Source: Bacillota bacterium (GTDB taxonomy: Bacteria; Bacillota; Sulfobacillia; JAJYWN01). Taken from it: a stretch of 64,000 nt of DNA. The DNA lies in the NCBI GenBank assembly GCA_021791495.1, contig JAJYWN010000064.1:10139-74138 (forward strand), in the 5' to 3' direction. Positions within the stretch are counted from its first letter, which is position 1. Each line of letters opens with the position of its first letter. Of this stretch, positions 1 through 64,000 are shown piece by piece. A model generated the notes under the pieces. The model worked only from the letters and a program-made list of their open reading frames with translations, had not been told where the DNA came from and made no database searches. The position numbers were made by a program, and so were the translations under genes.

Positions 1-1158
1 CTCGGGAGGCTTGACGGAACGGCAGACCACTACACAGGCTTCCATCGGTGAGTTATAGAACAAATTCGGCCCCAGCCCCAGCACGCACTCGATCAGGTCG
101 GTCTCGATTAACTTGCGCCGCATCTCCGCCTCCTCCTGCCGGAAGAGAACGCCGTGGGGAAAGAGGATGGCGCAACGGCCAGTCTCCAGGTCCATGCTGG
201 ACAGAATGTGCTGCCAGAAGGCGTAATCCGCCCGCCCCTGTGGGGGCGTGCCAAGGAAGTTGCGCCCCCAGGGGTCCGCGGTAAACTTGGCCCGGTCCCA
301 CTGCTTGATTGAGTATGGCGGATTGGCCAGGACCACGTCGAACTGCATCAGCCGGTCTCCCTGGACAAACTTCGGTTCCGCAAGCGTATCGCCCCGGACG
401 ACCTGAAAGTCCTCGATGCCGTGCAGGAAGAAGTTCATCCGGGCGATGGAGGAGGTCATCAGGTTCCGCTCTTGCCCATAGAGCCGAACGTTCCGCCACT
501 CCTTACCCTGCCGACGCAACTGGGCAATCGAAGAGAGTAGCATGCCGCCGGAGCCGCAGGTCGGGTCGTAGATTGATTCCCCCGGCTCAGGCTGGAGTAT
601 CTCCGTCATCAGGTGGACAACAGTCCGGTTGGTATAGAACTCTGCCGCCGTGTGTCCCGAGTCATCGGCAAACTTCTTGATAAGAAACTCATAGCCGGCG
701 CCCAGTTCATCTTCCGGCAGGCTTGCTACGGAGAGATTGTACATGCTGAAGTGCTCGATCAGATCACGAAGCAGGGCGTCCGGCAGGCGGTCCTTGTTCG
801 TCCACTGTGCGTCCCCGAAAATGCCATACAGCTTCTCCTGGTTTGCCGTCTCGATGGCGCGCATGGCCGACTGAATCGCCTGGCCTACATTCGTAGCCAC
901 TTGCCGCACCTCGCGCCAGTGTGCCGGCGCCGGCACCTGGAAACGGTGGTTCTCTGGATAGGCCGCAAAATCGCAGTCGCCGCCGGATTCCGTCAGGGCC
1001 AACTCCGTCTCCTCGTCAAACACGTCGCAGAGGCGCTTGTAGAAAAGCAGTGGGAAGATAAACTGCTTGTAGTCGCCAGCGTCGATGGTGCCGCGCAGGA
1101 GGACGGCCGCTCCCCACAGGTAGGATTCAAGCTGCTGTTGCGTGATGCGCTGGTTCAC
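1..1158 (-). CDS. hsdM: Type I restriction-modification methyltransferase subunit HsdM (partial, C-terminus lies beyond the window start)
   Basis: The minus-strand frame is open from the GTG at 1158 to position 1. Translation gives VNQRITQQQLESYLWGAAVLLRGTIDAGDYK at the N-terminus and FDVVLANPPYS (N6-adenine MTase motif IV). It is paralogous to the adjacent 1155..2720 ORF, and its GTG overlaps that gene's stop (GTGA). Confidence 0.75.
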   Translation of the reverse strand, partial: MNQRITQQQLESYLWGAAVLLRGTIDAGDYKQFIFPLLFYKRLCDVFDEETELALTESGGDCDFAAYPENHRFQVPAPAHWREVRQVATNVGQAIQSAMRAIETANQEKLYGIFGDAQWTNKDRLPDALLRDLIEHFSMYNLSVASLPEDELGAGYEFLIKKFADDSGHTAAEFYTNRTVVHLMTEILQPEPGESIYDPTCGSGGMLLSSIAQLRRQGKEWRNVRLYGQERNLMTSSIARMNFFLHGIEDFQVVRGDTLAEPKFVQGDRLMQFDVVLANPPYSIKQWDRAKFTADPWGRNFLGTPPQGRADYAFWQHILSSMDLETGRCAILFPHGVLFRQEEAEMRRKLIETDLIECVLGLGPNLFYNSPMEACVVVCRSVKPPE

Positions 1159-2720
1159 TGAACCAGTCCCTCCCGCTTCAGGATGGCAATCAGCTTCACT
1201 TCTGCCGCAAATGCTGACTCGGCAGACGCTTGCAGCCGCCGCATGGCTTCATCTACAGGCACTATCTCGGTCTCATTCTGCGGCTCCACATAGCGCGGGA
1301 TGTTCAGGTTATAGTCGCTATCGGCAATCTCGGCCAGTGTCACAACCCTGGCTGTTCCGTCCACCTTGGCAAAGTCGCGGTACCAGCCGTAGATCCGCTC
1401 CACATGCTCCGGCAGGAGTTCGTTCTGGGCCCGGCCAGCTTTGAACTCCCGGGAAGCATCAACGATCAGGACCTTCTTTTTCCGGTCCGGCTGCTTCCTC
1501 TGCCTGAAGACACAGATGCAGGCGGCCAGTCCGGTGCCGTAAAACAGATTCGGCCCCAGCCCTATTACCGCTTCAAGCAGGTCCATTTCCAGCAGCTTCT
1601 TTCGGATGGTGCCTTCCTGCCCCATCCGGAAGAGAGCACCGTGGGGCAGGACCACTGCCATGCGGCCGGTGGCCGGAGCCATCGACCTGATCATGTGCTG
1701 GACCCAGGCATAATCGCCGGTTCTGGCTGGCGGCATCCCGGCGAAATTTCGGCCGTAAGGATCGCTGGCCCAGATCTCGTCACCCCACTTCTCCAGGGAG
1801 AACGGCGGATTGGCAATGACGCAATCGAAGGCCGCCAGGTTGTCGCCAGAGTAGAACGCCGGATGGCGTAGGGTATCATCTCGCACGATCTGGAAATCCG
1901 CGGCGTTGTGGAGAAAGAGGTTCATCCTGGCAATAGCGGCAGTAGTCAGGTTCTTCTCCTGGCCGTACAGCTTGCCCCAGAGGGTCCGATCGTCGCCGAG
2001 ATTCTGACGGACATGGTGGACTGCTTCCAGCAACATGCCACCGGTTCCGCAGGCCGGGTCGTATATCGACTCGCCTTCCTGTGGGTCTAGGATGTCAACC
2101 ATCAGCCGAACGACAGGTCGCGGCGTGTAGAACTCGCCGGCCTTTCTGTTGGTCAGATCGGCGAACTTCTTGATCAGGTACTCGTATGACTGGCCAAGGA
2201 TGTCGGCCTCCGCCGACTGATTCCCAAGGCTCATTTTGGAGAAGTGCTCCACCAAGTCGCGGAGCAGCGAATCGGGGAGCCGCTCCTTGTTTGTCCAGGC
2301 CGCATCACCAAAGATGCCGTAGAGCGTGTCCGGGTTCGCCTTCTCAATGTTCCGCATTGCCGTGTGCAGCGCCTGACCCACGTTCGCCGCGACGCTACGA
2401 ACGTCGTTCCAGTGAGATCCCGGCGGGATTTGGAAGCGGAAGTTCTGCGGGAACTGGGCGTACTCCTCATCGCCCCCCGATTCTGCCAGCGCAGCGGCGT
2501 ATTCCTCATCGTAGACGTCCGATATTCGCTTGAAGAAGAGAAGCGGGAAGACGTAGGTCTTAAAGTCAGCCGCGTCCACCGGGCCGCGCAGGATGTTGGC
2601 TGCCTCCCAGAGGTGAGATTGAAGCTGGCTAAGCGTGGTTCCGTAGACGGCCAAGCGGCAATCACTCCCCGCACTTCGGCTAATAACGTAAATGTCACGT
2701 GGGCTCACCCCGGTGACCAC
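1155..2720 (-). CDS. hsdM: Type I restriction-modification methyltransferase subunit HsdM (N6-adenine DNA methyltransferase)
   Basis: A 521-aa ORF with the HsdM N-terminal domain (LSQLQSHLWEAANILRG), the FDCVIANPPFS motif, and an AdoMet-binding region (DPACGTGGML). Confidence 0.85.
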   Translation of the reverse strand: MVTGVSPRDIYVISRSAGSDCRLAVYGTTLSQLQSHLWEAANILRGPVDAADFKTYVFPLLFFKRISDVYDEEYAAALAESGGDEEYAQFPQNFRFQIPPGSHWNDVRSVAANVGQALHTAMRNIEKANPDTLYGIFGDAAWTNKERLPDSLLRDLVEHFSKMSLGNQSAEADILGQSYEYLIKKFADLTNRKAGEFYTPRPVVRLMVDILDPQEGESIYDPACGTGGMLLEAVHHVRQNLGDDRTLWGKLYGQEKNLTTAAIARMNLFLHNAADFQIVRDDTLRHPAFYSGDNLAAFDCVIANPPFSLEKWGDEIWASDPYGRNFAGMPPARTGDYAWVQHMIRSMAPATGRMAVVLPHGALFRMGQEGTIRKKLLEMDLLEAVIGLGPNLFYGTGLAACICVFRQRKQPDRKKKVLIVDASREFKAGRAQNELLPEHVERIYGWYRDFAKVDGTARVVTLAEIADSDYNLNIPRYVEPQNETEIVPVDEAMRRLQASAESAFAAEVKLIAILKREGLVQ

Positions 2721-3223
2721 CCATGAACAAATCTGTTTCCATGCCGATTAATCACTTTCCTGGTAATTCGTGAGTTCTGCCAGGCTATCTCCAGCCTTTC
2801 TGTCCAGTGTCGTCGCCTGGGACCAGAAGACGAACACGGCGTCGCCATCCCAGGCAGCAACCCGTCTCTTCGGCGTGGCCACTTGTGAGCGAAGGGAAGC
2901 GCTCCGTTTCCCCTTTTTCGTGGCCGCCAAATCCGGACAAGTATTGGTCCCACAACACCGGTCGTTTCCGTCCCGGCCACTGGGGCGGTTTCCCACGCTC
3001 TGTCGCAATTCCGTGAGCGACGTGGCACCAGATTTCAGGTCTTGGGGGTGATTCACAGATGAGGGTGATTCAGCGGCTGCAGGACTTGAACTACCTGCGT
3101 TCCGCAAACGTGCTAGACGCCGCAGTTCTCTCACAAGCGGAGAAACAGTAGGCGTCACTGTTTGGCATACTCGGCGGTGGCAGATCCGAAGAGACGTTTG
3201 ACCTGAGAGACCATGGCTTCATC

Positions 3224-3460
3224 GTGCTGCTGGAGAAAGGCGACAACATTCGGAACCTGTCCATCGTCGGACTCGGCCCGGCCGTCGGTGGCCTCTTCGG
3301 GTGCCACCCGGAATACGTCGAAGTCGTCCACCTGGGACAGACGGCGGTCTACAAGATGGTCAGCGTCTATAGCAACGACGCTGTCATGTACTTCCTCCTT
3401 GCCGCCGGTGACTTCGACCGGGAGGTGGAGGACTGGCTAGTGCAACACGTTGGCCGCTAG
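3224..3460 (+). CDS. hypothetical small protein (78 aa)
   Basis: ORF directly upstream of the radC-like gene. No recognizable motifs. Confidence 0.25.
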   Translation: MLLEKGDNIRNLSIVGLGPAVGGLFGCHPEYVEVVHLGQTAVYKMVSVYSNDAVMYFLLAAGDFDREVEDWLVQHVGR

Positions 3461-3501
3461 CCGCTTCGTGAGCAGGACCTAATATCTCGGAACTCTACAC
3501 A

Positions 3502-4008
3502 ATGGAGAAGGAGGTGGCGCGGCAGCCCCAACGGGCTGCCGCTTTTGTCATGCCTGAGAAGGAATCGAGAAAGAGGGTCGACCTGGTCCGCCTGAAGATG
3601 GTGCGGGAGTCGTCGACGCTCTACGAGCCGCGCCGGATCGAGTCGCCGAAGGCGGCGGCGGACCTCTTCCGCCAGTTCATCGGCGACGCCGACCGGGAGC
3701 AGATGATGGTCTGCTGCCTGGACGTCAGGAACCAACCGACGTGCCTACATGTGACCAGCATTGGCACGCTGGCCGCCGCTGCGGTCCACCCGCGCGAAGT
3801 ATTCAAGACAGCGGTCCTAGCCAACGCGGCCAGCATCATCGTCGGCCACAACCACCCCAGCGGGGACTGCGCCCCGAGCCGGGAGGACATCGAGGTGACC
3901 AGCCGGCTCCGTGAAGCCGGGCGTGTCCTCGGGATCGAGGTCTTGGATCACGTCATCGTCGGTGGAGCAGCGCACGTGAGCCTGCGCGAGCAGGGAATTG
4001 TGGCCTAG
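3502..4008 (+). CDS. RadC-like JAB/MPN domain protein (DUF2466 family; typical of mobile-element or anti-restriction regions)
   Basis: The C-terminal domain carries the conserved HNHPSG motif and the ED..TSRL pattern characteristic of RadC-like JAB proteins. Confidence 0.8.
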   Translation: MEKEVARQPQRAAAFVMPEKESRKRVDLVRLKMVRESSTLYEPRRIESPKAAADLFRQFIGDADREQMMVCCLDVRNQPTCLHVTSIGTLAAAAVHPREVFKTAVLANAASIIVGHNHPSGDCAPSREDIEVTSRLREAGRVLGIEVLDHVIVGGAAHVSLREQGIVA

Positions 4009-4048
4009 CCTCTTCACCGCAATCATCGCTTCGAAAGGGGGGACCACC

Positions 4049-4123
4049 GTGGACCCGCTCTTGCTGTTGGAGATCGCAGTCGCGATCCTACTCGTTGTGC
4101 TGAAGCATGAGGACAAAAAGTAG
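4049..4123 (+). CDS. putative 24-aa hydrophobic peptide (small membrane peptide, type I toxin-like)
   Basis: A GTG start preceded by AAGGGGGG at SD-like spacing. The translation MDPLLLLEIAVAILLVVLKHEDKK is a single TM helix with a KK tail. It was not in the ORF track because it is under 60 aa. Confidence 0.3.
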   Translation: MDPLLLLEIAVAILLVVLKHEDKK

Positions 4124-4249
4124 AAATGACGGCGAACTCGCCGAGTCACTCCGCATGGTTGCAAGCTTGTATCGTTTGTACTCCACTATTGCGGGCTGGA
4201 TCGGAGTAGTGTCGCAGCAGTATTAAAGCAACTACGTCCAGAGGCGGAG

Positions 4250-4627
4250 GTGAGTGTTCTGGACAGTGATAGCAGACCTGCGCCGATACGTTGTGAGAGG
4301 CGCGGTGGCTTTGAGATCCGCATTCTTGCCGAGGAGCACTTGCCCCTCACGGCAGCCGACCGCCTGGCAATCGGGGTTGAGCCGTTCCTCAAGCACGGCG
4401 CATTCTTTCGAGCAACGTGGTGGGAGGGGTATGGGCAGCGGCCATCCATTGACGTAGCTGTCGTCAAGAGTGAGACGGATGCTGAGGGGCAAGGAGACGC
4501 GTGGTCTCTCTCTGGGGAGAGTCCATCTGATTTCCGCCGAGTAGTGAATGGGCTTCGGGAGAGCGGACACCGTTTCCTTTGGCGGGAGCTCGACTACGAC
4601 GACGGTCTGCTGGGAGGGCCGACCTAG
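4250..4627 (+). CDS. hypothetical protein (125 aa)
   Basis: ORF with a GGAGG-like sequence upstream. No recognizable domains. Confidence 0.35.
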   Translation: MSVLDSDSRPAPIRCERRGGFEIRILAEEHLPLTAADRLAIGVEPFLKHGAFFRATWWEGYGQRPSIDVAVVKSETDAEGQGDAWSLSGESPSDFRRVVNGLRESGHRFLWRELDYDDGLLGGPT

Positions 4628-4689
4628 CAACGCTGCCAGGTCCTCCTTTTTTTTCGTTGTGCGCCATGTTCGCTCCCACGAAGACGCCG

Positions 4690-6140
4690 GGAACCCCAGA
4701 ATCGTCGAAACGCCGGGCCTCGCCAGCCGCCCGGCCCGGAAGACCCCCCAGGGCGTAGCTCGGGAGCCTGCTGCTCGCTTGCGAGCCCACTTGCGGCCCT
4801 GGACCGGCAGTGAAGCGTTTGGGCTCGCGCGTGCTTTCGGCCCGCCCTTGTGAGCCGTTCCCGTCCACTCGCCGCCGCCGGGCGCCCGGCCGGCTAGGCA
4901 TGCCAGAAACTCCGCCCTTCTTGTCGCACTCGCTCGCGAGTCGGCGCTTGTTCCCTACTTCACAAGGGCGGGTTTCAACAACTCCATGTGCGATATGGAA
5001 ACGCGACGGCTAGCCGGTGGGCGCAGAAGCGTCACCTTTCCGGTCTTGCCGCGCCTCGGGCCCCGAGCCCCCGTTGGACGCCGCTCCGGGGCCCCCGGCG
5101 ATCCCCGTCCGGATTTACGCCCCTTCCGGCTCGACCGGGGGTGCAGGCCGTCGGTGGCGGCTTGCCTGCCGGCCTGCCCGGCTATCGCCGCCGACGGGTG
5201 GTCCGCTGCCCGAGAAGCCGGAGGGCAGGCGGAGGGCCCCTGCGGCCGCGCGCCCCGGCAAGCCGTGGAGATCGACGCTCCGCGGCTCCCTGGTTGGCTA
5301 GGGCGTCGGCCAGTAACTTGGTAGGGAGTTTGGCCAAAGGCCGTCTCGGTCGTCCTGGGGCTGAACCCGTAATCGCCGCTCCCCGCCGGGCCATCCGGCC
5401 CGAGCGCCACCAGGGCGTCGCTCAAACGCCTGCCCCCGCTCGGGGGCCCGCCTTTCGGCCTTGGACCGATAGTTGCGCCCTTTGGGCTCGCGCCAGCTTG
5501 CGGGCGCTCGCGGGAGCCGTCTTTGCTTGATCGCCGCCGCGGGGCGTCCAGCCAGCCAGGCAAGCCAGGAACTCCGCCCTCCACCGTCACTCATGCTTGC
5601 AGGCCGACAATTCTTCCAGATTCCACGATGGCAGGAGCTAACAAATATATGTAGGGCATCAAAACGCGACAACTGCCCGACGGGCGCAGAAGCGCCGCCG
5701 TTGCGGTGTTGCCGCCCCTTCGAGCCTCGAGCACCCGTCCGACGCCGCTGCGGGGCCCTGGGCAATCACCGTCCGGATCTACGCCCCTTCCGGCTCGACC
5801 GGCAGGGCCGGCCGTCGATGGCGGCTTACCTCCGGGCCTGCCCGGTTACTGCCGCCGACCGGCGGTCCGCGGTGGGGGAGGCGGGAGAATGGGCGGAAGG
5901 CGCCCGCGCCCTCGCGCCCCGGCAAGCCGTGGAGATCGACGCTCTCACGGACCCATGCCAGGTCTGGGCGTGGCTTTGACACGGGGTAAGGGTTCCGCAG
6001 TTGCGGCCAGGCACAGAGCACTGGTCAGCCGACCTGCATGCCGTCCATTCCAGATGAGGATCACCCAACTCGCCGCCAGAAGCACCGAAAGCCATCGCAC
6101 CGCCCCAGTGCTCGTTGTTCAACCAGGAAACCCGAGGAGG
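4690..6140. repeat. tandem array of about 2.3 diverged ~664-bp repeat units (partial unit ~4690-4815, unit A ~4816-5479, unit B ~5480-6140)
   Basis: Direct sequence comparison gives a consistent 663-664 bp offset. TTTGGGCTCG is at 4818 and 5481, AAACGCGAC at 4999 and 5662, and GATCGACGCTC at 5270 and 5934. Identity is about 80-85% over ~300-bp cores. The region is GC-rich and every reading frame is Arg/Pro-rich. Confidence 0.8.
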
Positions 6141-6227
6141 TGGTGGCCCTATGAGCGGATAACGCGGCTCCCGCCGCCGTGAACCCCGACTCAACATAAA
6201 ACCACACCATAGAGGAGGCTGAACATC

Positions 6228-6776
6228 GTGGATAAGAGACCGATCCCAAAGCCTGGCCCAAAGGGCCTCGCTGTTCCCATCGTGAGGCGAACCGTCAGCT
6301 ATCCGAAGGAGGACGCAACGGCGACAGCCGCACCCGACGCTTTCGGGCTAGCCGAGTTCGCCCAAGAGTGGCGCGAGACCGACGCTATGGCGGATTTCTC
6401 CCGAATTCCCAACGGCGTCTACGCCGTGGAGGTCAGGCGGGTGGGTCTCCGCCGCAAGGAGCCCGATGTCTACCTGGACTGGGTCCTGCAGGTCGTGGAA
6501 GGCGACCACGCCGGGAGGCAGGTTCGGAAGTCCCTGCCCTTCCGGTTGGGCAAGACCATCCGGTACCTCAAACACGACCTCTCGACGGTGGGGCTGGGCG
6601 ACGTCGAACTGCAAGAGCTGCCGCCTAGGCTGCAGGAAGCGCGCGGCCGGTTGGTCGAGGTCCGCGTGAGTGGCCAGGAAAACCTGCCGGACGTCTGGTT
6701 CGCCCGAGGGCTGTCGGAGGAAGCCGGGGACAACGGCCCTGTGGACGAAAGCCCTGATGATCGAGGGACCCTATGA
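6228..6776 (+). CDS. hypothetical protein, paralog family 1 of 2 (shares the DLS.VGLG.VELQ.LP motif with 8781..9224)
   Basis: GTG start with AGAGGAGG 8 nt upstream. Its stop overlaps the start of the next gene (ATGA). Confidence 0.55.
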   Translation: MDKRPIPKPGPKGLAVPIVRRTVSYPKEDATATAAPDAFGLAEFAQEWRETDAMADFSRIPNGVYAVEVRRVGLRRKEPDVYLDWVLQVVEGDHAGRQVRKSLPFRLGKTIRYLKHDLSTVGLGDVELQELPPRLQEARGRLVEVRVSGQENLPDVWFARGLSEEAGDNGPVDESPDDRGTL

Positions 6777-8332
6777 AGAAGTCGAGAGTCCAGACTGGCG
6801 GGGGGCCGGGGCGCCCCCCCGCCCCTCCACCCGGCGGTGCGCGTCCCACAATCGACACGGGGCACAGAAACCTGGCGGAGATGACGGCGGCGGCGTGGGA
6901 GGCCATGCGCCTGGCGAACGGGGACGAACCTAAGTACTTCGCCTCCGGCTCGCAGGTGGTCATGCTTGTTGACCGAGGCCAGCAGTTGCCGACGGTCTTG
7001 GCCCTGGATTTCTATTCCCTTCGCCGGGAACTCGCGACCTGTACCGACTGGATGCGCTTTGACGGGGACGGACACCCCTGGGACGAGTTTCCCGTCAAAG
7101 CCTGCGTCGAGACGATGTTGTCTTACCCCAATCCACCCCTCCCCGCACTCAACCGGGTGGTCGGAGTCCCGGTCCTGAGGCCGGACGGGACGCTACTAGA
7201 CCGCGCCGGGTACGATGCGGTTTCGGGGCTGTACCTCTACCCGACCTGCGACGTCGTTCTGCCAGACGGCCAACTGGGACCCGACGACATAGCCGCGGCG
7301 CTGGCCGTGATCGACGCCCTCCTGTGCGACTTCCCCTTCGTCGGGAGCGCGGACAGGGCGTTGGCGTTCGCGACCCTGCTGGAACCGTTCGTCCGGGAGA
7401 CGTTCGAGGGGCCAACGCCCCTCAGGTGCGTCGACGCGGTTTCCGGACAGGGAACCGGGAAGGACCTCTTGGCGACGACGCTAATGTACCCGTTCGCCGG
7501 CCGCGAGGAGTCGGCCCTGACCGAAGGGAGCACCGACGACGAGTGGCGGAAGAGGCTGACGGCGGCGTTGCTTCGGAAGCCCACCTTCATCTACATAAGC
7601 AACGTGCAGCGCACCCTGGACTCGGCGGCTCTGGCCGCCGCCCTGACGACCACCAACTGGGAGGACCGCATCCTGGGCCAGAGCCGGACCGTCGTCCTCC
7701 CGAACCGGAGCACTTGGATCGCGACTGGGAACGGAATCACCACTTCGCGGGAACTCCGTCGGAGGGTCCTCAAGATCGTCCTGGACGCGAGGCAGGAGTG
7801 CCCGTGGTTGCGCACGGGCTTCCGCCACAACCTGGTCGAGTGGCGCCAGGAGCACCGAGGCGAGATCGTCGGGGCAGCGCTGACCCTCGCCACCGCCTGG
7901 GTCCAGAGGGGGCGACCCCTGGGCACTGCGGTTCTCGGTTCCTACGAACGGTGGGCTGCGACCATGGGGGGAATCCTGGACGCCGCCGGCGTCCCAGGAT
8001 TCCTGGAGAACCTGGGGGGCGCCCAGGAGTCGTTCGATGAAGAGACCAGGCAGCTTCTGGATTTCCTCCGTGCCTGGTGGGCGACGTTCGGGAGCCGTGC
8101 CGTGACCGCCGGGGAACTCCGCACCGGCCTGTCCGAAGACGTGCTCCCGCTGGCCGTTTCCGACGGATTCTCCGGCGGCCAGACGATCCGCCTCGGGAAG
8201 CTGCTGGTGGGCCTAGTGGGGCGGCATCTTGGAGGCGTGCACGTCGCCTTGGCAACCCCGGACAGGTCCCGGAAACTCCAGCGTTACCGGCTGGAGACGG
8301 TGGAGACGCACCCACAGTTCCCGGAGGTGTAG
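6773..8332 (+). CDS. hypothetical 519-aa protein (mobile-element associated; degenerate P-loop-like GQGTGKD segment; possible replication/primase-helicase-like function)
   Basis: A long ORF translationally coupled to the upstream small protein. There is no confidently recognizable family. Confidence 0.5.
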   Translation: MKKSRVQTGGGPGRPPAPPPGGARPTIDTGHRNLAEMTAAAWEAMRLANGDEPKYFASGSQVVMLVDRGQQLPTVLALDFYSLRRELATCTDWMRFDGDGHPWDEFPVKACVETMLSYPNPPLPALNRVVGVPVLRPDGTLLDRAGYDAVSGLYLYPTCDVVLPDGQLGPDDIAAALAVIDALLCDFPFVGSADRALAFATLLEPFVRETFEGPTPLRCVDAVSGQGTGKDLLATTLMYPFAGREESALTEGSTDDEWRKRLTAALLRKPTFIYISNVQRTLDSAALAAALTTTNWEDRILGQSRTVVLPNRSTWIATGNGITTSRELRRRVLKIVLDARQECPWLRTGFRHNLVEWRQEHRGEIVGAALTLATAWVQRGRPLGTAVLGSYERWAATMGGILDAAGVPGFLENLGGAQESFDEETRQLLDFLRAWWATFGSRAVTAGELRTGLSEDVLPLAVSDGFSGGQTIRLGKLLVGLVGRHLGGVHVALATPDRSRKLQRYRLETVETHPQFPEV

Positions 8333-8780
8333 GCGGGGCCAATCCCCGAAACGCCCGTATCCGAAAGTGCCAGCTCAGGTGGCAGATGACGGGGGGCTCG
8401 GGAAGATCGGGTAGTTGCCGGCCCCCCGAAAATGGCCGTTCGGCTACGGAAAGGGCTGGGAAGGGTCCGGCGCCTCCCCGCTCTCCCCGAACTCCCCGGT
8501 CGAAACTACCATACGGTCGCTGATCAACCGCGCCCTTCTGGTTCGCCCCGCTCTGCCATGCTGTCGATCCTGCCCACTCCGGTCCATAGCTCCTCCGGCG
8601 CTAGCCACGGCCGGGGGGGTGTGGGCCAGCGTGGGCAGTCCATGCCATACTCCCAATCGAGGGGAGGTCAGAATGCACATGGGTACGTGACTGACGCACG
8701 CTGCCGCCCGAGCGCGCTATTGAGGTTGCGACAGCATCTCTCGCTACGTTCAAGACTACTCTGAGGAGGCTAAACAAACG

Positions 8781-9224
8781 ATGCTCAGCGATTCCATACC
8801 GAAACCAGTCGCGGTGACGGTCTTCCCCTTAGCGGGCGACCGACCAGTGTTAGTGGTTGTGGGCTTGAGGGGTCTGGTGGGCCTGGAGGCGACCGGACCC
8901 ATTCCGAGCGCCACCTACAAGGCAACAATCCGGACAATCGACCTATGCAAGGGGAAAGACGGCTATGTCCTGACCTGGGGCCTGGTAATGGCTGGTGGGG
9001 ACCTAGACGGCCGGTACTTTGAAGTGGTACGTGGTCCTTTCGAGGAAGGCGAGAGGTACGAGGATGTCCGGCTGGACCTCTCCCTGGTGGGACTCGGCGG
9101 GGTTGAGCTCCAGCAACTGCCGTGCGTTCTCGGCGTCGCCTTGGGTTACACCCTGGACATCCTCGTCTCGGGCGCGAATAACATCAAGTTCCTCTGCTCG
9201 TTGAACCAGATGCAGGTTGACTGA
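8781..9224 (+). CDS. hypothetical protein, paralog family 2 of 2 (related to 6228..6776)
   Basis: ATG with CTGAGGAGGCTAAACA upstream, similar to the leader of 6228. It has the shared C-terminal motif DLSLVGLGGVELQQLP. Confidence 0.5.
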   Translation: MLSDSIPKPVAVTVFPLAGDRPVLVVVGLRGLVGLEATGPIPSATYKATIRTIDLCKGKDGYVLTWGLVMAGGDLDGRYFEVVRGPFEEGERYEDVRLDLSLVGLGGVELQQLPCVLGVALGYTLDILVSGANNIKFLCSLNQMQVD

Positions 9225-9580
9225 CGCAGCGCAGTACTCTGGCTCCCCGATCCGGCGGGAGGGGCCGCCCCTGACCCCTTCCCCGGCGTCGGTGTCACAC
9301 GCTGCCTATGCGCGCCCTAGTCGCCCCTACGCCCCCCGGGGAAGAGCCGGCGTTTCCGGATGGCAGCGGCATTTCCGGAAGCGATGGGTTAGCCGAGCTG
9401 GGGCGATAGAGGCGGGGGCATAGGGCGCGGAAACAGGACTGTTCGCTCCCCATGGGAGCTGTGGGATGCACCATCCCAGCTAACAACGCTACCGCCCTGA
9501 GAGTTGTCCTGAGTGTCCTACGAGACCAGCCTCCAACCGCTTCGTCAATCGACTGGGACAGATATCATTCCTGTGGAGGA

Positions 9581-9802
9581 ATGCAGATGCTGATCGAAGA
9601 CGCAACGACTTCAAACCTAGACCGCTCGGGAGCGGCCACGGAGATGCTCACCGTCGCCCAAGCCGCCCATTTCCTTCGCTTACATCCTGCCACGCTCTAC
9701 CGGCTCGTCAAGGAAGGGGCCCTGCCGTGCATCCGGCTCGGCAGGCTCATTAGGATTCCCATGTCGGCCATCCTTGGGTTGGTAAGGCCGTCTGCGATGT
9801 AA
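9581..9802 (+). CDS. xis: excisionase-family helix-turn-helix DNA-binding protein (Xis); the start may be at 9644
   Basis: LTVAQAAHFLRLHPATLYRLVKEGALPCIRLGRLIRIP matches the excisionase/MerR-like HTH family. It sits immediately upstream of the integrase. Confidence 0.65.
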   Translation: MQMLIEDATTSNLDRSGAATEMLTVAQAAHFLRLHPATLYRLVKEGALPCIRLGRLIRIPMSAILGLVRPSAM

Positions 9803-9905
9803 GGGCTCCGGGCCATGGGCAGCGGCGGGGCCGGCCCGCCCCAGGCAGGGCCCCAGCCGCTGCCTTCATGACCCTGTTTCGAGAGACATTGGAGGGAGGA
9901 ACCGC

Positions 9906-11120
9906 ATGTCGATCCGGAAGACCAAATATGGCACATACGAAACCAAGGTCTACCAGGGGGTGGACCCGGCCACCGGCAGAGAAGCCTACGCCTACCGGAC
10001 GTTTAAGACCAAGGCCGAAGCGAAGCGCTTCGAGGCCGATGCCAAACGCTCCGTTGAGGAGCAGGAGCACAGACCACCCACAGAACTGACCGTCGTCGAG
10101 TTCCTTCAGGAATGGCTGGAGAAGGACGTCAGGCCCAACCTCAAGCGCCGCACCGCCTTGCGCTACGAGCAGTTGATCCGTGTCCAGGTCGCGCCGGCCA
10201 TTGGGCGCGTCCCGCTTGCGAAGCTCTCGGCGCGCGACGTGGCCAGCTTCCTTGCGGGCCTGAAAGCGCAGGTTGCCGATCGGACCCGCCTGCACGCCTA
10301 CCGGGTCCTCCATCGGGCGCTGAACGTCGCCGTCCAGTGGGGCCTCGTTGGGAGGAACGCTTGCGACGGGGTGAAGGCTCCGAAGGCGGCTCAGCCGGTG
10401 CTCCACGTGCTAGAGGCATCCGAAGTCGAGGCCCTCCTGAGGACGGCCAAGAAGGAGAGGATCTACCCACTCGTCCTGACCGCAGTCATGACGGGAATGC
10501 GCGTTGGAGAACTGTGCGGGTTGCGGTGGCAGGACGTAGACTTGGAGGATCGCGTGGCCACCGTGGCACAGGCGCTTGACAAGCCGGGACTGCAGCCCCT
10601 GTTCACGACGCCGAAGAACAGAAAGACACGCAAGGTTCCCCTTGCCCCGGATCTCGCGGAGACGCTGCGCGCGTGGCGGGCGGGGCAGGCGAAGGAGAAG
10701 CTGTTCTTCGGCCAGGAGTATGTTAGCATGGGCCTAGTCTTCTGCCAGCCCGACGGGCGTCCCCTGAACCCTCAGAGCCTGACCAGGCATACCTGGAAGA
10801 GGATCAGTAGGGCTGCGGGATTGCCCAACGGCATCCGATTCCATGACCTCCGGCACACCTTCATCTCAAGGGCACTGCAGGCCGGGGCTAACCCCAGGGC
10901 AGTCGCCGAGATTGCCGGACACCATGACGCGTCGTTCACGCTGCGAGTGTACGCCGGCGTGACCCTGAACGACTCCAGGGAGGCGGTGGCACAGCTCCAG
11001 GACTACCTGGCATTCAAGGGAGGCGGCCTCGTCCCAGCCCTGGCACCGGCAGACCGGCCTTCGCCGTCGACGAGCTCAAGCCGAAGTCCTGGCCTCCGCC
11101 TTCGCGTGTCGAAGGCATAG
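9906..11120 (+). CDS. int: tyrosine-type site-specific recombinase / phage integrase
   Basis: It has an N-terminal SAM-like domain and the C-terminal catalytic signature (R..HDLRHTF..Y). The C-terminal low-complexity tail may be read-through. Confidence 0.85.
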   Translation: MSIRKTKYGTYETKVYQGVDPATGREAYAYRTFKTKAEAKRFEADAKRSVEEQEHRPPTELTVVEFLQEWLEKDVRPNLKRRTALRYEQLIRVQVAPAIGRVPLAKLSARDVASFLAGLKAQVADRTRLHAYRVLHRALNVAVQWGLVGRNACDGVKAPKAAQPVLHVLEASEVEALLRTAKKERIYPLVLTAVMTGMRVGELCGLRWQDVDLEDRVATVAQALDKPGLQPLFTTPKNRKTRKVPLAPDLAETLRAWRAGQAKEKLFFGQEYVSMGLVFCQPDGRPLNPQSLTRHTWKRISRAAGLPNGIRFHDLRHTFISRALQAGANPRAVAEIAGHHDASFTLRVYAGVTLNDSREAVAQLQDYLAFKGGGLVPALAPADRPSPSTSSSRSPGLRLRVSKA

Positions 11121-11220
11121 CACCAATAGGTGGTAAGCATGCAGCCAGAAGGCTCCAAGGAGGGCCAAGCCAAAGTTGCTGGTCGAGTTGCCGTTTCTGG
11201 CCAGCTTCCAAGTGACCAAC

Positions 11221-11258
11221 CGAAACCCTCCCTTTCACTACAGGGCGGGAGGGTTTCG
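11221..11258. other. perfect 12-bp inverted repeat (CGAAACCCTCCC / GGGAGGGTTTCG) with a 14-nt loop
   Basis: Seen directly, 100 bp downstream of the integrase stop. There is no U-tract after it. It could be a structural or recombination-related hairpin, or a factor-binding site. Confidence 0.5.
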
Positions 11259-11755
11259 CGTTGGCGCTATCCTGGGAAGGAATCGCCCCTACCTCTTGCC
11301 GAAGAAGCATCTGGCCCTCACGGTTTCGTCAAGGGAGTGGCAGTGTTGTTGTCTCCGCCGTTACTGCGGTTTCCTGCGGATTACCCGCCCGATTGCCCGA
11401 TTTCCGGGGCTCATCCCGTCACCTGGTCCGTATGGTACTTGGTGGATCAGTCGCCACCATCCGCCGATGACTTCAGGCCTTTGGCTGTAAAAGAGGGTCG
11501 AGCGAACTACGAGCGACGCAACAACCGACAGAAATGCATGGCCAGGGGCATATCTGTTTGGACGGACAGGTCGGCTGTCCTGGTTGCGCAGTCTCTAAAT
11601 CCGGGACTGGCGGGAAAGCTGCTTGCGCGTGGTACGATAAAGCCTACAGATGGCTGGGTGGCTCAAACGGGGGGAAATCCTGCCCACCACACGTGGTGGC
11701 CTTTTGAAGGAGTATCTCCGCATACGATTTTCCAGGTTGAGGGGAGGTGAGCGGA

Positions 11756-12946
11756 GTGGCCCACGAGATTGAATTGTTGACTCCTTTCGGGGTGCTGGGC
11801 ATAAGCGAAGTTTGGGTCGAGTTCAACGGGCCTCGGCTGTTCACCTGTGAGAACGCAGCCGGACATGCCTACATAGGGATGTGGGTCATGGAAGGCAAGG
11901 ACAGGGATGTTTATCTCTTTATGGCCGTCAGCCATGAACGTCTGGAAACTATACGCAGAGGCATGATGCCATTGTGTGTGGCTATCGTTTCTTCCGAATG
12001 CGGTATTGAAGAGGTCACCTTCTTCCCGGACGGTTCGGTAGCCAAATCCCGACACCTGGATGCGGAGCAGATCCCGAAAGAGTACCTCCCCTCAGAGGAT
12101 GCGGTAGTGACAATCTACGAGGATCAGGAACACCGAGAGCCCGAGATCACTTCGGTCACAATGGCTGTTCGAAGCCGGCGGGAGATCGTGGACGTGTGTG
12201 TTGATGGGGGAGCAGCTAGATTCCACGAATTGCAGACCAGGCGCCTAGGGACCCTCCTACTGAACACCCAAGATCTCTTGGATGACCTTGCCAACCCGGA
12301 ATCCGCCACCAGAGGAAGATTGCCCAAGGCGCTGATTGACGAGACGCAGTTCAATGCACTACCGGTAGCCGCAGGTTCTTTCCGAATACGTCTGGCGTCG
12401 GCCAATGCTTGTGACCTCTTCTTTGACACGGGAATGGCGACCAAAGCGGCAAGACAGATGGTCGACCTCATCCAGGCGTGTGCCAAGCCGGATAGCCTCG
12501 GGCCTGCTGCAGAAGGCATCGGCCCTCGCGCAGCAGGGAAGCTTCGTGACCTGTTGGGCGATCTGTCCGCTGATGGACTGAGCCTAACTGTGGACTGGGG
12601 ATCGCCTGCCGACCACAGGAACGTGGCACGGCTTTCCGGTAGGGAGGTTCACGAAGCTTTCACTGCCCTCACCCAGAAAGCCCTACCGGTCTCCTCCATC
12701 TTCACGGTCCATGGAAGGCTGACCGGTCTGGACACCGATAAGCGGTCCTTCAGGTTTCACGCTGACGACGGCAGTCTGTACACTGGATCATATACCGACA
12801 ATTGCGCGGAAGAAGTTCTTATGCGTCTGGCCAGGCAGGAAGGCGGGACGCCGTCGACCGCCACTATCGAGCAGATAGTCGTGGTTGTCCCGGCGACTGG
12901 GGAAACCAAGACAAGCAACATATTACGGACGTTGATCCCGGATTAG
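11756..12946 (+). CDS. hypothetical 397-aa protein (orphan cargo gene; the start may alternatively be GTG at 11747)
   Basis: A long ORF with GAGGGGAGG upstream. Its composition is of lower GC than the flanks. No recognizable domains. Confidence 0.55.
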   Translation: MAHEIELLTPFGVLGISEVWVEFNGPRLFTCENAAGHAYIGMWVMEGKDRDVYLFMAVSHERLETIRRGMMPLCVAIVSSECGIEEVTFFPDGSVAKSRHLDAEQIPKEYLPSEDAVVTIYEDQEHREPEITSVTMAVRSRREIVDVCVDGGAARFHELQTRRLGTLLLNTQDLLDDLANPESATRGRLPKALIDETQFNALPVAAGSFRIRLASANACDLFFDTGMATKAARQMVDLIQACAKPDSLGPAAEGIGPRAAGKLRDLLGDLSADGLSLTVDWGSPADHRNVARLSGREVHEAFTALTQKALPVSSIFTVHGRLTGLDTDKRSFRFHADDGSLYTGSYTDNCAEEVLMRLARQEGGTPSTATIEQIVVVVPATGETKTSNILRTLIPD

Positions 12947-13134
12947 GAGGTGGACGCAAGCCGACCCGGGCATTCTCCGACAGCCGAAACGCTTCCACGC
13001 GCTCCTTTCCACGATTGAGCTCCCTCTCCGGCCTCCGAGAGCTGCCTCCACTTGGTTCAATTTTGCGAGAGAAGCATCTCCGTGCCCGACGACAAACCGC
13101 AAACAGTAATGTCAAGATGACTGTCCCGCGGCAG

Positions 13135-13210
13135 AATCCGGGGTCGGCAAAAGACCGCCCCGGGGGCGGTACGCGCAAATCGTTGTCCGGTAATTGCGCC
13201 CGGGAGGACT
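13135..13210. repeat. att-like direct repeat copy: duplicate of the tRNA-Arg(CCU) 3' end plus its downstream hairpin region
   Basis: CAAATCGTTGT...TGCGCCCGGGAGGACT (13176-13210) matches 14821-14856. AATCCGGGG...hairpin (13135-13175) matches 14767-14820. Confidence 0.7.
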
Positions 13211-13729
13211 TTAGCCACCGCGCCGGTCTCTTGTCAGAATCGTGTCCACCAAATCTGCGTATTCCCGTGAGCCCTCCACGCGCGGGCCAGCATCGTGCTC
13301 GATAGCGTGCCGAGCTTTCTCCAGCGGAAGATCGGCCAGAGTACGGGCGATTGCCCAAACGCCTTGCTCCCGCTTCTGTGTTGGTAGATTCTTGACCCCC
13401 AGGGTTTCCGCAAATCGTCTTAGATCCTTGGCCTCCGGCAGCAATTCTCGAGACATCATCTGACTCAACACCTGGGATAAAAAAGCATACATCTGTGGGT
13501 TTTGTTCCCTCAACTCAGTCAGGAAAGCGGATCGTGTGCTTTTTGCCTTGCTTCCGGGGCGCAAGTCTCTACGGGCATTGAGCTTATCCAGAGATCGCAA
13601 AATCCTGCCGAGAGGTTCGGTCTCCGAGTCACCTTCCAGGATGCTGGTGACGTCAAGAATATCCCGTCTTGAGTACGTCTCCCCAATGATCAGCATTTCA
13701 AGAAGTAGCTTCTTGTTTGTTGTCATCAC
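13211..13729 (-). CDS. hypothetical protein, putative ParA partner (172 aa)
   Basis: It overlaps the parA stop by 4 nt (ATGA). Low-GC composition. Confidence 0.5.
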   Translation of the reverse strand: MMTTNKKLLLEMLIIGETYSRRDILDVTSILEGDSETEPLGRILRSLDKLNARRDLRPGSKAKSTRSAFLTELREQNPQMYAFLSQVLSQMMSRELLPEAKDLRRFAETLGVKNLPTQKREQGVWAIARTLADLPLEKARHAIEHDAGPRVEGSREYADLVDTILTRDRRGG

Positions 13730-14565
13730 AGGCCCACCTTCGCGGCGAACTCCTTTCCAAATGCTTCAAACTCATCTATCACGTTGCTTCTCGCATACTC
13801 CGTATGGAAGATTGCGGTCTTGTCTCTGGCCCCCCGTGGATATGATCGTGAATGGCGAACTTCGTTTACGAACACAGGCCAACCGTACTGTAGCGCTCGC
13901 TCCTTGACCTCAGCCCTAGCCTGGTTGTGTTCCGCGTATGAATAGGATGGGTCGGCGTCGTTGAAAACGATGCCGGCGATCTGTACTGTTGCTGTTCTGT
14001 GTGAGCGCCGGAAATCGTCCAGTGAACGGACTAGCAACGGCAAGCCTATGGCAGCTAGGAACTCCGGCTTTACGGGAATCAAGACACTGTCGCTAGCTAA
14101 ATAAGCTGCCACGGTTAACATCGATTCAGTCGGAGGGCAGTCCAGAAGAATCAGATCATATTTGTCACGAACATCAGCGAGGAAACCTGCCAACAGGTGT
14201 TCCTTGCTAGCCGGGTTCTTCAGCGTCCATGACAACTCCAGCAACGACGGGACCAAGTCAATAAGACTTCCATCGGTCCATCTCTTGACCCGCTTAATCA
14301 TGCTCTCAGGGGTGATCTCTTGCCTCGGTGCTATGGTTGGAGTGAACTGCTCGAAGATGTCAAATACTGTCGGTGCGTGTTGGTCCAGATGCTTTCGATA
14401 CTCTACAACACCCATTAAGTACTGACTTGCGTTGGCTTGGGGGTCCAAGTCGACAAGTAGTACTTTCTTGTTCCGTCTATACGCCACATACCAGGCCAGA
14501 TTGAACGCCAGCGTGGTCTTGCCCACGCCTCCTTTCATGTTGATAACAGCAACGGTGACGACCAT
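13726..14565 (-). CDS. parA: ParA/MinD-family partition ATPase
   Basis: Deviant Walker A motif MKGGVGKTT with LVDLDPQANAS. Confidence 0.85.
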   Translation of the reverse strand: MVVTVAVINMKGGVGKTTLAFNLAWYVAYRRNKKVLLVDLDPQANASQYLMGVVEYRKHLDQHAPTVFDIFEQFTPTIAPRQEITPESMIKRVKRWTDGSLIDLVPSLLELSWTLKNPASKEHLLAGFLADVRDKYDLILLDCPPTESMLTVAAYLASDSVLIPVKPEFLAAIGLPLLVRSLDDFRRSHRTATVQIAGIVFNDADPSYSYAEHNQARAEVKERALQYGWPVFVNEVRHSRSYPRGARDKTAIFHTEYARSNVIDEFEAFGKEFAAKVGL

Positions 14566-14766
14566 TTCAAGCTCCCCCTCTTTCCTTCGTTTGGTAAATG
14601 GGGTTCGCCGCCTGGTCGTTTGGTCCCTGTCCTATTACTCCTTCGTTTTGGCCGATCATTTGACCGTGACGTATAGGGAGGGCCACGCATGGTTCGATGA
14701 TTGGACACGGCATACGGACATGGGCGGCAAGGGCACTGCAGGTTCCAGTTTGGGCACGACTCTGCC

Positions 14767-14856
14767 TAATCCGGGGTAAAATCCGGGGTGGTCCGAAGAC
14801 CACCCCGGGGTTGGTCGGCACAAATCGTTGTGCCGCAATGTGCGCCCGGGAGGACT
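14767..14856. repeat. att-like direct repeat copy at the tRNA-Arg(CCU) 3' end, including a perfect terminator-like hairpin CCGGGGTGGTC-CGAA-GACCACCCCGG (14784-14809)
   Basis: See the matching copy at 13135-13210. Confidence 0.7.
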
Positions 14857-14914
14857 CGAACCACCGGCACGCGGTTTAGGAAACCGCTGCTCTATCCACC
14901 TGAGCTACGGGCGC
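14841..14914 (-). tRNA. tRNA-Arg (anticodon CCU)
   Basis: Manual cloverleaf: acceptor GCGCCCG, D-loop AGGTGGATAGAGC, anticodon loop TTCCTAA, T-arm GGTTCGAGTCC, discriminator A, and no encoded CCA. Confidence 0.85.
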
Positions 14915-15056
14915 AAAGCTATGTCAAGTACAATCGATGCGGTTCTGAAAGTGCAATAGATATTTTACCGCCGCGTCAGGACGCCGTCAAACAGAATGGC
15001 AAATGCTCTATACGCGGACAGGCCGTCTGCCGAGACAATTGGTCTGTTTGGACCGG

Positions 15057-15710
15057 CTAACCTTGATTTATGGTCCTAACCCAGTACTTCGTGATGTCCG
15101 CCGGTCGCGTGATGGCGGTGCCGACGACGGCGCAGTAGCAGCCGAGTTGGAACGCCTTGGCGACTTCTTCCGGCCGCCAGTAGCCGCCCTCGGCCACCAC
15201 CGGGGTGGACACGGCCTTCGCCACGGCGGCCACGAAATCGAAGTCGGGGGTGGCCTGACGGTAGGTGGGCCGGAGGAGGTCGGCGCCTTCCCGCTCCATG
15301 GCGCGGGCTTCCTCAAGGGTGGCGACGTCCACCATGACGGCTTTCCCCTGATCATGGACGTGGCGGATGAGGTCCGGCACGGGGTCACCGTAGGGGCGGC
15401 CGCCGGCGCCGGCTAGGGCGACGATGTCGCAGCCGGCCTGGATGAGAGCGTCGGCAGCCTTGAAAGTGGGCGTGACCCACCGCTTGCCGCTGGGGTCGGC
15501 TTCCCACTGCATGCCCATGACTGGTATTTTCACGATGCGGCTGATCACCGCCACGTCTTCGGCGCCGTCGGCTTTCACGCCCACGGCGCCGCCCATCTCG
15601 GCGGCCAGCGCCATGGCGGCCATGAAGATCGGCCCATGCAGGACCTCCTTTTCTACCGCCATGCACGAAACCAATAGTCCCTTGTGGAGTTTCTCAATGG
15701 TTGGATGCAC
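15057..15710 (-). CDS. nanE: N-acetylmannosamine-6-phosphate 2-epimerase (NanE)
   Basis: LHKGLLVSCMA..., lysine-containing barrel motifs, and overall NanE-like (TIM barrel) sequence. Confidence 0.7.
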   Translation of the reverse strand: MHPTIEKLHKGLLVSCMAVEKEVLHGPIFMAAMALAAEMGGAVGVKADGAEDVAVISRIVKIPVMGMQWEADPSGKRWVTPTFKAADALIQAGCDIVALAGAGGRPYGDPVPDLIRHVHDQGKAVMVDVATLEEARAMEREGADLLRPTYRQATPDFDFVAAVAKAVSTPVVAEGGYWRPEEVAKAFQLGCYCAVVGTAITRPADITKYWVRTINQG

Positions 15711-16013
15711 CGCAGATGCCCCCTAATCGTCGTCTTCCATCCATCCGGCATCTCTCGCCCGCCGACCTTGGCCACCTTCCGCACACCCAATGCCCACACT
15801 CGTGGCGGGCGCTCTGCGCCCCGTGACCCTTGTGCGCCCGACCCGGTTTGGAGTTCTGGAGGTTCGGGCGAATCCCTACCGGCACATCCGGTTGAGAATG
15901 TGCCGGCCGCGGCGGCAATTCGCCGCACCTGCCCGAGCGGGTGGCATGGTTCTTGCCGCCGCTGTATTGAGCCAGCACCGTCACGTGTCGCAACGGGCAA
16001 GGGAGGAGTCTCT

Positions 16014-17213
16014 ATGCACTATCGCCAGTTAGGGAAGACGGGCATCTCTGTGAGCGAAATCGGCCTTGGAACAGAGCATCTGGCCGGACCGCCGGCCGCC
16101 GTCTACGATGAGGTCTTCGGATACGCCGTGGACAAGGGTGTGAACTACGTCGATATCTTGATGCCGTATCCCGATTACCGGGATAACATCGGCCGCTCCA
16201 TCCGCGGTATCCGGGAGAAACTGGTGATCGCCGGGCACATCGGCATCGCCCTTGAGCAGGGGCAGTATCTGAAAACCCGCGATGTCAAGGTCTGCCGCGC
16301 GATGTTCGAGGACCAGCTCACCCGTCTCGGAACCGACGGCGTCGACGTCGTCATGCTTCAATGGGTGGATGGCGCGGCGGAATTGGACGAGGCCCTGGCC
16401 CCGGGCGGCACGCTGGAGCTGGCGGCCCGGCTGAAGCGGGAAGGGAAGGCGCGCGCCGTCGGCCTTTCGACGCACGAACCGGCAACGGCTGTGGCGGCGG
16501 TGGAGAGTGGGGCGGTGGACCTGGTCATGCACCCGGTGAACCTGACCTACAGTCCCCAGTTCGCATCGACGGCGAACGCGGTCTTCGGCGTCGCCGACCC
16601 GGCCACGGCCAAGCGGGCGCCCGTCCCCTTGCAGAGAATCCTCGACGTCTGCCGGCGGCGCGGGGTGGGGCTGGTGGGGATGAAGCCCTTCGGCGGCGGT
16701 GCGCTCTTTCTGCGGCGGCGGGCATCGGTGGCAGTCACGGCCCCTTCGGCTTCAGCCGTGCCCGTTCCGGCCACTCCCTCTCCCGCTCCGACTCCCGCTC
16801 AATGCCTCAGCTTCTCCCTTTCCCACCCGGAGGTCTCCTGCGCCCTTGCCGGCGTCCGAAACTTGGACCAGCTGAAAGAAGACCTGCATTACCTCGACGC
16901 CACTGCCAGGGAGCGGGACTTCAGCGCCATCGCCGGGTCGCTTGGCGCGGAGCTGGCCAGCGGCTGCACGTACTGCAACCACTGCCTGCCCTGCCCGGCC
17001 GAGATCAATGTGGGGGAGACGCTGCGCCTCCTCGATATGGTCGAAGTCCTGGACGCGGCTCAGGGGGGCGGGTTCACCTTGCGGGGCGACTATGCCAGCC
17101 TCCCGGTGAAAGCCTCGGCCTGCACGGCGTGCGGGGCCTGCAGCGCTCGCTGCCCCTTCGGAGTGGACGTAGCCGCGAAAATGGCCCGCGCCGTCCAGGT
17201 TTTTGAAAGCTAG
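16014..17213 (+). CDS. aldo/keto reductase fused to a C-terminal 4Fe-4S ferredoxin domain
   Basis: It starts at MHYRQLGKTGISVSEIGLGTEHL (AKR N-terminus) and has two C-terminal CxxCxxCxxxCP motifs. A low-complexity Ala/Pro/Ser insertion sits between the domains. The listed ORF's upstream extension is unlikely to be translated. Confidence 0.75.
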   Translation: MHYRQLGKTGISVSEIGLGTEHLAGPPAAVYDEVFGYAVDKGVNYVDILMPYPDYRDNIGRSIRGIREKLVIAGHIGIALEQGQYLKTRDVKVCRAMFEDQLTRLGTDGVDVVMLQWVDGAAELDEALAPGGTLELAARLKREGKARAVGLSTHEPATAVAAVESGAVDLVMHPVNLTYSPQFASTANAVFGVADPATAKRAPVPLQRILDVCRRRGVGLVGMKPFGGGALFLRRRASVAVTAPSASAVPVPATPSPAPTPAQCLSFSLSHPEVSCALAGVRNLDQLKEDLHYLDATARERDFSAIAGSLGAELASGCTYCNHCLPCPAEINVGETLRLLDMVEVLDAAQGGGFTLRGDYASLPVKASACTACGACSARCPFGVDVAAKMARAVQVFES

Positions 17214-17725
17214 GCTCGTCCCTGGCTCTTGCTGGGGCGCCGGTAACGCCGGCTCTGTGTGTCCACCGTGCGCGGAAAGAGGGGTGTCAAGTTCCGCCGA
17301 CATCCTGGCGCCCACCCCTGTCAAATTCCTTATGCACCCCGCCTTGAGAGAATACCCGTGGGGGTAAGAAAGGCTTGAAGAACAACCCCGACGGCAAGGT
17401 CCACCAACTGGCAGTCGGCTTCGCATCTTATGGCAAACCTAGTAGCTGCGGTTTCCCTTCCTGCGCCCAAATAGGCCATGCTCTTGCCCCAGGGCCTACC
17501 GCGATTGGAACCCTTGAAACCCGGTTGGCGTGATAGGGTGTATAAGGATTTTGAATGCCAGGAGCCTTGGGGTGTCAAAGGCTTCTGACCCCAGTCTTTT
17601 CACCCCAGTTGGCCGACAGAAGGGCAGACCCCGCTTCCTCTCAGAAGGGATGATAGCGGGGTCCGCCGAGCCAGGATATTAGATGCTGATCGAAGAACCG
17701 CACCTAGAACCGATCTACTTCGTCT

Positions 17726-19123
17726 CTACTTCGTTGTGATTACCACATTGTCCAAGGCCACGTAGGGGAAGGTCGCCCCGCCGCCGCCCCCGCCCATTCC
17801 CGGACCGCCGGCCGAGGCGTCCTTCGTCTCGCGGCTGAGACCGGCCAGGTGGTCGCGGAAGTGGGTGAAGGCGTTCAGGGAGAACATGCAGTTCTTCACG
17901 CGCCCCGCCACCTTGCCGCCCTCGATCCTCAGGCCCAGCGAGATGGTGCCGCTGACGTTGCCGCTGTACGCGTTCCCGGTCCAGGCCCCCATGCTGCCCA
18001 GCACGAGGAGCCCGTGGTCGATGCCCGCCACCATCTCGGCCAGCGGCGTCTCTCCCGGCGCCAGGAGCACGCGGTGCGGCCCGGCTCCCGTCCCGGCCGC
18101 GGTGGCGTTGCCGGTGGAGGAGCGGCCCAGCTCCTTGGCGGTTTGAAGATCAAGGAGCGCGCCAACGGGGACGCCCCCATCGATGAGGATGTTGCGCCGC
18201 GTGGGCACGCCTTCGCGGTCGAAGGGGGCGCTGGTAATGGTCATGGGCAAGGTGCCGTCATCGACCAGCGTCACACGGGGATCGAGTAGACGCTCGGCGC
18301 CGCCAGCCCCGCCACCCGCGCCCGTGCTGGGGGCCAGCTTCTCTTTCCAAGGCGAGATGCCGCGGGCGATGGCCTTGCCGTTCAGCGAAGCCAGGAACGG
18401 GGTCACCAAGAAGCCTACCTGGGAAGGCGCGAAAATCACGGGATAGCTACCGGCGCCGAAGGGCACCGTTTCCCGCGCCCATTCCAACTCCCGCAAGGCT
18501 TCCTTCTTCATGTCCTCATAGTCAAGGTCTGGTCCCGCGGCGTTGCGCGACTCACCCACCCGGAGGAAGTCGTCGCCCTGGATGAGCTGGCCGCCGCATC
18601 CGGCGTGCCAGGCCGTCTTCCGATAGGACCCGGCGAAACCGGCCGTGTTCACCAGAGACACTTCCACCTCTTCCGCCTCAATGCCGGCGCTTGCCCGCAG
18701 GCGGCGTTCGGCGGCCAGCAGCGTGCCCAGGAAGTCGCGCCCGATGGCGACCATCTCCTCTAGCCTTGTAGCGGGCACGCGCGGGTCGGATAACGGGATC
18801 TGGGCCACCGGCGCGGCGCCCGGGAAATCATAGCCCACCGCCGTGCCGTATTTCACGGCCCGCAGCGCCTTCTCCACAAGCTCCATTGCGGCGCTTTCGC
18901 CCGGCTCGCTAGTGGTGGCAGCAGAGAGGCGTCCGTCCAGGATCACCCGTAGGGTGATGGTGCGGTTACGGCTCTGGCTGGTGCCCTCGAACTGGCTATT
19001 GGCGAAGCGGACGGAGGTGGAGCGGATCGACCGAGTGTAGAGCTCGCCCTGGGCCCCGCGTGGCAACCCATTGAAGATGGCCGCCGCGGTTTCCCACTGA
19101 TTGTCGCCGGTATGCGTGTCCAT
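17726..19123 (-). CDS. pmbA: TldD/PmbA-family metalloprotease (PmbA-like)
   Basis: TldD/PmbA-family fold sequence. Its ATG at 19123 overlaps the stop of the upstream tldD (ATGA). Confidence 0.75.
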   Translation of the reverse strand: MDTHTGDNQWETAAAIFNGLPRGAQGELYTRSIRSTSVRFANSQFEGTSQSRNRTITLRVILDGRLSAATTSEPGESAAMELVEKALRAVKYGTAVGYDFPGAAPVAQIPLSDPRVPATRLEEMVAIGRDFLGTLLAAERRLRASAGIEAEEVEVSLVNTAGFAGSYRKTAWHAGCGGQLIQGDDFLRVGESRNAAGPDLDYEDMKKEALRELEWARETVPFGAGSYPVIFAPSQVGFLVTPFLASLNGKAIARGISPWKEKLAPSTGAGGGAGGAERLLDPRVTLVDDGTLPMTITSAPFDREGVPTRRNILIDGGVPVGALLDLQTAKELGRSSTGNATAAGTGAGPHRVLLAPGETPLAEMVAGIDHGLLVLGSMGAWTGNAYSGNVSGTISLGLRIEGGKVAGRVKNCMFSLNAFTHFRDHLAGLSRETKDASAGGPGMGGGGGGATFPYVALDNVVITTK

Positions 19124-20546
19124 CACTTCGCACCTCCGATGATGACGTTCTGGATGCGGATGGGCGGGCAGACCCCGCTGGTGGGGAGGGGCATCTGGCC
19201 CCCCTTGCCGCAACCGCCGGCGCCGCCCCGTCCCTTGGCGTCCCGCCCGACCATGTCGATGTTTTCAAGGGTGGTGAAGACGTTCCCCATGAGCTTCACG
19301 TCCTTCACCAGTTCGGCCAGCTTGCCGTCGCGGATCATGAACCCGTGCCCGGCGTTGAAGCTGAACATCTCTCCGTTCGTCTGGCCGCCGCCGCTGCCGA
19401 CTGCGTAGACGCCCAGCTCCACCCCGGCCAGCATTTCCTCGAAGGTGCTCTCGCCTGCCGCGATGGAGGTGTTGCGCATGCGGACGATGGGCGGGAAGGT
19501 GTAGTTCAAGGCGCGCGCGCTGCCGCTGGGCGGCTCGCCCATGACGCCGGCGGTCTCGCGGGAGTGGAGCCGCCCCACCAAGATGCCATCCTTCACCAGA
19601 TAGGTGCGCCGTGTGCGGACGCCCTCGTCGTCGTAGCGCAGGTAGCCGCGGTGTTCGGGCTGCTCGCCGGTGTCGTAGATGGTGAGGATGTCGCGGCCCA
19701 GGCGGCGGCCGAGGGTCATGGCCTTGGCCAGGTCGGGGTTGCGGTAGGCGTTATCCGCCTCGCTCAGGTGTCCGAAGGCCTCATGCACGAAAAGGCCGGC
19801 CACGGCGGGGTCGCAGACCACGGTGTACACCCCGGCCTTCACCTGTGGCGCGTCCAGGAGCCGGACCGCCAGGTCGCAGGTCTCGCGCAGCTCTTCGTCG
19901 GCGCCCAGCATGCAGTCGAAACCAATGGAGCTGCCGCGCCCGATCCCCTTGGTGACCGTGGTGGCCCCGCGCCGAGCGGTGGCGGAGAGGCTGGCGCCGA
20001 TGTCGACCTTCTCTTGGTGGATGAAGGTGCCGTCGGTGTTGGCGAAGGTGAGGTCGGTGACCCGCTCGCCGTAGATGATGGCGGCGGCGGTGATGGCCGG
20101 GTCGTAGCCGAGGATGAGGTCCTTGTAACGGTCCAGGATGCGGACCTTCTCATCAAGGGTGACGCCGCGCGGGTTCAGCGTCCACGCGGGACGGTAATCC
20201 TCTTCCACGACCGGCGCCGCCGCCAGCTTCGAGGCGCCGTTCTGCTGGTCGCCGGTGAAGCGGGCCTGGCGGCAGGCCGCCCGGACCACGTCGGGGAGTT
20301 CGGCGGGGGAGTTGAAGGAGACAAAGCCCCAGCCGCCCTTCCACAGGGCGCGCACGGCGCCGCCGAAGAGCCTATCCTGGCTGATCCGGTCCAACCCGCG
20401 CCCCTGGTAGCCGATGCTGAGGACCTCGCTGTTCTCGAAGCGGACTTCGCAGTAGTCGACGTCGGCCAGCGCCAGTGCGGATTTGATGGTTTCCTTGTCC
20501 AAGGCCACGCCCGAGGCACTACCCTTGCCCAACCCGAGCTTACTCA
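19123..20546 (-). CDS. tldD: TldD-family metalloprotease
   Basis: It contains the HEAFGH (HExxxH) motif. The preferred start is TTG at 20546, preceded by GAGGGAGGGG; the ORF track's start is 20571. Confidence 0.8.
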
Positions 20547-21060
20547 ACCCGACCCCTCCCTCAGATGCCAAGTGAGACGGTACGACGGTACGTCGACAGG
20601 ATAGTTCGGGGGGCTAAGGGAATTCTCCTGTTGCTTCCAGGGCGGTTCGACGTGCCGGCTTGCTGGGTGGGCGCCGCAAAAGCGGTTTCTGAGAGTTCGG
20701 AGCACCCCGCCTATGCCCTGGGTCAGAGCTTCTCCAAACTCCAAACATGAATGGTCGGAAAAGCGGGCACTTACCGCTTAGTAACCATCCGGAAATCCGG
20801 ATAGATTCGGTAGTTATGTAACCTGCGCCCTCCGCTACGGAGCGTTTGCCTTTGCCGGAGGAGGGGAAGCATCCGGGTTTCCGGACAGTCCGGTGCGCCC
20901 GAGGGTCCGGAAAACCGACCTTTAGCCCTGAAACTTTGTACTCCTCTAGCACAAACTCGCCCCTGACAGCATGCCTAAAGGACACCTCTCTGCGCTTTCG
21001 CCATCACGGTCCCAATGACACTCCAAATGGCCTAGATAACTTGAGTTTTGCAGCGCGCAC

Positions 21061-21987
21061 CTAGAACTCCAACCTATGGCGGCCGAAGGCAGTCTTAGGA
21101 ATCCGCACCCGCGCCGTCTTCAGCGGGTCCACTACCTGACATATCTGCACATCGCAAACTAGGCTCATCAGCATGCCCAGTTCGTTGGCGGGCAGGGTGA
21201 GGCGGGCTCGGAGGAAGGCCAGGGTGTCGTCCAGGGCCTGCGCGGCTGCCTCGTCCAGACTGGGCCCCGAGGCGATGCAGTAGAAGGCATCGTCGGTCTC
21301 GAGCACCGGCCCCGTGGAGCGGCCGGGAGCCGGATCTACCAGTTCCACCTTAACCGTGACTTCCCCGGCCACCTCGACGCCGCAGACTACCACCTCGCCG
21401 TCGGCCATCACTGCATGTAGGTCGCCCATGGCCAGGTTGGCGCCCTCCACGAAAACGGGCAGGTAGAGGGTGGTGCCCGCGCCAATCAGCTTGCAGTCCA
21501 TGTTCCCGCCGTGAACCCCAGGCGTGCCGTCCGGGATATCGCCGGCTTCCGGCGCCGGGGCGGTGCCGATGACCCCGATCATGGGTCGCAAGGGCAGGCG
21601 CAGTCCGGAGTCGCCGGAGTCGCTGACGCCGAAAACCGCCTCGCCTCCTTCGACCGGAACGATCTTGGTCTGGGCGTGGGTCATGTGCTTGCCCACGGCG
21701 CCGATGCCGGGACCGGCGATCATGGTGCCCTGGAGGGCGACCTTAATGTCCTCGATGCGCACCGCCAAGACCTGGCCAGGGCGGGCGCCGCGCACGCGGA
21801 GCGGGCCGGTGGCGGGGTTGATAGTGGCCCAGTCCAGACTGGCCAAGAGATCGGTCTCGGCGTGAAGCTGGTTGGAGAAACAGTCCTTGGTCTCGAAAAC
21901 CACCGTGGCCCCCGGTTCGACCTCAGTCACCGGGGGGTTCTGGCTGTTCATGGAGTAGATGCACTTGTCGGCGGAGATGCGGATCAT
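21061..21987 (-). CDS. acetamidase/formamidase (FmdA/AmdA) family protein
   Basis: Family-like sequence starting at MIRISADKCIYSM. The upstream Arg-rich extension of the ORF is unlikely to be translated. Confidence 0.6.
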   Translation of the reverse strand: MIRISADKCIYSMNSQNPPVTEVEPGATVVFETKDCFSNQLHAETDLLASLDWATINPATGPLRVRGARPGQVLAVRIEDIKVALQGTMIAGPGIGAVGKHMTHAQTKIVPVEGGEAVFGVSDSGDSGLRLPLRPMIGVIGTAPAPEAGDIPDGTPGVHGGNMDCKLIGAGTTLYLPVFVEGANLAMGDLHAVMADGEVVVCGVEVAGEVTVKVELVDPAPGRSTGPVLETDDAFYCIASGPSLDEAAAQALDDTLAFLRARLTLPANELGMLMSLVCDVQICQVVDPLKTARVRIPKTAFGRHRLEF

Positions 21988-22238
21988 GGCCAAGGCTCCT
22001 TTCGCACTGGACTGAGGCGTCCTGGTGTTTCGGCCTAGTTCGGTGAAGTGAGGCGGCTTTCCTACTGGTGCGCCGGCCCAGCGGCGGTGGCGACGGCGAT
22101 GACACCATCTGCCCAGCTTGCGGGGCAAAGGTCGTGGAGCGGGGCGGCGTGGGCCTGTGCCGGAACCACCTGAAGGACGGAGGGTTTAGCAGCTTCCTGT
22201 AGCGAAGCCCTTGTCTGACATGGGATGGAGGATTCCCC

Positions 22239-22703
22239 TTATCGGGGGGCAAACGTCTCTGGGTGGCTGAGCAGACGACTTAGGGCTCTGGGCCAGTTGC
22301 CAGCTGGAGCAGGAAGTAGACTCTCCAGTTCGGAGACAGACGTCTTCAGGCCGACGACCGCGGACAGATCCCCGACCCGCCCCTCGACTCTTCCGATCAC
22401 CAGACTCTCAGCAGAGTCCCGCAGATCTAAGATCCGGTTCTCCAATGGCCAAGTGTACCGAAGCCCTCTGACGCTAAATCTGATTCCCAATTGCTGGGTC
22501 TGCCCCACAGCGTCCTGCAACGAAGCCGACACGCGGAGCAGGCTTGTCGTTTCAACCTTTTCGCCAACCGGGGTCAGCCCGGTTTCAGCACTCCTGAGGT
22601 CAAACAACAGACGACTGTAGTTGCTGCTCAGGACGGTCTCGTTGCTGATCTGATAGACTTTAGCGGCAGATAGAAGGCTCCAAAGGGCCAATACTATGAG
22701 CAA
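22239..22703 (-). CDS. hypothetical protein with an N-terminal signal/anchor sequence (154 aa)
   Basis: Hydrophobic N-terminus. Local GC is lower than the flanks. Confidence 0.4.
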   Translation of the reverse strand: MLIVLALWSLLSAAKVYQISNETVLSSNYSRLLFDLRSAETGLTPVGEKVETTSLLRVSASLQDAVGQTQQLGIRFSVRGLRYTWPLENRILDLRDSAESLVIGRVEGRVGDLSAVVGLKTSVSELESLLPAPAGNWPRALSRLLSHPETFAPR

Positions 22704-22802
22704 CAGCCGGCCGACATTCCTGCGTATGGACAGATATCTTCACCTGCGCTTTCCTGTTCACTCCTTTCTTACCACAGCCCCTGGTTTGAAACAGCAGGGT
22801 CT

Positions 22803-23819
22803 TCATTCCAGTACCACTTCGGTTGCAACCCCATCAGGTGCACGCCCCTCTGCGGCCTCCTTCAGCTTCGCCAGCAACTGGTGCCGGTCGGCGCCCCGGT
22901 TGTAGTTGTCAAGAGTCCGATCCCACGCCGTTTTGCCAATGCCGGCAAAGCCGTCATAGCGGTGGGTGACCAGTGTGCCGCCGGAGACTGCCTCCAGCGT
23001 AAAGTTCGACCGGATGGGGAACTTCCAATCGCCGCCCTCTTCGAACCACGACAGGACCAGGGACTTCTCGGGTTCCATCTCGAGCACATACCCACTAATG
23101 TGCATGTCGAACTCCGGTACGGGGAAACGGAACTGGCCACCAACCCTCATCTCGATCTCGATATCCCGTTGGAACCAGTTACGTAAGCTCTCCTGTGTAG
23201 ACATGAGCTCCCAGACGGTGCGGGGGCGGGCATCAATCTGAATCGTACGGTGCACTGCGGGCACGGTCATCCCCTCCAGATGCGTTACCGAAGTCCCTTG
23301 GTCTGCCGTCAGCTCCTTGAACAAGGCGGTGACGCGGGCGGCGATGTCGTCGCGCACGCGGCGGAAGACGGCGAGCACCTCATCCTCGGTGCCCTTGGCG
23401 CGTGCCGGGTCGGGGAGGGGCCAGTGGACTTTCCGAACGCCCGGCGGCAGCACCGGGCAATGCTCGTCGGCATCGCCACACAAAGTGACCACCAGGTCGA
23501 GGTCGGGCAGTATGGCGGGGTCCAGGAGTTTCGAGGTGTGCCCGGAAATGTCCACCCCGACCTCGGCCATGACCTGGACAGCCCGCGGGTTCAAGCCGGC
23601 CGGCTCCAGACCGGCGCTGGCGACTTCCCAATGGGTGTTGCGTCCGTCGCCGCCGGCCGCCACGCCACCGGCCGCCACGCCGCCGCCCGCGCCGCTGTCA
23701 CCGGAACCGCCCACCCCGCCCCGATCCAAAGCCCGGGCGAACCCCTCCGCCATCTGGCTGCGGCAGGAGTTGCCGGTGCATAGGAACAGAACGCGCATAG
23801 GCCCTTTGGCGTCTTTCAT
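22803..23819 (-). CDS. arsC: arsenate reductase (LMW-PTPase / thioredoxin-coupled ArsC family) fused to a C-terminal SRPBCC (AHSA1-like) domain
   Basis: N-terminal [17 protein letters not shown]-loop with a Gly/Ala-rich insertion. The C-terminal ~140 aa are SRPBCC-like. Confidence 0.75.
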
Positions 23820-24941
23820 CTATCTGCCCCCCGCCTTTCCGGCGCCAGCGGCAGCAGCACCACCGTTGCCCTTGCCTTCCCCGAAATACCGCCGCGCGAA
23901 ACCCAAGGCCACGTTCACCAGCCCCAGCATCACCGGCACCTCGATCAGCGGGCCGATGACGGCGGCGAAAGCCTGCCCCGAATTCAGCCCGAAGACGGCC
24001 ACCGCCACGGCGATGGCCAGCTCGAAGTTATTGCTGGCCGCCGTGAAGGAGAGGCTGGCGGTGCGCGGGTAATCGACGCCCAACCGCCGGCTGAGGAAGA
24101 ACGACACCAGGAACATGACCACGAAATAGATGATCAAGGGGATGGCGATGCGCACCACGTCGAGCGGCAGCCGCACGATGTAGCTGCCCTTCAGCGAGAA
24201 CATGACCACAATGGTGAAGAGTAGGGCGACGAGCGCCAGGGGGCTGATGCGCGGCACGAACTCCTTCTCGTACCACTCCTTGCCCTTCGCGGGGACCAGC
24301 AGCGTCCGCGTGAGGAAGCCGGCGGCGAACGGGATGCCAAGGTAAATGGCGACGCTCTTGGCCACCTGCCCGATAGTCACGTGCACCACGGCGCCCCGCA
24401 GCCCGAACCAGGCCGGCACCACGGTGATGAAGACGTAGGCATAGACCGAGTAGAAGAAGACCTGGAACAAAGAGTTGAAGGCCACCAGGGCGGCGGCGTA
24501 CTCGCTGTCGCCGCGCGCCAAGCTGTTCCAGACAATGACCATGGCGATGCAGCGCGCCAGCCCGATGAGGATGAGGCCGACCATGTATTCCGGGTACCCG
24601 CGCAGGAAGGTGATGGCCAGGACGAACATGAGGAGCGGGCCGATGACCCAGTTCTGCACCAACGAGAGAAGGAGCACGCGTCCGTCCTTGAACACCTTTC
24701 CCAGTTCGTTGTAGCGGACCTTCGCCAGCGGGGGGTACATCATGACGATGAGGCCGACGGCGATGGGGATGGAGGTAGTCCCCACCGACAGGCGGTCGAG
24801 GAGCGCCGCGATGCCGGGAAAGATGTAACCGAGGGCGACGCCGGCCGCCATGGCGGCCAGGATCCAAACGGTCAGCAAGCGGTCCAGTGATGAGAGTCTG
24901 GGTTGTGGTTGCGGTGGTGCTTGCGGTGCGGTGCTGTTCAC
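23820..24941 (-). CDS. acr3: arsenite efflux transporter ACR3
   Basis: Ten-TM ACR3/BART-superfamily sequence in ars-operon context. Confidence 0.85.
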
Positions 24942-24958
24942 TCGAATGCGCGCCCCTC

Positions 24959-25906
24959 TCAGATGAGCCAGTTAAAGAGATACCCGATTCCCATAATTGT
25001 CGCGGCCCCGATGCCGAAGTAAATGGCGAGCAATTTCGGCTTTAGGACCTTCCGGAGGATAATGGCCTCCGGCAGCGACAGCGCCGTCACGGCCATCATG
25101 AAGGCCAGCGCCGTGCCCATGGCCATTCCCTTTTCAATAAGCGCTTTGACGATGGGGATGGTCCCGGCGGCGTTCGAGTAGAGCGGCACGCCGATGGCCA
25201 CCGCCACGGGGACGGCCAGCCAGCTACCCTTGCCGGCCACCGCCTCCAGCAGCCCTTGAGGGAAATAGCCGTGGACGAAGGCGCCGACGCCGATACCCGC
25301 TAAGACGTAGGGCCAGACCTTGCCGACGATGTCCTTCACATAGCCGCGCGCGTAGGCCAGCCGTTCCGGCCAGGAAGGGTTCTCCACCTGAGCTTCCCCC
25401 ATGCGGATCTGCCAGACGTAGTCCTCCACCAGGTGCTCCAGGCGCAGGCGGCCAAGGACGATGCCCGCGACGATGGCCACCCCAACGCCGGAGGCGATGT
25501 AGATGGCGGCGATGCGCCAGCCGAAGAGGCCCCAGAGCATGACCAGGGCCACCTCGTTCACCATGGGCGACGAGATGAGGAAGGAGAAGGTGACGCCAAG
25601 GGGTACGCCGGCTTCGACGAACCCTATGAAGAGGGGGACGGCGGAGCAGGAGCAAAAGGGCGTCACGATGCCGAGGAGGGCCGCCAGGACGTTGCCGGCG
25701 TACTCGTTGCCGCGGGCCAGGAGGCGGCGGGCCTTCTCTGGCGGGAAGAAGCTCCGGATGATGGCCACGACGAAAATGACGACGGTCAGCAGAAACAGAA
25801 CTTTGACCGAGTCGTAAAGGAAGAAGTTGACCGCCTGGCCGAGGCGGGTCTGCGGCGCAAGGCGCAGGACATCGAAAGTTAGCCAGTCGACGGCGGCGGA
25901 CCACAT
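24959..25906 (-). CDS. permease (DUF318/YraQ-like two-component permease family), ars-operon associated
   Basis: Polytopic membrane protein containing a CSCS motif. This family typically follows ArsR and thioredoxin. Confidence 0.7.
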
Positions 25907-25918
25907 GGCGGCGCCGCT

Positions 25919-26203
25919 CTACTTTCCGTCGTTCCCGGTGGTTCCGGTGGCGGCGGTGGTCGCGGTGGTGAGCAGGCCGGCGATCTCCGCCTTCGATGGG
26001 ACACGGCCGGAAACCTTGATCGTTCCGTCGACCACGAGCGCCGGCGTGCGCATGACACCGTGCTTCATGATCTCGGCCATATCGGTGATATAGTCCAGCT
26101 GGGCGGGGAGGCCCAGTTCTTCCACCACTTCTTTCGTCAGGCGGTGGAGCTGCTGGCAACGCGCGCAGCCGGCGCCGAGCACCTTGATGTTCATAGGCGA
26201 CAT
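25919..26203 (-). CDS. thioredoxin-family protein (redox-active disulfide protein 2-like)
   Basis: A CARC redox motif within ~90 aa in ars-operon context. Confidence 0.7.
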   Translation of the reverse strand: MSPMNIKVLGAGCARCQQLHRLTKEVVEELGLPAQLDYITDMAEIMKHGVMRTPALVVDGTIKVSGRVPSKAEIAGLLTTATTAATGTTGNDGK

Positions 26204-26577
26204 GAGGTTTCTCCTTCTTTCCGTGGCGGAATACGATCGACGATGGCTTTCAGAGCTGGGATTTCGGATGGCTGGGCTGCCAGGAAGGCGTCCAAGGTTT
26301 GCCGGAACCGGGCGATCCCGTCCGTGTCACCCGAGTAGTGCGACCACTGGGCCGCCCTCCGTTCCTTAACCAGCCCGGCTCGTTTGAGTTTGGCCAGATG
26401 GACCGAGACGGTTGGTTGAGACAGGCCGATGGCGGGGACGATCTGGCAGACGCACAGCTCCTGATGGACCAGGAGCTTGAAAATCTTCAGCCTGGTTTCG
26501 TCCCCCAAGGCTTTCAGTTGGTCCAGCAGGATGTCCAAGTCCTCCATCCGCACCCTCCTCGCCTCAACTAGTCTCAT
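26191..26577 (-). CDS. arsR: ArsR/SmtB-family metalloregulatory transcriptional repressor
   Basis: HTH with an ELCVCQ metal-binding motif. Confidence 0.85.
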   Translation of the reverse strand: MRLVEARRVRMEDLDILLDQLKALGDETRLKIFKLLVHQELCVCQIVPAIGLSQPTVSVHLAKLKRAGLVKERRAAQWSHYSGDTDGIARFRQTLDAFLAAQPSEIPALKAIVDRIPPRKEGETSCRL

Positions 26578-26622
26578 AGGTATTCACCTATTTAGCATTC
26601 TGGCACACCCGCCTTCAGGGGG

Positions 26623-27852
26623 TCAAGGCTGCTTCGCCGGCTTTGGGGCCGACGCGGGCGCCCGCGCGGGCGTCGGCGCCGGCGCTGGCGTCCCCTTGGT
26701 CTGCACCGCCACCGCCGCCACCAGGGCCAGAGCCAGTAAGGCCAGTCCGTAGGTGCGGTAGAAGGAAGGGAACCCGGCAGCCTTGATCAACCGGCCGCCG
26801 AAGGCCGTGCCCACGCCGCCGCCCCCCATGAAGCAAAAGGCCACCAGCGACATGGCCGTCCCGCGCGCCTTGGCGGCGAACTCCGTGGCGATGGTGAGGA
26901 AGGTGGAGTGGGCGAACATGAATCCCAGCCCAAGGAGGATCACGGCGACCAGGAGGGCGCCCAGTTGGGTTCCGGCTGAGAAGACGAGGATGTCGGCGAC
27001 GGCCGCCGACAGGAGCCCGGCGAGAAAGGTGAACCTCCGGCCGCGCGCCGCCGCCAGCCGGCCGGACAGGCGCCCGGCCACCACCGCGGCCACGCCGAAC
27101 CCGGTCATGATCAGGCCGATGATGAGAAAGCTGTAATGATAGGTCTTCGAAATGAAGGCGCCCAGGTACGAGAAGGAGCCGACGATGAGGATGCCCTCAA
27201 AGAGGACCACGAGGTAGGTGAACAGGCTGGTCGCCCGTCCGAGGAGGCGGCCGTAAGGGGCCAGAATCTCGCTGTGGGGGTTTCGGGCCGATGGGATCTG
27301 CCTACCGGCCGTGAACAGAAGGACCGTGGAAACCACCGCCAGGAGGGAGTAGACGGCGAAAACCCCTCTCCAGCTGTAGAAATAGGCGATGCTCCCCCCG
27401 ATGGCCATGCTCAGCCCCTGCCCAAGGAAGGAGATGCCCATGAAGGTGCCGATGGCCGACTGACGCTCGGCGATCGGGAAGATATCGCCGATGAGGGCCA
27501 AGGAAACCGGCATGACCGAGGCGGCGAAGGCGCCGGTGAGCGCGCGGTAAATCGCCAGGTTGGTGAGGCTAAACGCCGTGGCGCAGAGCCCCGTGGCGAC
27601 AGTGAAGAGCAGCATCGCCACACCGATGACCTGGCGCTTCCCGAAGCGGTCGGCCAGCGGGCCGAAGACCAATTGGAACAGCCCGAAGGGGATCATATAT
27701 GCGGTGATAACGACGCCTGCCTGGACCGGATCCACGTGGAGACTGGCGGAAATAGCCGGTAGGGTGGGCGAGACCACCCAGTTATCGGCCATCGCGACGA
27801 AGCCGGCCAAGCCAAGAATGAGGAGAATGGCGCGTTTAGACAAGTAGAGCAC
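26623..27852 (-). CDS. MFS transporter (12 TMS)
   Basis: Hydropathy and MFS motifs (GPLADRFGKR). Confidence 0.8.
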   Translation of the reverse strand: MLYLSKRAILLILGLAGFVAMADNWVVSPTLPAISASLHVDPVQAGVVITAYMIPFGLFQLVFGPLADRFGKRQVIGVAMLLFTVATGLCATAFSLTNLAIYRALTGAFAASVMPVSLALIGDIFPIAERQSAIGTFMGISFLGQGLSMAIGGSIAYFYSWRGVFAVYSLLAVVSTVLLFTAGRQIPSARNPHSEILAPYGRLLGRATSLFTYLVVLFEGILIVGSFSYLGAFISKTYHYSFLIIGLIMTGFGVAAVVAGRLSGRLAAARGRRFTFLAGLLSAAVADILVFSAGTQLGALLVAVILLGLGFMFAHSTFLTIATEFAAKARGTAMSLVAFCFMGGGGVGTAFGGRLIKAAGFPSFYRTYGLALLALALVAAVAVQTKGTPAPAPTPARAPASAPKPAKQP

Positions 27853-28013
27853 CTCCGAGACCGTTGCTGCGGATTCTTTTATGGCTAAATAGTTATATGT
27901 CTATGCAAGATTGTGACACGGAAAGTGGTCATGGTCAAGAGGCTTTGAGAGATGGTCGCAACCAGGGTTAGCAAGTTCCGGCACAGAACGACAGAAACAA
28001 GGAGGCGCAACTA

Positions 28014-28463
28014 ATGGAAAATTGCCCAGCCTGTGGAGTCAGGGGCAAACCGGTGCGAGCCGTCACGTTGCGCGCCCTAGTCAAAGAGGAGCAACAGGGC
28101 CGCATCGGTCCGGGGCGCTATCGTTTCTGTGCCACCAAGGGGTGCGCTGTCATCTACTTCGCCGAAGACGGTAGCGGCGTGATCGAGAAAGAGGCCCTGA
28201 AGGTAAGGGTCGGCGTCAAGGAGTCCGAACCACCGCGTCCAGTGTGCTATTGCTTCGGTCACACCATCGAGGAAATCGTCGAGGAGGCGCGGCGCCTCGG
28301 GCGCAGCCTGATTCTGGACGATATCCGGGAGCGGGTTGAGCGCGAGGGGTGTCACTGTGAAGAGACAAACCCTCAAGGCTCATGCTGTCTGGGTGTGATC
28401 ACCAGGATCGTGGAAGAGGCCCAGCGACAGAGAGCGGTCGAACGCGGGAGCTTGCCGAACTGA
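28014..28463 (+). CDS. putative metal-binding protein (N-terminal CPxCG zinc ribbon plus a BFD-like Cys cluster domain; CopZ-associated family)
   Basis: Cys motifs CPACG, CYC and CHC...CC. Confidence 0.5.
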   Translation: MENCPACGVRGKPVRAVTLRALVKEEQQGRIGPGRYRFCATKGCAVIYFAEDGSGVIEKEALKVRVGVKESEPPRPVCYCFGHTIEEIVEEARRLGRSLILDDIRERVEREGCHCEETNPQGSCCLGVITRIVEEAQRQRAVERGSLPN

Positions 28464-28502
28464 CTTCAATCCGCAAGGACAGCTGACGACAACTGTCGAA
28501 GG

Positions 28503-28937
28503 GTGGGGGGCATAGAAACCGACCCCTTGCGTCCCACGTCCACCGCCCGTTGGAGGTTGTTGTCGATGTGCTGTGCTCCTGAGGGTTCCTCCTTTCCCCT
28601 TGACCCGCCCCACGCTCTATACCAGATTGACTGCGTCGTCAGCCCCGACCTGAAGGAACTGCAAGGGACTGTAGCAATCTCCCTGCGAAACACGTCTACG
28701 TTGACCCTCCGCCGCTTGGTTCTGAACTCTTCATCCGCCGGGTGCGTCCCGCGGGACGCCACCGTGTCCGGGAACCCGGTGGCTCTGGCGGCTGCCCAGT
28801 CCGTGTCTGCCCTATCCATTCCGTCTACCCCGGATCCACGATTCCTCTACTTGGTAGACCTGGCCGAACCGCTGACCCCAGGCGGGACGGTGGAGGTCCG
28901 TCTGGCATTCTCGACCAGACTTGACGGCGACAGATAG
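28503..28937 (+). pseudogene. M1-family aminopeptidase N-terminal beta-sandwich domain, ending at an in-frame TAG (28935..28937) that separates it from the catalytic domain in the same frame
   Basis: HALYQIDCVVSPDLKELQGTVAISLRN is M1 N-domain-like. It shares frame 0 with 28950..30572. Confidence 0.5.
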
Positions 28938-28949
28938 GGCAAGGGGATC

Positions 28950-30572
28950 GTGCTCACCGATTGGCACCCCAGGCTGTGGTGGGGTCGTCCCACCCACGAT
29001 GACTATGACGTGAAGGTTAGGGTGCCCGACGGTCATCAACTGGGAGCGACGGGCCTCCCCGACACGAAGGCCGGCGGACGGTATCGCGCGGAGAAGGTGC
29101 GTTCTTTCGGGCTGTACTTGGCCAAGGGCGTGCGGACCCTTGAAACCTCCTCCGCTGGCGTGTCGATACGTGCGCTGTTCTGGCCCGACGGGGAGAAATG
29201 CGCGGAGCTGGTCCTGTCCACCGCCGCAAACGCCGTGGACTTCTACTGGCAGCGTTTCGGCTTTTATCCGTTCACCAGCCTGACCATCATCCCGGGGGAA
29301 TACGATGAGCCCTACGGGGGGTACCCGGTGGCCACCGGTCTTATCGCCATTCACGGAATGACCAAGGTGGCTTCCGTCCCGAAACTGCACTGGCAATGGA
29401 TCACGGCCCACGAGATCGGGCACCAGTACTGGGGCGATTGGGTCTTGGAGAAAGAAAGCCCGGGGTGGCTTTGGATCGGTCTGGGCATCTACGCCGACCG
29501 CGAATATGTTCTCGCCAGGGGCCTCGGCCTGGACAAACACCGGGCGCTGGTCCACGAATATCTGTGGGGCGTCAAGCGCTATTACGATACCACCATGTCC
29601 TTAACACTGGAACAGTACGCGCGGGTCAACTTCGACTGCAACAACGTGGTCGTGCACGGCAAGGGGTTTGCCACTATCAGCGCGCTGGCGTGGGTCATGG
29701 GCCGGGACGCCTTCGACCGCTCCTATCAGCGATGCCTTCGTGAGTTCGCGGGGCGCCCGCTGGGGCCGGTGGAGTTCCAAAGGATCTGTGAAGAAGAGGC
29801 CGGCCAGGATCTGGACTGGTTCTTCAGCCAGTGGGTGCGGTCCAACCGCTACCTTTACTACCGGGTCGGCGCCGTTCGGCGGACCTCCACCGGCGCGGTG
29901 TACCGTACCGAAGTGCAGGTGGAACGGTTGGGGACGCTGAGGATGCCTGTTCCGGTGGAGGCCCGCTTCCAAGACGGAAGCCGCCAGGAAGCAACCACCG
30001 ATCGGCTGCGTGACGTCGATACCATTACCTTCACCAGCGCTTCACCCCTGGTCGATGTGATGCTCGATCCTCGCCGAGACCTGGCCATGGTGGACTGGGT
30101 GCTGAACGAAGAGGAAGGCCGCCTGGTCCGCCGGCTGGAAGCCATGGCGTGGATGCCCGAAGCCGCGGAGGTCACGGAACTCCTTGGAGCGGCGAAGGCC
30201 GTCGGTTTGCGCCACGCAGACCTGTGGTTCAAGCTGGGGATGGGTCTCTATCACGCAGGCTTGAACGAAGAGGCTCTGGAGGCATTTGCCTGGCCACTTC
30301 CGGGAGAAGTCCCTTGGGTGGCCGCGGGAGATCCCGGTTTTCGGAGCGAGAACCGGATGCGGATCCTCTTGTGCGTGTGGCAAGGGCATGTTCTCGATGT
30401 TCTGGCCCGTCGAGCGGAAGCGCTGGAAGCCTATCGGGCGGCCCTCAGCCTGTCTGCTTCTATCGGCGGTTTCCGCATCAGGCAGGACCACTACAGGCTA
30501 GTCATCGACCCAGACTGGATCCAGACGCGTCTGGAGACGCCGTTTTCCCGATCTCTAATCAACCAATCTTAG
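28950..30572 (+). CDS. M1-family zinc aminopeptidase catalytic and C-terminal domains (GAMEN-like region, HEIGHQYWGD zinc motif)
   Basis: HExxH-x18-E gluzincin signature. GTG start downstream of the TAG. Confidence 0.75.
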   Translation: MLTDWHPRLWWGRPTHDDYDVKVRVPDGHQLGATGLPDTKAGGRYRAEKVRSFGLYLAKGVRTLETSSAGVSIRALFWPDGEKCAELVLSTAANAVDFYWQRFGFYPFTSLTIIPGEYDEPYGGYPVATGLIAIHGMTKVASVPKLHWQWITAHEIGHQYWGDWVLEKESPGWLWIGLGIYADREYVLARGLGLDKHRALVHEYLWGVKRYYDTTMSLTLEQYARVNFDCNNVVVHGKGFATISALAWVMGRDAFDRSYQRCLREFAGRPLGPVEFQRICEEEAGQDLDWFFSQWVRSNRYLYYRVGAVRRTSTGAVYRTEVQVERLGTLRMPVPVEARFQDGSRQEATTDRLRDVDTITFTSASPLVDVMLDPRRDLAMVDWVLNEEEGRLVRRLEAMAWMPEAAEVTELLGAAKAVGLRHADLWFKLGMGLYHAGLNEEALEAFAWPLPGEVPWVAAGDPGFRSENRMRILLCVWQGHVLDVLARRAEALEAYRAALSLSASIGGFRIRQDHYRLVIDPDWIQTRLETPFSRSLINQS

Positions 30573-31411
30573 GGTCGATAGCGCAGCTTGCGGACCTCCA
30601 AGACCGGTTCGAACCCGAGTTTCTCGTAAAGCCGGCCGGAAACCGGATTGGCCGCTTCGCGGTACAGGACCGAAACCGCTCCGGCGGCGTCGTTCCCTTC
30701 GCATAGATGCCCTACCACCGCGCCGGCCAAGCCCTTGCCGCCGTACCGCGGCTGCGTGTATACGCCGGAGATGCGCCCGAGCCCGGGGATGATGCTCCAA
30801 GACCATGCGGCTGAGACGACGCCGTCGTCCGGCGTCTCCGCCAACGCGAATCGGAACCCTTGCACCAAACGGTCCTGGATCTCGGCCACCGTCGCCGCGC
30901 CAAATAGCTCACTCGTGGAATAGTGCGCCGCCAGAGCCCCCGCATCGTCCGGCCCGGCTTCACGCACGATGGCACCGGAAAGGCGGGGCGGGGGAGCGGC
31001 CATGTGGCGCCGGCGCGCCATGACGACCAGGTCCTCCTCGGCCAGCGGCGGCAGCAGGTCGGCGATGGCTTCGGCCACGGGCCGCTCGGCATCGATGAAC
31101 TTCAGGTCCGGGTGACGTCCCGCCTCTTCTGTCACGGTTCTGGCGTGCGTCGCCGTGCCACCGAAGACCGCCGACCGCCCCGACTCATCGAAAGTCACCA
31201 CCCCGACCAGCGTGGCCTTTCGAAGGTCGACAGCGGAGAGATCGCGCAACGCTAACATCTGGGGCCCGCCGCGCAGACCGAATCGCACCAGCCAGGAGTA
31301 GGGCAGGTTGAACCGGACCAAATCTCCGGCGAAGAGCGTTTCGACCTCAGAGCGGTCCGATGATGTCAGACGTTCGAGCCTATGGGATTCGCAGTTCGTT
31401 TGCAAATTCAT
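30569..31411 (-). CDS. GNAT-family N-acetyltransferase
   Basis: C-terminal acetyl-CoA binding region (GKGLAGAVVGHL..) and the typical fold length. Confidence 0.65.
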   Translation of the reverse strand: MNLQTNCESHRLERLTSSDRSEVETLFAGDLVRFNLPYSWLVRFGLRGGPQMLALRDLSAVDLRKATLVGVVTFDESGRSAVFGGTATHARTVTEEAGRHPDLKFIDAERPVAEAIADLLPPLAEEDLVVMARRRHMAAPPPRLSGAIVREAGPDDAGALAAHYSTSELFGAATVAEIQDRLVQGFRFALAETPDDGVVSAAWSWSIIPGLGRISGVYTQPRYGGKGLAGAVVGHLCEGNDAAGAVSVLYREAANPVSGRLYEKLGFEPVLEVRKLRYRP

Positions 31412-31467
31412 ATGAGATTCGTTGCCCCTTCTGGGTTTTCAACCAAGCAGTCTCCAAATGAGAACGG

Positions 31468-33492
31468 TCAGACGCCTGCTTGGAGGTCAGGTGTCCTACT
31501 TCTCTTTTGACTGCCAACATTGCTTCCAGTTCGCTTTCCTTGAAGAAGGACGAATCGAAAGTGGGTGATCCGACAATTTCGGGCGGAACTCATGTTCACG
31601 AAGAACGGTATGACCGTAATGACCACTCCCTCGGCGTACCGAAGCTCCCTCAGCATCTGGTCGACCGTGCCGTTATGCAAATAGTCGTCGAACGGCTCGC
31701 TGGTCACCACCGCCGGGATCAGCAGGTTGATGAGTGTCTCTGGATGCTCGCGGTGTACCTGGCCCAAGTAGGTCTGGAGTGGGCCGACGACGTCGCGGTA
31801 CGGAGACGGCAAGACCACCAGGGGCACCCCTCCGTGGCGCCGCAGGTCCCATTTCTTCTGGTACTTCTCACCCAAATCCGGTTCGGCCGCCACGTAGACG
31901 GCGGTGATATCCTTGGATATCCGCCGGGCCACGCGCAGGGAGTGATCGATTACGGGGCTGAGGCCGCCGATGGTCATGACGACCTTCACCGCTTTGGCAT
32001 CGTCCATGGGCAAGTGTTCGTGGAGCAGGCCTTCCACGCTTTCCCGGAATCTGGCGTAGTACCGGTGGACGTAGGTGAAGTACGCCAGGATCAGCGGGAT
32101 CAGGACCAAGACGATCCAGGCGCCGTGGGTGAACTTGGTCACGGCGATGACCACCAACACCGTTCCGCTGAGCAGGGCGCCCAGCCCGTTCAGGAAGAGG
32201 GACCACCCGTGCCGCCAGATGGACTCGGCCCTCTGTCGGGCCTGTTTCACCCAGTGCACGACCATCCCCGTCTGCGACAAGGTGAACGCGGCGAATACGC
32301 CGACCGCATACAGCGGGATGAGCAGGTGCGTGCTACCCCGGAACAGGACGATGAGCGCCGAGGCCAGCCCGGCCAAGAGCAGGATACCGGAGTTGAAAAC
32401 CAGCGTGTCACCGCGGTTCGTCAGGCGGCGCGGCAGGTAACCGTCGCGGGCGATGAACCCGGATAGTCGCGGGAAATCGGCGTAGGCCGTATTAGCGGCC
32501 AGGAGCAGGATCATGGCCGTGGTCGCCTGAACGATGTAGTAGAAGACGCCGGTCCCGCCGAAGACCTCGCGGGCCACCTGGCTCACCACCGTCTCCCCCT
32601 CCTTGGGAACGGCGCCGAAGCCGAAGGCCAGGATGGTTATGCCGGCAAACATGGTGTAAAGAAGTGTCCTCTCCAAGCCCATGGTCCTGACGGCGTTGCG
32701 GGTCTCCGGGGCGCGGAAAGCCTGAACGCCGTTGGAGATGGCTTCCAGCCCCGTTAGCGCCGTGCACCCGGAGGAGAAGGCCCGGAGCAGTAAGAACAGG
32801 GTGACTCCATTCGCCATTTGCCGGAAGGCCTGGCTGCCGCCACCGATACCAAAGGCGGACCAGGGGCTGACGGCCGGGTGCCAGTCGCCGGCGGCGGCCC
32901 GGATGAGCCCGAAAACGATCATCGCCAAGATGCTGAGAATGAAGCCATACGTGGGCACGGCGAAGATGGCCCCCGACTCGCGTACGCCACGCAGATTGAC
33001 CCAGGCGATAAGCCAGATGACGATGAGGGATAGAACTACTTCCTGGCCGCGGAGAGACGGGACGGCCGAAGTTATGGCGGCGACGCCGGCCGCGGCGGAG
33101 ACGGCGACGGTGAGGACATAGTCGACCAAGAGCGACGCTCCCGCCACCAGCCCCGCCTTGATCCCGAGGTTGTCTTTCGAGACGATGTAGGAACCGCCGC
33201 CCGAGGGGTAGGCGTGGATGGTCTGGGTGTAGGATGCCGCCACGATCATGACCAAGGCGACGATGCCCAAACCGACGGGAAGGGAGTAGGCCGCCGCCGC
33301 CGTCCCGGCAGCCATCAGCACCCACATGATTTCCTCGGTAGCGTAAGCCACGGAGGAAAGACCGTCGGCACTGAACACAGCAAGACCAGACGCTACACTG
33401 AGTCGTTCCAGGTGCTGCTGATCGGTGCGTTTGGGTGGGCCGAACAGCAGGCGCTTGAAACGGCGCACCCGTACACTGGTGGGACCAAACAT
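31468..33492 (-). CDS. APC-superfamily amino acid permease with a C-terminal extension (the ORF track start is 33558; the preferred ATG at 33492 has a GAGGAGG RBS)
   Basis: Twelve or more TMS and APC motifs (AYPSGGGSY). Confidence 0.75.
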   Translation of the reverse strand: MFGPTSVRVRRFKRLLFGPPKRTDQQHLERLSVASGLAVFSADGLSSVAYATEEIMWVLMAAGTAAAAYSLPVGLGIVALVMIVAASYTQTIHAYPSGGGSYIVSKDNLGIKAGLVAGASLLVDYVLTVAVSAAAGVAAITSAVPSLRGQEVVLSLIVIWLIAWVNLRGVRESGAIFAVPTYGFILSILAMIVFGLIRAAAGDWHPAVSPWSAFGIGGGSQAFRQMANGVTLFLLLRAFSSGCTALTGLEAISNGVQAFRAPETRNAVRTMGLERTLLYTMFAGITILAFGFGAVPKEGETVVSQVAREVFGGTGVFYYIVQATTAMILLLAANTAYADFPRLSGFIARDGYLPRRLTNRGDTLVFNSGILLLAGLASALIVLFRGSTHLLIPLYAVGVFAAFTLSQTGMVVHWVKQARQRAESIWRHGWSLFLNGLGALLSGTVLVVIAVTKFTHGAWIVLVLIPLILAYFTYVHRYYARFRESVEGLLHEHLPMDDAKAVKVVMTIGGLSPVIDHSLRVARRISKDITAVYVAAEPDLGEKYQKKWDLRRHGGVPLVVLPSPYRDVVGPLQTYLGQVHREHPETLINLLIPAVVTSEPFDDYLHNGTVDQMLRELRYAEGVVITVIPFFVNMSSARNCRITHFRFVLLQGKRTGSNVGSQKRSRTPDLQAGV

Positions 33493-33520
33493 GCTTCTTT
33501 GAAGGCCTCCTCGTCTTGCG

Positions 33521-33565
33521 CTCCACCCGGGAAAAGCAAAAGAAAACGGACCACCCAAAGGGGTC
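33521..33565 (-). terminator. terminator/attenuator-like hairpin (GGACGACCCC / GGGTGGTCC) followed by TTTTCTTTTGCTTTT, in the permease leader
   Basis: Seen on the minus strand just upstream of the permease start. Confidence 0.4.
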
Positions 33566-33854
33566 GTCCGTTTGTTTGCGCCGCGGGCGGCTCCTTCGAC
33601 CGACGCCTACGAGGTTAGCTGACGGGTTGGGGCAGTCGAAGTCGCCCCTCCGCTTACGGCGGATTCACCCCAGGGAATTGGGTCCCCCGTTCCTTTTCAG
33701 GATTCGGCGTTTACGGGATGAAACTGTATACCTGCACGGTTTGTGCTGTAAAGGTTCAATGTCACCCTTGTCGTTTCCTTCTTGTTGTAGCTGCGCCTTT
33801 GGCTCACCTGGCACGTGTCATGAAGCACTTCTCGGTCGTTGTAAAGGAAAATCG

Positions 33855-33895
33855 GCTGGAATAGCCTCCAGCCGATCTTCCCTAATCTCAGATAT
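33855..33895 (-). terminator. rho-independent terminator after the tRNA pair (AATCGGCTGGA...TCCAGCCGATT plus a U-tract)
   Basis: Perfect 11-bp stem followed by TTTTCCTTT on the minus strand. Confidence 0.7.
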
Positions 33896-33902
33896 TCGCT
33901 TG

Positions 33903-33977
33903 TGCGCCCGGCAGGATTCGAACCTGCGACCTCCAGATTCGTAGTCTGTCACTCTAATCCAACTGAGCTACGGGCGC
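33903..33977 (-). tRNA. tRNA-Arg (anticodon ACG)
   Basis: Manual cloverleaf: acceptor GCGCCCG, anticodon loop CTACGAA, T-arm GGTTCGAATCC, discriminator A. Confidence 0.8.
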
Positions 33978-33985
33978 ATATCCGG

Positions 33986-34076
33986 CGGAGAGAGAGGGAT
34001 TCGAACCCTCGCTGGAGTGAACACCCCACTAACGGTTTAGCAAACCGTCCCCTTCAGCCGACTTGGGTATCTCTCC
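33986..34076 (-). tRNA. tRNA-Ser (anticodon GCU)
   Basis: Acceptor GGAGAGA, anticodon loop TTGCTAA, a long variable arm, and T-arm GGTTCGAATCC. Confidence 0.8.
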
Positions 34077-34157
34077 ACTTTAAGAGACCAGCTACACCGC
34101 TTGATCGTGTAGGCTGTACTTATGCTGTTTTTGGCTCAAGGTTCACTGGCTTGCCGT

Positions 34158-35660
34158 TTAACGCTTAACTATAATAGCACAGCCACGCGTCGAAAACAAG
34201 CAAACGCCGCCGCCGGAGTCTGTCAAGCTAATGTGGGAGCTTCGGTAGTCGAAGGTTTTCAAAGACCTGCTGGAAGTGTTTGGTTGATCTTGTGAAAAAA
34301 GCTTTGAGAGTCCGTGCGAAGCATTAGCTCCGGCTCCCATGATCGGCACGTTGCCCTTCACTGAGGCTAGCGCCGTGTTTGTCAGGTCAAAGGTGATTCT
34401 TCGGACGCCCTCTTTGAGACTTTCGGTTTCCATCAATCCGCGGACCGCCGCCACTTGGTGTGCATAGGCCCTCAGCCGGCCCTCGAAACGCTGCCCTAGC
34501 GCCCGCAGGATGGCTCTTAGCCCTTCTTGCCCCCAACTCTGGCCCCTGCCTTGCAGCCGCCGTTTGAACCGGGCCACGTTGGACTCCGCGGCTCCCAAAG
34601 CCCGGAGGCCCGTCACGTCCACGCCCTTCTCCCGGAGCCGCATGCGGTAATCCACCAGGCCCTGCGGGTAGCTTGCCAAATCCTCTATCAGGTTTAGCAG
34701 CTCTTTGTCCTTGGGGGCTTTCTCCTGGGCCCGACAGAGCGCCGCCAGAACCTGGTCGGGATTGTCGCCCTCTAGGCCCCGCCGCGCCGCCTCCTGTTCC
34801 TCTGGGAAGAGCCTCAAAAGCCTCTTGAAGTCCCGTTTCAAGTGGAACCGGTCGAACTGGTACATCGCATGGTGAAAGTACTCCATGCCTTCCCGGATCC
34901 ACTTGGCTCGGTCGCCGTTAATAGCCACCCATGTGTCGGCGAGATCGTATTCGCTGTACAGTTTGCGGCTGCCCGTCTCCCAGAAGTCCTCCCCGGCACC
35001 GTCGTCCACGTAGTGGCGCCGGTGGACCAGCGAATACTCCTTCCCTGACGGGCTTTTCCTCTCCCAGCCCTCATGGGACGTCAGCTTCTTAGTCTCTTGT
35101 TTTGGCGCGCCCTGCCGGGACACGTACAGGCCGTCGGCCTCGATTAGCAGCACCGGGACCTTCCGTTCTCCGGCCGGGTCCGCCAGTTCCCGCTTCAGAT
35201 CCTCGCCAATGGCGTCTCCGACCTCCAACACTCTCTGCCGGATGGTCTCGTGGCTCACCGGCGGATACTCGTAAATCCGCTCCAGGCTGTCCCTTGCCGC
35301 CCGATAGGACGCGCCTTCCACACCTTCCAAAACAGCCACCTCGACCAGACCCGGACTCAGCCGCTCCCGCTTCTCTAGCCCCAACGCCTCGTCCAGGAGG
35401 GCCACGATCTGGCCTGTCTCCCGGTCCAGATAAGTCCGCCTGCTGAACCGCAGCTTCCCAAACAACGTGTCTATCTCTCGTGAACGCAAGTCCTTGGCCT
35501 GGTATCGCTCCTTGTCCCGGCTCTTGAGCAGCGACCCGTCCAGAAACTCCAGCACTTGCTCCAGCACTTTGACCAACAGGGCGCTAAGCATCCTGAATGC
35601 TTCTCTCTCCAAAACTGAAAACGAAAAGGAACTCGGGGTGGATTCCGTGAAGATTGCCAC
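34158..35660 (-). mobile_element. ISLre2-family (UPF0236) transposase gene; IS ends not determined (approx 34100-35950)
   Basis: A 500-aa ORF resembling ISLre2-family transposases. It is inserted next to the tRNA genes. Confidence 0.6.
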
Positions 35661-35991
35661 GGGACGAGTTAGTGCCTCCTTCAGTGTGGAGTCTCAGCAA
35701 CCCAACACTTCGGAGCAGGCCTTCCTCGTCCCTCCTCTCTTCTCAGAACCTTCCTCTACTCCCTAACCCCTTCCCACATAAACCTTACAGTCTCCCGCCG
35801 CCGCGAACACCGCTCCCGCGTCTCACGTATCTCACGAGACAGCGCCAGTGGCCGGCGGTCCCGTCGAAAGGATATCCGAGCAACTGAGCTGGGTGCAAAA
35901 TCCTTAGAATCTCCAATATTTGTTCACCATTGTGTGATTAGAATAGGCTCAGGGTCGAAGCCAAGCCCCAGGTAGGTATGACACCGCAAAT

Positions 35992-36441
35992 GTGGGACGG
36001 AGTGATGAGGAGATGTGTCGAGGGCACGGTTGGTGGCTGTTCGCCGTGGGCGTGTTGCTGCTGTTCGGGCTGTTCGGACCTGGCGCGTGGCTGTTTGGAG
36101 GGATGGGTGGAATGATGGGGCGTTACTGGGGTCCCGGTTATGGGTACGGGCCGTCCGCAGGCTGGTACATGCCTTTTGTTGGTTTGTTCTTCATCTTCCT
36201 GGTAGCCGCCGGCATCTTCTTGCTGGTCCGGCTCTTCAGCCGCCGGGATTACGGCTCTCACGCCCAGCACCTGGATGGGCCAATGATGCACGGCTGCATG
36301 GGTGGCATGCACAGCATGGACGGCATGGATGGTCACTCCACAGCTGCCGGGGAGACTCCTCTCGAAATCGTGAAGAAGCGTTACGCTCGGGGCGAGATCA
36401 CGAAAGAGGAGTTCGACACCATCAGACGCGATCTCCAGTGA
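35992..36441 (+). CDS. SHOCT-domain membrane protein with a Met/His-rich putative metal-binding segment
   Basis: N-terminal TM helices, MHGCMGGMHSMDGMDGH, and a C-terminal SHOCT motif (LEIVKKRYARGEITKEEFDTIRRDL). Confidence 0.65.
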   Translation: MGRSDEEMCRGHGWWLFAVGVLLLFGLFGPGAWLFGGMGGMMGRYWGPGYGYGPSAGWYMPFVGLFFIFLVAAGIFLLVRLFSRRDYGSHAQHLDGPMMHGCMGGMHSMDGMDGHSTAAGETPLEIVKKRYARGEITKEEFDTIRRDLQ

Positions 36442-36448
36442 TGGTGGT

Positions 36449-36766
36449 CTAGAACGCGCCGAGGACCTGGTCCGAGCCTTCCATGATCATCGCGACCAGG
36501 TCCCCATAGGTGCCACTCGCGCAGCCGGGGATGAGCGAAGCCTCGTCGAACCCCCGGAGTCTCAAATCGCCTGTTATGACCAGGACGCGCTCATACTTCT
36601 CGGCCGACAGCCCCAGTCCGGCCGCGGTGGCGGCCAAGGTGGCGTCTTCCAAGAGCGCCAAAGTGACCCTATGCCCCTGCTCGGTCAAGTCGGAGGCCAA
36701 AGCGAAGGCCCGCCGCGCGCCCTCCGAGGTCGGGCTGCTGCAAACCAGCACGGCGATTCTCTTCAT
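36449..36766 (-). CDS. DsrH/TusB-like sulfur relay protein
   Basis: A DsrE/F/H-fold protein about 105 aa long, third in the E-F-H gene order. Confidence 0.6.
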   Translation of the reverse strand: MKRIAVLVCSSPTSEGARRAFALASDLTEQGHRVTLALLEDATLAATAAGLGLSAEKYERVLVITGDLRLRGFDEASLIPGCASGTYGDLVAMIMEGSDQVLGAF

Positions 36767-36805
36767 CTGTTCATGCCCTTCCTTCGTTTCATACCCGTCC
36801 TCCCG

Positions 36806-37174
36806 CTAGAAACGCAGCAGGTGCCGGGTGGACGCGACAAGCCGGGCCAATTCGGCGTCATCGACTTCTTCCACGCCCGGTATCAAGTCTCGGGCCGCCA
36901 GGCCCCGCCTTGCCAAGCTCGGCCCGTGAACGAAGATTCGCGGGTCCAACGCCGGAGAAAGCTTCCGGACACCAGAAAGCACATCCGATAGAGAAGCGAA
37001 GCCACTGGTCCCCGGAGTTTGCCCGGCCCGCGCCAGCCACACCCCGTCGTCCACCAGCACCGCCACGGCGCGTACCCCGTTATTCAGCGCCCCGTTCAGG
37101 TGCCGGACGCCCTCCGCGGCGGAGACGGTACCGTACGGCGCCCGGGAAATCAGGATACAGACGGAGTTCTCCAC
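36806..37174 (-). CDS. DsrF/TusC-like sulfur relay protein
   Basis: A DsrE/F-family protein about 122 aa long, in the middle position. Confidence 0.6.
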   Translation of the reverse strand: MENSVCILISRAPYGTVSAAEGVRHLNGALNNGVRAVAVLVDDGVWLARAGQTPGTSGFASLSDVLSGVRKLSPALDPRIFVHGPSLARRGLAARDLIPGVEEVDDAELARLVASTRHLLRF

Positions 37175-37186
37175 AGCTTCCCCTCC

Positions 37187-37621
37187 CTATTGCCCCAAGG
37201 CGATGAGAGCCTGGCTTTCCGATAGCGCGGTGAAGAGTCCTTTCAAGGAACTCGGTTGGGTACTCGGAACGCGCATCTCCTCCGCGCGCAGGTTGCGGAG
37301 GGTCAAACATGACCCGCATAGGTCGACGCATAGGCCCTTCTCGATCAAGCCGGGCAGCCTTTCTCCCACCAAGGGAAGGCCGGCGGCCTTCTGCTTGCTC
37401 ATCACGCTATAGACCCCGTCGGCCGAGGCGAACAGGTTCACCCGGAACCCTTTCTCCAGCGCCGCCTCAGCTAGGTTAAGGGCTGTATGGGCGGCCTGGG
37501 AGCCAAAGGGGGTACCCGTGAGGAAAATGGTCAGCGTCTTGTGGACATCGTTCCTGTCTTGACGTTCTTCCATCTGCATCTCCCCGCCCAACCGGCTTCG
37601 CGTCGACCCGCCTTCGGCCAT
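37187..37621 (-). CDS. DsrE/TusD-like sulfur relay protein (conserved Cys in CGSC)
   Basis: DsrE-family sequence (TIFLTGTPFGSQ...). The start may be internal (MQMEERQ). Confidence 0.65.
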   Translation of the reverse strand: MAEGGSTRSRLGGEMQMEERQDRNDVHKTLTIFLTGTPFGSQAAHTALNLAEAALEKGFRVNLFASADGVYSVMSKQKAAGLPLVGERLPGLIEKGLCVDLCGSCLTLRNLRAEEMRVPSTQPSSLKGLFTALSESQALIALGQ

Positions 37622-37680
37622 CCGGCGAAGCCAGTTCTTTCGGTTGGTTGCAGTCTAACATCCCAAACGGTATACTACAA

Positions 37681-37709
37681 ATGCATCATTTGCCTTCTTT
37701 CGATGCAGT
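37681..37709. promoter_or_regulatory. palindrome ATGCATC-N14-GATGCAT in the divergent dsrE/lysR intergenic region (candidate LysR-type operator)
   Basis: Seen directly. It lies 24 nt upstream of the lysR ATG. Confidence 0.4.
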
Positions 37710-37732
37710 TCACGCATAGGAGAAGACGGGTT

Positions 37733-38668
37733 ATGGAGATCTATCGCCTCGAGACTTTCCGCCGATTGGCCCGCGCCCTGAACTTTTCCCGGACGGCGGA
37801 GGAACTGTCGCTGAGCCAGTCGGCGGTGTCCAGACACATCGAAGCCCTAGAGCGGGAACTTGGGATGAGGCTGTTTACGCGAAACGGCCGGGAAGTCGCC
37901 CTGACCGAGGCCGGATCTCGTCTGCTGGACTACGCCGAACGCATCCTGGATCTGGCGGGCGAAGCCACCCGGGCGCTGGCGGAATTGAAGAACCTTGAGA
38001 GCGGCGAGTTGTGGGTTGGGGCCAGCACCACGCCCGGCAACTACCTCTTGGGGCCGGTGATTGCCGCCTACCAGCAGCGTTATCCGGGGGTGGAGCTACA
38101 CCTGAATATCGGCGATTCCCAGTCGGTCCTGCGCGAGGTGGAGGAAGGTGCCATCGACGTGGGTGTCCTTGGTTTTCCACCCCGCACGGCCGGGGTCGAG
38201 ATCGAGCCCTACGTCCGAGACGAGCTCGCTTTGGTGATGTCACCGCGCCACCCTCTCGCTGGTCTCCTGGAGATCCGGGCATCCGACCTTGGGACGACGC
38301 GCCTTCTGGTCCGTGAGCAGGGCTCCAATTCCCGCCGGTCTGTGGAGGAACACCTCCGTAACCGGGGCTTCCAGCCCGTACACCTCGGTGAGCTGGGCAG
38401 TACGGAAGCGATCAAGAACGCCGTCGCCGCGGGAGCGGGCGTGGCGTTTCTGCCGCGTTGTGCTGTCGACTTGGAGATCCGAGCAGGCATCTTGGTGGCC
38501 GGGACCGGCGCCGACTGCGTAATCGGGCGACAACTGGTGCTGGCCTACCCCAAGGGACGCCGGCGACCACCGGCCGCGCTGGCCTTTGCGGCTCTCCTGC
38601 GGAAGATTCGTTCCGGCGCGGAGGTAACGGAAAGGCCAGAAGCAGACGCATCTCGGAAAGGGGACTGA
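37733..38668 (+). CDS. LysR-family transcriptional regulator
   Basis: It begins at MEIYRLETFRRLARALNFSRTAEELSLSQSAVSRHIEALE (HTH) with AGGAGAAG upstream. The ORF track's upstream extension was rejected. Confidence 0.85.
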   Translation: MEIYRLETFRRLARALNFSRTAEELSLSQSAVSRHIEALERELGMRLFTRNGREVALTEAGSRLLDYAERILDLAGEATRALAELKNLESGELWVGASTTPGNYLLGPVIAAYQQRYPGVELHLNIGDSQSVLREVEEGAIDVGVLGFPPRTAGVEIEPYVRDELALVMSPRHPLAGLLEIRASDLGTTRLLVREQGSNSRRSVEEHLRNRGFQPVHLGELGSTEAIKNAVAAGAGVAFLPRCAVDLEIRAGILVAGTGADCVIGRQLVLAYPKGRRRPPAALAFAALLRKIRSGAEVTERPEADASRKGD

Positions 38669-38673
38669 CCCCC

Positions 38674-39720
38674 ATGGACAACCTTCCGCCTATCCGGCTC
38701 ACTTCGTACTCGCCCGGCAGCGGCTGAGCCTGCAAGGTCGGCCCGGCCGACTTGGCGCAGGTCCTGCGCCACCTTCCGCCCGTGTCCGATCCCCGGTTCA
38801 TGGGGAAGATAGGCGACGATGCGGTGGTGTACCGCCTTTCCGATGATCTGGCCATCGTGCAGACCGTGGACTATATCACCCCGGTGCTGGATGACCCATA
38901 CTCTTTTGGTCAGGTGGCCGCGGCCAACGCCTTGAGTGACGTCTACGCCATGGGAGCCACCCCCTTGTTCGCGCTGAACCTGATCGGGTTCCCCGTGCGA
39001 GACCTGCCCCTGGCCCACATGGAGCAGATCCTCCTGGGTGGCGCCGCTAAGGTGGCCGAGGCCGGGGCGGTGGTCGCCGGCGGCCATTCCGTCGATGACC
39101 CTTCGCCCAAGTTCGGATTGGCCGTGACCGGGTTGGTGCACCCCGACCGGCTGGTGACCAAGGCCGGCGGGCGCCACGGGGACATGCTCTTCCTCACCAA
39201 GCCGCTGGGGAGCGGGGCGGTCGTCACCGCCCTGGACCGCGGTCTGGCGGGGAAGGATGCCGAGTCCGCCGTGTTCCCGCTCATGAGCGCCTTGAACCGC
39301 GGCGCCGCCGAGGCCATGCTCCGGGTGGGGGCAGCGGCCTGTACGGACGTGACGGGGTTCGGTCTCTTGGGTCACCTACACGAGCTGGCCAAAGCCAGCG
39401 GGCTGTCCGCGCGGGTCCAAGCGTCCGCCATTCCGGTGCTGCCCGAAGCGCGCGGTCTTCTCGAGCTGGGTGCCGTCTCCGACGGTACCCGCCGGAACGT
39501 GCGTTTTCTGAGGGATCTCGTGGATTGGGGGCCGGAGGTCTCGGAGGAAGACCGCTTGATGCTCAGTGATGCACAGACCTCCGGAGGGCTCTTGATCGCG
39601 GTGGCGGAGGAGAAGCGGGACGCGATGGCCGTTGCCCTCAGGGAGGAGGGCTGCCTGGCCTGGGACGAAATCGGCCGGCTGGTCGAGGGCCCCGCGGGGC
39701 GCTTACTGGTGGTTGACTAG
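38674..39720 (+). CDS. selD: selenide, water dikinase SelD (selenophosphate synthetase), a selenocysteine-containing form with an in-frame UGA at 38725..38727
   Basis: The ATG at 38674 and the M at 38752 are in the same frame and separated only by a TGA. The translation MDNLPPIRLTSYSPGSG-U-ACKVGPADLAQVL aligns with the SelD catalytic G-x-G-[C/U]-x-CK motif. The rest is an AIR-synthase-like fold. Confidence 0.75.
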
Positions 39721-41238
39721 GCTCCGGCTCTTCCCGTGACCGGAGCGGACCAGGGAGACAACCACGCCGACCAATCCCAGCAGCGCACCGACCCGGAACA
39801 CCTTGGTGAACGCCGACAAGAACAGCCCTTGATCGAAGGCGATCGCCGCCGAGGTCGCCGTGGCGGCGGCCGCCGCCCCCGCCCAGGCCGCGAAGAGCGA
39901 TGCCGCCATGGCTGTGCCCGCCATCTGCCCGATATTTCTCACCGTGGCGATAAGACTGCTGGTGATGCCCACCTTCGTCCGGGGGACGGCGCCCATGATC
40001 GAGCTGTTATTGGGCGAGTTAAAGAAGGCGATGCCGAGGCCCAGGAGCCCCAGCCGGGCGATGACCGCCCAGGAGGTGCTGTGGGCGCCCAATCCGCCGA
40101 TGAGGAACATTGCGGCCCCCATCAGCCCCATGCCAAGCGTGGTGGGCACCATGTATCCGATACGGTCCGACATCCAGCCGGCCAGGGGTGAGGTCACCGT
40201 AGTCATCAGCGGGGTCGGCACCATCAACAGTCCCACGGCGGCGGGGCTGTACCCGAGGATGCGTTTGAGGTAAAAGGGCATGAGGATGATGTTAAAGTAC
40301 TGAATCACGTAGAGTAAGAACCCCGTGACATTTCCCAGCGCGAACACCGGCGACCGGAAGAGCGACAAGTCGATCATGGGCGCCTTGGTCCGCCCCTCGC
40401 GCCATAGGAATGAGCCCACAGCCAACGCGGCGGCGGCCATCGCCGCCAAAGCCCTGGGCGAACCCCAGCCCCAGGCCGGCGCTTCAGACAGAATCACCAG
40501 AAGGAGCACCACGAAGGCGCCGAAGGAGGCGGCCCCAGGATAATCGAAGGGCTCATGCCGGCTCTTTCTCTCGTCCGGCATGAGCAGCGCCGCCGCCAGC
40601 ACCCCCCCGATGATCCCGATGGGGAAATTGATCCAGAAAACAGACCTCCATCCAAAAGCGGCGATCAAGAGACCGCCGGCCGCCGGTCCGGACATGGTCC
40701 CGGCCGCGGCCATGGACGAAAGGAGGCCCAGTCCGCGTCCCCGTTCTTCGACCGGGAACGCCAGCGTCACCAAAGCCATGTTCGTGGCCATCAACATCCC
40801 GCCGCCCACCGCCTGCACCAGCCGGAAAGCCAGAAGGAGAGGGAAGTTGCCGGCGAACCCGGCCGATGCTCCCAGTGTGTAGAGGACGCATCCCATGGTG
40901 AAGACGCGTTTCCGGCCGATCTGGTCGCTGAGGCGACCGAACATGGGTAGGAGGGCGGAGATCAGTAGCAAGAAGAGGCTAACCACCAGCTGAACGCGGT
41001 TGATGCCCACATGCAGGTCGGCGGCCATATAAGGGAGCGCCACGCTGACGATGCCCGCGCTCATCATGTTTCCGAAGGCGCTGATAGCGGCGACCGCCAG
41101 CACGATCCAGCGGTAGGCCGGTTTGGGATGCAGTTCTTCGCGCAGGCCGGCATAGCGTTTCTCAAGGTTAAGCGCAGGCAACGACAAACTGGTTCCTCCG
41201 AAAACAAGAGAGCGGTCTGCCGGTTTGCTTTCCATCAA
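39703..41238 (-). CDS. MFS drug:H+ antiporter (DHA2/EmrB-like, 14 TMS)
   Basis: Fourteen predicted TMS and MFS motifs. Confidence 0.8.
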   Translation of the reverse strand: MMESKPADRSLVFGGTSLSLPALNLEKRYAGLREELHPKPAYRWIVLAVAAISAFGNMMSAGIVSVALPYMAADLHVGINRVQLVVSLFLLLISALLPMFGRLSDQIGRKRVFTMGCVLYTLGASAGFAGNFPLLLAFRLVQAVGGGMLMATNMALVTLAFPVEERGRGLGLLSSMAAAGTMSGPAAGGLLIAAFGWRSVFWINFPIGIIGGVLAAALLMPDERKSRHEPFDYPGAASFGAFVVLLLVILSEAPAWGWGSPRALAAMAAAALAVGSFLWREGRTKAPMIDLSLFRSPVFALGNVTGFLLYVIQYFNIILMPFYLKRILGYSPAAVGLLMVPTPLMTTVTSPLAGWMSDRIGYMVPTTLGMGLMGAAMFLIGGLGAHSTSWAVIARLGLLGLGIAFFNSPNNSSIMGAVPRTKVGITSSLIATVRNIGQMAGTAMAASLFAAWAGAAAAATATSAAIAFDQGLFLSAFTKVFRVGALLGLVGVVVSLVRSGHGKSRSLVNHQ

Positions 41239-41267
41239 ACCTCTTTTCAGACCGCTCCATCATAGTG

Positions 41268-41353
41268 CGGAAGGGGTGGGATTCGAACCCACGGCCCCTT
41301 GCGGGGTCACTGGTTTTCAAGACCAGCTCCTTAAACCGCTCGGACACCCTTCC
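41268..41353 (-). tRNA. tRNA-Ser (anticodon UGA)
   Basis: Acceptor GGAAGGG, anticodon loop CTTGAAA, long variable arm, T-arm GGTTCGAATCC. The anticodon is UGA (reads UCA), so this is not tRNA-Sec. Confidence 0.8.
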
Positions 41354-41441
41354 ATAATACACGGCGGAAACGTGGCGCGATGATGCAGAATCAGTCTAAC
41401 ATCAGCTGCTAGATAACGTCAATTTACGCTGATCACCGCGG

Positions 41442-42827
41442 TCAGCTTTGGTCTGAAACGGGGGAATGCTGGATTGCCTCAGTCAGATGGATGACCTTGA
41501 CGGCTTTTCCATCCCCGAAGAGTTTCATTCCATGCTCCAACTGTAACAAACACGACGGGCAGCTGGTAACGACGTATTCGGCGCCCGTGGCCAGGATGTT
41601 TTTCGTTTTCTTTTCCAGGAGGGCCTGTGAATCTGATTGATATTCAAGACAGAATGTTCCCGAACCGCCGCAGCAGACATCGGCGCCTTTCATCTCCACC
41701 ACCTCGTAGCCGGCGTTACACAGAACCTGACGGGGTTGGGCCTTGATACCCTGGCCGCGGCTGAGATGGCACGGGTCGTGATACGTTACCTTCGTTCTTT
41801 CGGGAGCCTCGGGGGAGCCGGATCCCGCCGGAGGCGCCGCCGGCGCCGGCTCAAGAGAAGCCAAGACTACGGAAACATCGCGAACCCGCGCGGCCAGGGA
41901 TTTCGCGGCGGATTCATGCTCGGATCCCGCCAGCCAGCGAGCGTAGTCCATCAGTGCGCTGCCGCAACTGGCACAGTCCGTGACCACCAGTTCGGGTCCG
42001 GACAGGCGGGACAGGTTGGACGCCGCCATGTTCCGGGCCCGGTCCAGGTCACCGTGACTCCAGTGAGGCAGGCCGCAGCAGGCATCATCAACCACGACCA
42101 CTTGATAGCCGGCATCACGCAGGGTGGCGGTGGTGGCCCGCATCACTTCCGGGTAACTTAGGCGGACGAAACAGCCGGCGAGATACCTGATCTTGCCACG
42201 TGACGGCACGGCCGAGCTTCTCCTGGCTCTGTCGCTACCGCCGACGGACCGGGTCTTGCCCTTGTTCGGACGGCCGTTGTCGCCGCCGAATGGCCGGCGA
42301 CCAGGCAGAAGGTCCGCTACGTCGGCTAAGCGGTGCAGAACGGGCTTGAGGACGGCCTTCTCCGCGAGCGGACGGATGGCCGATCGCGCGTAGGCTCGGA
42401 CCAATGGTCCGGCAAGACTGACCAGCTTGGGCCGGGCCAGAAAACCATCGACGGCCCGGAGCATTGCGGGGCGGCCGGTCACGCCGGCTAATTGGCCCTT
42501 GGCCAGGGAAACTAGCTCGTCGGTACGTATCTTGCTTGGGCAGGCATTGGTGCACGCTCGGCACTGAAGGCAGAAATCGAGCCTGGCGAACAGGTCCGGC
42601 GCCGGCGAGACCGCGCCCTCAAGCAGGCCTCGAACAAGGGAGACCTTCCCACGGGCGGATGCGGTCTCCCGGCCGGTCTCCTCGAAAAGAGGGCAAACCG
42701 GAAGGCACGACCCGCACCGGTCACACTGCCCGGCCATGTTCGCGATGCGCTGGAGAAGAGCCTCACGCGCGGCGGTCACCCTCGGTGCGGCGGCCGCGTC
42801 CGGTGCTGTCACAGATGGAGTGCTCAT
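41442..42827 (-). CDS. glcF: Fe-S oxidoreductase subunit (GlcF / HdrD-like: N-terminal 2x[4Fe-4S] plus CCG cysteine-rich domains)
   Basis: CxxCxxCxxxCP motifs and C-terminal CCG motifs. Confidence 0.75.
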   Translation of the reverse strand: MSTPSVTAPDAAAAPRVTAAREALLQRIANMAGQCDRCGSCLPVCPLFEETGRETASARGKVSLVRGLLEGAVSPAPDLFARLDFCLQCRACTNACPSKIRTDELVSLAKGQLAGVTGRPAMLRAVDGFLARPKLVSLAGPLVRAYARSAIRPLAEKAVLKPVLHRLADVADLLPGRRPFGGDNGRPNKGKTRSVGGSDRARRSSAVPSRGKIRYLAGCFVRLSYPEVMRATTATLRDAGYQVVVVDDACCGLPHWSHGDLDRARNMAASNLSRLSGPELVVTDCASCGSALMDYARWLAGSEHESAAKSLAARVRDVSVVLASLEPAPAAPPAGSGSPEAPERTKVTYHDPCHLSRGQGIKAQPRQVLCNAGYEVVEMKGADVCCGGSGTFCLEYQSDSQALLEKKTKNILATGAEYVVTSCPSCLLQLEHGMKLFGDGKAVKVIHLTEAIQHSPVSDQS

Positions 42828-44371
42828 TCGAAAATCTTCCCTGGGTTAAGAATGCCGTTGGGGTCGAGGGCATGCTTCACCGCGCGAAGGGCGCGCACCC
42901 CCTCTTTACCGAGGGCCTCCTCGATGAAGGGTTTCTTGGTGATGCCGATACCGTGCTCTCCCGACAGGGTGCCACCCACTTCAAGGGCGGCACGAAATAC
43001 CTCGGCCACGGCCTGGTCGACGCGTTCTCTAGCCCCCGCCTCACTGAGGTCGGCCAAAATGGAAGGGTGAAGATTCCCGTCCCCGGCGTGCCCGAACACG
43101 GCGATGGTCAGCCCGTGCTTGCGGCCGATTTCTCCGAGCCGCCGGATCATTTCCGGAAGTGCGGCCCGAGGGACACTGATGTCCTCTCCGATCTTGTTCT
43201 TGGCTATGGCCGCCACCGCTGGGCCCATGGTGCGCCGAAGCACCCACAGTTCGTCGGCTTCGGCCGAGGTCTGAGCCACGCTTACCTGAACGGCCTGGTG
43301 CTGGCGGGCCATCTCCGTCACCGCCCCGGCCTGATCGTCCAAGAGTATCTGAGGACCGTCTATGTCAATGAGCAGAGCGGCCTCGGCCTCGACCGGAATG
43401 TCGACCTTGCGGAAACGCGCCACTGCCTGAATACTGGTCTTGTCCATGATTTCGGCCGAGGCGGGTACGATGCCCGAAGAGAGCATGTCGGTGACACATT
43501 CTGAGGCGTCGTCGATAGACCCGAACATGAGAAGCAGGGTTTTCTTGGCCTTTGGCTTGGAAATAAGGCGGACGAGGATCTTCGTGATCACTCCCAGGGT
43601 GCCCTCAGACCCCACGAACAGATGAGTCAGATCATACCCGGTGACGTTCTTGACGGCTTTGCCGCCGGTGTCAATGACCGCTCCGTTCGCCAGGACGACT
43701 TGAAGGCCAAGGACGTAGTCTTTGGTGACGCCGTATTTCACGGCGCGGGCGCCGCCGGCGTTCTCCGCAACATTGCCGCCCATGGTACTCACGGTCCAGC
43801 TGGAAGGATCCGGGGGGTAGAAGAGCCCCACGTCCTCTACGGCCCGGCCGAGGTCCATGGTGCGAACCCCTGGTTCAACGAGGGCCATCATGTTCTTGCG
43901 GTCAATCTCGAGAATGCGGTTCATCCGCTCGAGGCTCAGGACGACTCCACCGTTCACTGGAATCGACCCGCCGGTCCGGCCGCTGCCGGCCCCCCGTGGA
44001 ACAAGGGGGACGCGGTGATCATTGCAAAGACGGACAATCCTGACGACCTCCCCGACATCCCGCGGAAAGACGACCACATCAGGACGGTGAGCCGGCACGA
44101 GCGGGAGGAAAGAACCGTCATAGGAGTAGGTGAAGCGGTCGTTGTCCACATCGAGTAAGCGGTCTGGCCCCACGATGGCGGCCAGCGCTTGGTGCAGCTG
44201 GTCTGGTAGCATGTCTTGGTTCACCCCATTCACGTACGGCTCGAGATCAATCCGGATGTCCTGCCTTTCTGGCAGGACTATAGGGAGCGTGCAACTGGTC
44301 GTGAACAGGCCTCCCTGGTGGAACTGCCGCCCGGTCGGGACCCGGCGACGGGACGCCCGACCGGGCGGCAT
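42824..44371 (-). CDS. glcD: FAD-linked oxidase (glycolate oxidase GlcD / D-lactate dehydrogenase-like)
   Basis: FAD-binding PCMH domain (GAGSGRTGGS) and the C-terminal oxidase domain. Confidence 0.8.
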   Translation of the reverse strand: MPPGRASRRRVPTGRQFHQGGLFTTSCTLPIVLPERQDIRIDLEPYVNGVNQDMLPDQLHQALAAIVGPDRLLDVDNDRFTYSYDGSFLPLVPAHRPDVVVFPRDVGEVVRIVRLCNDHRVPLVPRGAGSGRTGGSIPVNGGVVLSLERMNRILEIDRKNMMALVEPGVRTMDLGRAVEDVGLFYPPDPSSWTVSTMGGNVAENAGGARAVKYGVTKDYVLGLQVVLANGAVIDTGGKAVKNVTGYDLTHLFVGSEGTLGVITKILVRLISKPKAKKTLLLMFGSIDDASECVTDMLSSGIVPASAEIMDKTSIQAVARFRKVDIPVEAEAALLIDIDGPQILLDDQAGAVTEMARQHQAVQVSVAQTSAEADELWVLRRTMGPAVAAIAKNKIGEDISVPRAALPEMIRRLGEIGRKHGLTIAVFGHAGDGNLHPSILADLSEAGARERVDQAVAEVFRAALEVGGTLSGEHGIGITKKPFIEEALGKEGVRALRAVKHALDPNGILNPGKIFE

Positions 44372-44411
44372 GAAGTCTAGATCAGATACAGGTCCTTCGT
44401 GGTTTCGTGGT

Positions 44412-45809
44412 CTAGACGAGGTGGATCAGCGGCCACCAAACGTATAGAGCCAGGGCCATCGATAGAACGGCCAGGATGCCCAGCGGAATAGCTCCCAGGA
44501 TCTGCTGTCTCACGTCATACCTGTTGGAGCCGTAGAAGATCAGGTTGGGGGCGCTGTTAAAGGGCAGGAAGAAGGCGGCTGTGCTCACGGACAGCGCACC
44601 GATCAGCCCGACGGTGACCGGGCTGAATCCCCGCAGCGTCGCGAGCTGGATGAGGACGGGAATGATGATCAACCCCATGGAGTTCATGCCGGAGAAGAAG
44701 ATGTGGGCGAAGATGACTGCTGTGATGACCACCATGATAAACGGGGTGAAACCTACCGTCTGCAACCAGTGCGACTTGGCGAACAGGTTAGCCACAAGCC
44801 ACTTGAAACCGCCGGTCTTGTCCACCGTGGTGCCCAGGCTCATGGCAAACCCAAGCCAGATCAGCATGGGCCACGGGATGTACTTTTCGAGTTTCTTCCA
44901 GTCGACCGGTCCGATCCCCGGCAAGAGCAGGGCCACACCCATGAAGAAAGAGGTCGTCGTGGAAGGGATGTGGTGCCAGATCTCGGTTGCCCAGGCTAGC
45001 AGGGTCAGAAGCATGATTACCAGGGTTTTCTTCTCCGTCGAAGACATGGGCCCCATCGCTTGGAGCTGTTCTTGTACGTACTTGCGCCCGCCAGGAAGGT
45101 CCGTGATCTTAGGCGGAAACATACGGTAGACGATGTAGGGAAGAATGAGCGCCGCCGGCAGCATCGGTACGAAAGCCGCCATGAACCACTGGTTCCAAGT
45201 AATGGTGTGCTTGGTCATCTGGGCGATGATGCCGACGAACAGAGCGTTGCCGCCCATAGCGGTTAGGAACATGTTGGTGTTGAAAGCATTGATGTACATG
45301 TTGGCCAGAGTCAACGTGTGGTCGCCCTTGCGTTCGCCGGCCTTCATCCCAAAGGCCTCGCAAATGCCTTCGGTGATTCCATACATCAGACCACCGCGGG
45401 CGGTGTTCGATGGGGTGAACGGGGCCAGGATGTTATTGGTCATGGTTGTGGCGTAAATCACCCGTAGGAGACTGGTCCCCACTTTGTTCAGGGCCACATA
45501 GGCGATACGGCGGCCAAGACCGCTGAAGGTGATGGCTCCCGCGAGGAAGGTGGCGAAGACCACCATCCACCAGATCGGGCTGTTGAAGCCGCTCAGGGCG
45601 TCACCCGCCGGCAACTTCCACAGGATGAGAATGGCCGATGCGGCGATGGACGTCAGATACTCCGGGATCGGCCGCAAAATCCACCAGGCAACCGCCCAGA
45701 GGAAGACTACCAAGCCCACTTTGCCGTTGGGCTTGAGACCGGACATCGGAAGAGTCAGGGCCCACACGGCGGCAAGGGTGACGATAATGGGCAGAATCCA
45801 CTTTTTCAC
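44412..45809 (-). CDS. DASS/SLC13-family anion (di/tricarboxylate):cation symporter
   Basis: Polytopic with SNT hairpin motifs (TPSNTARGG). Confidence 0.65.
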   Translation of the reverse strand: MKKWILPIIVTLAAVWALTLPMSGLKPNGKVGLVVFLWAVAWWILRPIPEYLTSIAASAILILWKLPAGDALSGFNSPIWWMVVFATFLAGAITFSGLGRRIAYVALNKVGTSLLRVIYATTMTNNILAPFTPSNTARGGLMYGITEGICEAFGMKAGERKGDHTLTLANMYINAFNTNMFLTAMGGNALFVGIIAQMTKHTITWNQWFMAAFVPMLPAALILPYIVYRMFPPKITDLPGGRKYVQEQLQAMGPMSSTEKKTLVIMLLTLLAWATEIWHHIPSTTTSFFMGVALLLPGIGPVDWKKLEKYIPWPMLIWLGFAMSLGTTVDKTGGFKWLVANLFAKSHWLQTVGFTPFIMVVITAVIFAHIFFSGMNSMGLIIIPVLIQLATLRGFSPVTVGLIGALSVSTAAFFLPFNSAPNLIFYGSNRYDVRQQILGAIPLGILAVLSMALALYVWWPLIHLV

Positions 45810-45881
45810 GACTATTCCCCCTTATTGTTCCGGCGTATTGTGATGCGAGCATGATAAGAAACCTGCTACGGGTAGACCTGG

Positions 45882-46754
45882 CTAAGCCAGGGTTCTCTTG
45901 ACCTCGTCGAGCACGGTGTCCAATGTGGGCGAGACTACCACTCCGGCTTCAGTGAGGGCCATTATCTTCGAGGCGGCGGTGCCCGCCGAACCCTGGACAA
46001 TGGCCCCGGCATGGCCCATCCGTTTCTCGGGTGGCGCCGTTTGTCCCGCGATAAAAGCGACGACCGGCTTCGGGTATGCGGTATCCTTGATATAGGCCGC
46101 GGCCCGTTCTTCGGCGGCCCCGCCGATCTCGCCGATCAGGACCACTACCTTGGTTTCGGGGTCGTCACGGAGGGCCGCCAGCACATCGATGAAGGTGGTC
46201 CCGATGATCGGGTCCCCGCCGATGCCAACGCAGGTCGATTGGCCGATGCCGCGGAACGTCAAGTTTGAGGATACCTCATGGGTCAGGGTCCCGCTACGCG
46301 AGACGATACCGACCGGCCCACGGCTGTAGATGTACCCCGGCATGATTCCGACCTTGCTCAGACCGGGGCTGATGACCCCGATGGTGTTCGGTCCGATCAA
46401 GCGCACCCCGCGGCGTTTGGCCAGCCCGACCAAACGCATGGCATCGTGGACCGGGACGTGCTCGGTAATGATAACCACCAGTTCGAGCCCGGCCTCGATC
46501 GCCTCCACGCCGGCGTCATAGACCCCAACGGCCGGGACAAGGATCATCGAGGCCTGGGCTCCGACCGCATCACGGGCCTCAGCCACCATGTCGAAGACGG
46601 GGACACCTTCGACCACCTGGCCACCCTTGCCGGGCGAGGTCCCTCCGACCAGGCCGGCGCCGTACTCCAGCATCTTCTTGGCGTGGTAAGAACCCTGTGT
46701 GCCGGTTATTCCTTGGATGATGATCCTAGTGTCACTGTCAACGAAGATCGCCAT
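45882..46754 (-). CDS. sucD: succinyl-CoA synthetase subunit alpha
   Basis: CoA-binding and phosphohistidine region (GHAGAIV). Confidence 0.9.
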
Positions 46755-47904
46755 GGGCCTCAGTCCTCTCGCCTATCTTCCGCAACATCAGCCGGACCGC
46801 GTCACCGGTGGTCCCCGTCTTAATGACCTCAAACCCGGCCGCCTCCAGGAGAGCCCAACCCTCTTCCTGAGAATGACCGCGCATTTTTACGACCACCGGC
46901 AGGTCGATATGGGCCTCGTCGATAGCCTTGAGTACTCCTTTGGCCATGAGTTCGCAGTTGTTGATCCCGCCGAACACGTTAACCAAGATCCCCTTGACGC
47001 CCGGGGTGTTGGCGACAATACGCATCGAAGCAGCCATCCGGTCAACCGATACCCCGCCTCCGACATCAAGGAAGTCGGCCGGCCGTCCCCGCATCGACGA
47101 GACCGTATCCATGGTGGCCAAGGCCAATCCGGCCCCGCCGGCGATGACTCCGACGTCACCCCCCGGAAGAGGAACATAAGCGACACCGGCCTGTTGGGCG
47201 GCCTTCTCCAACTCTCCCAGGCCCTCGGTCTTGGTCGGGATGAGATCCTTGTGCCTGAAGAGAGCGGAATCGTCGATGACCAGTTTGGCATCGGCCGCGA
47301 TAGCCTTTCCCGCGGCGGTGATGACCAGTGGGTTGATTTCCGCCGTGGTGGCATCCATGTCCTCAAAGACCCGCATCAAGCGGAAGAGCACGTCGACGAC
47401 GACGACTAGTTCGGAACCATGCAGGCCCGCCTGCTTCGCCATAGCGTAGAGAGTATGACGGCGGACAGGCTCGACCTCGTCGAAAGGCATGGTCACCACG
47501 GCCTCGGGAGCGGTGGCGGCAACTTCCTCGATATCCATGCCGCCCCGGACCGAGAAGATCAGCACAGCCGTGCCGCGGCCGGGGTCTAAAGTGATGCCTG
47601 CGTACAGCTCTCTGGCGATTTCCAGGCGCTCTTCCACGAGGATAGTCTCGACCTGTTCCCCGCCGAGATTCAGGCCGATGATGCCGGCTGCGGCCTGGGA
47701 GGCTTGTTCGGCACTGTCAACTAAACGCACCGCTCCGGCCTTGCCCCGCTTACCTGTTAGGACCTGGGCTTTCACAACAGCCCGGCCACCCAGGGCCGCC
47801 GCGGCGGCCGCGGCTGCTTCGGGGTCACGGACAAGTCGCCCCAGGGGCACCGGGATGCCGAATCGCTGGAAGACTTCTTTGCCATCTTTCTCAATGAGTT
47901 TCAA
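46738..47904 (-). CDS. sucC: succinyl-CoA synthetase subunit beta (ATP-grasp)
   Basis: MKLIEKDGKEVFQRFGIPVP N-terminus and ATP-grasp fold. Confidence 0.9.
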   Translation of the reverse strand: MKLIEKDGKEVFQRFGIPVPLGRLVRDPEAAAAAAAALGGRAVVKAQVLTGKRGKAGAVRLVDSAEQASQAAAGIIGLNLGGEQVETILVEERLEIARELYAGITLDPGRGTAVLIFSVRGGMDIEEVAATAPEAVVTMPFDEVEPVRRHTLYAMAKQAGLHGSELVVVVDVLFRLMRVFEDMDATTAEINPLVITAAGKAIAADAKLVIDDSALFRHKDLIPTKTEGLGELEKAAQQAGVAYVPLPGGDVGVIAGGAGLALATMDTVSSMRGRPADFLDVGGGVSVDRMAASMRIVANTPGVKGILVNVFGGINNCELMAKGVLKAIDEAHIDLPVVVKMRGHSQEEGWALLEAAGFEVIKTGTTGDAVRLMLRKIGERTEAHGDLR

Positions 47905-48479
47905 GACCGTTGCCCCTTCCCGGGTCCGGCCGCCGAGTCCAGCCCTGGCCCCTCCACTGCCTGATAGCCGCGGTCCATAGCTGCCAGATTCAGATCACGG
48001 AACTTGGGCGCCACGTTCTCGGCCACAGCCCGCTTCAGTGACTCGAAGGCTACAGTGTCATCAACGCGGGCCAGAGCACCCAGCATAACCATGTTGGCGA
48101 CGATACGGTTCTTAAACTCCTCCTCGGCGAGGCGTGTGGCTGGGAGACGGTAGAGAGGAGGAAGTCCCTCGGGGATCTCGGTGATCAGAGTGCTGTCGAC
48201 CACCACTTTGCCGGTTACGACATCCAAGCCCTGCCCGAATTTGGCCAGCGCCTGCCCGGACATGGCCAGAAGGACATCCGCGCGGCGGACTTTCGGGTAG
48301 AGGATGCGCTGATCGGAGATGACTACGTCGCAGCGGGCCGCGCCGCCGCGGGCCTCGGGACCGTAGGACTGTGTCTGGGCCACCTCACGACCCTCCACGG
48401 CGCCGGCCGCCTGGGCCAGAATGACCCCGGCCAGGATGACACCCTGACCGCCAAACCCTGCTATCCTGACCTCTTTTCT
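47901..48479 (-). CDS. korC: 2-oxoacid:ferredoxin oxidoreductase gamma subunit
   Basis: Starts MRKEVRIAGFGGQGV. Its start overlaps the korD stop (ATGA). Confidence 0.8.
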   Translation of the reverse strand, partial: RKEVRIAGFGGQGVILAGVILAQAAGAVEGREVAQTQSYGPEARGGAARCDVVISDQRILYPKVRRADVLLAMSGQALAKFGQGLDVVTGKVVVDSTLITEIPEGLPPLYRLPATRLAEEEFKNRIVANMVMLGALARVDDTVAFESLKRAVAENVAPKFRDLNLAAMDRGYQAVEGPGLDSAAGPGKGQRS

Positions 48480-48700
48480 CATTGCGGCTCGCCCTCCACC
48501 CTGATCGCCTGGTCCGGGCAGATCAGCTCGCAGAGCTGGCACCCGGTGCATGCCTTGGCCGGGTCCTCGGCGGGCAGGTTATAGCCTTTGGCGTTGCGCC
48601 GGCCCGACCAGATCAAGACCTCTTTGGGGCACTCTGCTAGGCAGAGTCCGCAGCCTTTGCACCATTTGTCATCGATGAGCACCTTAAACGAGCCTCTCAT
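48479..48700 (-). CDS. korD: 2-oxoacid:ferredoxin oxidoreductase delta subunit (2x[4Fe-4S] ferredoxin)
   Basis: Two CxxCxxCxxxCP motifs in 73 aa. Confidence 0.8.
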   Translation of the reverse strand: MRGSFKVLIDDKWCKGCGLCLAECPKEVLIWSGRRNAKGYNLPAEDPAKACTGCQLCELICPDQAIRVEGEPQ

Positions 48701-49509
48701 CGCTTCTCACCCCCACGGATGGCAGCCAGTTGCTGGGTCAGTTCGGGCCGCTGCGAACGGTGAAGCAGACCGATGCGTGTCTTGCCCGCTAGCTCCTCCG
48801 GTGTCATCCGTTCCGCCTGGGCCACGGGAACAACGCTCTTTCTGATATCGGCCAGGAACTCCGGAGCATCCATCCCGCCCTTGATATACCTTCCGGCTTG
48901 GACCGGACACTGGGTAACCACCTCGATGAAGGCGAATCCGGGGTGATCTATGGCCTCTTTGAAAGCCTTGACGAGTTGCCGCGGGTGACCGGCGGTCCAC
49001 CGGGCGACGTAGGTCGCACCGGCCGCCTCGGCCAGCCGGCAGGCGTCGAAAGGCTGCTCGGGGTTGCCGTAAGGTGAGGTCTGCGTGGTGGCGCCGGACG
49101 GGGTGGTCGGAGCCATTTGGCCGCCGGTCATGCCGTAGATAGAGTTGTTAATCATCACCACGGTGAGATCGACATTGCGTCGTGCGGCATGGATGAAGTG
49201 GTTGCCGCCGATGCCGATGGCGTCTCCGTCACCGGTGAAGACGACCACTTTGCGCTCCGGCCGGGTAACCTTCAGGCCGATCCCTACCGGGATGGCCCGG
49301 CCGTGCAAGGTGTGGATGGCGTCGGCATTCACGTAGACGGGCATCCACCCGGAACAGCCGATACCACCGACCAGGGCGAGTTGATCGGAAATCTTCATTT
49401 CGTCCACCGCCCGGAGGAAAGCCCCCAGGACTGTCCCGTCACCGCAGCCGGGGCAGAAGATCATCGGCAGGGTTTCCTGCCGGAGGTACTGTTCAGCGAT
49501 ACGGTTCAC
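48697..49509 (-). CDS. korB: 2-oxoacid:ferredoxin oxidoreductase beta subunit (TPP-binding)
   Basis: TPP motif GDGD..N and a conserved Cys cluster. Confidence 0.85.
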   Translation of the reverse strand: MNRIAEQYLRQETLPMIFCPGCGDGTVLGAFLRAVDEMKISDQLALVGGIGCSGWMPVYVNADAIHTLHGRAIPVGIGLKVTRPERKVVVFTGDGDAIGIGGNHFIHAARRNVDLTVVMINNSIYGMTGGQMAPTTPSGATTQTSPYGNPEQPFDACRLAEAAGATYVARWTAGHPRQLVKAFKEAIDHPGFAFIEVVTQCPVQAGRYIKGGMDAPEFLADIRKSVVPVAQAERMTPEELAGKTRIGLLHRSQRPELTQQLAAIRGGEKR

Positions 49510-50681
49510 TGCGCTTTACCCCCCTTGACGGCATCGATAATGGCGCTTTCGATCTCCTCTGGGGTGTGCAGCGCTCCCCCGAGCCGCGGCAGACCGACCA
49601 CCGTCGCCCGGCCGCCCGCTGTTCGTTGGACCTCAAGGACGAGCTTCCCGATGTTCATTTCCGGAACAATCAGGGTCTTGGTGTGGTCGGCGAGCTCGGA
49701 CAGGACCGCGTCGGGGAAAGGCCAGATGGCCCGCAGGCGTAAAGCCCCGGCCTTGATTCCTTTGCTGCGCGCGGTCTGAACCGCCTCCATGGCCGGCCTG
49801 GCCGTACTGCCGTAGCAAACGATGGCAACCTCCGCATCGTCGAGGTCGATCCGTTCAATATCAACAATCCGGTCAATGTTCTGGCGCACCTTGTCGTTAA
49901 GCCGTTGCACCAGGGTGGCACTCTTGTCGATGTCGTCGCCGGCCCGGATACCGCGCTCGTCGTGGTGCTGCCCCTCGACCAGCAGGCGGTAGCCGTCGTT
50001 AAAAGCGGGCATGCCACGGAGCAGCCCGTCGGGGCCCGCGGCAAAGGGTTTGTACCCATCCTTGGACGGAGCCACCCGCTCAAGCACCTCCAGCTTTCCG
50101 CCCATGACGACACGTTCGCGCGTGTGCCCCACGATTTCGTCGGAAAGGACGTAGACCGGAACGCGGAACTCCTCAGCCAAGTTAAAGGCCTTGATGGTGA
50201 GGTCATAAGCTTCCTGGGCCGACGACGGGGCCAGGGCGATAATCTCGAAGTCCCCGTGGCCGCCATAGCGCGCCTGGTAGACGTCTTGCTGCGAGGATAA
50301 GGTCGGTTGCCCAGTGGATGGGCCGCCGCGCATGACGTTGATGATCACGCACGGGGTCTCCGTCTCGGCGGCATAGCCCACGCCCTCCTGCATTAGGCTG
50401 ATTCCCGGACCGGACGAGGCCGTGCAGGCCTTGGCCCCGCCCCAGGTCGCTCCAATGACAGCGTTGATGCTGGCGATTTCATCTTCCATCTGAAGGAACG
50501 TGCCACCGACGCGAGGCAGCCGCCGCGACATCAACTCGGCAATCTCGGAGGCCGGGGTGATGGGATAACCGGCGAAAAAGCGACAACCGGCCGCGATGGC
50601 TCCTTCGACGGTGGCTTCGTTCCCCTGGATGATGCGGACTGTGCGTCCGTCTTCGCTCATGTCTCTACCTCCCTTGCACAC
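49506..50681 (-). CDS. korA: 2-oxoacid:ferredoxin oxidoreductase alpha subunit (likely 2-oxoglutarate-specific, given the adjacent sucCD)
   Basis: Pyruvate-flavodoxin/ferredoxin oxidoreductase domains I/II. Confidence 0.85.
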   Translation of the reverse strand: MCKGGRDMSEDGRTVRIIQGNEATVEGAIAAGCRFFAGYPITPASEIAELMSRRLPRVGGTFLQMEDEIASINAVIGATWGGAKACTASSGPGISLMQEGVGYAAETETPCVIINVMRGGPSTGQPTLSSQQDVYQARYGGHGDFEIIALAPSSAQEAYDLTIKAFNLAEEFRVPVYVLSDEIVGHTRERVVMGGKLEVLERVAPSKDGYKPFAAGPDGLLRGMPAFNDGYRLLVEGQHHDERGIRAGDDIDKSATLVQRLNDKVRQNIDRIVDIERIDLDDAEVAIVCYGSTARPAMEAVQTARSKGIKAGALRLRAIWPFPDAVLSELADHTKTLIVPEMNIGKLVLEVQRTAGGRATVVGLPRLGGALHTPEEIESAIIDAVKGGKAQ

Positions 50682-50744
50682 TCAGCAAACTGCGATAGGA
50701 AATGCTATGTGCGTGTTTTGCTCTGGAGGGAGCGGAATCCGCAC

Positions 50745-50771
50745 ATTTGGTGCGGATATTGCACATTAGTG
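50745..50771. promoter_or_regulatory. near-perfect palindrome ATCCGCACA-T-TTGGTGCGGAT upstream of korA (candidate operator for the adjacent IclR regulator)
   Basis: Seen directly in the korA promoter region. Confidence 0.4.
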
Positions 50772-50889
50772 ACCATATTTCGAGCGGGTTAATGCGAATC
50801 CTGCTAAGGGGGGAAAGGAATCGCGCTAAACAAACGGTATCTTCTGGCTCGGCTGGTTAAACGACGTGGTAAACTTCCAGGTGAAGTTG

Positions 50890-51753
50890 CTATGAACCCG
50901 CGCGATAGCCAAGAGACTTGGAGATTAGCTGGGCGGCGGCGATGACCTTTGCCCCGAGGGTGGATACGTCGGCGTTGCGGAATCTCTTGGCATCGCCCGA
51001 AGCGCTGACCGCGCCGACAACGCGACCGCTGTGGTCGTGGAAGGCGGCGGCCACACAGTAAACCCCTTCGTTGTGTTCGCCCTTATCCACCGCGTAACCG
51101 AGAGTCCGAATGGTCGAAAGCTCTCGGAGCAACTGATCCACGGAGGCGATGGTGGAGGGAGTGTACCTTCTTAACTCGCCTGATCCATAAAGCCGCAAGA
51201 GTTGACCGCCGTCGAGGCTGGTAAGCATGGCCTTGCCCACAGCGGTGGCGTAGGCTGGAGCGCGCCGGCCGATGTGGAACTGACTACCAGTAGCTTGCCC
51301 GCAGTCAATGCGGTCAAGGAAGACCACTTCGCCATCGACCATTACCGCCAGATGGGCATCGAAACCGGTCTCTTCAACAAGATCAAGGAGGCGCGGGCGA
51401 GCCATTTGGCGGATGTCCAGGCGGTTGACGACGCTATTGGCCAGGTTTACGATGCGAAAGGTCAATCGGTACCGTTCGTTGCTGGGGTCGCGACGGACCC
51501 ATCCCGACTGTATCAGGCTCTGTAGAAAGCGGTAGACGGTACTCCGGTGCCAGTGGAGCACTCGCGCCAGGTCCGTGACCGCCAGGTCATCCCTGGCTTC
51601 TGCCAGCGCCTCGACGATACGCAACGCTTTGGCTACCGAGGCGACCGAGCTCTTCGTGGTGCTCGGTCCCTTATTCTCTCCTTCCATCCGCGGTCGGCTT
51701 TCAGTCAGGTCAGGCATAGGAGAAGCGTCCGGTGCTCCGGCGGGTTTGCTCAT
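50890..51753 (-). CDS. IclR-family transcriptional regulator
   Basis: N-terminal wHTH (VAKALRIVEALAE...LTDLARVL) and a C-terminal IclR effector domain. Confidence 0.85.
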   Translation of the reverse strand: MSKPAGAPDASPMPDLTESRPRMEGENKGPSTTKSSVASVAKALRIVEALAEARDDLAVTDLARVLHWHRSTVYRFLQSLIQSGWVRRDPSNERYRLTFRIVNLANSVVNRLDIRQMARPRLLDLVEETGFDAHLAVMVDGEVVFLDRIDCGQATGSQFHIGRRAPAYATAVGKAMLTSLDGGQLLRLYGSGELRRYTPSTIASVDQLLRELSTIRTLGYAVDKGEHNEGVYCVAAAFHDHSGRVVGAVSASGDAKRFRNADVSTLGAKVIAAAQLISKSLGYRAGS

Positions 51754-51917
51754 GGTGCTTTCCTCCCTTCACTGAGATGAGAAGTGAGAAGTGAAACCTG
51801 GATGAAAGGGCCGGTCGGTGCGGAATGCGAACACACACAAAGAAAATAAATCATGGTGACTGAGTTTGTCAACCTAACCATCGGTCGCCGACTAAGCAAC
51901 ACTCCCGTTAGGCCGAC

Positions 51918-53178
51918 TCAGCTGATCTTGGTCATGCCGTTCATGTACGTCCGCAACACGTCGGGAACGGTGATGGTGCCGTCGGCTTCTTGGTAGTTTT
52001 CGATGATCGACGCCGCGGCGCGACCGACGGCGACACCCGAACCGTTCAAGGTGTGCACGAAGTCGACTTTTCCGTTGGCGCGCCGGAACCGGATGTTCGC
52101 GCGGCGTGCCTGGAAAGTCTCAAAGTTCGAACAGGACGAAATCTCCTTGTAGCTGTTGTAGCTCGGCAGCCAGACTTCCAGGTCGTAGGTCTTCGCCGAC
52201 GAAAAACTCATGTCCCCGGAGGACAGTAGGACCCGGCGGAAGGGCAGTTCCAGGAGCCGCAGCACTTCTTCGGCGTCGGCCGTCAGTTTCTCCAGTTCGT
52301 CGTATGAGGTCTCGGGCAGCGTGAATTTGACCAGCTCGACCTTATTGAACTGATGCACCCGGATCAGGCCGCGGGTGTCGCGCCCGGCCGACCCGGCTTC
52401 GGCGCGGAAGCAGGCCGAGTAGGCCGTGTACTTGATGGGCAGGTCGGCTTCGGCCAGGATCTCCTCACGGTGCAGGTTGGTCACGGGTACCTCGGCGGTG
52501 GGAATGAGGTAGAAACCGTTGTTGGCGACCTTGAACATGTCTTCCTCGAATTTCGGTAACTGGCCGGTGCCCACCATGCAGTCGGCGGAGACCATGTATG
52601 GCGGGATGATCTCCGTATAGCCGTGCTTTTTCGTGTGCAGGTCCAGCATGAAGTTGATCAGGGCACGCTCCAGCAGGGCGCCGGGGCCCTTGTTCACGGC
52701 GAAACGGGCGCCGGACATCTTCGCGGCACGCTCGAAGTCCAGGATGTTCAGGGCGGGGCCCAGGTCCCAGTGGGGCTGGGGATCGAAATCGAAGCGGGTC
52801 GGCTCGCCCCAACGGGATATCTCCACGTTCTCCTTCTCGTCGGCGCCCACGGGGACGCTTTCGTGGGGGATGTTGGGGAGGTAGAGGAGTTGGCGCGAGA
52901 GGTCGTCGTCCACCGCCTTCACCGCATCCTCAAGCTCTTTGATGCGGACGTTCGCCTGCTGGAGGCGGGCGATGTCGGCCGAGGCGTCCTGGCCGGCCTT
53001 CTTCTTCCGGCCGATATCTTCGGAGGCCGTATTCTTCGCGGCCTTGAGGGACTCGACTTCCGTGAGGAGCTGGCGGCGCCGGGCGTCGGTGGCGAGAAGC
53101 TGGTCCAGGCCCTCGCCGGCCTTCTTCTTCGCCAGCCCCTGACGGGCGGCCTCAGGATTCGCGCGGATGGTGCGGATA

Positions 53179-53186
<8 letters not shown>
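51918..53186 (-). CDS. serS: serine--tRNA ligase
   Basis: N-terminal coiled coil and class II aaRS motifs. Confidence 0.9.
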
Positions 53187-54419
<1,233 letters not shown>

Positions 54420-54423
<4 letters not shown>

Positions 54424-55223
54424 CCGGCGCGCCCGCCGCGGACCGTCTCGCCGCAGGCGCAGCGGCGCTGGGCCGGCAGATCTTTGATCATGGCGAAGAG
54501 AAGGTCGCGGAGTTTGTCGTTGTTGGCGTTGAAAACCTTCAGGACTTCCTCGTGGGAGACCGGCTTGACTTCAGGGCGCCCCTCCAGGCCGGCGTCGAAA
54601 TCGGTGATGAGAGAGATGTTGACATAACACATGTCCAGCTCGCGGGCCAGGACGACTTCCGGATACTGGGTCATGTTGATGACTTCCCAACCCATTTGAG
54701 AGAACCAGCGGCTCTCGGAGCGTGTGGAGAAGCGGGGCCCCTGGATGACCACGACGGTGCCGTGGTCGTGCACGGTGATGCCCAACTCCTTGGCCTTGGC
54801 AACGGCGACTGTCCGCATTTCCGGGCAGTATGGGTCGGCCACGCTGATGTGCGTGGTGGTGGGGCCGTCGTAAAAGGTGTCGCGGCGCCCGCTGGTGCGG
54901 TCCACGAACTGGTCGCAGATAACGAAATGGCCCGGCTCCACGTGGGGTTGGAGGCTGCCGGCGGCGCAGGGGCCGACGACCCGCTCCACACCTAGGCTCT
55001 TCATGGCCCACAGGTTCGCCCGGTAGGGGACCATGTGGGGCGGGAAACGGTGGTCCTTGCCATGGCGCGGAAGGAAGGCGACCTTCCGGCCGTGGATGGT
55101 GCCAAGGGCGATGCGGTCGCTGGGTGCGCCGTAGGGGGTTTCCACCCAGACTTCCTTCACGTCCGAAAGGAGGCTGTAGAATCCAGAGCCTCCGAAGATG
55201 CCGATTTCCGCGTCCTGCGTCAA
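54420..55223 (-). CDS. mtnP: S-methyl-5'-thioadenosine phosphorylase
   Basis: PNP/MTAP family (IGIFGGSGFY...). Confidence 0.85.
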
Positions 55224-55467
55224 AATGCTTCAACCTCCCTGATGCCGACGGGCGGCGTCAAGCGCGATCCAGGTCATCCCCGCCGGTAGACTCGCCGGAG
55301 ATACTTTTCCCGGCCCACAGGGAATTCCTTCCCGCACCTGGACTGTCTTCCCAGTGATGATGTGGCGGTGGTGTGAATAGGGGCAGGCGGGGCGGGCGGG
55401 CAGCTTCGGTCCGCCGGTACCTTCCCACCCGGTACACTCCTGAGGCGTGTCCGGGATGCCGGACGGG

Positions 55468-56162
55468 TCAGTACAGCTCCGGACGAAGGTCGCCGGCGAT
55501 GAAATTCGGGTGCCCCCGGCGGTCCGCCAACTCCGCTGGATCAAGCCGTTCCGTGACCATGGCCTCGCCGTTACCTTCGTCACGCGTGAACCCAAGCACC
55601 CGGCCCCATGGGCTAATGACTCCAGCCCAACCGGGAAATCTCATGCCCCGTGGCTCCCACTCACTAGGCTCGCGGTCCTCCGCGCTGTCGCAGAGGACGG
55701 AGAACAGACCGTAGGCCCACGAATGGTGAATGATGGACATGTACAGCGTGGCGGCCATTTCGGAGAAGAACGAATCCCGGCAGACGGTGATCCCGACCTT
55801 GGCCTTCCCGACATCGAAGACTTCGATGCTGTCGCCAGCCCGCCAATACGGGCGTTCGTGAGCCGGCACGTGGATCTTGCGATGCTTTCCGATGACCCCG
55901 GCACCGGCTGCGCGCCGCGGATCGCCACGAGATCGGCAACGTAGCCGGACAGGCAGAGTTCCGGAAAGAGGGCTAGTTCGCTGCCGGCATCCCTGGCCCT
56001 CCGTGCCCAATCCCGGATGCGGCTCAGGCTTCGTTCCGATTGCGCGATCCAGTTGGCCATGGAGACTGCTGAGACAGTGATTGGCTGCATGGTCCGATAC
56101 CCCCGATGAGGAGATGGCCGCGCTCCGCCAGGGTTCCACGATGCACGCGCGGCAAGGAACAA
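55468..56162 (-). pseudogene. carbon-nitrogen hydrolase (nitrilase superfamily) pseudogene: the N-terminal and C-terminal halves are in different frames, with about 40 aa missing between the catalytic Glu and Lys
   Basis: Frame A reads MQPITVSAV...ELALFPELCLSGY. Frame B reads GVIGKHRKIHVP...VGITVCRD. The switch is near 55900-55940. Confidence 0.5.
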
Positions 56163-56194
56163 GAGACGCTATAGCGGACAGGGTCTCTCACATC

Positions 56195-57148
56195 TCAGTC
56201 GTCGTGGACAACGCGATCTGTCCCGCCGGCACCCATTTCGGCTCGGACCGCTTCCACCTCGGCGTTGTCGAAGTTGTACCGGTCGCCGCAGAAGCGGCAG
56301 ACAAGCTCGGTCCCTTCGCCCTTGGCGATGATGTCGTCGATCTCCTGGCGTCCCAGGGTGGCGAGGAGCCCCCGCGCCTTCTCACGGGAGCAGGGGCAGA
56401 AGTACGAGAGGGAGCCGTGCTCCAGGATTTCGGGGTGCAAACCCTTCAGCACTGTCTCCAGGATATCCTCCGGCGTGGCGCCATCGTCGATGGCGTGACT
56501 GATGGATGAAATGGAGGCCAGGTTTTGCTCCAGGTCGGCCAAGCGTTCCTTCAGGTAGACCTCGTCGTCTCCGCCGTCCTTCTCCGGGAGGAGTTGCACG
56601 ATGATGCCGCCCGCGGCGCGAACGCTTTCGTCCGGGTCCACGAGCACGCCGAGGCCCACGGCGGATGGGGTCTGCTCTGAGCGGGTGAAGTATGAGGCCA
56701 GGTCAATGGCGATCTCCCCCGACACCAGGGGCGCGCTGCCGGTGTAAGGCTCCTTCAGGCCCAGGTCTTTGGTGACATGGATGAAGCCCTTGCGGCCCAC
56801 GGCCATGCCCACGTTGAGTTTTCCGGGCCCCATCAGCTCCATCTCGGCATTGGGGTTCTGGAGGTAACCGCGGACCCGGCCGAGAGCATCGGCCACGGAG
56901 ATGATGCCGCCCGTGGGGCCGCCTCCGTCAATGCGCATAGTCACCGTCTGGTCGTCCTTTAGCGTCGTCCCGATGAGGGCCGTGGCGGTCAAGGTCCGAC
57001 CCAGGGCGGCGGTGGCCACCGGCGACGTGCCGTGGCGGCGCCGGGCCTCGTCCACCAGCTGGGATGTGCGCCCGACGAGGACGCGGAGGCGCCCATCGCG
57101 GTCGGCGGCACGGAGGTAATAGTCGGCATGATTCGGGTGTTTGTCCAT
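56195..57148 (-). CDS. hslO: redox-regulated chaperone Hsp33
   Basis: Hsp33 fold and a C-terminal CxC...CxxC zinc centre. Confidence 0.85.
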   Translation of the reverse strand: MDKHPNHADYYLRAADRDGRLRVLVGRTSQLVDEARRRHGTSPVATAALGRTLTATALIGTTLKDDQTVTMRIDGGGPTGGIISVADALGRVRGYLQNPNAEMELMGPGKLNVGMAVGRKGFIHVTKDLGLKEPYTGSAPLVSGEIAIDLASYFTRSEQTPSAVGLGVLVDPDESVRAAGGIIVQLLPEKDGGDDEVYLKERLADLEQNLASISSISHAIDDGATPEDILETVLKGLHPEILEHGSLSYFCPCSREKARGLLATLGRQEIDDIIAKGEGTELVCRFCGDRYNFDNAEVEAVRAEMGAGGTDRVVHDD

Positions 57149-57195
57149 GTTCAGGTGGGTCCTCTGCCTTTCCTCTTCAGGCCTCTTCGCTCTTC

Positions 57196-58656
57196 CTAAC
57201 CTTTCATTACCGCCAGGGGGCGCAAACGCGCCACCTTCCGGGCGATGCCGGCGGCGTCGGTCACGCGCACCACGTCGTTGACATCCTTATAGGCCTCCGG
57301 CGCTTCTTCCGCCAGCGTGGCGTTACTGGTGGCGCGTACGGAGATGCCGCGCCGTTCCAGCTCCGCCTTGAGTTCGGCCCCGCGCGTTTCCTTCTTCGCC
57401 TCGCTCCGGCTCATCAGGCGGCCGGCGCCGTGGCAGGCCGACCCAAATGTCTCGGCCATGGCCTTCTCCGTTCCGACGAGAATATACGAGTTTCGGCCCA
57501 TGTCGCCCGGCACCAGGACCGGCTGCCCGGTGGATCGGTAGGCCGCCGGCAGTTCGGCGTGGCCGGCCGGAAAGGCACGGGTGGCGCCCTTGCGGTGCAC
57601 ACAAAGCACCCGTTGGCGTCCTTCGACAGTGTGCCTCTCTTTCTTGGCGATATTATGGGCCACGTCGTAGAGGAGCGAGAGCCCCAGGCGTTCTGGCGTC
57701 GATCCGAGGATGCGGGCGATCGTCTCGCGTGTCCAGTGCATGAGACACTGGCGGTTGGCCCAGGCGTAGTTGGCGGCGGCGGCCATGGCCGACAGATAGG
57801 CCTGCCCTTCGGACGAATTCACGGGAGCGCAGGCCAGTTGCCGGTCGGGGAGATGCAGGTCGTACTTCTTCGCCGCCTGGGCCATGACGTCAAGGTAGTC
57901 GGTGCAAACCTGGTGCCCCAGGCCGCGGGAGCCGGAGTGGATGGACACCACGACTTGTCCGGCGGAGAGGCCGAAGGTGGCCGCGACCGCCGGATCGTAG
58001 ATTGTCTCGACCAGTTGGACCTCAAGGAAATGATTGCCCGAACCCAAGGTGCCCAATTGGTCGTGTCCACGCTTAAAGGCGCGGGGCGATACTTTTCCGG
58101 GATCGACGCCTGGTAGGGAGCCGCCGGCCTCAGTGAAGGCTAGGTCTTCGGGGGCGCCGTACCCTTTCTCCACCGCCCAGGCGGCGCCGCGGGTCAGAAC
58201 TTCCTCCATCTCGCGGCGCTCCACCTTGATCTTCCCGCCCGAACCGACGCCCGAGGGGATATTGTCGAAGAGGGCGCCGATGAGTTGGTCAAGGTGGGGG
58301 CGGACGTCGGCCTCAGTCAAGTTCGTCCGGACAACGCGGACGCCACAGTTGATGTCGTACCCGACCCCGCCGGGCGAGACCACGCCCTGGTCCCAGTCGG
58401 TGGCGGCCACTCCTCCGATGGGGAAGCCGTAGCCCCAATGGATATCCGGCATGGCCAAGGAGGCGCCGACGATGCCCGGGAGGGTAGCCACGTTGGCCAC
58501 CTGCTCGGGCGCTTGATCCTCTTTGATGGACGGCAGAAGGCCAGCGTCGGCATAGATGATCCCGTCCACCCGCATCCCGGACTTGTACCCTCTGGGGATG
58601 CGCCAACGGTTGGCGTCGATCTGCTCAAGTTTGCCTTGCCACCCGGCCATAGACAT
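57196..58656 (-). CDS. rtcB: RNA-splicing ligase RtcB
   Basis: Conserved His/Cys metal-binding residues across 486 aa. Confidence 0.9.
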   Translation of the reverse strand: MSMAGWQGKLEQIDANRWRIPRGYKSGMRVDGIIYADAGLLPSIKEDQAPEQVANVATLPGIVGASLAMPDIHWGYGFPIGGVAATDWDQGVVSPGGVGYDINCGVRVVRTNLTEADVRPHLDQLIGALFDNIPSGVGSGGKIKVERREMEEVLTRGAAWAVEKGYGAPEDLAFTEAGGSLPGVDPGKVSPRAFKRGHDQLGTLGSGNHFLEVQLVETIYDPAVAATFGLSAGQVVVSIHSGSRGLGHQVCTDYLDVMAQAAKKYDLHLPDRQLACAPVNSSEGQAYLSAMAAAANYAWANRQCLMHWTRETIARILGSTPERLGLSLLYDVAHNIAKKERHTVEGRQRVLCVHRKGATRAFPAGHAELPAAYRSTGQPVLVPGDMGRNSYILVGTEKAMAETFGSACHGAGRLMSRSEAKKETRGAELKAELERRGISVRATSNATLAEEAPEAYKDVNDVVRVTDAAGIARKVARLRPLAVMKG

Positions 58657-58771
58657 GCTCCTTCCGTGCCGCCGTGAAGCCGAGGCCGCCCGGGCGCCCT
58701 ATTTCACGAGAAATAACGGGTGCCCAGGACAGCGTCGCCGCTATTTGCCTAGAGTCGTTGGTTCGATATCG

Positions 58772-59296
58772 TCAGTTCTTTCCTGAGCGCCGGCCGCGCC
58801 TTTGAGATTCGCCTTTTCCGCCGGTCGGTGGGGTCGCAACCTCTTGTTGACCCTTTCCCAGGCGGGAATCCTCCTTGGCCGCCAGTTCGAGGCCGCCGGG
58901 GAGCGTGTAGTTCACCATAAGCGCATCCCGATGCCCAACGTCGTACGCCAGAGCGGCCATGATGTAGGAATTCAGGCTGACTCCGCTGAGTTTGGCATGA
59001 ACCGCCAACCGTCGATGGAGCGCTGGAGCTATCCGAAGAGTAAGATGGCCGCTGAATTCGGAAGAAGCGCTGGGCTTGGGAACGGGCATGCCATCCTCAC
59101 GTGCTGATTCCAGCCATATGTCAATGGCGTCCGTTAGGAGGTCAAACAGCCCTTCCAAAGTGTCCGATACGGCCACACATCCGGGTAAATCGATGACCGT
59201 AGCAGCCCATTTTCGGACTCCACCGTCCCTTTCCACCTGCTCCAAGAGAAACGGATAGTCAATCCGCGGCATGGGTGTCACTTGAGCCTCCTCCAT
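58772..59296 (-). CDS. hicB: HicB-family antitoxin (type II TA)
   Basis: N-terminal HicB (RNase H-like fold) and a C-terminal RHH-like DNA-binding region. It overlaps hicA. Confidence 0.7.
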   Translation of the reverse strand: MEEAQVTPMPRIDYPFLLEQVERDGGVRKWAATVIDLPGCVAVSDTLEGLFDLLTDAIDIWLESAREDGMPVPKPSASSEFSGHLTLRIAPALHRRLAVHAKLSGVSLNSYIMAALAYDVGHRDALMVNYTLPGGLELAAKEDSRLGKGQQEVATPPTGGKGESQRRGRRSGKN

Positions 59297-59553
59297 TCAG
59301 ATGGGATAAGGTTGAACACCAAGTCTAGTACCTGTTCGACATAATGAGGGTCTACCGGCTCGTGGTCTGGGATTGGCACAGTGCGAAAACCAGGTCTCTT
59401 GATCTTCATCTGGTGCTTTCCGCCCGGACCAAATTGTAGACCGAAACGTTTGGCGACTGTCTCCAACTCGTCCACACGGATGTCCTTCGCTCCGGCCAGC
59501 ATCCGCCGGATGATCTTCCTAACTCCCATAGGGGTCAGTCCGTTCGCCAACAT
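59278..59553 (-). CDS. hicA: HicA-family mRNA interferase toxin
   Basis: dsRBD-like fold with GKHQMKIKRPG...VPIPDH. Confidence 0.7.
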   Translation of the reverse strand: MLANGLTPMGVRKIIRRMLAGAKDIRVDELETVAKRFGLQFGPGGKHQMKIKRPGFRTVPIPDHEPVDPHYVEQVLDLVFNLIPSEWRRLK

Positions 59554-59648
59554 TATACCCGGATGCCACCATATACGCCACCACCAATCGGGATGAATTG
59601 GGAGAGATGGGGGACCGGATCAGGGAAAGGGCCGCTACGCGGTCTTGT

Positions 59649-60149
59649 CTAGACGTCCAGAACCACTCGAAGGAGGCAACCGCCGTTCGGATCGGTCGTC
59701 TGGCCCGCAACTGGGTTCTCCACGGAGATACCGTGGTAGGTCGCGGCTTTCACTTCGTGCAGTTGGCGGTGCCGGGTCGGGTTCAGCTTCTCGCCGCTGA
59801 CCTTAGCGTGCAGGGACATCCTCGAAAGGTCTGACGAGTCCGAAGGCCCTTCCGCCGATTCTAGGGAAACCCCGAACCGTGCGTAGACTTCGCCCCTGGT
59901 CTCATGCCGGTAGATGATCTCGTTGAGCCACCGCACCAAAAGGGTCTCGTAATCGGGAGCCGTGACTCGAATGGACCAGGTCCGCTGGAGCCGGACGGTC
60001 GCCGGATCCACCATCAGGGCGCACAGGCCGGCCGCCGCCGCCGCGAAAGCTTCCTCCAAGTCCGCGCCTTGAGCCTCTAGCCCAACGTCCGCGGTGTGCT
60101 GGAAATAGCGGTACGACCCGGTCCGCCGGCCGCCGCCCTCCTTACTCAT
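59649..60149 (-). CDS. archease (RtcB activator)
   Basis: [11 protein letters not shown] archease signature. The start MSKEGGG at 60149 overlaps the gyrA end by 8 nt. Confidence 0.75.
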
Positions 60150-62598
60150 CCTCCCGGCTGGCGGCCACGGGGGCCACGGCGCTGACCACGTCGGTTTCCG
60201 AAAGGCGCTGTAGCCGCACACCTTGCGTGTCGCGGCCCACGACCGAGATGTCTTCCACTGTCATGCGGATCAGGATGCCCTCGGCCGTGATGAGCATGAT
60301 CTCGGCGCCTTCGCGGGTAACCATGGCGCCGGCCACCGGGCCGTTCTTATCGGTGATGTGCAAGGTGCGGATTCCCTTACCGCCACGGTGGGTGAGGCGG
60401 TACTCCTCCAAGGGTGTCCGCTTGCCGTAACCCTTTTCCGAGACGACCAGCAGCTCGTACCCTTCCTGGACGATATCGGCCGCCACCACGCGGTCGTGGG
60501 GGTCCAGGGTCATGCCGCGCACGCCTTGCGCCGGGCGGCCCATGGCGCGGACTTCTTCCTCCGTGAAGCGGATGGCCTGCCCCAGGCGGCTGATGAGCAG
60601 GATGTCCTCGTCGCCCCTGGTGAGCTTGACGTCGATGAGTTCGTCCGACTCGTCCAGGCCGATGGCGATGATGCCGCCCTTCAGGCGGGTGTCGTATTCG
60701 CTGATGTCGGTCTTCTTGACCGTCCCGTTCCGGGTGACCATGAAGAGGTACATCCCCGGCGCGAAATCCTTTACGGGAAGCACGGCGCTGATTTTCTCGC
60801 CCGGCTCGATCTGGATGAGGTTGACGGCGGCCGTCCCCTTGGCGGTGCGCGAGGCCTCCGGGATCTCGTAGACCTTCACGCGGTACATCTTCCCACGGTC
60901 GGTGAAGAAGAGCAGGTAGTGGTGGGTGGACGCCACGAAGAGGCGTTCCACGAAGTCCTCTTCCTTCGTGCCCATGCCGGTGATGCCGCGACCGCCGCGC
61001 CGCTGGGGCCGGTAAGTGCTGGCCGGCAGGCGCTTTATGTAACCTTGGTGGGTCAAGGTGATGACCATGTCCTCTTCGGCGATAAGGTCCTCAATCTCCA
61101 ACTCGGACTCGGCCGCCATGATGCGGGTGCGCCGGTCGTCGGCGTATTTGTCCTTGATGTCGGTGATTTCTTTCTTGATAATCTGGTAGACCATGCGCTC
61201 GTTCGCTAGGACGGCGCGGTAGTATTCGATCAGCTCCATGATCTCCTGGTACTCGGTTTCGATCTTCTCGCGCTCCAGGGCGGTGAGGCGCTGCAGGCGC
61301 ATGTCCAGGATGGCCTGGGCCTGCTTCTCCGATAGCCGCAGGTCGGGGTGGGTCATCAGGGCTTCGCGCGCCGAGTCGACGTCGGCCGACCCCCGGATCA
61401 GGCGGATGACCAGGTCCAGGTGGGAGAGGGCGATGCGCAGCCCCTCAAGGATGTGGGCCCGCTCCTCGGCCTTCCGCAGGTCGTGGGCTGTACGCCGCGT
61501 GATGACTTCCTTCTGGAACTCCAGGTAGTGGTAGAGCGCGTCCCGGAGGGTCAAAGTCATGGGCCGCCCGTCCACCAGGGCCAGCATGATGATGCCGAAA
61601 TTCTGCTGGAGGGCGGTGAACTTGAAGAGTTGGTTCAGGACGACGTTGGGGTTTGCGTCACGGCGCAGCTCGATCACGAGCCTCATCCCCTGGCGGTCGG
61701 TCTCGTCGCGCAGGTCGGTGATGCCCTCGATACGCTTGTCCCGCACCAGTTCGGCGATCTTCTCGATCAGTTTGGCCTTGTTCACCTCGTAAGGGAGCTC
61801 GGTAACAAGGATACGGGCTTTCCCGGCGTTCGTGGTCTCGATGCGGGCCTGCGCGCGCATGGTGACCGAACCGCGACCGGTGAGGAAGGCGTCGCGAATG
61901 CCTTCGCGACCCATGATCAGGCCGCCGGTGGGGAAGTCCGGCCCCTTAACGTAGGTCATCAGTTCCTCGGTGGTGATGTCCGGCCTATCAATCATGGCGA
62001 CGACGCCGTCGATCAGCTCGCCCAGGTTATGGGGCGGGATGTTCGTGGCCATGCCCACGGCAATGCCTGAGGAGCCGTTCGCCAGGAGGTTCGGGAACCG
62101 GCTGGTGAGGTAGACCGGCTCCTTCTCGGTCTCGTCGAAGTTCGGCCGGAAGTCGACTGTGTCCTTATCCAGGTCGGAGACCATCTGCAAGGCGATGTGG
62201 GCCAGGCGGACTTCTGTATAGCGCGAGGCCGCCGGCGGATCGCCGTCCACCGAACCGAAGTTCCCGTGGCCGTCCACCAACGGGTAGCGTAGGGAAAAGT
62301 CCTGCGCCATGCGGACCATGGCATCGTAAATGGCGGCGTCACCGTGGGGGTGGTACTTGCCCATGACGTCGCCGACGATGCGGGCGGATTTCTTATAGGG
62401 ACGGTCGGGCCAGTTCCCGGCCTCGGCCATGGCGTAGAGAATGCGCCGCTGCACCGGCTTCAGCCCGTCTTTCACGTCGGGAAGGGCACGGCTGACGATG
62501 ACGCTCATCGAGTAGTCGATGTAGGAGCGCTTCATCTCCTCCACCAGGCGAATGGGGAGGATCTTCCCGTGGGTGTAGTCGTTAATCATCTCTGACAT
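60142..62598 (-). CDS. gyrA: DNA gyrase subunit A
   Basis: AAMRYTE-like active-site Tyr region and C-terminal beta-pinwheel repeats. Confidence 0.95.
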
Positions 62599-62642
62599 GC
62601 TTTTGCTCTCCGCTCTCCTACGGCTGCCGGCGCCGGCCGCCT

Positions 62643-64000
<1,358 letters not shown>

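Follow-up and report, generated by a model that had tools for sequence, protein, structure and literature searches.

Why would a mobile element carry, immediately ahead of its replication genes, two long and GC-rich copies of a sequence in which no protein can be recognized? The repeat that raises this question lies within positions 4690-6140 of the window, by which is meant the whole 64-kb stretch of DNA analyzed here. A preliminary description of the locus had entertained three kinds of answer: a pair of structured RNA genes, iterons or an origin serving the adjacent replication-like module, or the remnants of a duplicated gene.

Judged by its neighbors, the repeat lies inside an integrative element, directly upstream of that element's replication-type module. 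Ahead of it come type I restriction-modification genes on the minus strand, a 78-aa ORF, a RadC gene (3502-4008) and a 125-aa ORF; behind it follow a 182-aa gene, a 519-aa gene, a gene for a 147-aa paralogue, an HTH_17 excisionase-like gene and a tyrosine integrase gene. The putative replication-type module (6228-8332, plus strand) is made up of the 182-aa DUF669/SSB-like gene (6228-6776), whose Pfam DUF669 and PHROG SSB matches are both weak, and the helicase-type gene for the 519-aa protein (6773-8332), the start of which it overlaps. The 147-aa protein is 38% identical to its 182-aa paralogue. The match of the 519-aa protein is to the helicase-type part at the C-terminus of a large protein family (among 8,000 candidates scored, 317 relatives had E<=0.001). 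The protein's best non-self relative is 44% identical to it, and it lacks the N-terminal primase domain (PF09250, Toprim and others) carried by many homologues of 800-900 aa. On the other flank, the 125-aa ORF (orf125; 4250-4627, plus strand) is an orphan whose coding signal is weak (GC of 0.69/0.50/0.64 at the three codon positions); it finds only itself in the protein collection and has no Pfam, PHROG or PADLOC match. A probable intrinsic terminator of orf125 (4612-4654, plus strand), composed of a 9-bp GC stem followed by T8 (-24.3 kcal/mol, z=-2.2), lies about 55 nt upstream of the repeat. The window sequence is also present on a 329-kb contig of the metagenome-assembled genome GCA_027420595.1. 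The possibility that the neighbors form an RNA-using defense system was rejected, no PADLOC match adjoining the repeat.

The repeat itself is direct and tandem. A repeat finder recovered four in-register families with a start-to-start spacing of 662-664 nt, the largest of which pairs 225 ungapped nt at 82% identity (5056-5280 and 5720-5944). Local alignment of 4708-5280 with 5371-5944 gives 431 identical positions among 568 aligned (76%) and a score of 389, compared with 24.7±3.0 for shuffled sequence; with the laxer scoring of blastn the match reaches 5306/5971, and identity is 74-76% across methods. The 663-664 bp tandem period of the preliminary description is thus borne out, and its three anchors are found where it had placed them: TTTGGGCTCG at 4818/5481, AAACGCGAC at 4999/5662 and GATCGACGCTC at 5270/5934. 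Copy A accordingly spans 4708-5306 (secure alignment 4708-5280; direct-repeat families D1, D2, D4 and D5) and copy B spans 5371-5971 (secure alignment 5371-5944), neither being assigned a strand, as is also the case for the other repeat features given below. Between them, 5307-5370 is a spacer or decayed tail that is not significantly similar to the sequence past copy B. More broadly, global alignment of the final ~90 nt of the two 663-nt periods (5281-5370 and 5945-6033) scores as shuffles do (P=0.20). Since the end of each period is without significant similarity, the anatomy is one of two copies of ~575-600 nt with a spacer of ~65-90 nt between them, the spacer being either unrelated or fully decayed. 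The earlier count of ~2.3 copies has to be reduced to two, as the presumed third partial unit, from 6017 onward, fails to align.

Independent data also show both copies, A and B; the locus occurs in the runs SRR13178629 and SRR13201255. Where two Logan assemblies made from different runs overlap the window, they match it at 100% identity. Their contigs break exactly at a 32-nt block of perfect identity between the copies: L004 ends at 5278 and L003 starts at ~5915, inside the B copy (by blastn, L003:1 corresponds to unit B position 545). The break is explained by the k=31 assembly graph together with the identity of this block in copies A and B. A RadC cluster mate, P0122, was considered as a strain variant and rejected on the same grounds, as it is the same DNA, from contigs that simply break at the 32-nt exact repeat.

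Does either copy encode a protein? In the two long ungapped blocks of the alignment, mismatches are spread evenly over the codon phases (14/13/13 and 13/19/14), so that the codon-position periodicity check proposed in the preliminary description, carried out between the units, returns no coding signature. Whichever of the six frames is read, about 10 of the 32-33 changed codons are synonymous, and with no synonymous excess in any of them, no frame is under purifying selection. GC1, GC2 and GC3 are flat in all repeat-region ORFs at ~0.7 (~0.65-0.75), while real neighboring genes have GC2 of 0.41-0.51 and GC3 of 0.74-0.85; likewise, a sliding period-3 contrast is 0.05-0.11 over ~4560-6240 and 0.3-0.49 in genes. 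Pfam and PHROGs return zero matches for any repeat-region ORF. The public record annotates a 202-aa minus-strand CDS across the repeat, and this ORF matches only itself among 5.8 billion proteins; a 180-aa plus-strand ORF has zero matches in an exhaustive HMMER search of 1.84 billion representatives. The earlier remark that the region holds no convincing coding frame is therefore well founded, by its even phases, its flat codon-position GC, its want of homologues and its lack of a period-3 signal. The annotated 202-aa CDS is best regarded, on these sequence comparisons, as spurious.

A sequence that is non-coding today could still descend from a gene. According to this explanation, the copies would be what is left of a former gene, for instance the primase domain of the 519-aa protein's homologues, that was duplicated and then decayed. 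The missing primase domain of the 519-aa protein, a unit of ~660 nt that is gene-sized and the CDS annotated in the public record all lend it some appeal. However, a tblastn search of 4009-6227 with helicase-family proteins, primase-fused members included, and with all other ORFs of the window returned noise only, the best E-values (~0.14 and 4e-4) belonging to short low-complexity pieces. The period-3 signal is missing, no ORF has a match in the family or protein databases, and the pattern of substitutions is that of DNA that has been non-coding for essentially all of the time since duplication. With both residual periodicity and translated similarity absent, the suggestion of gene remnants is left without positive evidence, and we consider it very improbable.

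The base composition of the region might seem to call for a special explanation. Its GC content is 0.71, and its composition is flat and near the GC3 of neighboring genes. The stretch without coding periodicity, ~4680-6360, is the longest in the 64-kb window and the only such signal-free stretch to exceed the window's mean GC (0.71, the others having 0.50-0.64). Ordinary intergenic DNA is drawn AT-ward by its promoters and terminators. The simple reading of the high GC is that DNA free of signals should tend toward such a composition under the local bias of mutation and repair.

Could the copies be two paralogous non-coding RNA genes, each transcribed from a lower-GC island through a better-conserved core? 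Several large structured RNAs of prophages and islands offer a comparison: like GOLLD, ROOL, HEARO and ORF-less group II introns, the unit is ~600 nt long, GC-rich, non-coding and located in a mobile element. Unlike any of these, it has no match to their covariance models at E<=10, nor any thermodynamic or covariation evidence of structure. Indeed, a search of Rfam 15, which includes GOLLD, ROOL, HEARO, OLE, raiA, group I and II introns and riboswitches, gave no match at gathering score. The sole hit at E<=10 is a 35-nt MS2-operator-like hairpin at 6036-6070, downstream of unit B, with 20 bits against a gathering score of 40; this is a chance match. Minimum free energies of the full units, the cores and the 5' halves, on both strands, fall at z between -1.39 and +1.03 relative to dinucleotide shuffles. 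A hairpin that the preliminary description took to close unit A (GCCCCC-GCTC-GGGGGC) is present at 5432-5447, followed by CCGCCTTTC, but in the present anatomy it lies near the start of unit B. Its unit A counterpart (4773-4786) has a different stem and a 2-nt offset, and neither hairpin folds better than shuffles.

Covariation between the copies points the same way. For the core, RNAalifold finds 7 compensatory pairs on the plus strand and 3 on the minus strand, compared with ~6 in column shuffles, and the structure conservation index (SCI; 0.61/0.68) and the consensus energy both lie inside the column-shuffle null. For the full units there are 14 and 12 compensatory pairs where 15.6 are expected. 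In the most direct test, pairs of each unit's own MFE structure that are hit by substitutions stay pairable in 29-35% of cases, which does not differ from controls with slid partners, at 26-38%. The core and adjoining sequence at 4921-5280 contain ~85 substitutions within ~360 nt, enough that a conserved fold, if genuine, should have been evident. The covariation analysis that had been proposed for homologues, run here between the two units, thus yields compensatory pairs and SCI values within the shuffle nulls. A single positive hint comes from the minus strand, where the consensus energy of the full units is somewhat better than that of column shuffles (z of about -2.3), with an SCI of 0.66 against 0.59. 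Covariation is absent on this strand, and the SCI is low in absolute terms.

Signals for transcription are no more suggestive. No terminator was found after either core, and no promoter-like element is common to both units. As orf125 has a terminator of its own, any transcript over the repeat would need its own promoter. This would suit dedicated RNA genes, as would the island-then-core layout of both units, the greater conservation of the core relative to the remainder and the weak minus-strand energy signal, and such RNAs might act by primary sequence or through a structure missed by thermodynamic prediction. Against them stand the missing Rfam family, even among large prophage-associated RNAs, the lack of surplus folding stability or compensatory change, with pairs breaking at the rate of chance, and the missing promoter and terminators. 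Antisense pairing was rejected as well. Paired with ten translation-initiation regions, both strands of both units form predicted duplexes that all fall short of the background median in strength, a 12/13 match of the repeat to the start of the integrase gene is unremarkable, and complementarity to the island's translation-initiation regions is therefore not outstanding. The earlier proposal of a pair of structured RNA genes consequently finds no Rfam match, folding z-scores near 0 and no excess of compensatory changes, and RNA genes of any kind seem to us quite improbable here.

More intriguing is the uneven divergence of the copies, which amounts to ~0.29 substitutions per site overall. The best split of the alignment falls at 5019 and separates a 5' part of 70.3% identity from a 3' core of 82.4% (permutation-corrected P=0.009). 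Jukes-Cantor distances tell the same story: the 5' part (4708-5032) has 0.36, the core (5033-5280) 0.21. The better-conserved core occupies 5019-5280 in copy A and 5682-5944 in copy B, where the two align at 82% identity and GC rises as high as 0.88; the conserved core of the preliminary description corresponds to these segments. Indels between the copies are of 1-2 nt, belong to the 5' half and all lie at or upstream of 5056; the core has one gap, of 1 nt at 5055/5056, and its last 225 nt are gap-free. Two blocks within it are identical in both copies: 23 nt (TACGCCCCTTCCGGCTCGACCGG) at 5116-5138, with its B copy at 5780-5802, and 32 nt (CGCGCCCCGGCAAGCCGTGGAGATCGACGCTC) at 5249-5280, with its B copy at 5913-5944. 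The latter is the longest perfect run between the copies (run-length P=0.016). Patchy gene conversion and weak DNA-level constraint on the core explain this unevenness, and the persistence of the repeat, equally well.

Adjoining the cores are lower-GC islands, which lie at 4948-5008 in copy A (GC 0.47-0.53) and at 5611-5671 in copy B (GC 0.40-0.45), in surroundings of 0.75-0.88. The copy A island is the least conserved segment, at ~60% identity, and the copy B island holds the sole sigma-70-like match, TTGTCG-17-TATATT on the minus strand, which the equivalent bases of copy A do not match. Of the short AT-richer segment with promoter-like hexamers that had been described for each unit, the in-register islands (0.40-0.53) are thus present, but the hexamers are not conserved between units.

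These features invite comparison with the replication regions of satellite elements. Ziegelin and Lanka are said to have described, in 1995, a cis replication region of phage P4 that consists of two long direct repeats. The Vibrio satellite PLE has its origin in an extensive, repeat-rich non-coding region (PMC7145576). Like P4 ori/crr and PLE, the locus described here combines large non-coding direct repeats with an adjacent initiator or helicase gene of the element's own, in an element that bears an integrase. The working parts of P4 and PLE, however, are short iterons repeated several times together with AT-rich DNA, whereas the present repeat has no enriched short repeat, a GC content of 0.71 and a unit of ~600 nt. 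Within each unit, 7- to 10-mers recur no more often than in shuffles, which leaves the iterons of the preliminary description unsupported. A 13-nt perfect inverted repeat (4841-4853 / 4960-4972) occurs in unit A only. Its motif is not enriched in the window, and CCGCCCTTGTGA was rejected as a binding site, as 10 matches compare with 8.6 expected. The 11-mers conserved between the units are no more frequent in the rest of the island than shuffled k-mers (27, against 21.8±4.1), and a cluster of them near 9700-9910 was dismissed as sites because it consists of the HTH_17 gene's coding sequence and the start of the integrase gene.

A cis-acting region for the SSB-like/helicase module, be it a replication origin, an enhancer-like 'crr' or an operator, would assign each repeat a protein-binding core, with the invariant 23- and 32-nt blocks, beside an easily melted lower-GC island. 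Such a role fits the replication-type genes immediately downstream, the islands (0.40-0.53) that lie in register in both units, the significantly better conserved 3' core with its two perfect blocks and the precedents of PLE (PMC7145576) and phage P4. Nonetheless, short motifs within and between the units are no more repeated than in shuffles, no further occurrence of the conserved blocks was found in the island, and the lower-GC islands retain a GC content of ~45-50% and have the lowest conservation in the unit. Related helicase elements are without a comparable region. Furthermore, the composition common to both units follows from their shared ancestry and so is not independent evidence for a cis region. 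What survives of the proposed origin for the adjacent replication-like module is its adjacency; the hallmark short repeated binding sites are absent. On balance, we regard a cis-acting role as unlikely, although it is the main rival explanation.

Other kinds of mobile or programmed sequence fare no better. The ends of the units have no terminal inverted repeats and the 64-kb window holds no other copy, so that signs of a miniature transposable element are lacking. A weak blastn match of 177 nt and 62% identity to 57212-57386 was discarded, as it lies inside an RtcB gene and reflects GC-rich composition. A diversity-generating retroelement pair was likewise rejected, there being no reverse transcriptase among the neighboring genes; mismatches involving A in either copy number 56 of 137 and run in both directions, which is not the pattern of such a pair.

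The preliminary description had also pointed to other genomes and metagenomes as a place to look for the unit. A blastn 'distant' search of phage and plasmid collections with both units gave no match. Scans for exact matches to the two longest invariant blocks, with a 19-mer anchor in metagenomes, gave 1 viral locus, 57 GTDB genome loci and 63 JGI metagenome loci. The viral locus is a chance match inside an unrelated phage gene, and the GTDB and JGI loci were set aside because blastn and nhmmer extend them by at most 20-50 nt past the anchor; around the 63 metagenome loci, identity in the 30-nt flanks averages 32%, which is background. No relative of the unit was thus found in the phage, plasmid, viral, GTDB-genome or JGI-metagenome collections. 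This agrees with one half of the condition that the preliminary description had set for a decaying duplication, namely the half on conservation outside the strain. The related helicase elements have a compact layout of HTH_17 genes, a small ORF and the helicase, and show nothing like the 1.6-kb spacer seen here. At the same time, this element and its host have been sampled very thinly: the closest helicase shares 44% identity, orf125 has no homologue, and even GyrA and SerS fall in clusters of one or two sequences. The missing homologues are, as a result, weak evidence against function.

Taken together, the two copies are homologous and non-coding, and have neither conserved RNA structure, nor internal short repeats, nor detectable relatives. 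The repeat is real but apparently ordinary by every computational test. The explanation that we prefer, and to which we give about an even chance, is that non-coding spacer DNA, functionless or weakly constrained, was duplicated in tandem long ago and has since undergone mostly neutral decay. Some 600-660 bp of non-coding DNA would have been duplicated in tandem ~0.29 substitutions per site ago, presumably by unequal recombination or replication slippage. The copies would then have diverged largely neutrally, as the even substitution spectrum and the indels of 1-2 nt suggest, while the tail decayed past recognition and the base composition probably drifted to the third-codon-position GC of the neighborhood. 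The 3' core and its 23- and 32-nt blocks may have been kept alike by patchy gene conversion or by weak DNA-level constraint. The segment would at most be a spacer or leader ahead of the replication operon, and we do not think that it encodes a dedicated RNA or protein product.

An old neutral duplication accounts for much of what is seen. As in ordinary segmental tandem duplications of intergenic DNA, which later diverge with occasional gene conversion, the copies lie nearly head to tail at a constant spacing, with evenly spread substitutions, short indels, eroded ends and stretches of perfect identity. Unlike those, the repeat is unusually long and long-lived for functionless bacterial DNA, and unusually GC-rich for the window. 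Bacteria usually delete functionless DNA. It counts against neutrality that ~1.3 kb has persisted to 24% divergence with indels of 1-2 nt alone. The non-uniform divergence (82% versus 70%), the 32-nt run and the minus-strand energy z of about -2.3 weigh on the same side. So does the location of the longest signal-free and GC-rich stretch, with a replication module, where cis sites are expected, directly downstream.

These observations leave some room for a more unusual interpretation, namely that the units form a cis element of a new, long-repeat kind, or else two unstructured RNAs, controlling replication or immunity in little-sampled integrative elements. We hold this to be distinctly unlikely. 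The 23- and 32-nt blocks would then be recognition sites and the lower-GC islands melting or promoter sites, in an element with a stand-alone, primase-less helicase.

As it stands, the repeat matters little, being one further diverged tandem duplication in a mobile element. Its analysis shows that the 202-aa CDS of the public record is almost certainly spurious. If, on the other hand, the core were a replication or regulatory site, its importance would be modest: it would define the cis element of a widespread, uncharacterized helicase family of integrative elements, and would provide an example of unusually long, GC-rich control repeats.

The public annotation places a 202-aa coding sequence (P0127) on the reverse strand at 4955-5563, spanning the core of unit A, which is the better-conserved 3' part of the first of the two diverged tandem copies, together with the start of unit B, the second copy. 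The GC content of P0127 is flat across codon positions, its sequence is rich in Arg, Pro and Gly, and the only match in a homologue search was P0127 itself. The gene call is almost certainly spurious. Unit A also carries a perfect 13-nt inverted repeat, with arms at 4841-4853 (CCCGCCCTTGTGA) and 4960-4972 (TCACAAGGGCGGG) spaced by 106 nt, that is confined to this copy, as the homologous positions of unit B are non-complementary. Upstream of the repeat, on the forward strand, an orphan 125-aa ORF followed by a hairpin occupies 4250-4654. Coding statistics for the ORF are weak, and a search of 5.8 billion proteins yielded no homologue; the hairpin (4612-4654) is a convincing terminator-like stem followed by T8.

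Downstream, the forward-strand gene at 6773-8332 encodes a 519-aa helicase-type protein that has no Pfam domain and to which no PDB entry is related in sequence. Many of its homologues, 800-900 aa long, carry an N-terminal primase domain that is absent from the 519-aa protein; the rest of the island showed no primase either. Flanking this gene, one on each side and also on the forward strand, are two DUF669/SSB-like paralogues (6228-6776 and 8781-9224) that have diverged to 38% identity over 97 aa. A further stretch of about 450 nt devoid of coding signal, in addition to the repeat region, precedes the second paralogue (8333-8780, GC ~0.63-0.66). Besides the unit A/B repeat, the island holds a further old duplication in its type I R-M cluster: the two adjacent HsdM-type methylase genes are ~66% identical at the nucleotide level across ~600 nt (541-1134 and 2034-2627).

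Directly 3' of the integrase, two forward-strand genes (11130-11750 and 11747-12946) weakly match, in order, both components of the PD-T4-10 anti-phage system (component A, E=2.5e-5; component B, E=6.5e-7), the second also matching DUF6575, and they may represent defence cargo of the island. Further along lie the two copies of a ~92-nt direct repeat (13130-13222 and 14775-14866, ~80-87% identical), with a ParA-like gene and a 172-aa gene between them. The repeat takes in the 3' end of tRNA-Arg(CCT) (14840-14914, reverse strand) and ~65 nt downstream of it, and the pair resembles att-type scars left by integration at this tRNA. Within the window, the island that carries the integrase showed no corresponding repeat for its left end. 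Elsewhere, a strong c-di-AMP (ydaO-type) riboswitch (33589-33719, 106.6 bits) adjoins a tRNA-Arg(ACG)/tRNA-Ser(GCT) pair (33902-34076) and an ISLre2-family transposase gene (34158-35660), all on the reverse strand.

Two independent Logan assemblies cover parts of the repeat locus, and the end of one contig (L004, window position 5278) and the start of the other (L003, ~5915) both fall exactly at the 32-nt block common to units A and B (5249-5280 and 5913-5944). These breaks are an assembly-graph effect, and in short-contig collections they could make the repeat locus seem truncated or single-copy.

Follow-up and report, generated by a model that had tools for sequence, protein, structure and literature searches.

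A putative SSB and SF3 helicase replication module in an integrative island of a Sulfobacillia bacterium

Three adjacent genes in a Sulfobacillia contig probably serve as replication module for an integrative mobile island, arranged as SSB, initiator-helicase and SSB, and followed by an excisionase and an integrase. They lie in a 64-kb stretch of DNA (64,000 nucleotides), referred to here as the window. On the + strand, sp1 (6228-6776; 182 aa, GTG start) encodes a divergent DUF669-type OB-fold protein that we assign as a putative SSB; the next gene (6773-8332) encodes a 519-aa protein that we assign as a primase-less, D5-like SF3 (AAA+) helicase; and sp2 (8781-9224; 147 aa) encodes a second, more diverged DUF669-type OB-fold paralog. 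Directly downstream, on the same strand, are genes for an HTH_17 excisionase/AlpA-like DNA-binding protein (9587-9802; 71 aa on the source contig; Pfam HTH_17, E 5e-13) and a tyrosine integrase (9906-11120; 404 aa; Pfam Phage_integrase, E 1e-32, plus a SAM-like N-terminal domain). A first-pass annotation of this region had proposed the replication/maintenance core of an integrative element built from uncharacterised families. With an excisionase-like gene and an integrase directly downstream, a replication/maintenance core is still the best reading, but the families are not uncharacterised: the small proteins belong with the DUF669 phage SSBs (PMC4889955, PMC5928155) and the large one with the D5-like SF3 helicases. 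The trio is a fairly ordinary module of recognisable families, with a few odd details in the helicase ATP site.

An independent gene call on the source contig returned the same three ORFs, all of them intact and preceded by strong ribosome-binding sites. The end of sp1 and the start of the helicase gene overlap as ATGA (ATG at 6773-6775, TGA at 6774-6776). sp1 and sp2 are true paralogs with duplicated leaders: they are 38% identical over 97 aa (BLASTP, E 3e-15), with similarity that covers the entire core domain rather than a C-terminal motif only, and an IPKP segment is common to their N-termini. The sp1 leader and Shine-Dalgarno sequence (GAGGAGGCTGAACA; 6212-6225, + strand) places GGAGG 9 nt ahead of the GTG start, and the sp2 leader and Shine-Dalgarno sequence (GAGGAGGCTAAACA; 8763-8776, + strand) has the same 14-mer. 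The pattern GAGGAGGCT[G/A]AACA occurs at these two sites only in the 64-kb window, and the 14-mer GAGGAGGCTRAACA likewise matches both and nowhere else (chance expectation 0.05; two matches were reached in 0 of 100 shuffles). The sp2 leader appears to have been copied along with the gene. Thus, the paralogy of the small proteins, their near-identical leaders and the ATGA overlap, all pointed out in the first-pass annotation, are borne out.

Several lines of evidence place the 519-aa protein among the D5-like SF3 AAA+ helicases with an N-terminal collar. The AF2 model (pLDDT 89, pTM 0.81) has a predicted collar at residues ~26-210, an ATPase core at ~212-345, and a helical domain followed by a probable winged helix at ~354-510. 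Foldseek matched this model to 119 PDB chains at E <= 1e-3; SF3 primase-helicases and other SF3 helicases make up almost all of the top 50, with probability 1.00. The matches include the SaPI5 primase-helicase, poxvirus D5/E5, NrS-1, the ASFV PrimPol, PriRep1 and SV40 LTag (E 3e-7 to 3e-5), with JCV LTag also among the top structural matches, and those to SF3 primase-helicases span about 360-420 aligned columns. At the C-terminus, modelled helices (446-452, 460-463 and 467-481) are followed by strands (489-493 and 505-509), an arrangement compatible with a winged helix. By sequence alone the assignment is far less visible: there was no Pfam match at E <= 0.01 and no NCBIfam match at E <= 0.1, so that the protein falls outside the curated models for this group (D5_N, Pox_D5, DUF5906, Primase_Cterm and similar), and searches of PDB sequences with either the single protein or a family profile returned nothing significant.

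Relatives are nevertheless plentiful. We found at least 317 homologs, the best of them 44% identical; many of those that are long include a Pfam primase domain (Prim-Pol, Toprim, zf-CHC2, DUF3854). PHROG matches fell in the C-terminal region of primase-polymerase proteins (E 1e-61 to 5e-37), and in bacterial primase-helicase fusions of 700-1100 aa the C-terminal module is 37-44% identical to the window helicase. The predicted D5-like SF3 fold is also shared with P4 alpha-like proteins, NrS-1 gp28, poxvirus D5 and ASFV C962R. This helicase module is therefore the C-terminus of hundreds of primase-helicase fusions, yet has no Pfam or NCBIfam model. In contrast to the fusions, the window helicase stands alone, with no primase in cis or nearby, and no island ORF matches any primase or polymerase family in Pfam, PHROG or NCBIfam. 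Other small islands, with an integrase and in most cases also an HTH protein, repeatedly contain stand-alone homologs. Some of these (L007, L044/L085 and L059) have no primase in the ORFs examined, and others (L031 and L083) have a separate Prim-Pol gene just upstream; L083 also contains a Phage_capsid gene.

Of the parts expected in a PICI-like phage satellite, Int, an HTH_17 protein and the helicase are present in the island, and no packaging, capsid or interference genes, no relaxase or conjugation genes, and no Sak4, RecT, Erf or nuclease genes were found in it. The genes 3' of the integrase resemble the PD-T4-10 defence system, as a PD-T4-10-like pair, and the neighbouring cargo also includes a type I restriction-modification system. 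We found no att repeat pair around the integrase-containing segment; the sole att-like repeat, a copy of the tRNA-Arg 3'-end at 13195-13220, brackets a ParA segment instead.

Elements of the SaPI type carry their origin downstream of the helicase gene. The corresponding spacer here (8333-8780, 448 bp), in which the gene caller finds no gene, contains only short, weak repeats and no iteron array. Across 8333-8780, 9225-9582 and 5980-6227, no 6-8-mer was enriched above shuffled sequence, a scan that very short or degenerate iterons could escape, and the intergenic stretches next to the helicase gene show no AT-rich dip (GC 0.58-0.69). Directly upstream of the sp1-helicase operon lies a GC-rich non-coding unit of ~663 bp in two tandem copies (4640-6010; about 4640-5330 and 5302-6010), 82% identical and spaced 662-664 bp apart. 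Mismatches between the copies have no 3-periodicity (14/13/13), and of the 8 internal gap runs, 6 have a length not divisible by 3. The unit has no Rfam match and no further copy in the window, and a search for exact 22-mers in metagenome and viral contigs produced only one chance match, inside a transposase-like ORF. Thus, the upstream repeat array described earlier exists, but as a two-copy tandem duplication, a possible part of the replication module, and not as iterons.

The ATP site is where the window helicase departs most from its relatives. The segment GQGTGKD (residues 225-231), which had been picked out as a degenerate P-loop-like sequence, is indeed present and, in the model, is in the P-loop position of the AAA+ fold, in a loop between a predicted strand (217-222) and helix (230-242). 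Compared with the canonical Walker A, GxxxxGK[ST], the helicase has SGQGTGKD: the lysine is present and is followed by Asp231. All 193 relatives with a residue at this position have T, G or S there; Asp is found only in the window helicase. In the family, Walker B reads hhIDN; its N is invariant and its D is present in 193 of 194 sequences. The window helicase has FIYISN instead, so that the acidic residue expected at the end of the hydrophobic strand is Ser276. It differs from 182-184 of 185 relatives at Asp276 (Ser), N321 (Gly, found in only one other sequence) and R336 (Val), and, by the number of departures from columns conserved to 98% or more, shares second to fourth place among 185. On the other hand, 38 of the 41 most conserved positions are retained, among them the Walker A lysine, N320, E327 and R330/R331. 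N320, E327 and R330 occur in all 194 sequences with a residue there, and R331 in 192 of 194. Judged by position in the predicted fold and not by structural superposition, N320 would be the sensor-1 Asn (motif C), and an arginine finger also appears to be present.

The family as a whole also deviates from canonical ATP-site motifs. Walker B is D-N throughout, not D-[DE], and the Walker A lysine has two alternative sites, the canonical one and another about 7 residues ahead of it, where strand beta-1 ends. Each of the 194 distinct sequences has a lysine at one of these sites and never at both, and on a rough tree the state has switched no fewer than about 15 times. A tentative extension, which we think is doubtful, is that this large helicase family has a rewired ATP site and that the window protein is rewired to a second order (T/S231D together with D276S), remaining an active if unusual motor with a dedicated DUF669 SSB pair.

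Because of the deviant residues Asp231, Ser276, Gly321 and Val336, ATP hydrolysis may be impaired, and the island could be a decaying or domesticated remnant. In that case both the primase and ATP hydrolysis would have been lost, and the genes would be drifting or kept for a function outside replication, for example in binding DNA or in hindering the replication of a phage. The uniqueness of the Asp231 and Ser276 substitutions, the high rank for conserved-column violations, the failure to find a primase, iterons or an att pair, and the defence-like neighbouring cargo are all consistent with such a history. However, three intact ORFs with strong ribosome-binding sites and the 38 retained positions argue for function, and the T231D and D276S changes could compensate for one another, since between them an Asp and a hydroxyl trade places at the two positions that canonically ligate Mg2+. 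Furthermore, stand-alone homologs without a primase recur in other islands, so the missing primase is not in itself a sign of decay. We regard a remnant as rather unlikely.

A functional replication module is also what the likely identity of the small proteins suggests. Judged by profile and predicted fold, sp1 and sp2 are divergent members of DUF669 (PF05037), the phage N4/HK620-type SSB family, and would bind ssDNA. Members of this family are inferred to be replication SSBs, and the HK620 protein acts as an SSB in vitro (PMC4889955, PMC5928155). Direct searches bring out the relationship only partly: sp1 reaches Pfam DUF669 with E 9e-4 and 19.8 bits, just under the cut-off of 21 and over model positions 8-56 of 138 only, and has weak matches to PHROG SSB families; sp2 has no direct Pfam or PHROG match; and no close homolog of either was detectable. 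A profile of sp1 and sp2, in contrast, retrieved 177 proteins. When the 60 best profile matches were aligned with sp1 and sp2, 59 of the 62 sequences matched Pfam DUF669 (best E 1.8e-17), and a DUF669-like profile made from these matches, with the pair left out, gave 109 bits for sp1 and 41 bits (E 5e-9 at Z=1e6) for sp2. In sp2 the residues that hardly vary across the family (P, Y, W, DL, G and L) are retained, and the PDGxY...W...LKxDLxxxGL signature of phage DUF669 SSBs is found in the window proteins as well. The C-terminal motif on which the small proteins had initially been paired, DLSxVGLGxVELQxLP, is present in both, but it is not specific to the pair: it is the DUF669-like family signature (consensus LKxDLxxxGLxLxxLSxLPxxL).

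The AF2 model of sp1 (pLDDT 84) is an OB barrel with two helices, with most core residues (63-161) above 90. Its top Foldseek matches in BFVD are phage proteins containing a DUF669 domain (E 5e-8 to 1e-6). Like the phage proteins of this family (N4 SSB-like proteins and the HK620 SSB Abc1/HkaK; ~130-170 aa, and thus of similar size), sp1 has an acidic C-terminal tail (residues 162-182, LSEEAGDNGPVDESPDDRGTL; 7 D/E and 1 R), which is predicted to be disordered. Such tails are typical of DUF669 proteins and SSBs (PMC4889955, PMC5928155 for the phage proteins; PMC4889955 for the generalisation), but sp2, which ends in ...LNQMQVD, has none. sp1 also differs from the phage SSBs in a 35-residue N-terminal extension, disordered over residues 1-35, and in lacking the usual ...PF ending.

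Among solved structures, the closest to the sp1 model is PrgE of plasmid pCF10 (PDB 8s4s, 8s4t; Foldseek E 2e-5; target-normalised TM 0.53-0.62), followed by SsbA and other bacterial SSBs. PrgE, like sp1, is an OB-fold protein encoded on a mobile element, but the two are only 13-15% identical and the DUF669-like profile does not retrieve PrgE by sequence. PrgE, unlike sp1, is a conjugative-plasmid protein, and is non-essential for conjugation; it shows no preference between ssDNA and dsDNA, and its N-terminal tail mediates oligomerisation (PMC11137577). The best structural match being to such an atypical OB-fold protein, sp1 and sp2 might, rather than acting as general SSBs, assemble into a hetero-complex of accessory factors that brings the helicase to a particular site or regulates it there. 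A precedent is provided by OrfL and OrfM of ICESt3, which act in this way on their relaxase and the PcrA helicase; they are two OB-fold proteins of an integrative element that associate with each other and make contact with a helicase (PMC12614216). The maintenance of a paralog pair around the helicase gene, one of them translationally coupled to it, the N-terminal IPKP of both proteins and the acidic tail on sp1 only would also fit. However, sequence and fold point to DUF669, whose characterised members are replication/recombination SSBs (PMC5928155), and the island has no relaxase or conjugation gene. We consider an accessory complex of this kind quite improbable.

Phage DUF669 SSB genes commonly adjoin sak4 (PMC5928155), whereas sp1 and sp2 are in an integrase island beside an SF3 helicase gene. 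We also asked how often a DUF669 gene accompanies relatives of the helicase, a check proposed in the first-pass annotation: one was found within 6 kb of a helicase homolog at only 1 of 80 loci. That locus (L057) encodes a Cas4-like nuclease, a Sak4-like ATPase and a DUF669 protein, and is an ordinary phage replication/recombination module. The linkage of SSB and helicase is not a conserved system. The outcome that the first-pass annotation said would refute its reading, small proteins from a known phage family beside a standard primase or helicase with nothing special linking them, therefore largely holds. That the trio is itself a recombination module, in which DUF669 SSBs would cooperate with a recombinase or strand-annealing protein as they do in the Sak4-SSB modules of phages and as the gene set at L057 suggests, is very improbable, as the island has no Sak4, RecT, Erf or nuclease gene and the gene coupled to sp1 encodes a predicted SF3 helicase, not a RecA-like annealase.

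The replication-module reading has parallels in two groups of mobile elements. First, the SaPI/PICI module (Pri plus Rep, or the fused PriRep5 of SaPI5; PDB 7ola, 7om0, 7pds) is found, as here, in an integrative island with an integrase and an excision/regulatory HTH protein. SaPI Rep proteins are self-loading initiator-helicases of the SF3 type that combine an N-terminal domain and an AAA+ core with a winged helix at the C-terminus, the architecture predicted, with the winged helix only probable, for the window helicase, and SaPI5 PriRep is the best Foldseek match to its model (PMC9371898). However, there is no detectable sequence similarity to SaPI Rep (about 10% identity), the window element lacks a primase, whether as a gene or as a domain, and instead has the DUF669 gene sp1 upstream of the helicase, and neither an iteron origin 3' of the helicase gene nor packaging or interference genes were seen; descriptions of SaPIs, for their part, mention no DUF669 SSB pair. 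Second, SCCmec elements of pattern 1 have an operon of a short ssDNA-binding protein and a helicase beside their site-specific recombinases (PMC7581432). The logic of LP1413 and Cch is the same, with the gene for a small ssDNA-binding protein immediately upstream of that for a self-loading, replicative-type helicase in an operon without a primase (PMC7581432), but the parts are non-homologous: LP1413 is a winged-helix protein and Cch an MCM-like DUF927 helicase, whereas the window has an OB-fold DUF669 SSB in two copies and a D5-like SF3 helicase.

We propose the following working model for an island that may still be active. Int and Xis would excise the island as a circle, and the 519-aa helicase, by analogy with SaPI Rep, would assemble on element DNA via its probable C-terminal winged helix, recognising an origin there and opening or unwinding the DNA. 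Because of the ATGA overlap, sp1 may be made in fixed proportion with the helicase; it would coat the exposed single strand, and its acidic tail may recruit partner proteins. sp2, a tail-less duplicate expressed from the copied leader, could serve as a second ssDNA-binding subunit or co-polymerise with sp1. As the island has no primase or polymerase, priming and synthesis would come from the host or a helper phage.

If this reading is correct, three genes that would otherwise be labelled "hypothetical" can be annotated as SSB, SF3 helicase and SSB, together the replication module of an integrative island with defence cargo. The trio would be another example of the logic of SCCmec and SaPI elements, an SSB combined with a self-loading helicase, built from different parts. 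For the helicase family, the swap of the Walker A lysine between two positions would, subject to structural and biochemical confirmation, offer a clean natural experiment in P-loop plasticity.

The first of the two small proteins, sp1 (182 aa; 6228-6776, +), is translated from a GTG start 9 nt after a GGAGG, and its stop codon overlaps the ATG of the gene for the 519-aa protein (6773-8332, +) as ATGA; the second, sp2 (147 aa), is encoded at 8781-9224 (+). Gene calling on the source contig, the 329-kb MAG contig DAIBIV010000026.1 of NCBI assembly GCA_027420595.1, returns the identical three ORFs. The overlap is as described in the first-pass annotation. That annotation had also taken the small ORFs for paralogs with near-identical leaders, and this observation is confirmed: sp1 and sp2 are 38% identical over 97 aa (BLASTP, E 3e-15), and IPKP is common to their N-termini. 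Since the identity spans 97 aa, the whole core is alike, and the C-terminal motif quoted for the pair is just one part of it. The leader, GAGGAGGCT[G/A]AACA, occurs at 6212-6225 and 8763-8776 and nowhere else in the 64-kb window, where 0.05 sites are expected by chance. This restriction suggests that the gene and its ribosome-binding region were duplicated as one.

To which family do the small proteins belong? The Pfam DUF669 model scores sp1 at 19.8 bits, just below its cut-off of 21, and PHROG SSB families match sp1 weakly; sp2 had no match in the direct Pfam and PHROG searches, and a word-index homology search for close relatives of sp1 retrieved sp1 alone. When a profile of the sp1/sp2 core was run against 1.84 billion representative proteins (E <= 1e-3), it recovered 177 proteins, mostly of 125-200 aa and most of them aligned over most of the domain. 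DUF669 matches 59 of the 62 sequences in an alignment of the best 60 of the 177 with sp1 and sp2 (best E 1.8e-17), and a profile of the relatives built without the pair finds sp1 at 109 bits and sp2 at 41 bits. The family consensus includes LKxDLxxxGLxLxxLSxLPxxL. Thus, the C-terminal motif is indeed shared by sp1 and sp2, but as the signature of an entire DUF669-like family.

In the AF2 model of sp1 (pLDDT 84), residues 63-161 form an OB-type barrel into which two helices are inserted; residues 1-35 at the N-terminus are disordered, as is an acidic C-terminal tail with 7 D/E among the last 21 residues. The top Foldseek matches in BFVD are phage DUF669 proteins (E 5e-8); among PDB entries, PrgE of pCF10 (E 2e-5) comes ahead of SSBs from bacteria and mitochondria. 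The more diverged copy of the pair, sp2, has no acidic tail. DUF669 proteins have been tied to the N4 SSB, carry acidic tails, and are inferred to serve as the replication SSB where a phage has no other (PMC4889955); the HK620 member acts as an SSB in vitro and stimulates Sak4 (PMC5928155). Outside the window, sp1 and sp2 are most closely related to P0123 (327 aa; locus L088, 3872-4855), which has two tandem DUF669-like domains, so DUF669 pairs occur also as a fusion; the gene for P0123 is adjacent to one for a canonical SSB, and its setting appears to be chromosomal.

Searches of Pfam and NCBIfam returned nothing for the 519-aa protein, and its family has no model in either database. In PHROG, however, it strongly matches the C-terminal 380-400 residues of proteins of 865-1229 positions, one of these families being annotated as DNA polymerase/primase. 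A homology search gave at least 317 relatives with identity up to 44% (37-44% among the 120 listed). Under half of those listed are stand-alone proteins of ~500-540 aa without a Pfam domain, and many of the longer ones carry N-terminal Prim-Pol, Toprim, zf-CHC2, DUF3854 or PriCT primase domains. At 80 loci in GTDB species genomes, about 70 homologs are primase-helicase fusions and about 8 stand alone. The AF2 model (pLDDT 89, pTM 0.81) matches SF3 primase-helicases with Foldseek probability 1.00, namely the primase-helicase of SaPI5, D5 of vaccinia and E5 of mpox, the C-terminal region of NrS-1, ASFV PrimPol, PriRep1 and the SV40/JCV large T antigens. Sequence identity to the matched structures is ~10%, and sequence searches with the protein and its family profile reach no solved SF3 helicase. 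In an insignificant alignment of the profile with Cdc48, PGTGK falls on Walker A and IDN on the IDE of Walker B. Together, the fold matches and the homology to the fusion module indicate that the 519-aa protein is a D5-like SF3 helicase module, as modelled, without a primase.

We counted ATP-site conservation over 194 distinct sequences of the helicase family. Walker A reads PGTG[K/A][T/S/G]LL, and Walker B reads hhIDN, with D in 193 of the 194, N invariant, and the D-N pair kept throughout. Also invariant are N320, on a strand ending in TGNN, and E327 and R330; R331 is nearly so. The window protein retains 38 of the 41 columns conserved at >= 98%. Its P-loop, described at first as degenerate, is a true Walker A, placed in the loop that joins strand 217-222 to helix 230-242, although its sequence is atypical in having Asp at 231. 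This D231 (T/G/S in the family) is unique or nearly so, as are S276 (D), G321 (N) and V336 (R). From sequence, these four changes could mean a damaged ATPase. Alternatively, D231 and S276 could compensate each other, since 231 and 276 are the canonical Mg2+-ligand positions and Asp and a hydroxyl have been exchanged between them.

The Walker A lysine itself varies across the family (homologs P0002-P0120 and loci L003-L082). It lies at the canonical position, K230 in GTGK, with A/S/G at 222, in 73 of the 194 sequences; in the other 121 it is K222, within IEKPxPGTGA and about 7 residues upstream of the canonical PGTGK lysine, with A/G/S at 230. Every sequence has exactly one of the two (both, 0/194; neither, 0/194), and a rough NJ tree requires 15 or more switches between the two states. 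A literature search turned up no description of Walker A lysine relocation in SF3 helicases.

The first-pass annotation had proposed checking whether the small pair and the large protein co-occur in other integrative elements. HMM searches over all ORFs of the 80 helicase loci, and then of the stand-alone loci, placed DUF669 within 6 kb of a helicase homolog at one locus of the 80, L057. At this phage locus the DUF669 SSB gene is accompanied by those for a Cas4-like nuclease, a Sak4-like ATPase, a terminase, a RecD-like helicase and a 914-aa primase-helicase fusion. Around the genes for P0123 and P0124, the two nearest DUF669 relatives, there is no helicase gene. We therefore reject a conserved SSB-helicase linkage among the loci searched and regard the trio as a one-off arrangement. 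What does recur is the stand-alone helicase homolog, borne on small islands that also encode an integrase and, in most cases, an HTH protein. No primase is found among the ORFs examined beside it at L007, L044/L085 and L059, and at L031 and L083 a separate Prim-Pol gene overlaps its start. The island at L083/L084, the locus of homolog P0087, looks like a satellite that encodes capsid or like a small prophage: besides Prim-Pol and the helicase homolog, it has genes for an integrase, HTH_17, a DEAD-box helicase, a 271-aa protein, Phage_capsid and the toxin-antitoxin pair ParE/PhD.

Downstream of sp2 lie an HTH_17 excisionase-like gene (9587-9802) and a tyrosine integrase (9906-11120). Directly after the integrase, PADLOC matches PD-T4-10_A (11139-11750, +; E 2.5e-5) and PD-T4-10_B (11756-12946, +; E 6.5e-7, N-terminal part only; also Pfam DUF6575); the island probably carries these two genes as cargo for defence against phages. 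The trio itself is not a known defence system, as PADLOC has no match for sp1, the helicase or sp2. Upstream, the region looks like a defence island, since it encodes type I restriction-modification, with HsdR, a fused HsdM-S and one more HsdM, together with a RadC-like JAB protein (window 1155-2720, -, and 3502-4008, +; L001 1-5882). Further away, a c-di-AMP riboswitch (33589-33719, -; 107 bits) adjoins a tRNA-Arg(ACG)/tRNA-Ser(GCT) pair (33902-34076, -), with tRNA-Ser(TGA) further on (41267-41353, -); these are unrelated to the trio.

A 26-nt copy of the tRNA-Arg(CCT) 3' end (13195-13220; 88% identity) lies 1.6 kb from the tRNA gene (14840-14914). Between the two lie overlapping minus-strand genes (13211-13729 and 13726-14565): almost the whole of a 171-aa ORF is enclosed, along with the gene for a ParA-like ATPase, and GC is about 50% there against 60-70% around. 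This segment resembles a small insert of its own, or a remnant, at that tRNA, and we rejected the repeat as the att of the integrase segment because it brackets the ParA segment only. Comparing 12901-15000, from the right end of the island to tRNA-Arg, with the left 6.3 kb and 3.2 kb upstream gave no other exact repeat of at least 13 nt and two chance-length matches of 11-12 nt; these att-repeat searches did not find the ends of the integrase-containing island. At 4640-6010, two tandem copies of a ~663-bp non-coding unit (82% identical, GC 65-76%) share perfectly conserved blocks, including CCCCGGCAAGCCGTGGAGATCGACGCTC and CCGTCCGGATYTACGCCCCTTCCGGCTCGACCGG. Coding was rejected, as substitutions lack codon periodicity and most indels break the frame. 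Rfam searches of the repeat and intergenic regions gave nothing at gathering score or E <= 1 save a chance MS2-hairpin (E 0.23). A viral 22-mer scan found no other copy, and the sole metagenome 22-mer match, inside an unrelated transposase-like ORF, was discarded as it does not align further. No iteron origin stood out above chance.

The best-supported explanation is that the trio serves as the replication module by which an integrative island is copied. The helicase would be a self-loading SF3 initiator made jointly with its cognate tailed SSB, sp1; the tail-less paralog sp2 would be added to these; and priming and synthesis would be borrowed from the host or a helper. Replication modules of matching organisation are known from other islands: the Rep proteins of SaPIs, SF3 helicases that load themselves and have a winged helix at the C-terminus, bind and melt their origins without ATP (PMC9371898), and SCCmec pattern 1 has an operon of a short ssDNA-binding protein and a helicase beside recombinases (PMC7581432). 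The altered ATP pocket and the lack of a primase, iterons or an att pair weigh against an active replicon. The foremost rival, though an unlikely one, is a remnant that is decaying or has been repurposed. Less probable still is an OB-fold accessory complex like OrfL/OrfM (PMC12614216, PMC11137577), and a recombination module is very improbable.

The replication core proposed in the first-pass annotation thus stands, but not its makeup of uncharacterised families: by fold and profile the parts are of known kinds, DUF669 SSBs and D5-like SF3 helicases, and their linkage is not conserved. Pfam scores above cut-off, the Walker B acidic residue, an associated primase and an iteron origin, by which strict membership would be assigned, are all missing. 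With known parts and without these marks, the trio may be a divergent module that works like those of SaPI or SCCmec while lying outside those specific families, and the interest that remains is in the ATP site of its helicase.

Follow-up and report, generated by a model that had tools for sequence, protein, structure and literature searches.

A candidate PD-T4-10-related gene pair beside the integrase of a tRNA-Arg-associated island in a Bacillota bacterium

A small gene precedes the DUF6575 gene next to the integrase

The window, which is the whole 64,000-nucleotide stretch of Bacillota DNA that was analysed, encodes two adjacent proteins, here called A and B, between a tyrosine integrase and an att copy. 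The features of this segment are as follows.

9906-11120, + strand: tyrosine integrase of the element (Pfam Phage_integrase, E 1e-32)
11221-11258, + strand: perfect 12-bp inverted repeat, arms CGAAACCCTCCC (11221-11232) and GGGAGGGTTTCG (11247-11258) around a 14-nt loop
11331-11337, + strand: Shine-Dalgarno-like AAGGGAG, read from the sequence, 5 nt upstream of GTG 11343 of gene A
11343-11750, + strand: gene A, ~135 aa, stop codon TGA at 11748-11750; small partner of the PD-T4-10A family
11741-11749, + strand: Shine-Dalgarno-like GGGGAGGTG, read from the sequence, within the 3' end of gene A and 6 nt upstream of GTG 11756
11756-12946, + strand: gene B, 396 aa, starting at GTG 11756 according to the public annotation
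11756-12070, + strand: DUF6575 N-domain of B (residues 1-105), predicted five-stranded beta meander, two helices and a hairpin
12152-12685, + strand: middle alpha/beta domain of B (residues 133-310), covered by PDC-M63B HMMs
12689-12946, + strand: C-terminal OB fold of B (residues 312-396) and stop codon, predicted order beta1-beta2-beta3-alpha-beta4-beta5
13120-13222, no strand: att copy, an imperfect direct repeat of the tRNA-Arg(CCT) 3' end and its downstream region (14765-14868)

An earlier, sequence-only reading had described a single accessory gene of 397 aa behind a 630-bp leader at 11121-11755. The open reading frame is real and ends at 12946, with a length of 396 aa from GTG 11756; an in-frame GTG at 11747 is an alternative start that would give 399 aa. 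The supposed leader contains gene A, whose product falls in a small-protein family with more than 1,100 members and no Pfam model. The single gene gives way to a gene pair in which the leader is the partner gene. Contig DAIBIV010000026.1 of NCBI assembly GCA_027420595.1 carries a sequence identical to the window. In the public annotation, gene A is 203 aa long and begins at ATG 11139, while comparison with homologues places its start at GTG 11343, with TTG 11346 and TTG 11349 also possible. The additional 5' segment of the annotated gene has no homologues, includes the hairpin, and has a GC3 of 0.485. Genes A and B are separated by 5 nt, and the Shine-Dalgarno-like sequence within the end of gene A, ahead of GTG 11756, suggests that they are translationally coupled. 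In homologues and in Escherichia coli PD-T4-10 the two genes instead overlap by 4 bp (ATGA). Gene A is often uncalled or called with the wrong start, leaving "gaps" of 400-640 bp upstream of DUF6575 genes that may be taken for leaders, the error made at this locus.

The perfect inverted repeat reported earlier is exact. The integrase stop (11120) and the start of gene A are 222 nt apart; the repeat falls in this spacer, where composition shifts, and occurs once in the window. Such a structure was found in none of 100 shuffled sequences, and its extended fold has a free energy of -42.4 kcal/mol (z = -3.8). A terminator scan did not call the hairpin because it lacks a T-tract, and no Rfam family matches it. 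We rejected the idea that it is a conserved operator, as the best inverted repeats upstream of gene A in 79 related loci follow the shuffled distribution. The hairpin is specific to this locus rather than a conserved feature of the system. It is probably a terminator or insulator for the integrase gene, and most likely marks the end of the integrase transcript, outside the A-B module. A model in which an orphan gene B is controlled by a long structured leader could draw on the hairpin being real and thermodynamically unusual. However, the leader encodes a conserved protein, the hairpin is upstream of gene A rather than between a promoter and gene B, it is not conserved across related loci, and gene B contains a Pfam domain and has homologues in the thousands. 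We consider this model hardly credible, and the match of gene A to PD-T4-10_A, its family, and the A-B pairing data described below already refute it.

The position of gene B between the integrase and the att copy, as given in the earlier description, was confirmed. The att direct repeat is ~100 bp long with 86% identity between 13120-13222 and 14765-14868, and the copy at 13120-13222 is the right edge of the integrase-A-B segment. Signs of a tRNA-integrated island are the integrase and two att copies; on the left side of the integrase module there is no copy. A search for a third copy of the 16-nt core, allowing up to three mismatches, did not find a left-hand att, and the best short left-hand match is a chance-level 10 nt at 3879, inside the RadC gene. 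The GC content of 11121-12946 is 57.3%. It was previously said to be below that of the flanks, which holds against the integrase (64.7%; the host side is ~65%) but not against the ParA module on the right (13223-14764, 52.9%). GC3 is 0.60-0.64 for the A-B pair and 0.80-0.84 for the integrase module, a difference that argues for the pair being separately acquired cargo. HsdM is also encoded in the window, as is RadC.

Protein B combines a DUF6575 domain with a middle domain and an OB fold

Protein B had been called an orphan with no recognisable domain. Neither description holds: Pfam DUF6575 matches it with E 4e-12 (46.4 bits, cutoff 26.6), and an exhaustive profile search places it in a family of 3,822 cluster representatives. 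A word search with B recovers only 7 homologues, and its identity to relatives is 17-31%. Based on the family alignment, B is predicted to fold with confidence (pLDDT ~90). Structure prediction, suggested earlier as a check for a match to a housekeeping enzyme, yields an OB fold at the C terminus and a middle domain that has no structural or sequence match to any characterised family. In the middle domain, the GSF motif at residues 207-209 and W281 are invariant, and Q172 and P284 are nearly so. Residues 312-396 are predicted to form the five-stranded barrel of an OB fold, with a helix between strands 3 and 4, and its conserved aromatic residues W332 and Y367 hint at binding of nucleic acid, either ssDNA or RNA. 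The C-terminal module contains no catalytic-looking invariant residues.

NCBIfam has no match to A or B, and a search of solved-structure sequences returned nothing for the B family profile and chance-level matches for the A family profile. In PHROGs, the only match is a weak one between the C-terminal region of B and phrog_6603, a family of unknown function (E 0.007). A tblastn search with B against a phage GenBank collection found none, and A occurs on only 3 contigs in IMG/VR.

Genes A and B form a pair with an exchangeable C-terminal module

A word-index search with A alone retrieved only itself. It succeeded only once A homologues taken from the DNA preceding the B homologues were available. 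In 79 of 80 sampled genomes, spread over many phyla, a protein with the DUF6575 N-domain is encoded directly downstream of gene A on the same strand, and every B homologue for which DNA was available has an A-like reading frame immediately before it. A and B are fused into one reading frame in two genomes (L083 and L086). This co-occurrence indicates that A and B are an obligate gene pair.

The sequence behind the constant N-domain varies. The N-domain is followed by the middle and OB modules at 53 loci and by the OB module directly at 10, while at the remaining loci of the set it is joined to DrmA, a DUF1156 methylase, or an enolase-like domain. In some pairs, including those on three viral contigs, the partner of A is only the N-domain, ~130 aa long, with no effector domain. 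The conserved core is A together with the ~105-aa DUF6575 N-domain; the part that is toxic or acts as effector can be exchanged, and the OB-fold module is the commonest environmental form. The attachment of the pair to DISARM DrmA and to the DUF1156 methylase makes A and the N-domain look like a portable regulatory switch. Several genomes show such attachments. In the DISARM case, A and the N-domain are joined to DrmA (E 5e-276), which is followed by DrmB; in the Hma-type helicase-methylase case, they are joined to the DUF1156 adenine methylase, which is followed by an SNF2 helicase. None of these enzymes is present in the window, where the N-domain is joined to the middle and OB domains.

The pair is distantly related to PD-T4-10

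The closest studied relative is PD-T4-10 from E. coli ECOR65 (Vassallo et al, 2022), entered in PADLOC as PDLC04023 and PDLC04024, whose locus we recovered using the published primers. In that system, B is toxic and is neutralised by A, while A alone is non-toxic; A could not be deleted, loss of B abolished T4 resistance, and protection acts against T-even phages by abortive infection (PMC9519451). The literature that we found gives no mechanism, and a 2024 survey still enters the genes as being of unknown function.

Both A and B from the window match the PADLOC models. PD-T4-10_A matches the long annotated form of A with E 2.5e-5 and the 135-aa form with E 6.3e-6, over HMM positions 23-143 of 148, and also matches 110 of 111 A-family members. 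Alignment of the A family with E. coli A by hhalign is colinear over 114 columns (E 3e-4); its probability of only 38% makes the relationship a distant one. The PD-T4-10_B model matches residues 21-122 of the window's B with E 6.4e-7, covering only HMM positions 24-124 of 353, and 57 of 123 B-family members. With hhalign, the B family aligns to E. coli B with 97% probability and E 9e-11 over the N-domain only, the single part of the protein common to both, and with 0.08% probability to E. coli B residues 127-363. The C-terminal 270 residues are therefore unlike the C-terminal 237 of E. coli PD-T4-10B, and toxicity is not simply transferable to the window's B.

These residues appear to resemble a different candidate system. 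Residues 122-393 of the window's B are colinear with four PDC-M63B models of ~300 aa (E 1.3e-3 to 1.5e-2). The B family gives a clear match to PDC-M63B, in 49 of 123 members with a best E of 9e-15. PDC-M63, a two-gene candidate in PADLOC, differs in that PDC-M63B has no DUF6575 N-domain and a different partner, and no PDC-M63 model matches the window's A. PDC-M63AB is itself an unvalidated candidate, and in its native E. coli host gave no defence against 10 phages. By sequence comparison, B is a distant relative of PD-T4-10B with an unrelated C-terminal region of 270 residues that appears to resemble PDC-M63B.

The organisation of the locus is similar to that of PD-T4-10. In both, a small gene A abuts or overlaps gene B directly downstream on the same strand in a two-gene operon with coupled reading frames, the A proteins and the DUF6575 domains of B are homologous, and the location is a mobile or defence hotspot, which in E. 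coli is a P2 prophage hotspot beside an AIPR gene and here is the integrase-proximal end of the island. Besides the unrelated last two thirds of B, the differences are the length of A (~135 aa compared with 171 aa), a missing arginine in the first strand of A, and the 5-nt gap between the genes. On balance, we favour reading 11343-12946 as a two-gene operon akin to the PD-T4-10 toxin-antitoxin or abortive-infection defence, carried as cargo beside the integrase of a tRNA-Arg-associated island. The pair would be a variant of the known PD-T4-10 type rather than a new type of system.

A predicted ADP-ribosyltransferase-like fold in protein A

Modelled from its family alignment, A folds confidently (pLDDT ~90) and shows the split beta-sheet of the ADP-ribosyltransferase (ART) superfamily. 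This predicted ART-like fold is not reported in the literature that we searched, and neither Pfam nor the PDB contains an ART family that matches A by sequence. The fold of the small "antitoxin" would be one of three concrete handles on PD-T4-10 from this locus and the family survey, beside the conserved core of A plus N-domain and the OB-fold form. The main clade of A conserves several polar residues very strongly (R32, S71, H115-H116, E133, C18, and C65). The window's A keeps 35 of the 72 positions that are highly conserved in this clade. It departs from the ART motif of Arg or His in strand 1, Ser or Tyr in strand 2, and Glu in strand 5: R32 is replaced by tyrosine, Ser71 is kept, and strand 5 begins with His-His instead of Glu. 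All other members examined, from the main clade, E. coli, plasmids, and viruses, have the strand-1 arginine.

A could be an active NAD+-using enzyme, either an ADP-ribosyltransferase or an NADase, that modifies the N-domain as a switch in the manner of type VII systems, or that is the effector while the N-domain protein serves as its regulator or immunity partner. The ART-like fold, the conserved polar residues, the pairs in which the partner is only the N-domain, and the switch-like placement of A and the N-domain on DrmA and a methylase all point in this direction. However, in E. coli it is B, not A, that is toxic when alone; the strand-1 arginine on which R-S-E ART enzymes depend is missing from the window's A; strand 5 starts with two histidines; and A has no sequence-level ART family match. 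We regard an active enzyme as rather unlikely. A related proposal, rather unlikely as a whole, is that A and the DUF6575 N-domain are a portable enzyme-based switch, in which a minimal ART-fold A reversibly modifies the N-domain, or senses its NAD+-dependent modification, and so gates the fused effector. The gated effectors would then be, with the same low likelihood, the middle and OB domains here, the toxin domain of E. coli PD-T4-10B, DISARM DrmA, and the DUF1156 methylase. If true, PD-T4-10 would be the founder of a widespread regulatory module with an enzymatic "antitoxin" that spans toxin-antitoxin-like and DISARM- or Hma-type defences.

Comparison with toxin-antitoxin systems gives only partial parallels. 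In DarTG, ParST, Xre-RES, and MbcTA the ART protein is the toxin, whereas in PD-T4-10 the ART-like protein is the neutraliser; these systems share no sequence similarity with the pair, and the window's A lacks their key arginine. No DNA-binding domain (HTH, RHH, or AbrB) was found in A, and there is no conserved palindrome upstream of gene A in related loci, as would be expected of a DNA-binding, autoregulating antitoxin. A classical labile type II antitoxin fits poorly, because A has no DNA-binding domain and A-B fusions exist. In type VII toxin-antitoxin systems, such as HepT-MntA, an enzymatic antitoxin modifies the toxin. A possible analogy is an enzyme-fold antitoxin acting on a dedicated toxin domain, which we offer as a lead and not as a classification.

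A model for the pair and the settings of its homologues

In the PD-T4-10-like reading that we favour, the product of gene A would be the small partner, the counterpart of the E. coli neutraliser of toxic B. A would target the N-domain (DUF6575) of B, binding it tightly or perhaps modifying it covalently, and hold B off; that A and the N-domain belong together is drawn from co-occurrence and fusion, and the mode of interaction is our proposal. As extrapolated from E. coli PD-T4-10, phage infection would upset the control exerted by A. The C-terminal module of the freed B could then bind nucleic acid through its OB fold and arrest the cell before the phage cycle ends.

The sequence-only reading had also suggested defence-type cargo at the integrase-proximal end, which is supported by the PD-T4-10 matches of both proteins, by GC3, and by the contexts of homologues. 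Checked as it had proposed, these recur in defence and mobile settings: inside type I restriction-modification operons, beside Gabija and DISARM genes, in a P2 prophage defence hotspot, and on Arthrobacter, Oscillatoria, and Rhodococcus plasmids. Their neighbours include type I restriction-modification subunits, GajA, DrmB, and SNF2 helicases; immediate neighbours are mostly housekeeping genes, and only about a quarter are of defence type.

The plasmid homologues, the place of the pair at an island end beside an integrase and an att copy, and the lack of an anti-phage effect of PDC-M63AB would also suit an addiction module that mainly prevents loss of the island, or of plasmids elsewhere, instead of acting on phage. 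However, the 80 sampled loci are mostly chromosomal, several are embedded in restriction-modification, DISARM, or Gabija gene sets and not beside mobility genes, and the only relative studied by experiment protects against T-even phages. An addiction role as the main function is unlikely, and addiction and phage defence can coexist.

It is very unlikely that the pair is a decaying remnant, divergent, functionally inert, and in the process of being lost. Both proteins are outliers, A through its many lost conserved positions and the absence of R32, and B through its low identity to relatives and few word-search homologues. Against decay, both reading frames are intact, their ribosome-binding sites are good and their spacing is coupled, both proteins have confidently predicted folds, and plasmids as well as a defence island carry a similarly divergent clade (P0002, 30% identity).

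A two-gene module downstream of the integrase

The locus downstream of the integrase is a two-gene module resembling PD-T4-10, a toxin/antitoxin phage-defense system of E. coli. A sequence-only reading had described one orphan cargo gene behind a 630-bp leader; it was partly right in what it observed, and right only in general direction in its interpretation. The flagged open reading frame (gene B, + strand) exists, but encodes 396 rather than 397 residues, with GTG 11756 as its likeliest start and its stop codon at 12944-12946, and the same length is given in the public annotation of an identical contig (GCA_027420595.1, DAIBIV010000026.1). Its product, thought to have no recognizable domain, matches Pfam DUF6575 and the PADLOC model PD-T4-10_B. 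Nor is it an orphan: an exhaustive profile search recovered 3,822 cluster representatives at E <= 1e-3 and 741 at E <= 1e-30, with the majority of top matches full-length at ~380 aa.

The supposed leader is coding sequence, with homologues upstream of B elsewhere. An open reading frame at 11130-11750, in the same frame series, ends in 120 residues that match the PADLOC model PD-T4-10_A (gene A). Among a few B homologues retrieved by word index, every locus with DNA has an ORF of ~125 aa directly upstream of B, with a 4-bp ATGA overlap, that is usually missed by gene callers. Alignment of these upstream ORFs with the window puts the true beginning of gene A near GTG 11343, preceded by AAGGGAG as its ribosome-binding site. 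The public annotation begins at ATG 11139, giving a 5' extension of ~68 codons that has no homologues and contains the hairpin described below; its GC3 is 0.485, versus 0.596 for the conserved part. Genes A and B are separated by 5 nt, and the ribosome-binding site GGGGAGGTG lies within the last codons of A. A profile built from the upstream-ORF alignment defines a family of 1,144 proteins, typically of 122-128 aa, none of which has a Pfam domain. Gene A is also uncalled in several related loci (L001, 595-1362; L004, upstream of 3796; L006, 4038-4451; L007, 202-615; and L092, Arthrobacter plasmid pA58H3, 4525-4977), where it shows as an "intergenic" gap of 400-640 bp upstream of DUF6575 genes.

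Relation to PD-T4-10 and PDC-M63

In E. coli, PD-T4-10 consists of two overlapping ORFs, of which B is toxic and neutralized by A, A cannot be deleted, protection against T4 is lost without B, and defense proceeds by abortive infection (Vassallo et al., PMC9519451). A function was predicted for neither protein, and DUF6575 was named among the domains newly linked to defense (PMC9519451); the genes were still placed under unknown function in a survey of 2024. Searching with 48 nt of the A/B junction rebuilt from published primers, we found PD-T4-10 in 13 of 5,426 complete E. coli genomes, in a P2-like prophage cargo hotspot between the replication endonuclease and portal genes. In the E. coli 13C1079T chromosome (L096, 7506-11026), an AIPR-family (abortive-infection-related) gene directly follows it.

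Profile comparison matches the B family to E. coli B with 97% probability (E 9e-11) only in the N-domain (E. coli residues 17-126), whereas the other 237 residues of E. coli B have no similarity to the family. The A family aligns colinearly with E. coli A over 114 columns, a modest match (E 3e-4, probability 38%), and the two have CPP, aromatic-Arg, E-C, L-S, and His motifs in common. In an independent PADLOC scan, PD-T4-10_A matched 110 of 111 A-family members, PD-T4-10_B matched 57 of 123 B-family members, and PDC-M63B matched 49 of those 123 (best E 9e-15). Because the PD-T4-10B match is limited to the N-domain and PDC-M63B also matches, the window's B is best read from these profiles as an evolutionary chimera of a PD-T4-10B N-domain and a PDC-M63B-like C-terminal module. 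The candidate system PDC-M63AB is unvalidated, and one test in a native host showed no defense.

Gene A and the N-domain of B form an obligate core

Scanning one genome per species yielded 80 loci encoding A, from Dehalococcoidia, Acidobacteriota, Verrucomicrobiota, Spirochaetia, Latescibacterota, Binatia, and Alpha- and Gammaproteobacteria. A same-strand B-profile protein follows A in 79 of them, and the one exception is at a contig end. Pairing of A and B is obligate. The core comprises A and B's N-domain, while the C-terminus is interchangeable.

Architectures of B in loci encoding A
N + middle + OB, the full form found in the window: 53 loci
Short N + OB: 10 loci
N-domain alone: 6 loci
N-domain fused to another domain: 9 loci
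Partial B gene only: 3 loci

One fusion couples the N-domain to DISARM DrmA (E 5e-276) and another couples it to a DUF1156 adenine methylase (HmaB-like); in two, the fusion partner is an enolase-superfamily domain. Two Dehalococcoidia genomes encode A and a short N + OB version of B as a single 340-aa ORF (L083, 9977-10999; L086, identical coordinates), providing Rosetta-stone evidence for a direct relationship between A and the N-domain. Gene A also precedes B in plasmid copies from Oscillatoria, Arthrobacter, and Rhodococcus; in the Arthrobacter plasmid it falls in 640 bp for which no gene is listed. In three IMG/VR contigs, A is followed by a protein of ~130 aa that is N-domain-like by eye and falls below the HMM threshold; such a pair may represent a system in minimal form or a counter-measure carried by a phage.

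Variant loci with A and an N-domain
L031 10324-15887; L045; L072; L013 10366-17235; L027: A and N-domain with DrmA (then DrmB) or DUF1156 methylase (then SNF2 helicase)
L089 8001-8794; L091 1201-2005; L090 2065-2879: A and N-domain-like protein with no effector domain, on viral or proviral contigs

Among the 113 ORFs immediately flanking the pair at 59 A loci (e.g., L048, L049, L059, L060, and L028), six are type I specificity subunits (HsdS) and six type I restriction subunits (HsdR). In several loci the ORF layout suggests that the pair may sit within a type I restriction-modification operon, in the hsdS/hsdR interval. Tandem A-B pairs occur in Dehalococcoidia, with three in L055 (9956-14873) and two in L034 (8901-10812). 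In another locus (L030, 10321-13513), the B gene is interrupted by an insertion of ~1.8 kb whose product is a reverse transcriptase of the group II intron type (YADD motif).

Predicted folds and proposed working of the pair

The folds of A and B were predicted here, and the "antitoxin" A is modeled as ADP-ribosyltransferase (ART)-like. In the main A clade, conservation is 90% or higher at the polar residues R32 (strand 1), S71 (strand 2), H115-H116 (where strand 5 starts), E133, C18, and C65. As a lead only, the strand-1 "aromatic-Arg ... Pro-Pro" motif resembles YRxDSRPP, a motif found in cholera and pertussis toxins. For the family, an enzymatic, ADP-ribosylating switch is possible, but the copy of A in the window speaks against it: with Tyr in place of R32 and no more than 35 of the 72 highly conserved positions retained, this copy may be non-enzymatic if the family is enzymatic. 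In B, the invariant or near-invariant residues (D24, Y39, Q172, G207-S208, W281, W332, and Y367) are few and mostly non-catalytic in type, which argues against an enzyme; D24 is Asn in the window's copy.

By analogy with the E. coli experiments, B-type proteins would be toxic and neutralized by A, with abortive infection as the outcome. We propose that control of B by A runs through the DUF6575 N-domain, that infection would lift this control, and that the middle and OB module of B would then bind nucleic acid, halting growth. Two features, that A-B fusions occur and that A has no DNA-binding domain, speak against a labile, autoregulating type II antitoxin of the classical kind; a switch or sensor pair accommodates them better. 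The predicted ART-like fold, the frequent non-annotation of A, and the A plus N-domain pair as a portable core shared with DISARM and Hma-type systems are wider, computational points of modest to good specialist interest.

Mobile and defense setting

Features around the module
1155-2720, - strand: HsdM, type I restriction-modification methylase (N6_Mtase E 4e-100, HsdM_N)
3502-4008, + strand: RadC-like JAB protein
6773-8332: primase-like gene
9452-9802: HTH_17 excisionase-like gene
9906-11120: tyrosine integrase
13120-13222: att copy, a ~100-bp direct repeat (86% identical) of the tRNA 3' end and downstream region
14840-14914, - strand: tRNA-Arg(CCT)

With the integrase on one side and the tRNA repeat on the other, gene B does lie between integrase and att copy, as had been noted; a left-hand att copy was not found in the window. 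The HsdM, RadC-like, primase-like, HTH_17, and integrase genes make the window a mosaic of mobile and defense genes, and the position of HsdM and RadC to the left of the integrase module is consistent with this. The reported drop in GC relative to the flanks holds against the integrase (57.3% for 11121-12946 versus 64.7%) and the host side (~65%), but not against the ParA module on the right. GC3 is 0.60 in A and 0.64 in B versus 0.80 in the integrase and 0.84 in the primase, a difference indicating that A and B arrived independently of the integration module.

The perfect inverted repeat CGAAACCCTCCC / GGGAGGGTTTCG is present exactly as described, at 11221-11232 and 11247-11258. It occurs once in the window, such a structure arose in 0 of 100 shuffles, and its extended stem has a predicted energy of -42.4 kcal/mol (z = -3.8). 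It matches no Rfam family, has no T-tract, and had no counterpart found upstream of A in other genomes. The hairpin begins 101 nt past the integrase stop and ends 85 nt ahead of gene A, at a change in composition, and on the simplest reading would be a terminator or insulator ending the integrase transcription unit.

To the right, 13120-14868 holds within 1.65 kb just two ORFs, one encoding a ParA-like ATPase (13726-14565, - strand), the other 172 aa long (13211-13729, - strand). On each side stands one of the two imperfect (86%) ~100-bp repeats of the tRNA-Arg 3' end with its downstream region. The segment encodes no integrase, and its GC, 52.9%, is the lowest of the area; it may be a second insert lacking an integrase or the remnant of a tandem island. 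To the left, upstream of the primase-like gene, a direct repeat (4869-5280 and 5531-5944; spacing ~660 bp, blocks of 225 and 50 nt, 82-86% identity) lies in a very GC-rich stretch (up to 74%) whose ORFs appear to be shadow ORFs.

Follow-up and report, generated by a model that had tools for sequence, protein, structure and literature searches.

A small ParA unit and an integrase island in a putative tandem array at a tRNA-Arg(CCU) gene

In the 64-kb stretch of DNA analysed here (the window), the 3' end of a tRNA-Arg(CCU) gene recurs 1.6 kb away, and the two copies enclose a parA gene with a small partner. Does this arrangement record more than one site-specific integration at the same tRNA gene, as a first-pass annotation of the sequence had proposed, or a single island that carries an older relic inside it?

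Copies of the tRNA-Arg(CCU) end

The target gene, on the attL side, is an intact tRNA-Arg(CCU) on the minus strand, called at 14840-14914 by ARAGORN and matched over its full length at 14841-14914 by the Rfam tRNA model (60.5 bits; gathering score 29), where the T stem of the Rfam alignment includes a single U.U pair. Its last 16 nt (14841-14856, TGCGCCCGGGAGGACT) form the shared core. Exact matches to this core occur at two places in the window, 13195-13210 and 14841-14856, and when up to two mismatches were allowed there were three matches against 0.09 expected by chance, the third being the other tRNA-Arg. Around the core, a block of similarity pairs 13126-13220 with 14771-14866 (95/96 nt, one 1-nt indel), and its tRNA side consists of the tRNA 3' end and about 70 nt downstream. 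The repeat search returned 69 nt at 77% identity plus 26 nt at 88%, BLAST returned 87 nt at 80.5% identity (E = 1.4e-13), and the Smith-Waterman score was 90 versus 21.6 ± 2.0 for shuffles (z = 34.8). These statistics bear out the repetition of the tRNA end and its downstream region that the first-pass annotation had reported; the extent given there, 13135-13210, was too short, and the alignment puts the start of the block about 9 nt further left. The motif CAAATCGTTGT and the hairpin AATCCGGGG, annotated as shared, were found in the tRNA copy and the inner copy alike. Outside the core the identity is about 77%, and four of the five nt next to the core differ. Identical 16 nt beside arms of this divergence fit a recombination junction of related att arms better than a plain duplicate that has drifted.

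The tRNA-proximal arm D' (14771-14840, minus strand) was delimited by RNA folding, the repeat families D1 and D10 and shared 9-mers. It contains AATCCGGGGT twice and two clean hairpins with 8-bp and 11-bp stems followed by AUUUUA, folds at -38.8 kcal/mol (z = -4.7), and is probably the terminator of the tRNA-Arg(CCU) transcript. The inner att-like copy (13126-13220, minus strand), defined by repeat search, BLAST, Smith-Waterman alignment and folding, carries the exact core at 13195-13210 and a T-arm-like GGTGG-CTAAAGT-CCTCC (13196-13220 region); 23 of 26 nt match the tRNA-Arg(CCU) 3' end, with 16 nt of contiguous identity. Its tRNA homology begins inside the T loop, and the 5' strand of the T stem, GGTGG, is retained. 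Downstream, arm D of the inner copy (13126-13194) shares about 77% identity with D'; its hairpins are degenerate and its fold z is -1.0. Because of these degenerate hairpins, the earlier description of a duplicated terminator region is truer of ancestry than of function.

Except for the outer tRNA fragment, no further copy of the repeat block was found in the window and the 6.5 kb leftward of it, or in about 200 other loci, and the att pattern had no match in IMG/VR. A dispersed repeat family, named in the first-pass annotation as a finding that would count against its proposal, is ruled out by the lack of extra copies in these 70 kb, the ~200 loci and IMG/VR. A 9-mer comparison of every arm pair gave no arm-type binding motif common to the putative P and P' arms above chance.

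The outer att that the same annotation had called for was found in a 44-nt tRNA 3' half with one mismatch, 5.1 kb to the left of where the window begins (window-equivalent -5159 to -5116; 1340-1383 of the contig extending left), in the same orientation as tRNA-Arg(CCU) and at an interval of 19,993 bp from it. The tRNA homology of this fragment begins in the anticodon loop, that of the inner copy in the T loop, and 7 nt past the tRNA end, CATTGCG, are present at the outer fragment as well as at the tRNA copy but not at the inner copy. With a third fragment in the same orientation, the locus therefore takes the order tRNA, ParA unit, fragment, integrase island, fragment. The tRNA-proximal interval (1,646 bp) is devoid of recombinase genes, and the distal interval (18,347 bp) contains integrase and excisionase; the tyrosine integrase is inside the tRNA-to-outer and inner-to-outer intervals and absent from the 1.6-kb tRNA-to-inner interval. 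An intact tDNA with displaced 3' fragments is a recognised island signature (PMC4383910), and the fragments found here lie downstream of the tRNA on the same strand. Tandem arrays, and crossover subsites of the anticodon-loop and T-loop/junction types, are documented as well (PMC4383910). The tRNA/fragment/fragment form has the sequence signature of a tandem or accreted array.

The ParA cassette and the integrase island

Gene content confirmed the annotation that parA and a 172-aa partner are the sole genes between the tRNA and the inner copy. ParA (13726-14565, minus strand) is a ParA/Soj-type deviant Walker A ATPase of 279 aa, as supported by Pfam (AAA_31, 1e-37; CbiA, 2e-21), PHROG (ParA-like, 4e-48), Soj/ParA structures in the PDB (up to 3e-21) and 1,794 homologues at E <= 1e-20; the best of these share 53-65% identity and come from many phyla. 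The KGGVGKT motif is invariant, and an N-terminal HTH is absent. The partner (13211-13729, minus strand; 171 aa as called) is predicted to be all-helical and follows ParA in every complete locus of the ParA subfamily. A scan of genome contigs with the ParA alignment, in which generic ParA motifs took up most of the matches listed, gave at least about 10 loci of the subfamily. It may carry an HeH/SAP-like DNA-binding motif, with weak SAP/Rho_N-like matches. A recombinase was ruled out as its identity, as it has neither a recombinase fold nor a recombinase family match. Its stop codon TAA falls within the T-loop equivalent of the inner copy, making the junction exact and free of any spacer.

Upstream of parA, the region at 14566-14770 (minus strand) starts the low-GC tract, and sequence inspection and 9-mer self-comparison revealed the short direct repeats TCCTTCGTTT and TCGTTTGGT, two copies each, which may be operator or centromere-like sites. 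GC is 0.51-0.52 at 13501-14500, whereas the DNA to the right of the tRNA reaches 0.64-0.70 and the integrase region 0.62-0.65. This agrees with the low GC of the pair in the first-pass annotation, and the ParA unit is compositionally foreign. PADLOC matched ParA at the P-loop level only and the partner not at all, and on this result a known defence system was rejected as the identity of the pair.

The integrase, the excisionase-like gene and the 399-aa gene all lie beyond the inner copy, as previously annotated. The sole integrase at the locus is a tyrosine integrase of 404 aa (9906-11120, plus strand; Pfam Phage_integrase, 1e-32, and SAM_3; PHROG integrase, 8e-76), which is transcribed towards the tRNA. 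The excisionase-like gene is of the HTH_17 (AlpA/Xis) type (9452-9802, plus strand; called as 71 aa at 9587-9802; Pfam HTH_17, 5e-13). A protein search returned integrase relatives with 61% and 54% identity, on contigs without a second att, and relatives in metagenome and viral scans reached at most 34% identity. The 54%-identical relative has its xis-int, likewise in convergent layout, 135 bp away from a tRNA-Trp. Relatives of the integrase stand directly beside a tRNA, and the DNA between int and tRNA-Arg(CCU) here is therefore additional.

Next to the integrase, a two-gene cargo (11130-12946, plus strand) encodes 206-aa and 399-aa DUF6575 proteins (399-aa gene at 11747-12946; Pfam DUF6575, 4e-12). 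This pair weakly resembles the PD-T4-10 A/B anti-phage pair in sequence, through partial PADLOC matches (PD-T4-10_A, 2.5e-5; PD-T4-10_B, 6.5e-7). The body of the island (1-9224), described from Pfam, PHROG and gene calls, continues left of the window and includes HsdM (1155-2654, minus strand), RadC (3502-4008), a 182-aa DUF669-like gene (6228-6776), a 519-aa primase/helicase-like gene (6773-8332) and a 147-aa gene (8781-9224), with an HsdM-S fusion and HsdR left of the window start by gene calls on the leftward contig. The 20-kb interval as a whole holds type I restriction-modification, RadC, a primase-like gene, xis, the tyrosine integrase and the PD-T4-10-like pair. Further left, there are an MNT/HepT region and GGTCGCNAGTTTCCGGAAT repeats.

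The nearest ParA relative, at 65% identity, comes from a different low-GC organism, where the unit is located at tRNA-Thr in the same order and orientation, namely tRNA-Thr, terminator, ParA, partner and tRNA fragment. The repeat of that locus measures 97 nt (a block of 96/97 nt) and is 98% identical, and beyond the fragment follows a restriction/helicase island with no integrase within 8.5 kb. An IstB-like scrap is kept there, whereas the ParA unit at tRNA-Arg has no pseudogene scraps. In at least eight other genome contexts the ParA-partner pair forms sharply bounded low-GC islets; its strong GC deficit is kept in hosts from many phyla, with defence islands nearby. At least 10 other cassette loci show neither a flanking repeat nor a tRNA, so in most cases the cassette travels as ordinary cargo; at one locus the pair lies inside an island, 5 kb from a tmRNA-adjacent integrase. 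Flanking duplication was rejected as a general property of the cassette, since only the two tRNA-linked loci have one, and a weak flanking-repeat signal at one further locus proved to be AT-rich noise. A tblastn search of PLSDB (72,556 plasmids) detected no homologue of the partner and one distant ParA homologue (38% identical); on this result a plasmid partition origin was rejected, and the copies are chromosomal. No E. coli instance of the cassette was found.

Origin of the array

We favour, with a probability of about 0.6, a tandem or accreted array at tRNA-Arg(CCU) in which an integrase-less, CIME-like ParA mini-element stands beside an integrase island. This reading draws on what was observed: three copies with one orientation and different end points, the genes present, the break in composition and the parallel locus elsewhere. 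The low GC of the ParA unit, its recurrence as a bounded cassette and the tRNA-Thr parallel support a separate origin, and we infer from the sequence that site-specific recombination by a tyrosine integrase produced the junctions. On this model, the three tRNA 3'-end copies in one orientation bound two adjoining intervals, the proximal one leading from the GC-rich att arm D' with the tRNA terminator into a foreign low-GC operon that ends at the next core. The start of the inner copy in the T loop and its kept GGTGG match what a core of the T-loop or junction type should show, and the ParA unit could move solely with an integrase from elsewhere or jointly with its neighbour.

Such an array could have arisen in three ways. 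The ParA unit may have been the last to arrive, with the intact tRNA as its entry point; the island may have inserted into an older ParA element, at its distal att, and that element then decayed; or both may have come in together, as one pre-formed composite of 20 kb. All three histories are compatible with the data, and we leave the order of events and the present mobility unranked. Exact-protein look-ups of NanE, ParA, RadC and a TldD relative found no empty site, excised circle or strain without the ParA unit; the contigs recovered came from the same strain (99.9-100% identical) or ended inside the tRNA. Because neither an empty site nor a circular form was found, we infer the mobility of the unit rather than observe it, and the earlier proposal of sequential integrations is supported in part, by the three-copy anatomy and the outer att. 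Speaking against a mini-element are the degenerate hairpins of the inner copy, the lack of shared arm motifs and CATTGCG, which the outermost pair share. The inner copy may be a dead fossil, and the position of the cassette between att copies could result from the decay of a larger element.

The alternative that survives best, which we regard as doubtful, is a single integration here of one 20-kb island, with the tRNA and the outer fragment as attL/attR, the ParA pair as ordinary cargo and the inner copy as an older fossil. On this view the inner copy would be non-functional and would derive from an older accretion or an integrase-mediated internal deletion predating entry into this genome. 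One island would fit the 44-nt block including CATTGCG that the tRNA and the outer fragment have in common without the inner copy, the degenerate inner hairpins, the presence of only one integrase and the status of the cassette elsewhere, where it is mostly plain island cargo, for example near the tmRNA-adjacent integrase. It also has a precedent in ICEclc, of which the parA-shi cluster by the attL end is an integral part (PMC6812849). However, a perfect 16-nt core is unexpected in an old, unselected fossil, and units of this sort can be recent, as is seen from the 98% repeat at the tRNA-Thr locus. To account for the inner copy, a single island still needs an earlier tandem or accretion event, which leaves timing and present mobility as its only differences from the accreted array.

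Entry without an integrase, by homologous (Campbell-type) or illegitimate recombination at a copy of the tRNA-end region or by an insertion duplication of ~96 nt, is very improbable. The block length is nearly equal in the two independent cases (95/96 and 96/97 nt), and the 97-nt block at tRNA-Thr, 98% identical and with no integrase within 8.5 kb, is long enough for RecA-dependent recombination; at tRNA-Arg, however, uninterrupted identity spans just 16 nt, not enough for homologous recombination to be efficient. The other cassette insertions, at least 10 in number, all lack a flanking duplication, which shows that a long target duplication does not belong to the properties of the cassette. 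The homology stops at the T loop and at the anticodon loop, both of them known integrase crossover subsites (PMC4383910). Chance similarity, or convergence of GC-rich terminator hairpins beside a tRNA-like 16-mer, is refuted by the shuffle and BLAST statistics, for although GC-rich hairpins in both arms can look alike, the arms also have in common the non-hairpin motif CAAATCGTTGT and a collinear arrangement of their parts, and a third copy exists, which leaves this explanation practically no probability.

Relation to known systems

CIMEs are defined as elements that keep attL/attR, and together with site-specific accretion they constitute an established evolutionary route (PMC5704250). A CIME is also a decay product of a larger ICE/IME that a neighbour can mobilise in cis. 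Like the CIMEs of ICESt1/ICESt3-type tandems, the ParA unit has att-like flanks, lacks integrase and transfer genes, and lies in tandem with an integrase element at a tRNA 3' end, and as in CIME accretion a putative chimeric internal att site separates it from the integrase island. Judged by sequence only, it has both attL and attR, with an identical core at both ends and related arms, and its genes are those for ParA and the helical partner, with no recombinase. Unlike a CIME, it measures only 1.6 kb and consists of one intact operon with no sign of conjugative-element origin; unlike CIME tandems, the displaced tRNA fragments here differ in the subsite at which they end. A stack of integrated elements, here of roughly 20 kb with the ParA unit as its putative inner member, is a known kind of genome architecture.

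The locus also resembles the tandem islands of Islander/TIGER, in which an intact tDNA is accompanied by 3' fragments in the same orientation, of the anticodon-loop (A) and T-loop/junction (J) classes. Islander accepts as tandem members only intervals of 2 kb or more that encode an integrase of their own (PMC4383910). At 1,646 bp and without an integrase, the ParA unit falls outside both limits, and standard pipelines would either drop it or merge it. Island callers that drop such intervals would report one 20-kb island here, overlooking the att site inside it and the ParA unit's own history.

The ParA of ICEclc belongs to a clade distinct from plasmid and chromosome partition ParAs, and its partner Shi, an 85-aa HicA-like protein, is followed by parB (PMC6812849). 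As in ICEclc parA-shi, a ParA-family ATPase with a small partner directly downstream is found here at an att boundary, and it is likewise absent from plasmids. The partner differs from Shi in being 172 aa long and all-helical, without HicA similarity and without parB, so that the pair is not of the ParA-Shi type. The short ParA lacking an N-terminal HTH, the small partner and the direct repeats upstream of parA recall type Ib ParA/ParB cassettes; unlike type Ib partition modules, the cassette occurs as solitary chromosomal islets and, in the PLSDB search, not as part of an extrachromosomal replicon. Long identity blocks are known from actinomycete and phage att sites (about 112 bp in SLP1 and 182 bp in HP1), and such elements encode their own integrase. 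As in SLP1 and HP1, the att identity here runs from inside the tRNA to far past its 3' end and includes the terminator, but the long block flanks an integrase-less unit.

The locus illustrates how layers build up at a tRNA integration hotspot, with a tiny integrase-less unit concealed between att copies. The ParA-partner pair may matter more than the locus itself, as its absence from plasmids, its GC deficit across phyla and its proximity to defence islands make it a candidate for an uncharacterised function linked to mobile elements. A more far-reaching idea, which we consider speculative and quite unlikely, is that ParA and its partner form a self-contained, widespread low-GC cassette of an undescribed functional class, acting for example in island maintenance, exclusion or defence and not in plasmid partition; the units with tRNA-end repeats of ~96-97 nt in the two unrelated genomes would then be minimal integrative elements of 1.6-2.6 kb, each made of one operon and an att/terminator block, that parasitise the integrases of tRNA-targeting islands. 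If true, this size class would be missed by current finders, which require an integrase and at least 2 kb. The two att-flanked copies offer an experimental handle on movement of the cassette. In silico, the junction of a hypothetical 1,646-bp circle would read ...GGCGCGGTGGCTAA/AGTCCTCCCGGGCGCA/CATTGCGGCACAACG..., the scar after loss of the unit would join the tRNA directly to ATTACCGGACAACGATTTGCG, and the fully empty site would consist of the tRNA followed by CATTGCGCGGGCAACAGTGCAG.

Three copies of the tRNA-Arg(CCU) 3′ end

ARAGORN located a minus-strand tRNA-Arg(CCU) gene at 14840-14914, which Rfam matched over its full length at 14841-14914 with 60.5 bits. The last 16 nt of the tRNA (TGCGCCCGGGAGGACT on the plus strand) were found exactly twice in the window, at 14841-14856 and 13195-13210, against a chance expectation of 0.09 matches with up to two mismatches. 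The similarity extended about 70 nt 3′ of the tRNA, aligning 14771-14866 with 13126-13220 (the inner copy) with a single 1-nt indel; the repeat search returned 69 nt at 77% and 26 nt at 88%, BLAST gave E = 1.4e-13, and local alignment reached z = 34.8 against shuffles. Thus the duplication of the tRNA 3′ end and its downstream region proposed in the first-pass annotation is borne out and chance is excluded as the source of the similarity, but the left boundary of the block had been misplaced, the true start lying about 9 nt further left. The block is not a dispersed repeat: no further dispersed copies were found in the window and the DNA to its left, the fetched loci or IMG/VR.

The window is 99.99% identical to contig DAIBIV010000026.1 (MAG GCA_027420595.1), with 2 mismatches in 20.8 kb. 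The DNA to its left was reached via the RadC gene (locus L003, where 6499 is added to the window coordinate). A search for the outer attachment site (att), recommended by the same annotation, recovered a third copy, a 44-nt match to window 14834-14877 with a single mismatch, at L003 1340-1383. It covers the 3′ part of the tRNA, beginning on the 3′ side of the anticodon loop, and 7 nt past the tRNA end (CATTGCG, tRNA strand), in the tRNA's orientation and 19,993 bp away from it. ARAGORN called no tRNA gene there, indicating that the outer copy is a displaced fragment; tDNA with displaced 3′ fragments is an accepted island signature (PMC4383910). The functional tRNA (14841-14914) contains a U.U mismatch midway along the T stem, and its T-arm sequence is identical in the outer fragment.

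Read on the tRNA strand, the T arm is GGTGG-TTCGAGT-CCTCC in the tRNA and GGTGG-CTAAAGT-CCTCC, followed by CGGGCGCA, in the inner copy, whose tRNA homology accordingly begins inside the T loop with the 5′ strand of the T stem kept; upstream of this arm the match is at background (6/14 nt). In the outer copy the homology begins in the anticodon loop. The anticodon loop and the T-loop/junction are recognised crossover subsites of tDNA-targeting tyrosine integrases (PMC4383910). No arm-type motifs common to the arms were found. The perfect 16-mer adjoins an arm of just 77% similarity and a stretch in which 4 of 5 nt differ, a contrast suggesting that recombination joined two related att arms here, rather than that a duplicate decayed uniformly. 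This argument falls short of conclusive because the tRNA copy is under selection, and we estimate roughly p = 0.02-0.13 for the pattern under drift.

The integrase island

From the outer fragment towards the tRNA, the locus begins with a 60-aa ORF, HsdR, an HsdM-S fusion, HsdM and RadC. Small ORFs come next, then genes for a DUF669-like protein (182 aa), a primase/helicase-like protein (519 aa) and a 147-aa protein. The HTH_17 Xis-like gene and the tyrosine integrase follow, and after them the 206-aa gene and the 399-aa gene with DUF6575. The inner copy then precedes the partner, ParA and the tRNA, past which core genes resume. The type I restriction-modification genes (window 1155-2654 and L003 1998-9153), namely HsdR and two HsdM-like genes (499 aa and the 893-aa HsdM-S fusion), all lie on the minus strand and are transcribed towards the outer att. 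Adjacent segments of about 550 nt around a 202/211-aa gene (4731-5280 and 5395-5944, 75% identity) are a diverged tandem duplication inside the island. Directly beyond the outer fragment, outside the window, GGTCGCNAGTTTCCGGAAT is repeated four to five times at spacings of about 23 or 46 nt (L003 1210-1330, about -5290 to -5170 in window coordinates). These repeats could serve another member of the array as arm-type or iteron-like sites. Still further to the left are MNT/HepT toxin-antitoxin genes and a gene for a 765-aa protein.

An AlpA/Xis-type HTH gene precedes the integrase, which is a full-length tyrosine recombinase. A relative with 54% identity has its xis-int pair at a distance of 135 bp from a tRNA-Trp 3′ end, likewise in convergent layout, so the 3.7 kb between int and tRNA in the window, holding the 206-aa and 399-aa pair, the inner copy and the ParA unit, is extra. 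The contigs of the integrase relatives hold no second att. The 206-aa and 399-aa genes (11130-12946, plus strand) weakly matched PD-T4-10_A (2.5e-5) and PD-T4-10_B (6.5e-7); hence the 399-aa gene, previously described as an orphan, is probably one member of an anti-phage gene pair that forms cargo beside int.

The ParA unit and its relatives

ParA (13726-14565) and its 172-aa partner (13211-13729) are both encoded on the tRNA's strand (minus). Gene calls and the GC profile agreed with the earlier claim that these two alone separate the copies and are of markedly lower GC, 0.51-0.52 versus 0.64-0.70 right of the tRNA, where NanE-like, aldo-keto reductase and TldD/PmbA housekeeping genes lie, and 0.62-0.65 around the integrase. 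The partner's stop codon is the TAA within the T-loop equivalent of the inner copy, so the operon runs right up to the core without any spacer. The final codons and stop (GGT GGC TAA) overlap the T-arm-like part at 13208-13222, and sequence derived from att may encode the ORF's unusual C-terminus, DRRGG. Upstream of ParA, 14566-14770 contains TCCTTCGTTT and TCGTTTGGT twice each as short direct repeats, and the arm next to the tRNA contains AATCCGGGGT twice; the partner may use these repeats as operator or centromere-like sites.

ParA relatives at 53-65% identity are spread over many phyla, and the partner directly follows ParA in every complete locus. Among 72,556 plasmids the partner had no match and ParA a single one at 38% identity, so the subfamily is essentially absent from them. 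Where the host is high in GC, the pair stands out as a low-GC islet with sharp edges, about 1.5-1.7 kb long, with cassette versus flank GC of 0.42 and 0.65 (L120), 0.48 and 0.62 (L121), 0.48 and 0.65 (L012), 0.51 and 0.62 (L015), 0.44 and 0.62 (L057), 0.33-0.37 and about 0.6 (L123), and 0.50 and 0.68 (L049). Across these loci and L176-L182, most with ParA at about 10001 and from hosts of many phyla, the islet lies 10-25 points under its flanks. Some copies are solitary among housekeeping genes and others sit within islands, near a tmRNA-adjacent integrase (L010) or beside Dam/DndB and serine recombinases (L006). A separate origin of the ParA module, as originally suggested, is thus well supported. 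Apart from the window and L004, none of at least 10 cassette loci had an adjacent tRNA or flanking repeat.

L004 (contig CAZEDT010000021.1, GCA_964510795.1), from a low-GC organism, holds the closest ParA relative (P0003, 65% identity) in the window's order and orientation: tRNA-Thr(CGT), terminator, ParA directly after the tRNA, and partner. At its other end stands a second tRNA 3′ half of 48 nt, beginning in the anticodon stem, together with 49 nt from the terminator region; this copy matches the first over 96/97 nt (98% identity) with the copies 2,591 bp apart (L004 8803-11517); the window block is of near-equal length (95/96 nt). Between partner and second copy lie about 0.8 kb of non-coding DNA with a scrap that is presumably IstB-like. 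Beyond the second copy follows a helicase/methylase/restriction island, and no integrase was found within 8.5 kb.

Proposed site-specific accretion and its alternatives

We favour, with a probability of about 0.6, an accreted tandem array in which a ParA mini-element lacking an integrase and resembling a cis-mobilizable element (CIME) sits beside the tRNA and is backed by an integrase island of 18.3 kb. Both CIMEs and site-specific accretion are established in the literature (PMC5704250), and the architecture belongs with tandem tDNA islands and CIME accretion. The ParA unit could have arrived last, at the intact tRNA, through crossover in the T loop by an integrase supplied in trans; a larger element carrying ParA could have come first and decayed, the island then entering its distal att; or a composite assembled elsewhere could have integrated as a single 20-kb piece. 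All three histories would fit the sequences.

The last history merges into the main rival, a single 20-kb composite whose inner copy is now a fossil. This is rather unlikely in our judgement, but two observations favour it: the 7 extra nt are common to the tRNA copy and outer fragment only, and the inner hairpins are degenerate. Two clean hairpins with AUUUUA after them form in the tRNA-proximal arm (-38.8 kcal/mol, z = -4.7), and the inner arm gives z = -1.0. A flanking repeat of non-site-specific origin is very improbable, because identity in the window spans just 16 nt and no duplication accompanies the other cassette insertions. A more novel, rather improbable reading is that the cassette provides an uncharacterised element-associated function and that its att-flanked copies are minimal integrative elements.

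Within the proposed accreted array, the ParA unit is not a strict Islander tandem member, having no integrase of its own and less than 2 kb, so pipelines would miss it. It resembles parA-shi of ICEclc at attL (PMC6812849) in position, but its partner is unrelated and parB is absent. In form it is like a type Ib par cassette, but its subfamily was not found on plasmids beyond the single 38% ParA match.

The searches recovered neither an empty site nor a circle junction nor a strain polymorphic at the locus, every assembly with the flanking genes being of the same strain; mobility of the ParA unit is what we infer from sequence. Independent short-read contigs, two of the same sample and one of a related species (80-84% nucleotide identity) break inside the tRNA (L119 ends at 14886, L002 starts at 14853, L122 ends at window-equivalent 14887), as expected of a conserved, repeated sequence and uninformative on occupancy. 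Upstream of the tRNA, the related species has different genes, spanning 6.9 kb, in place of NanE.
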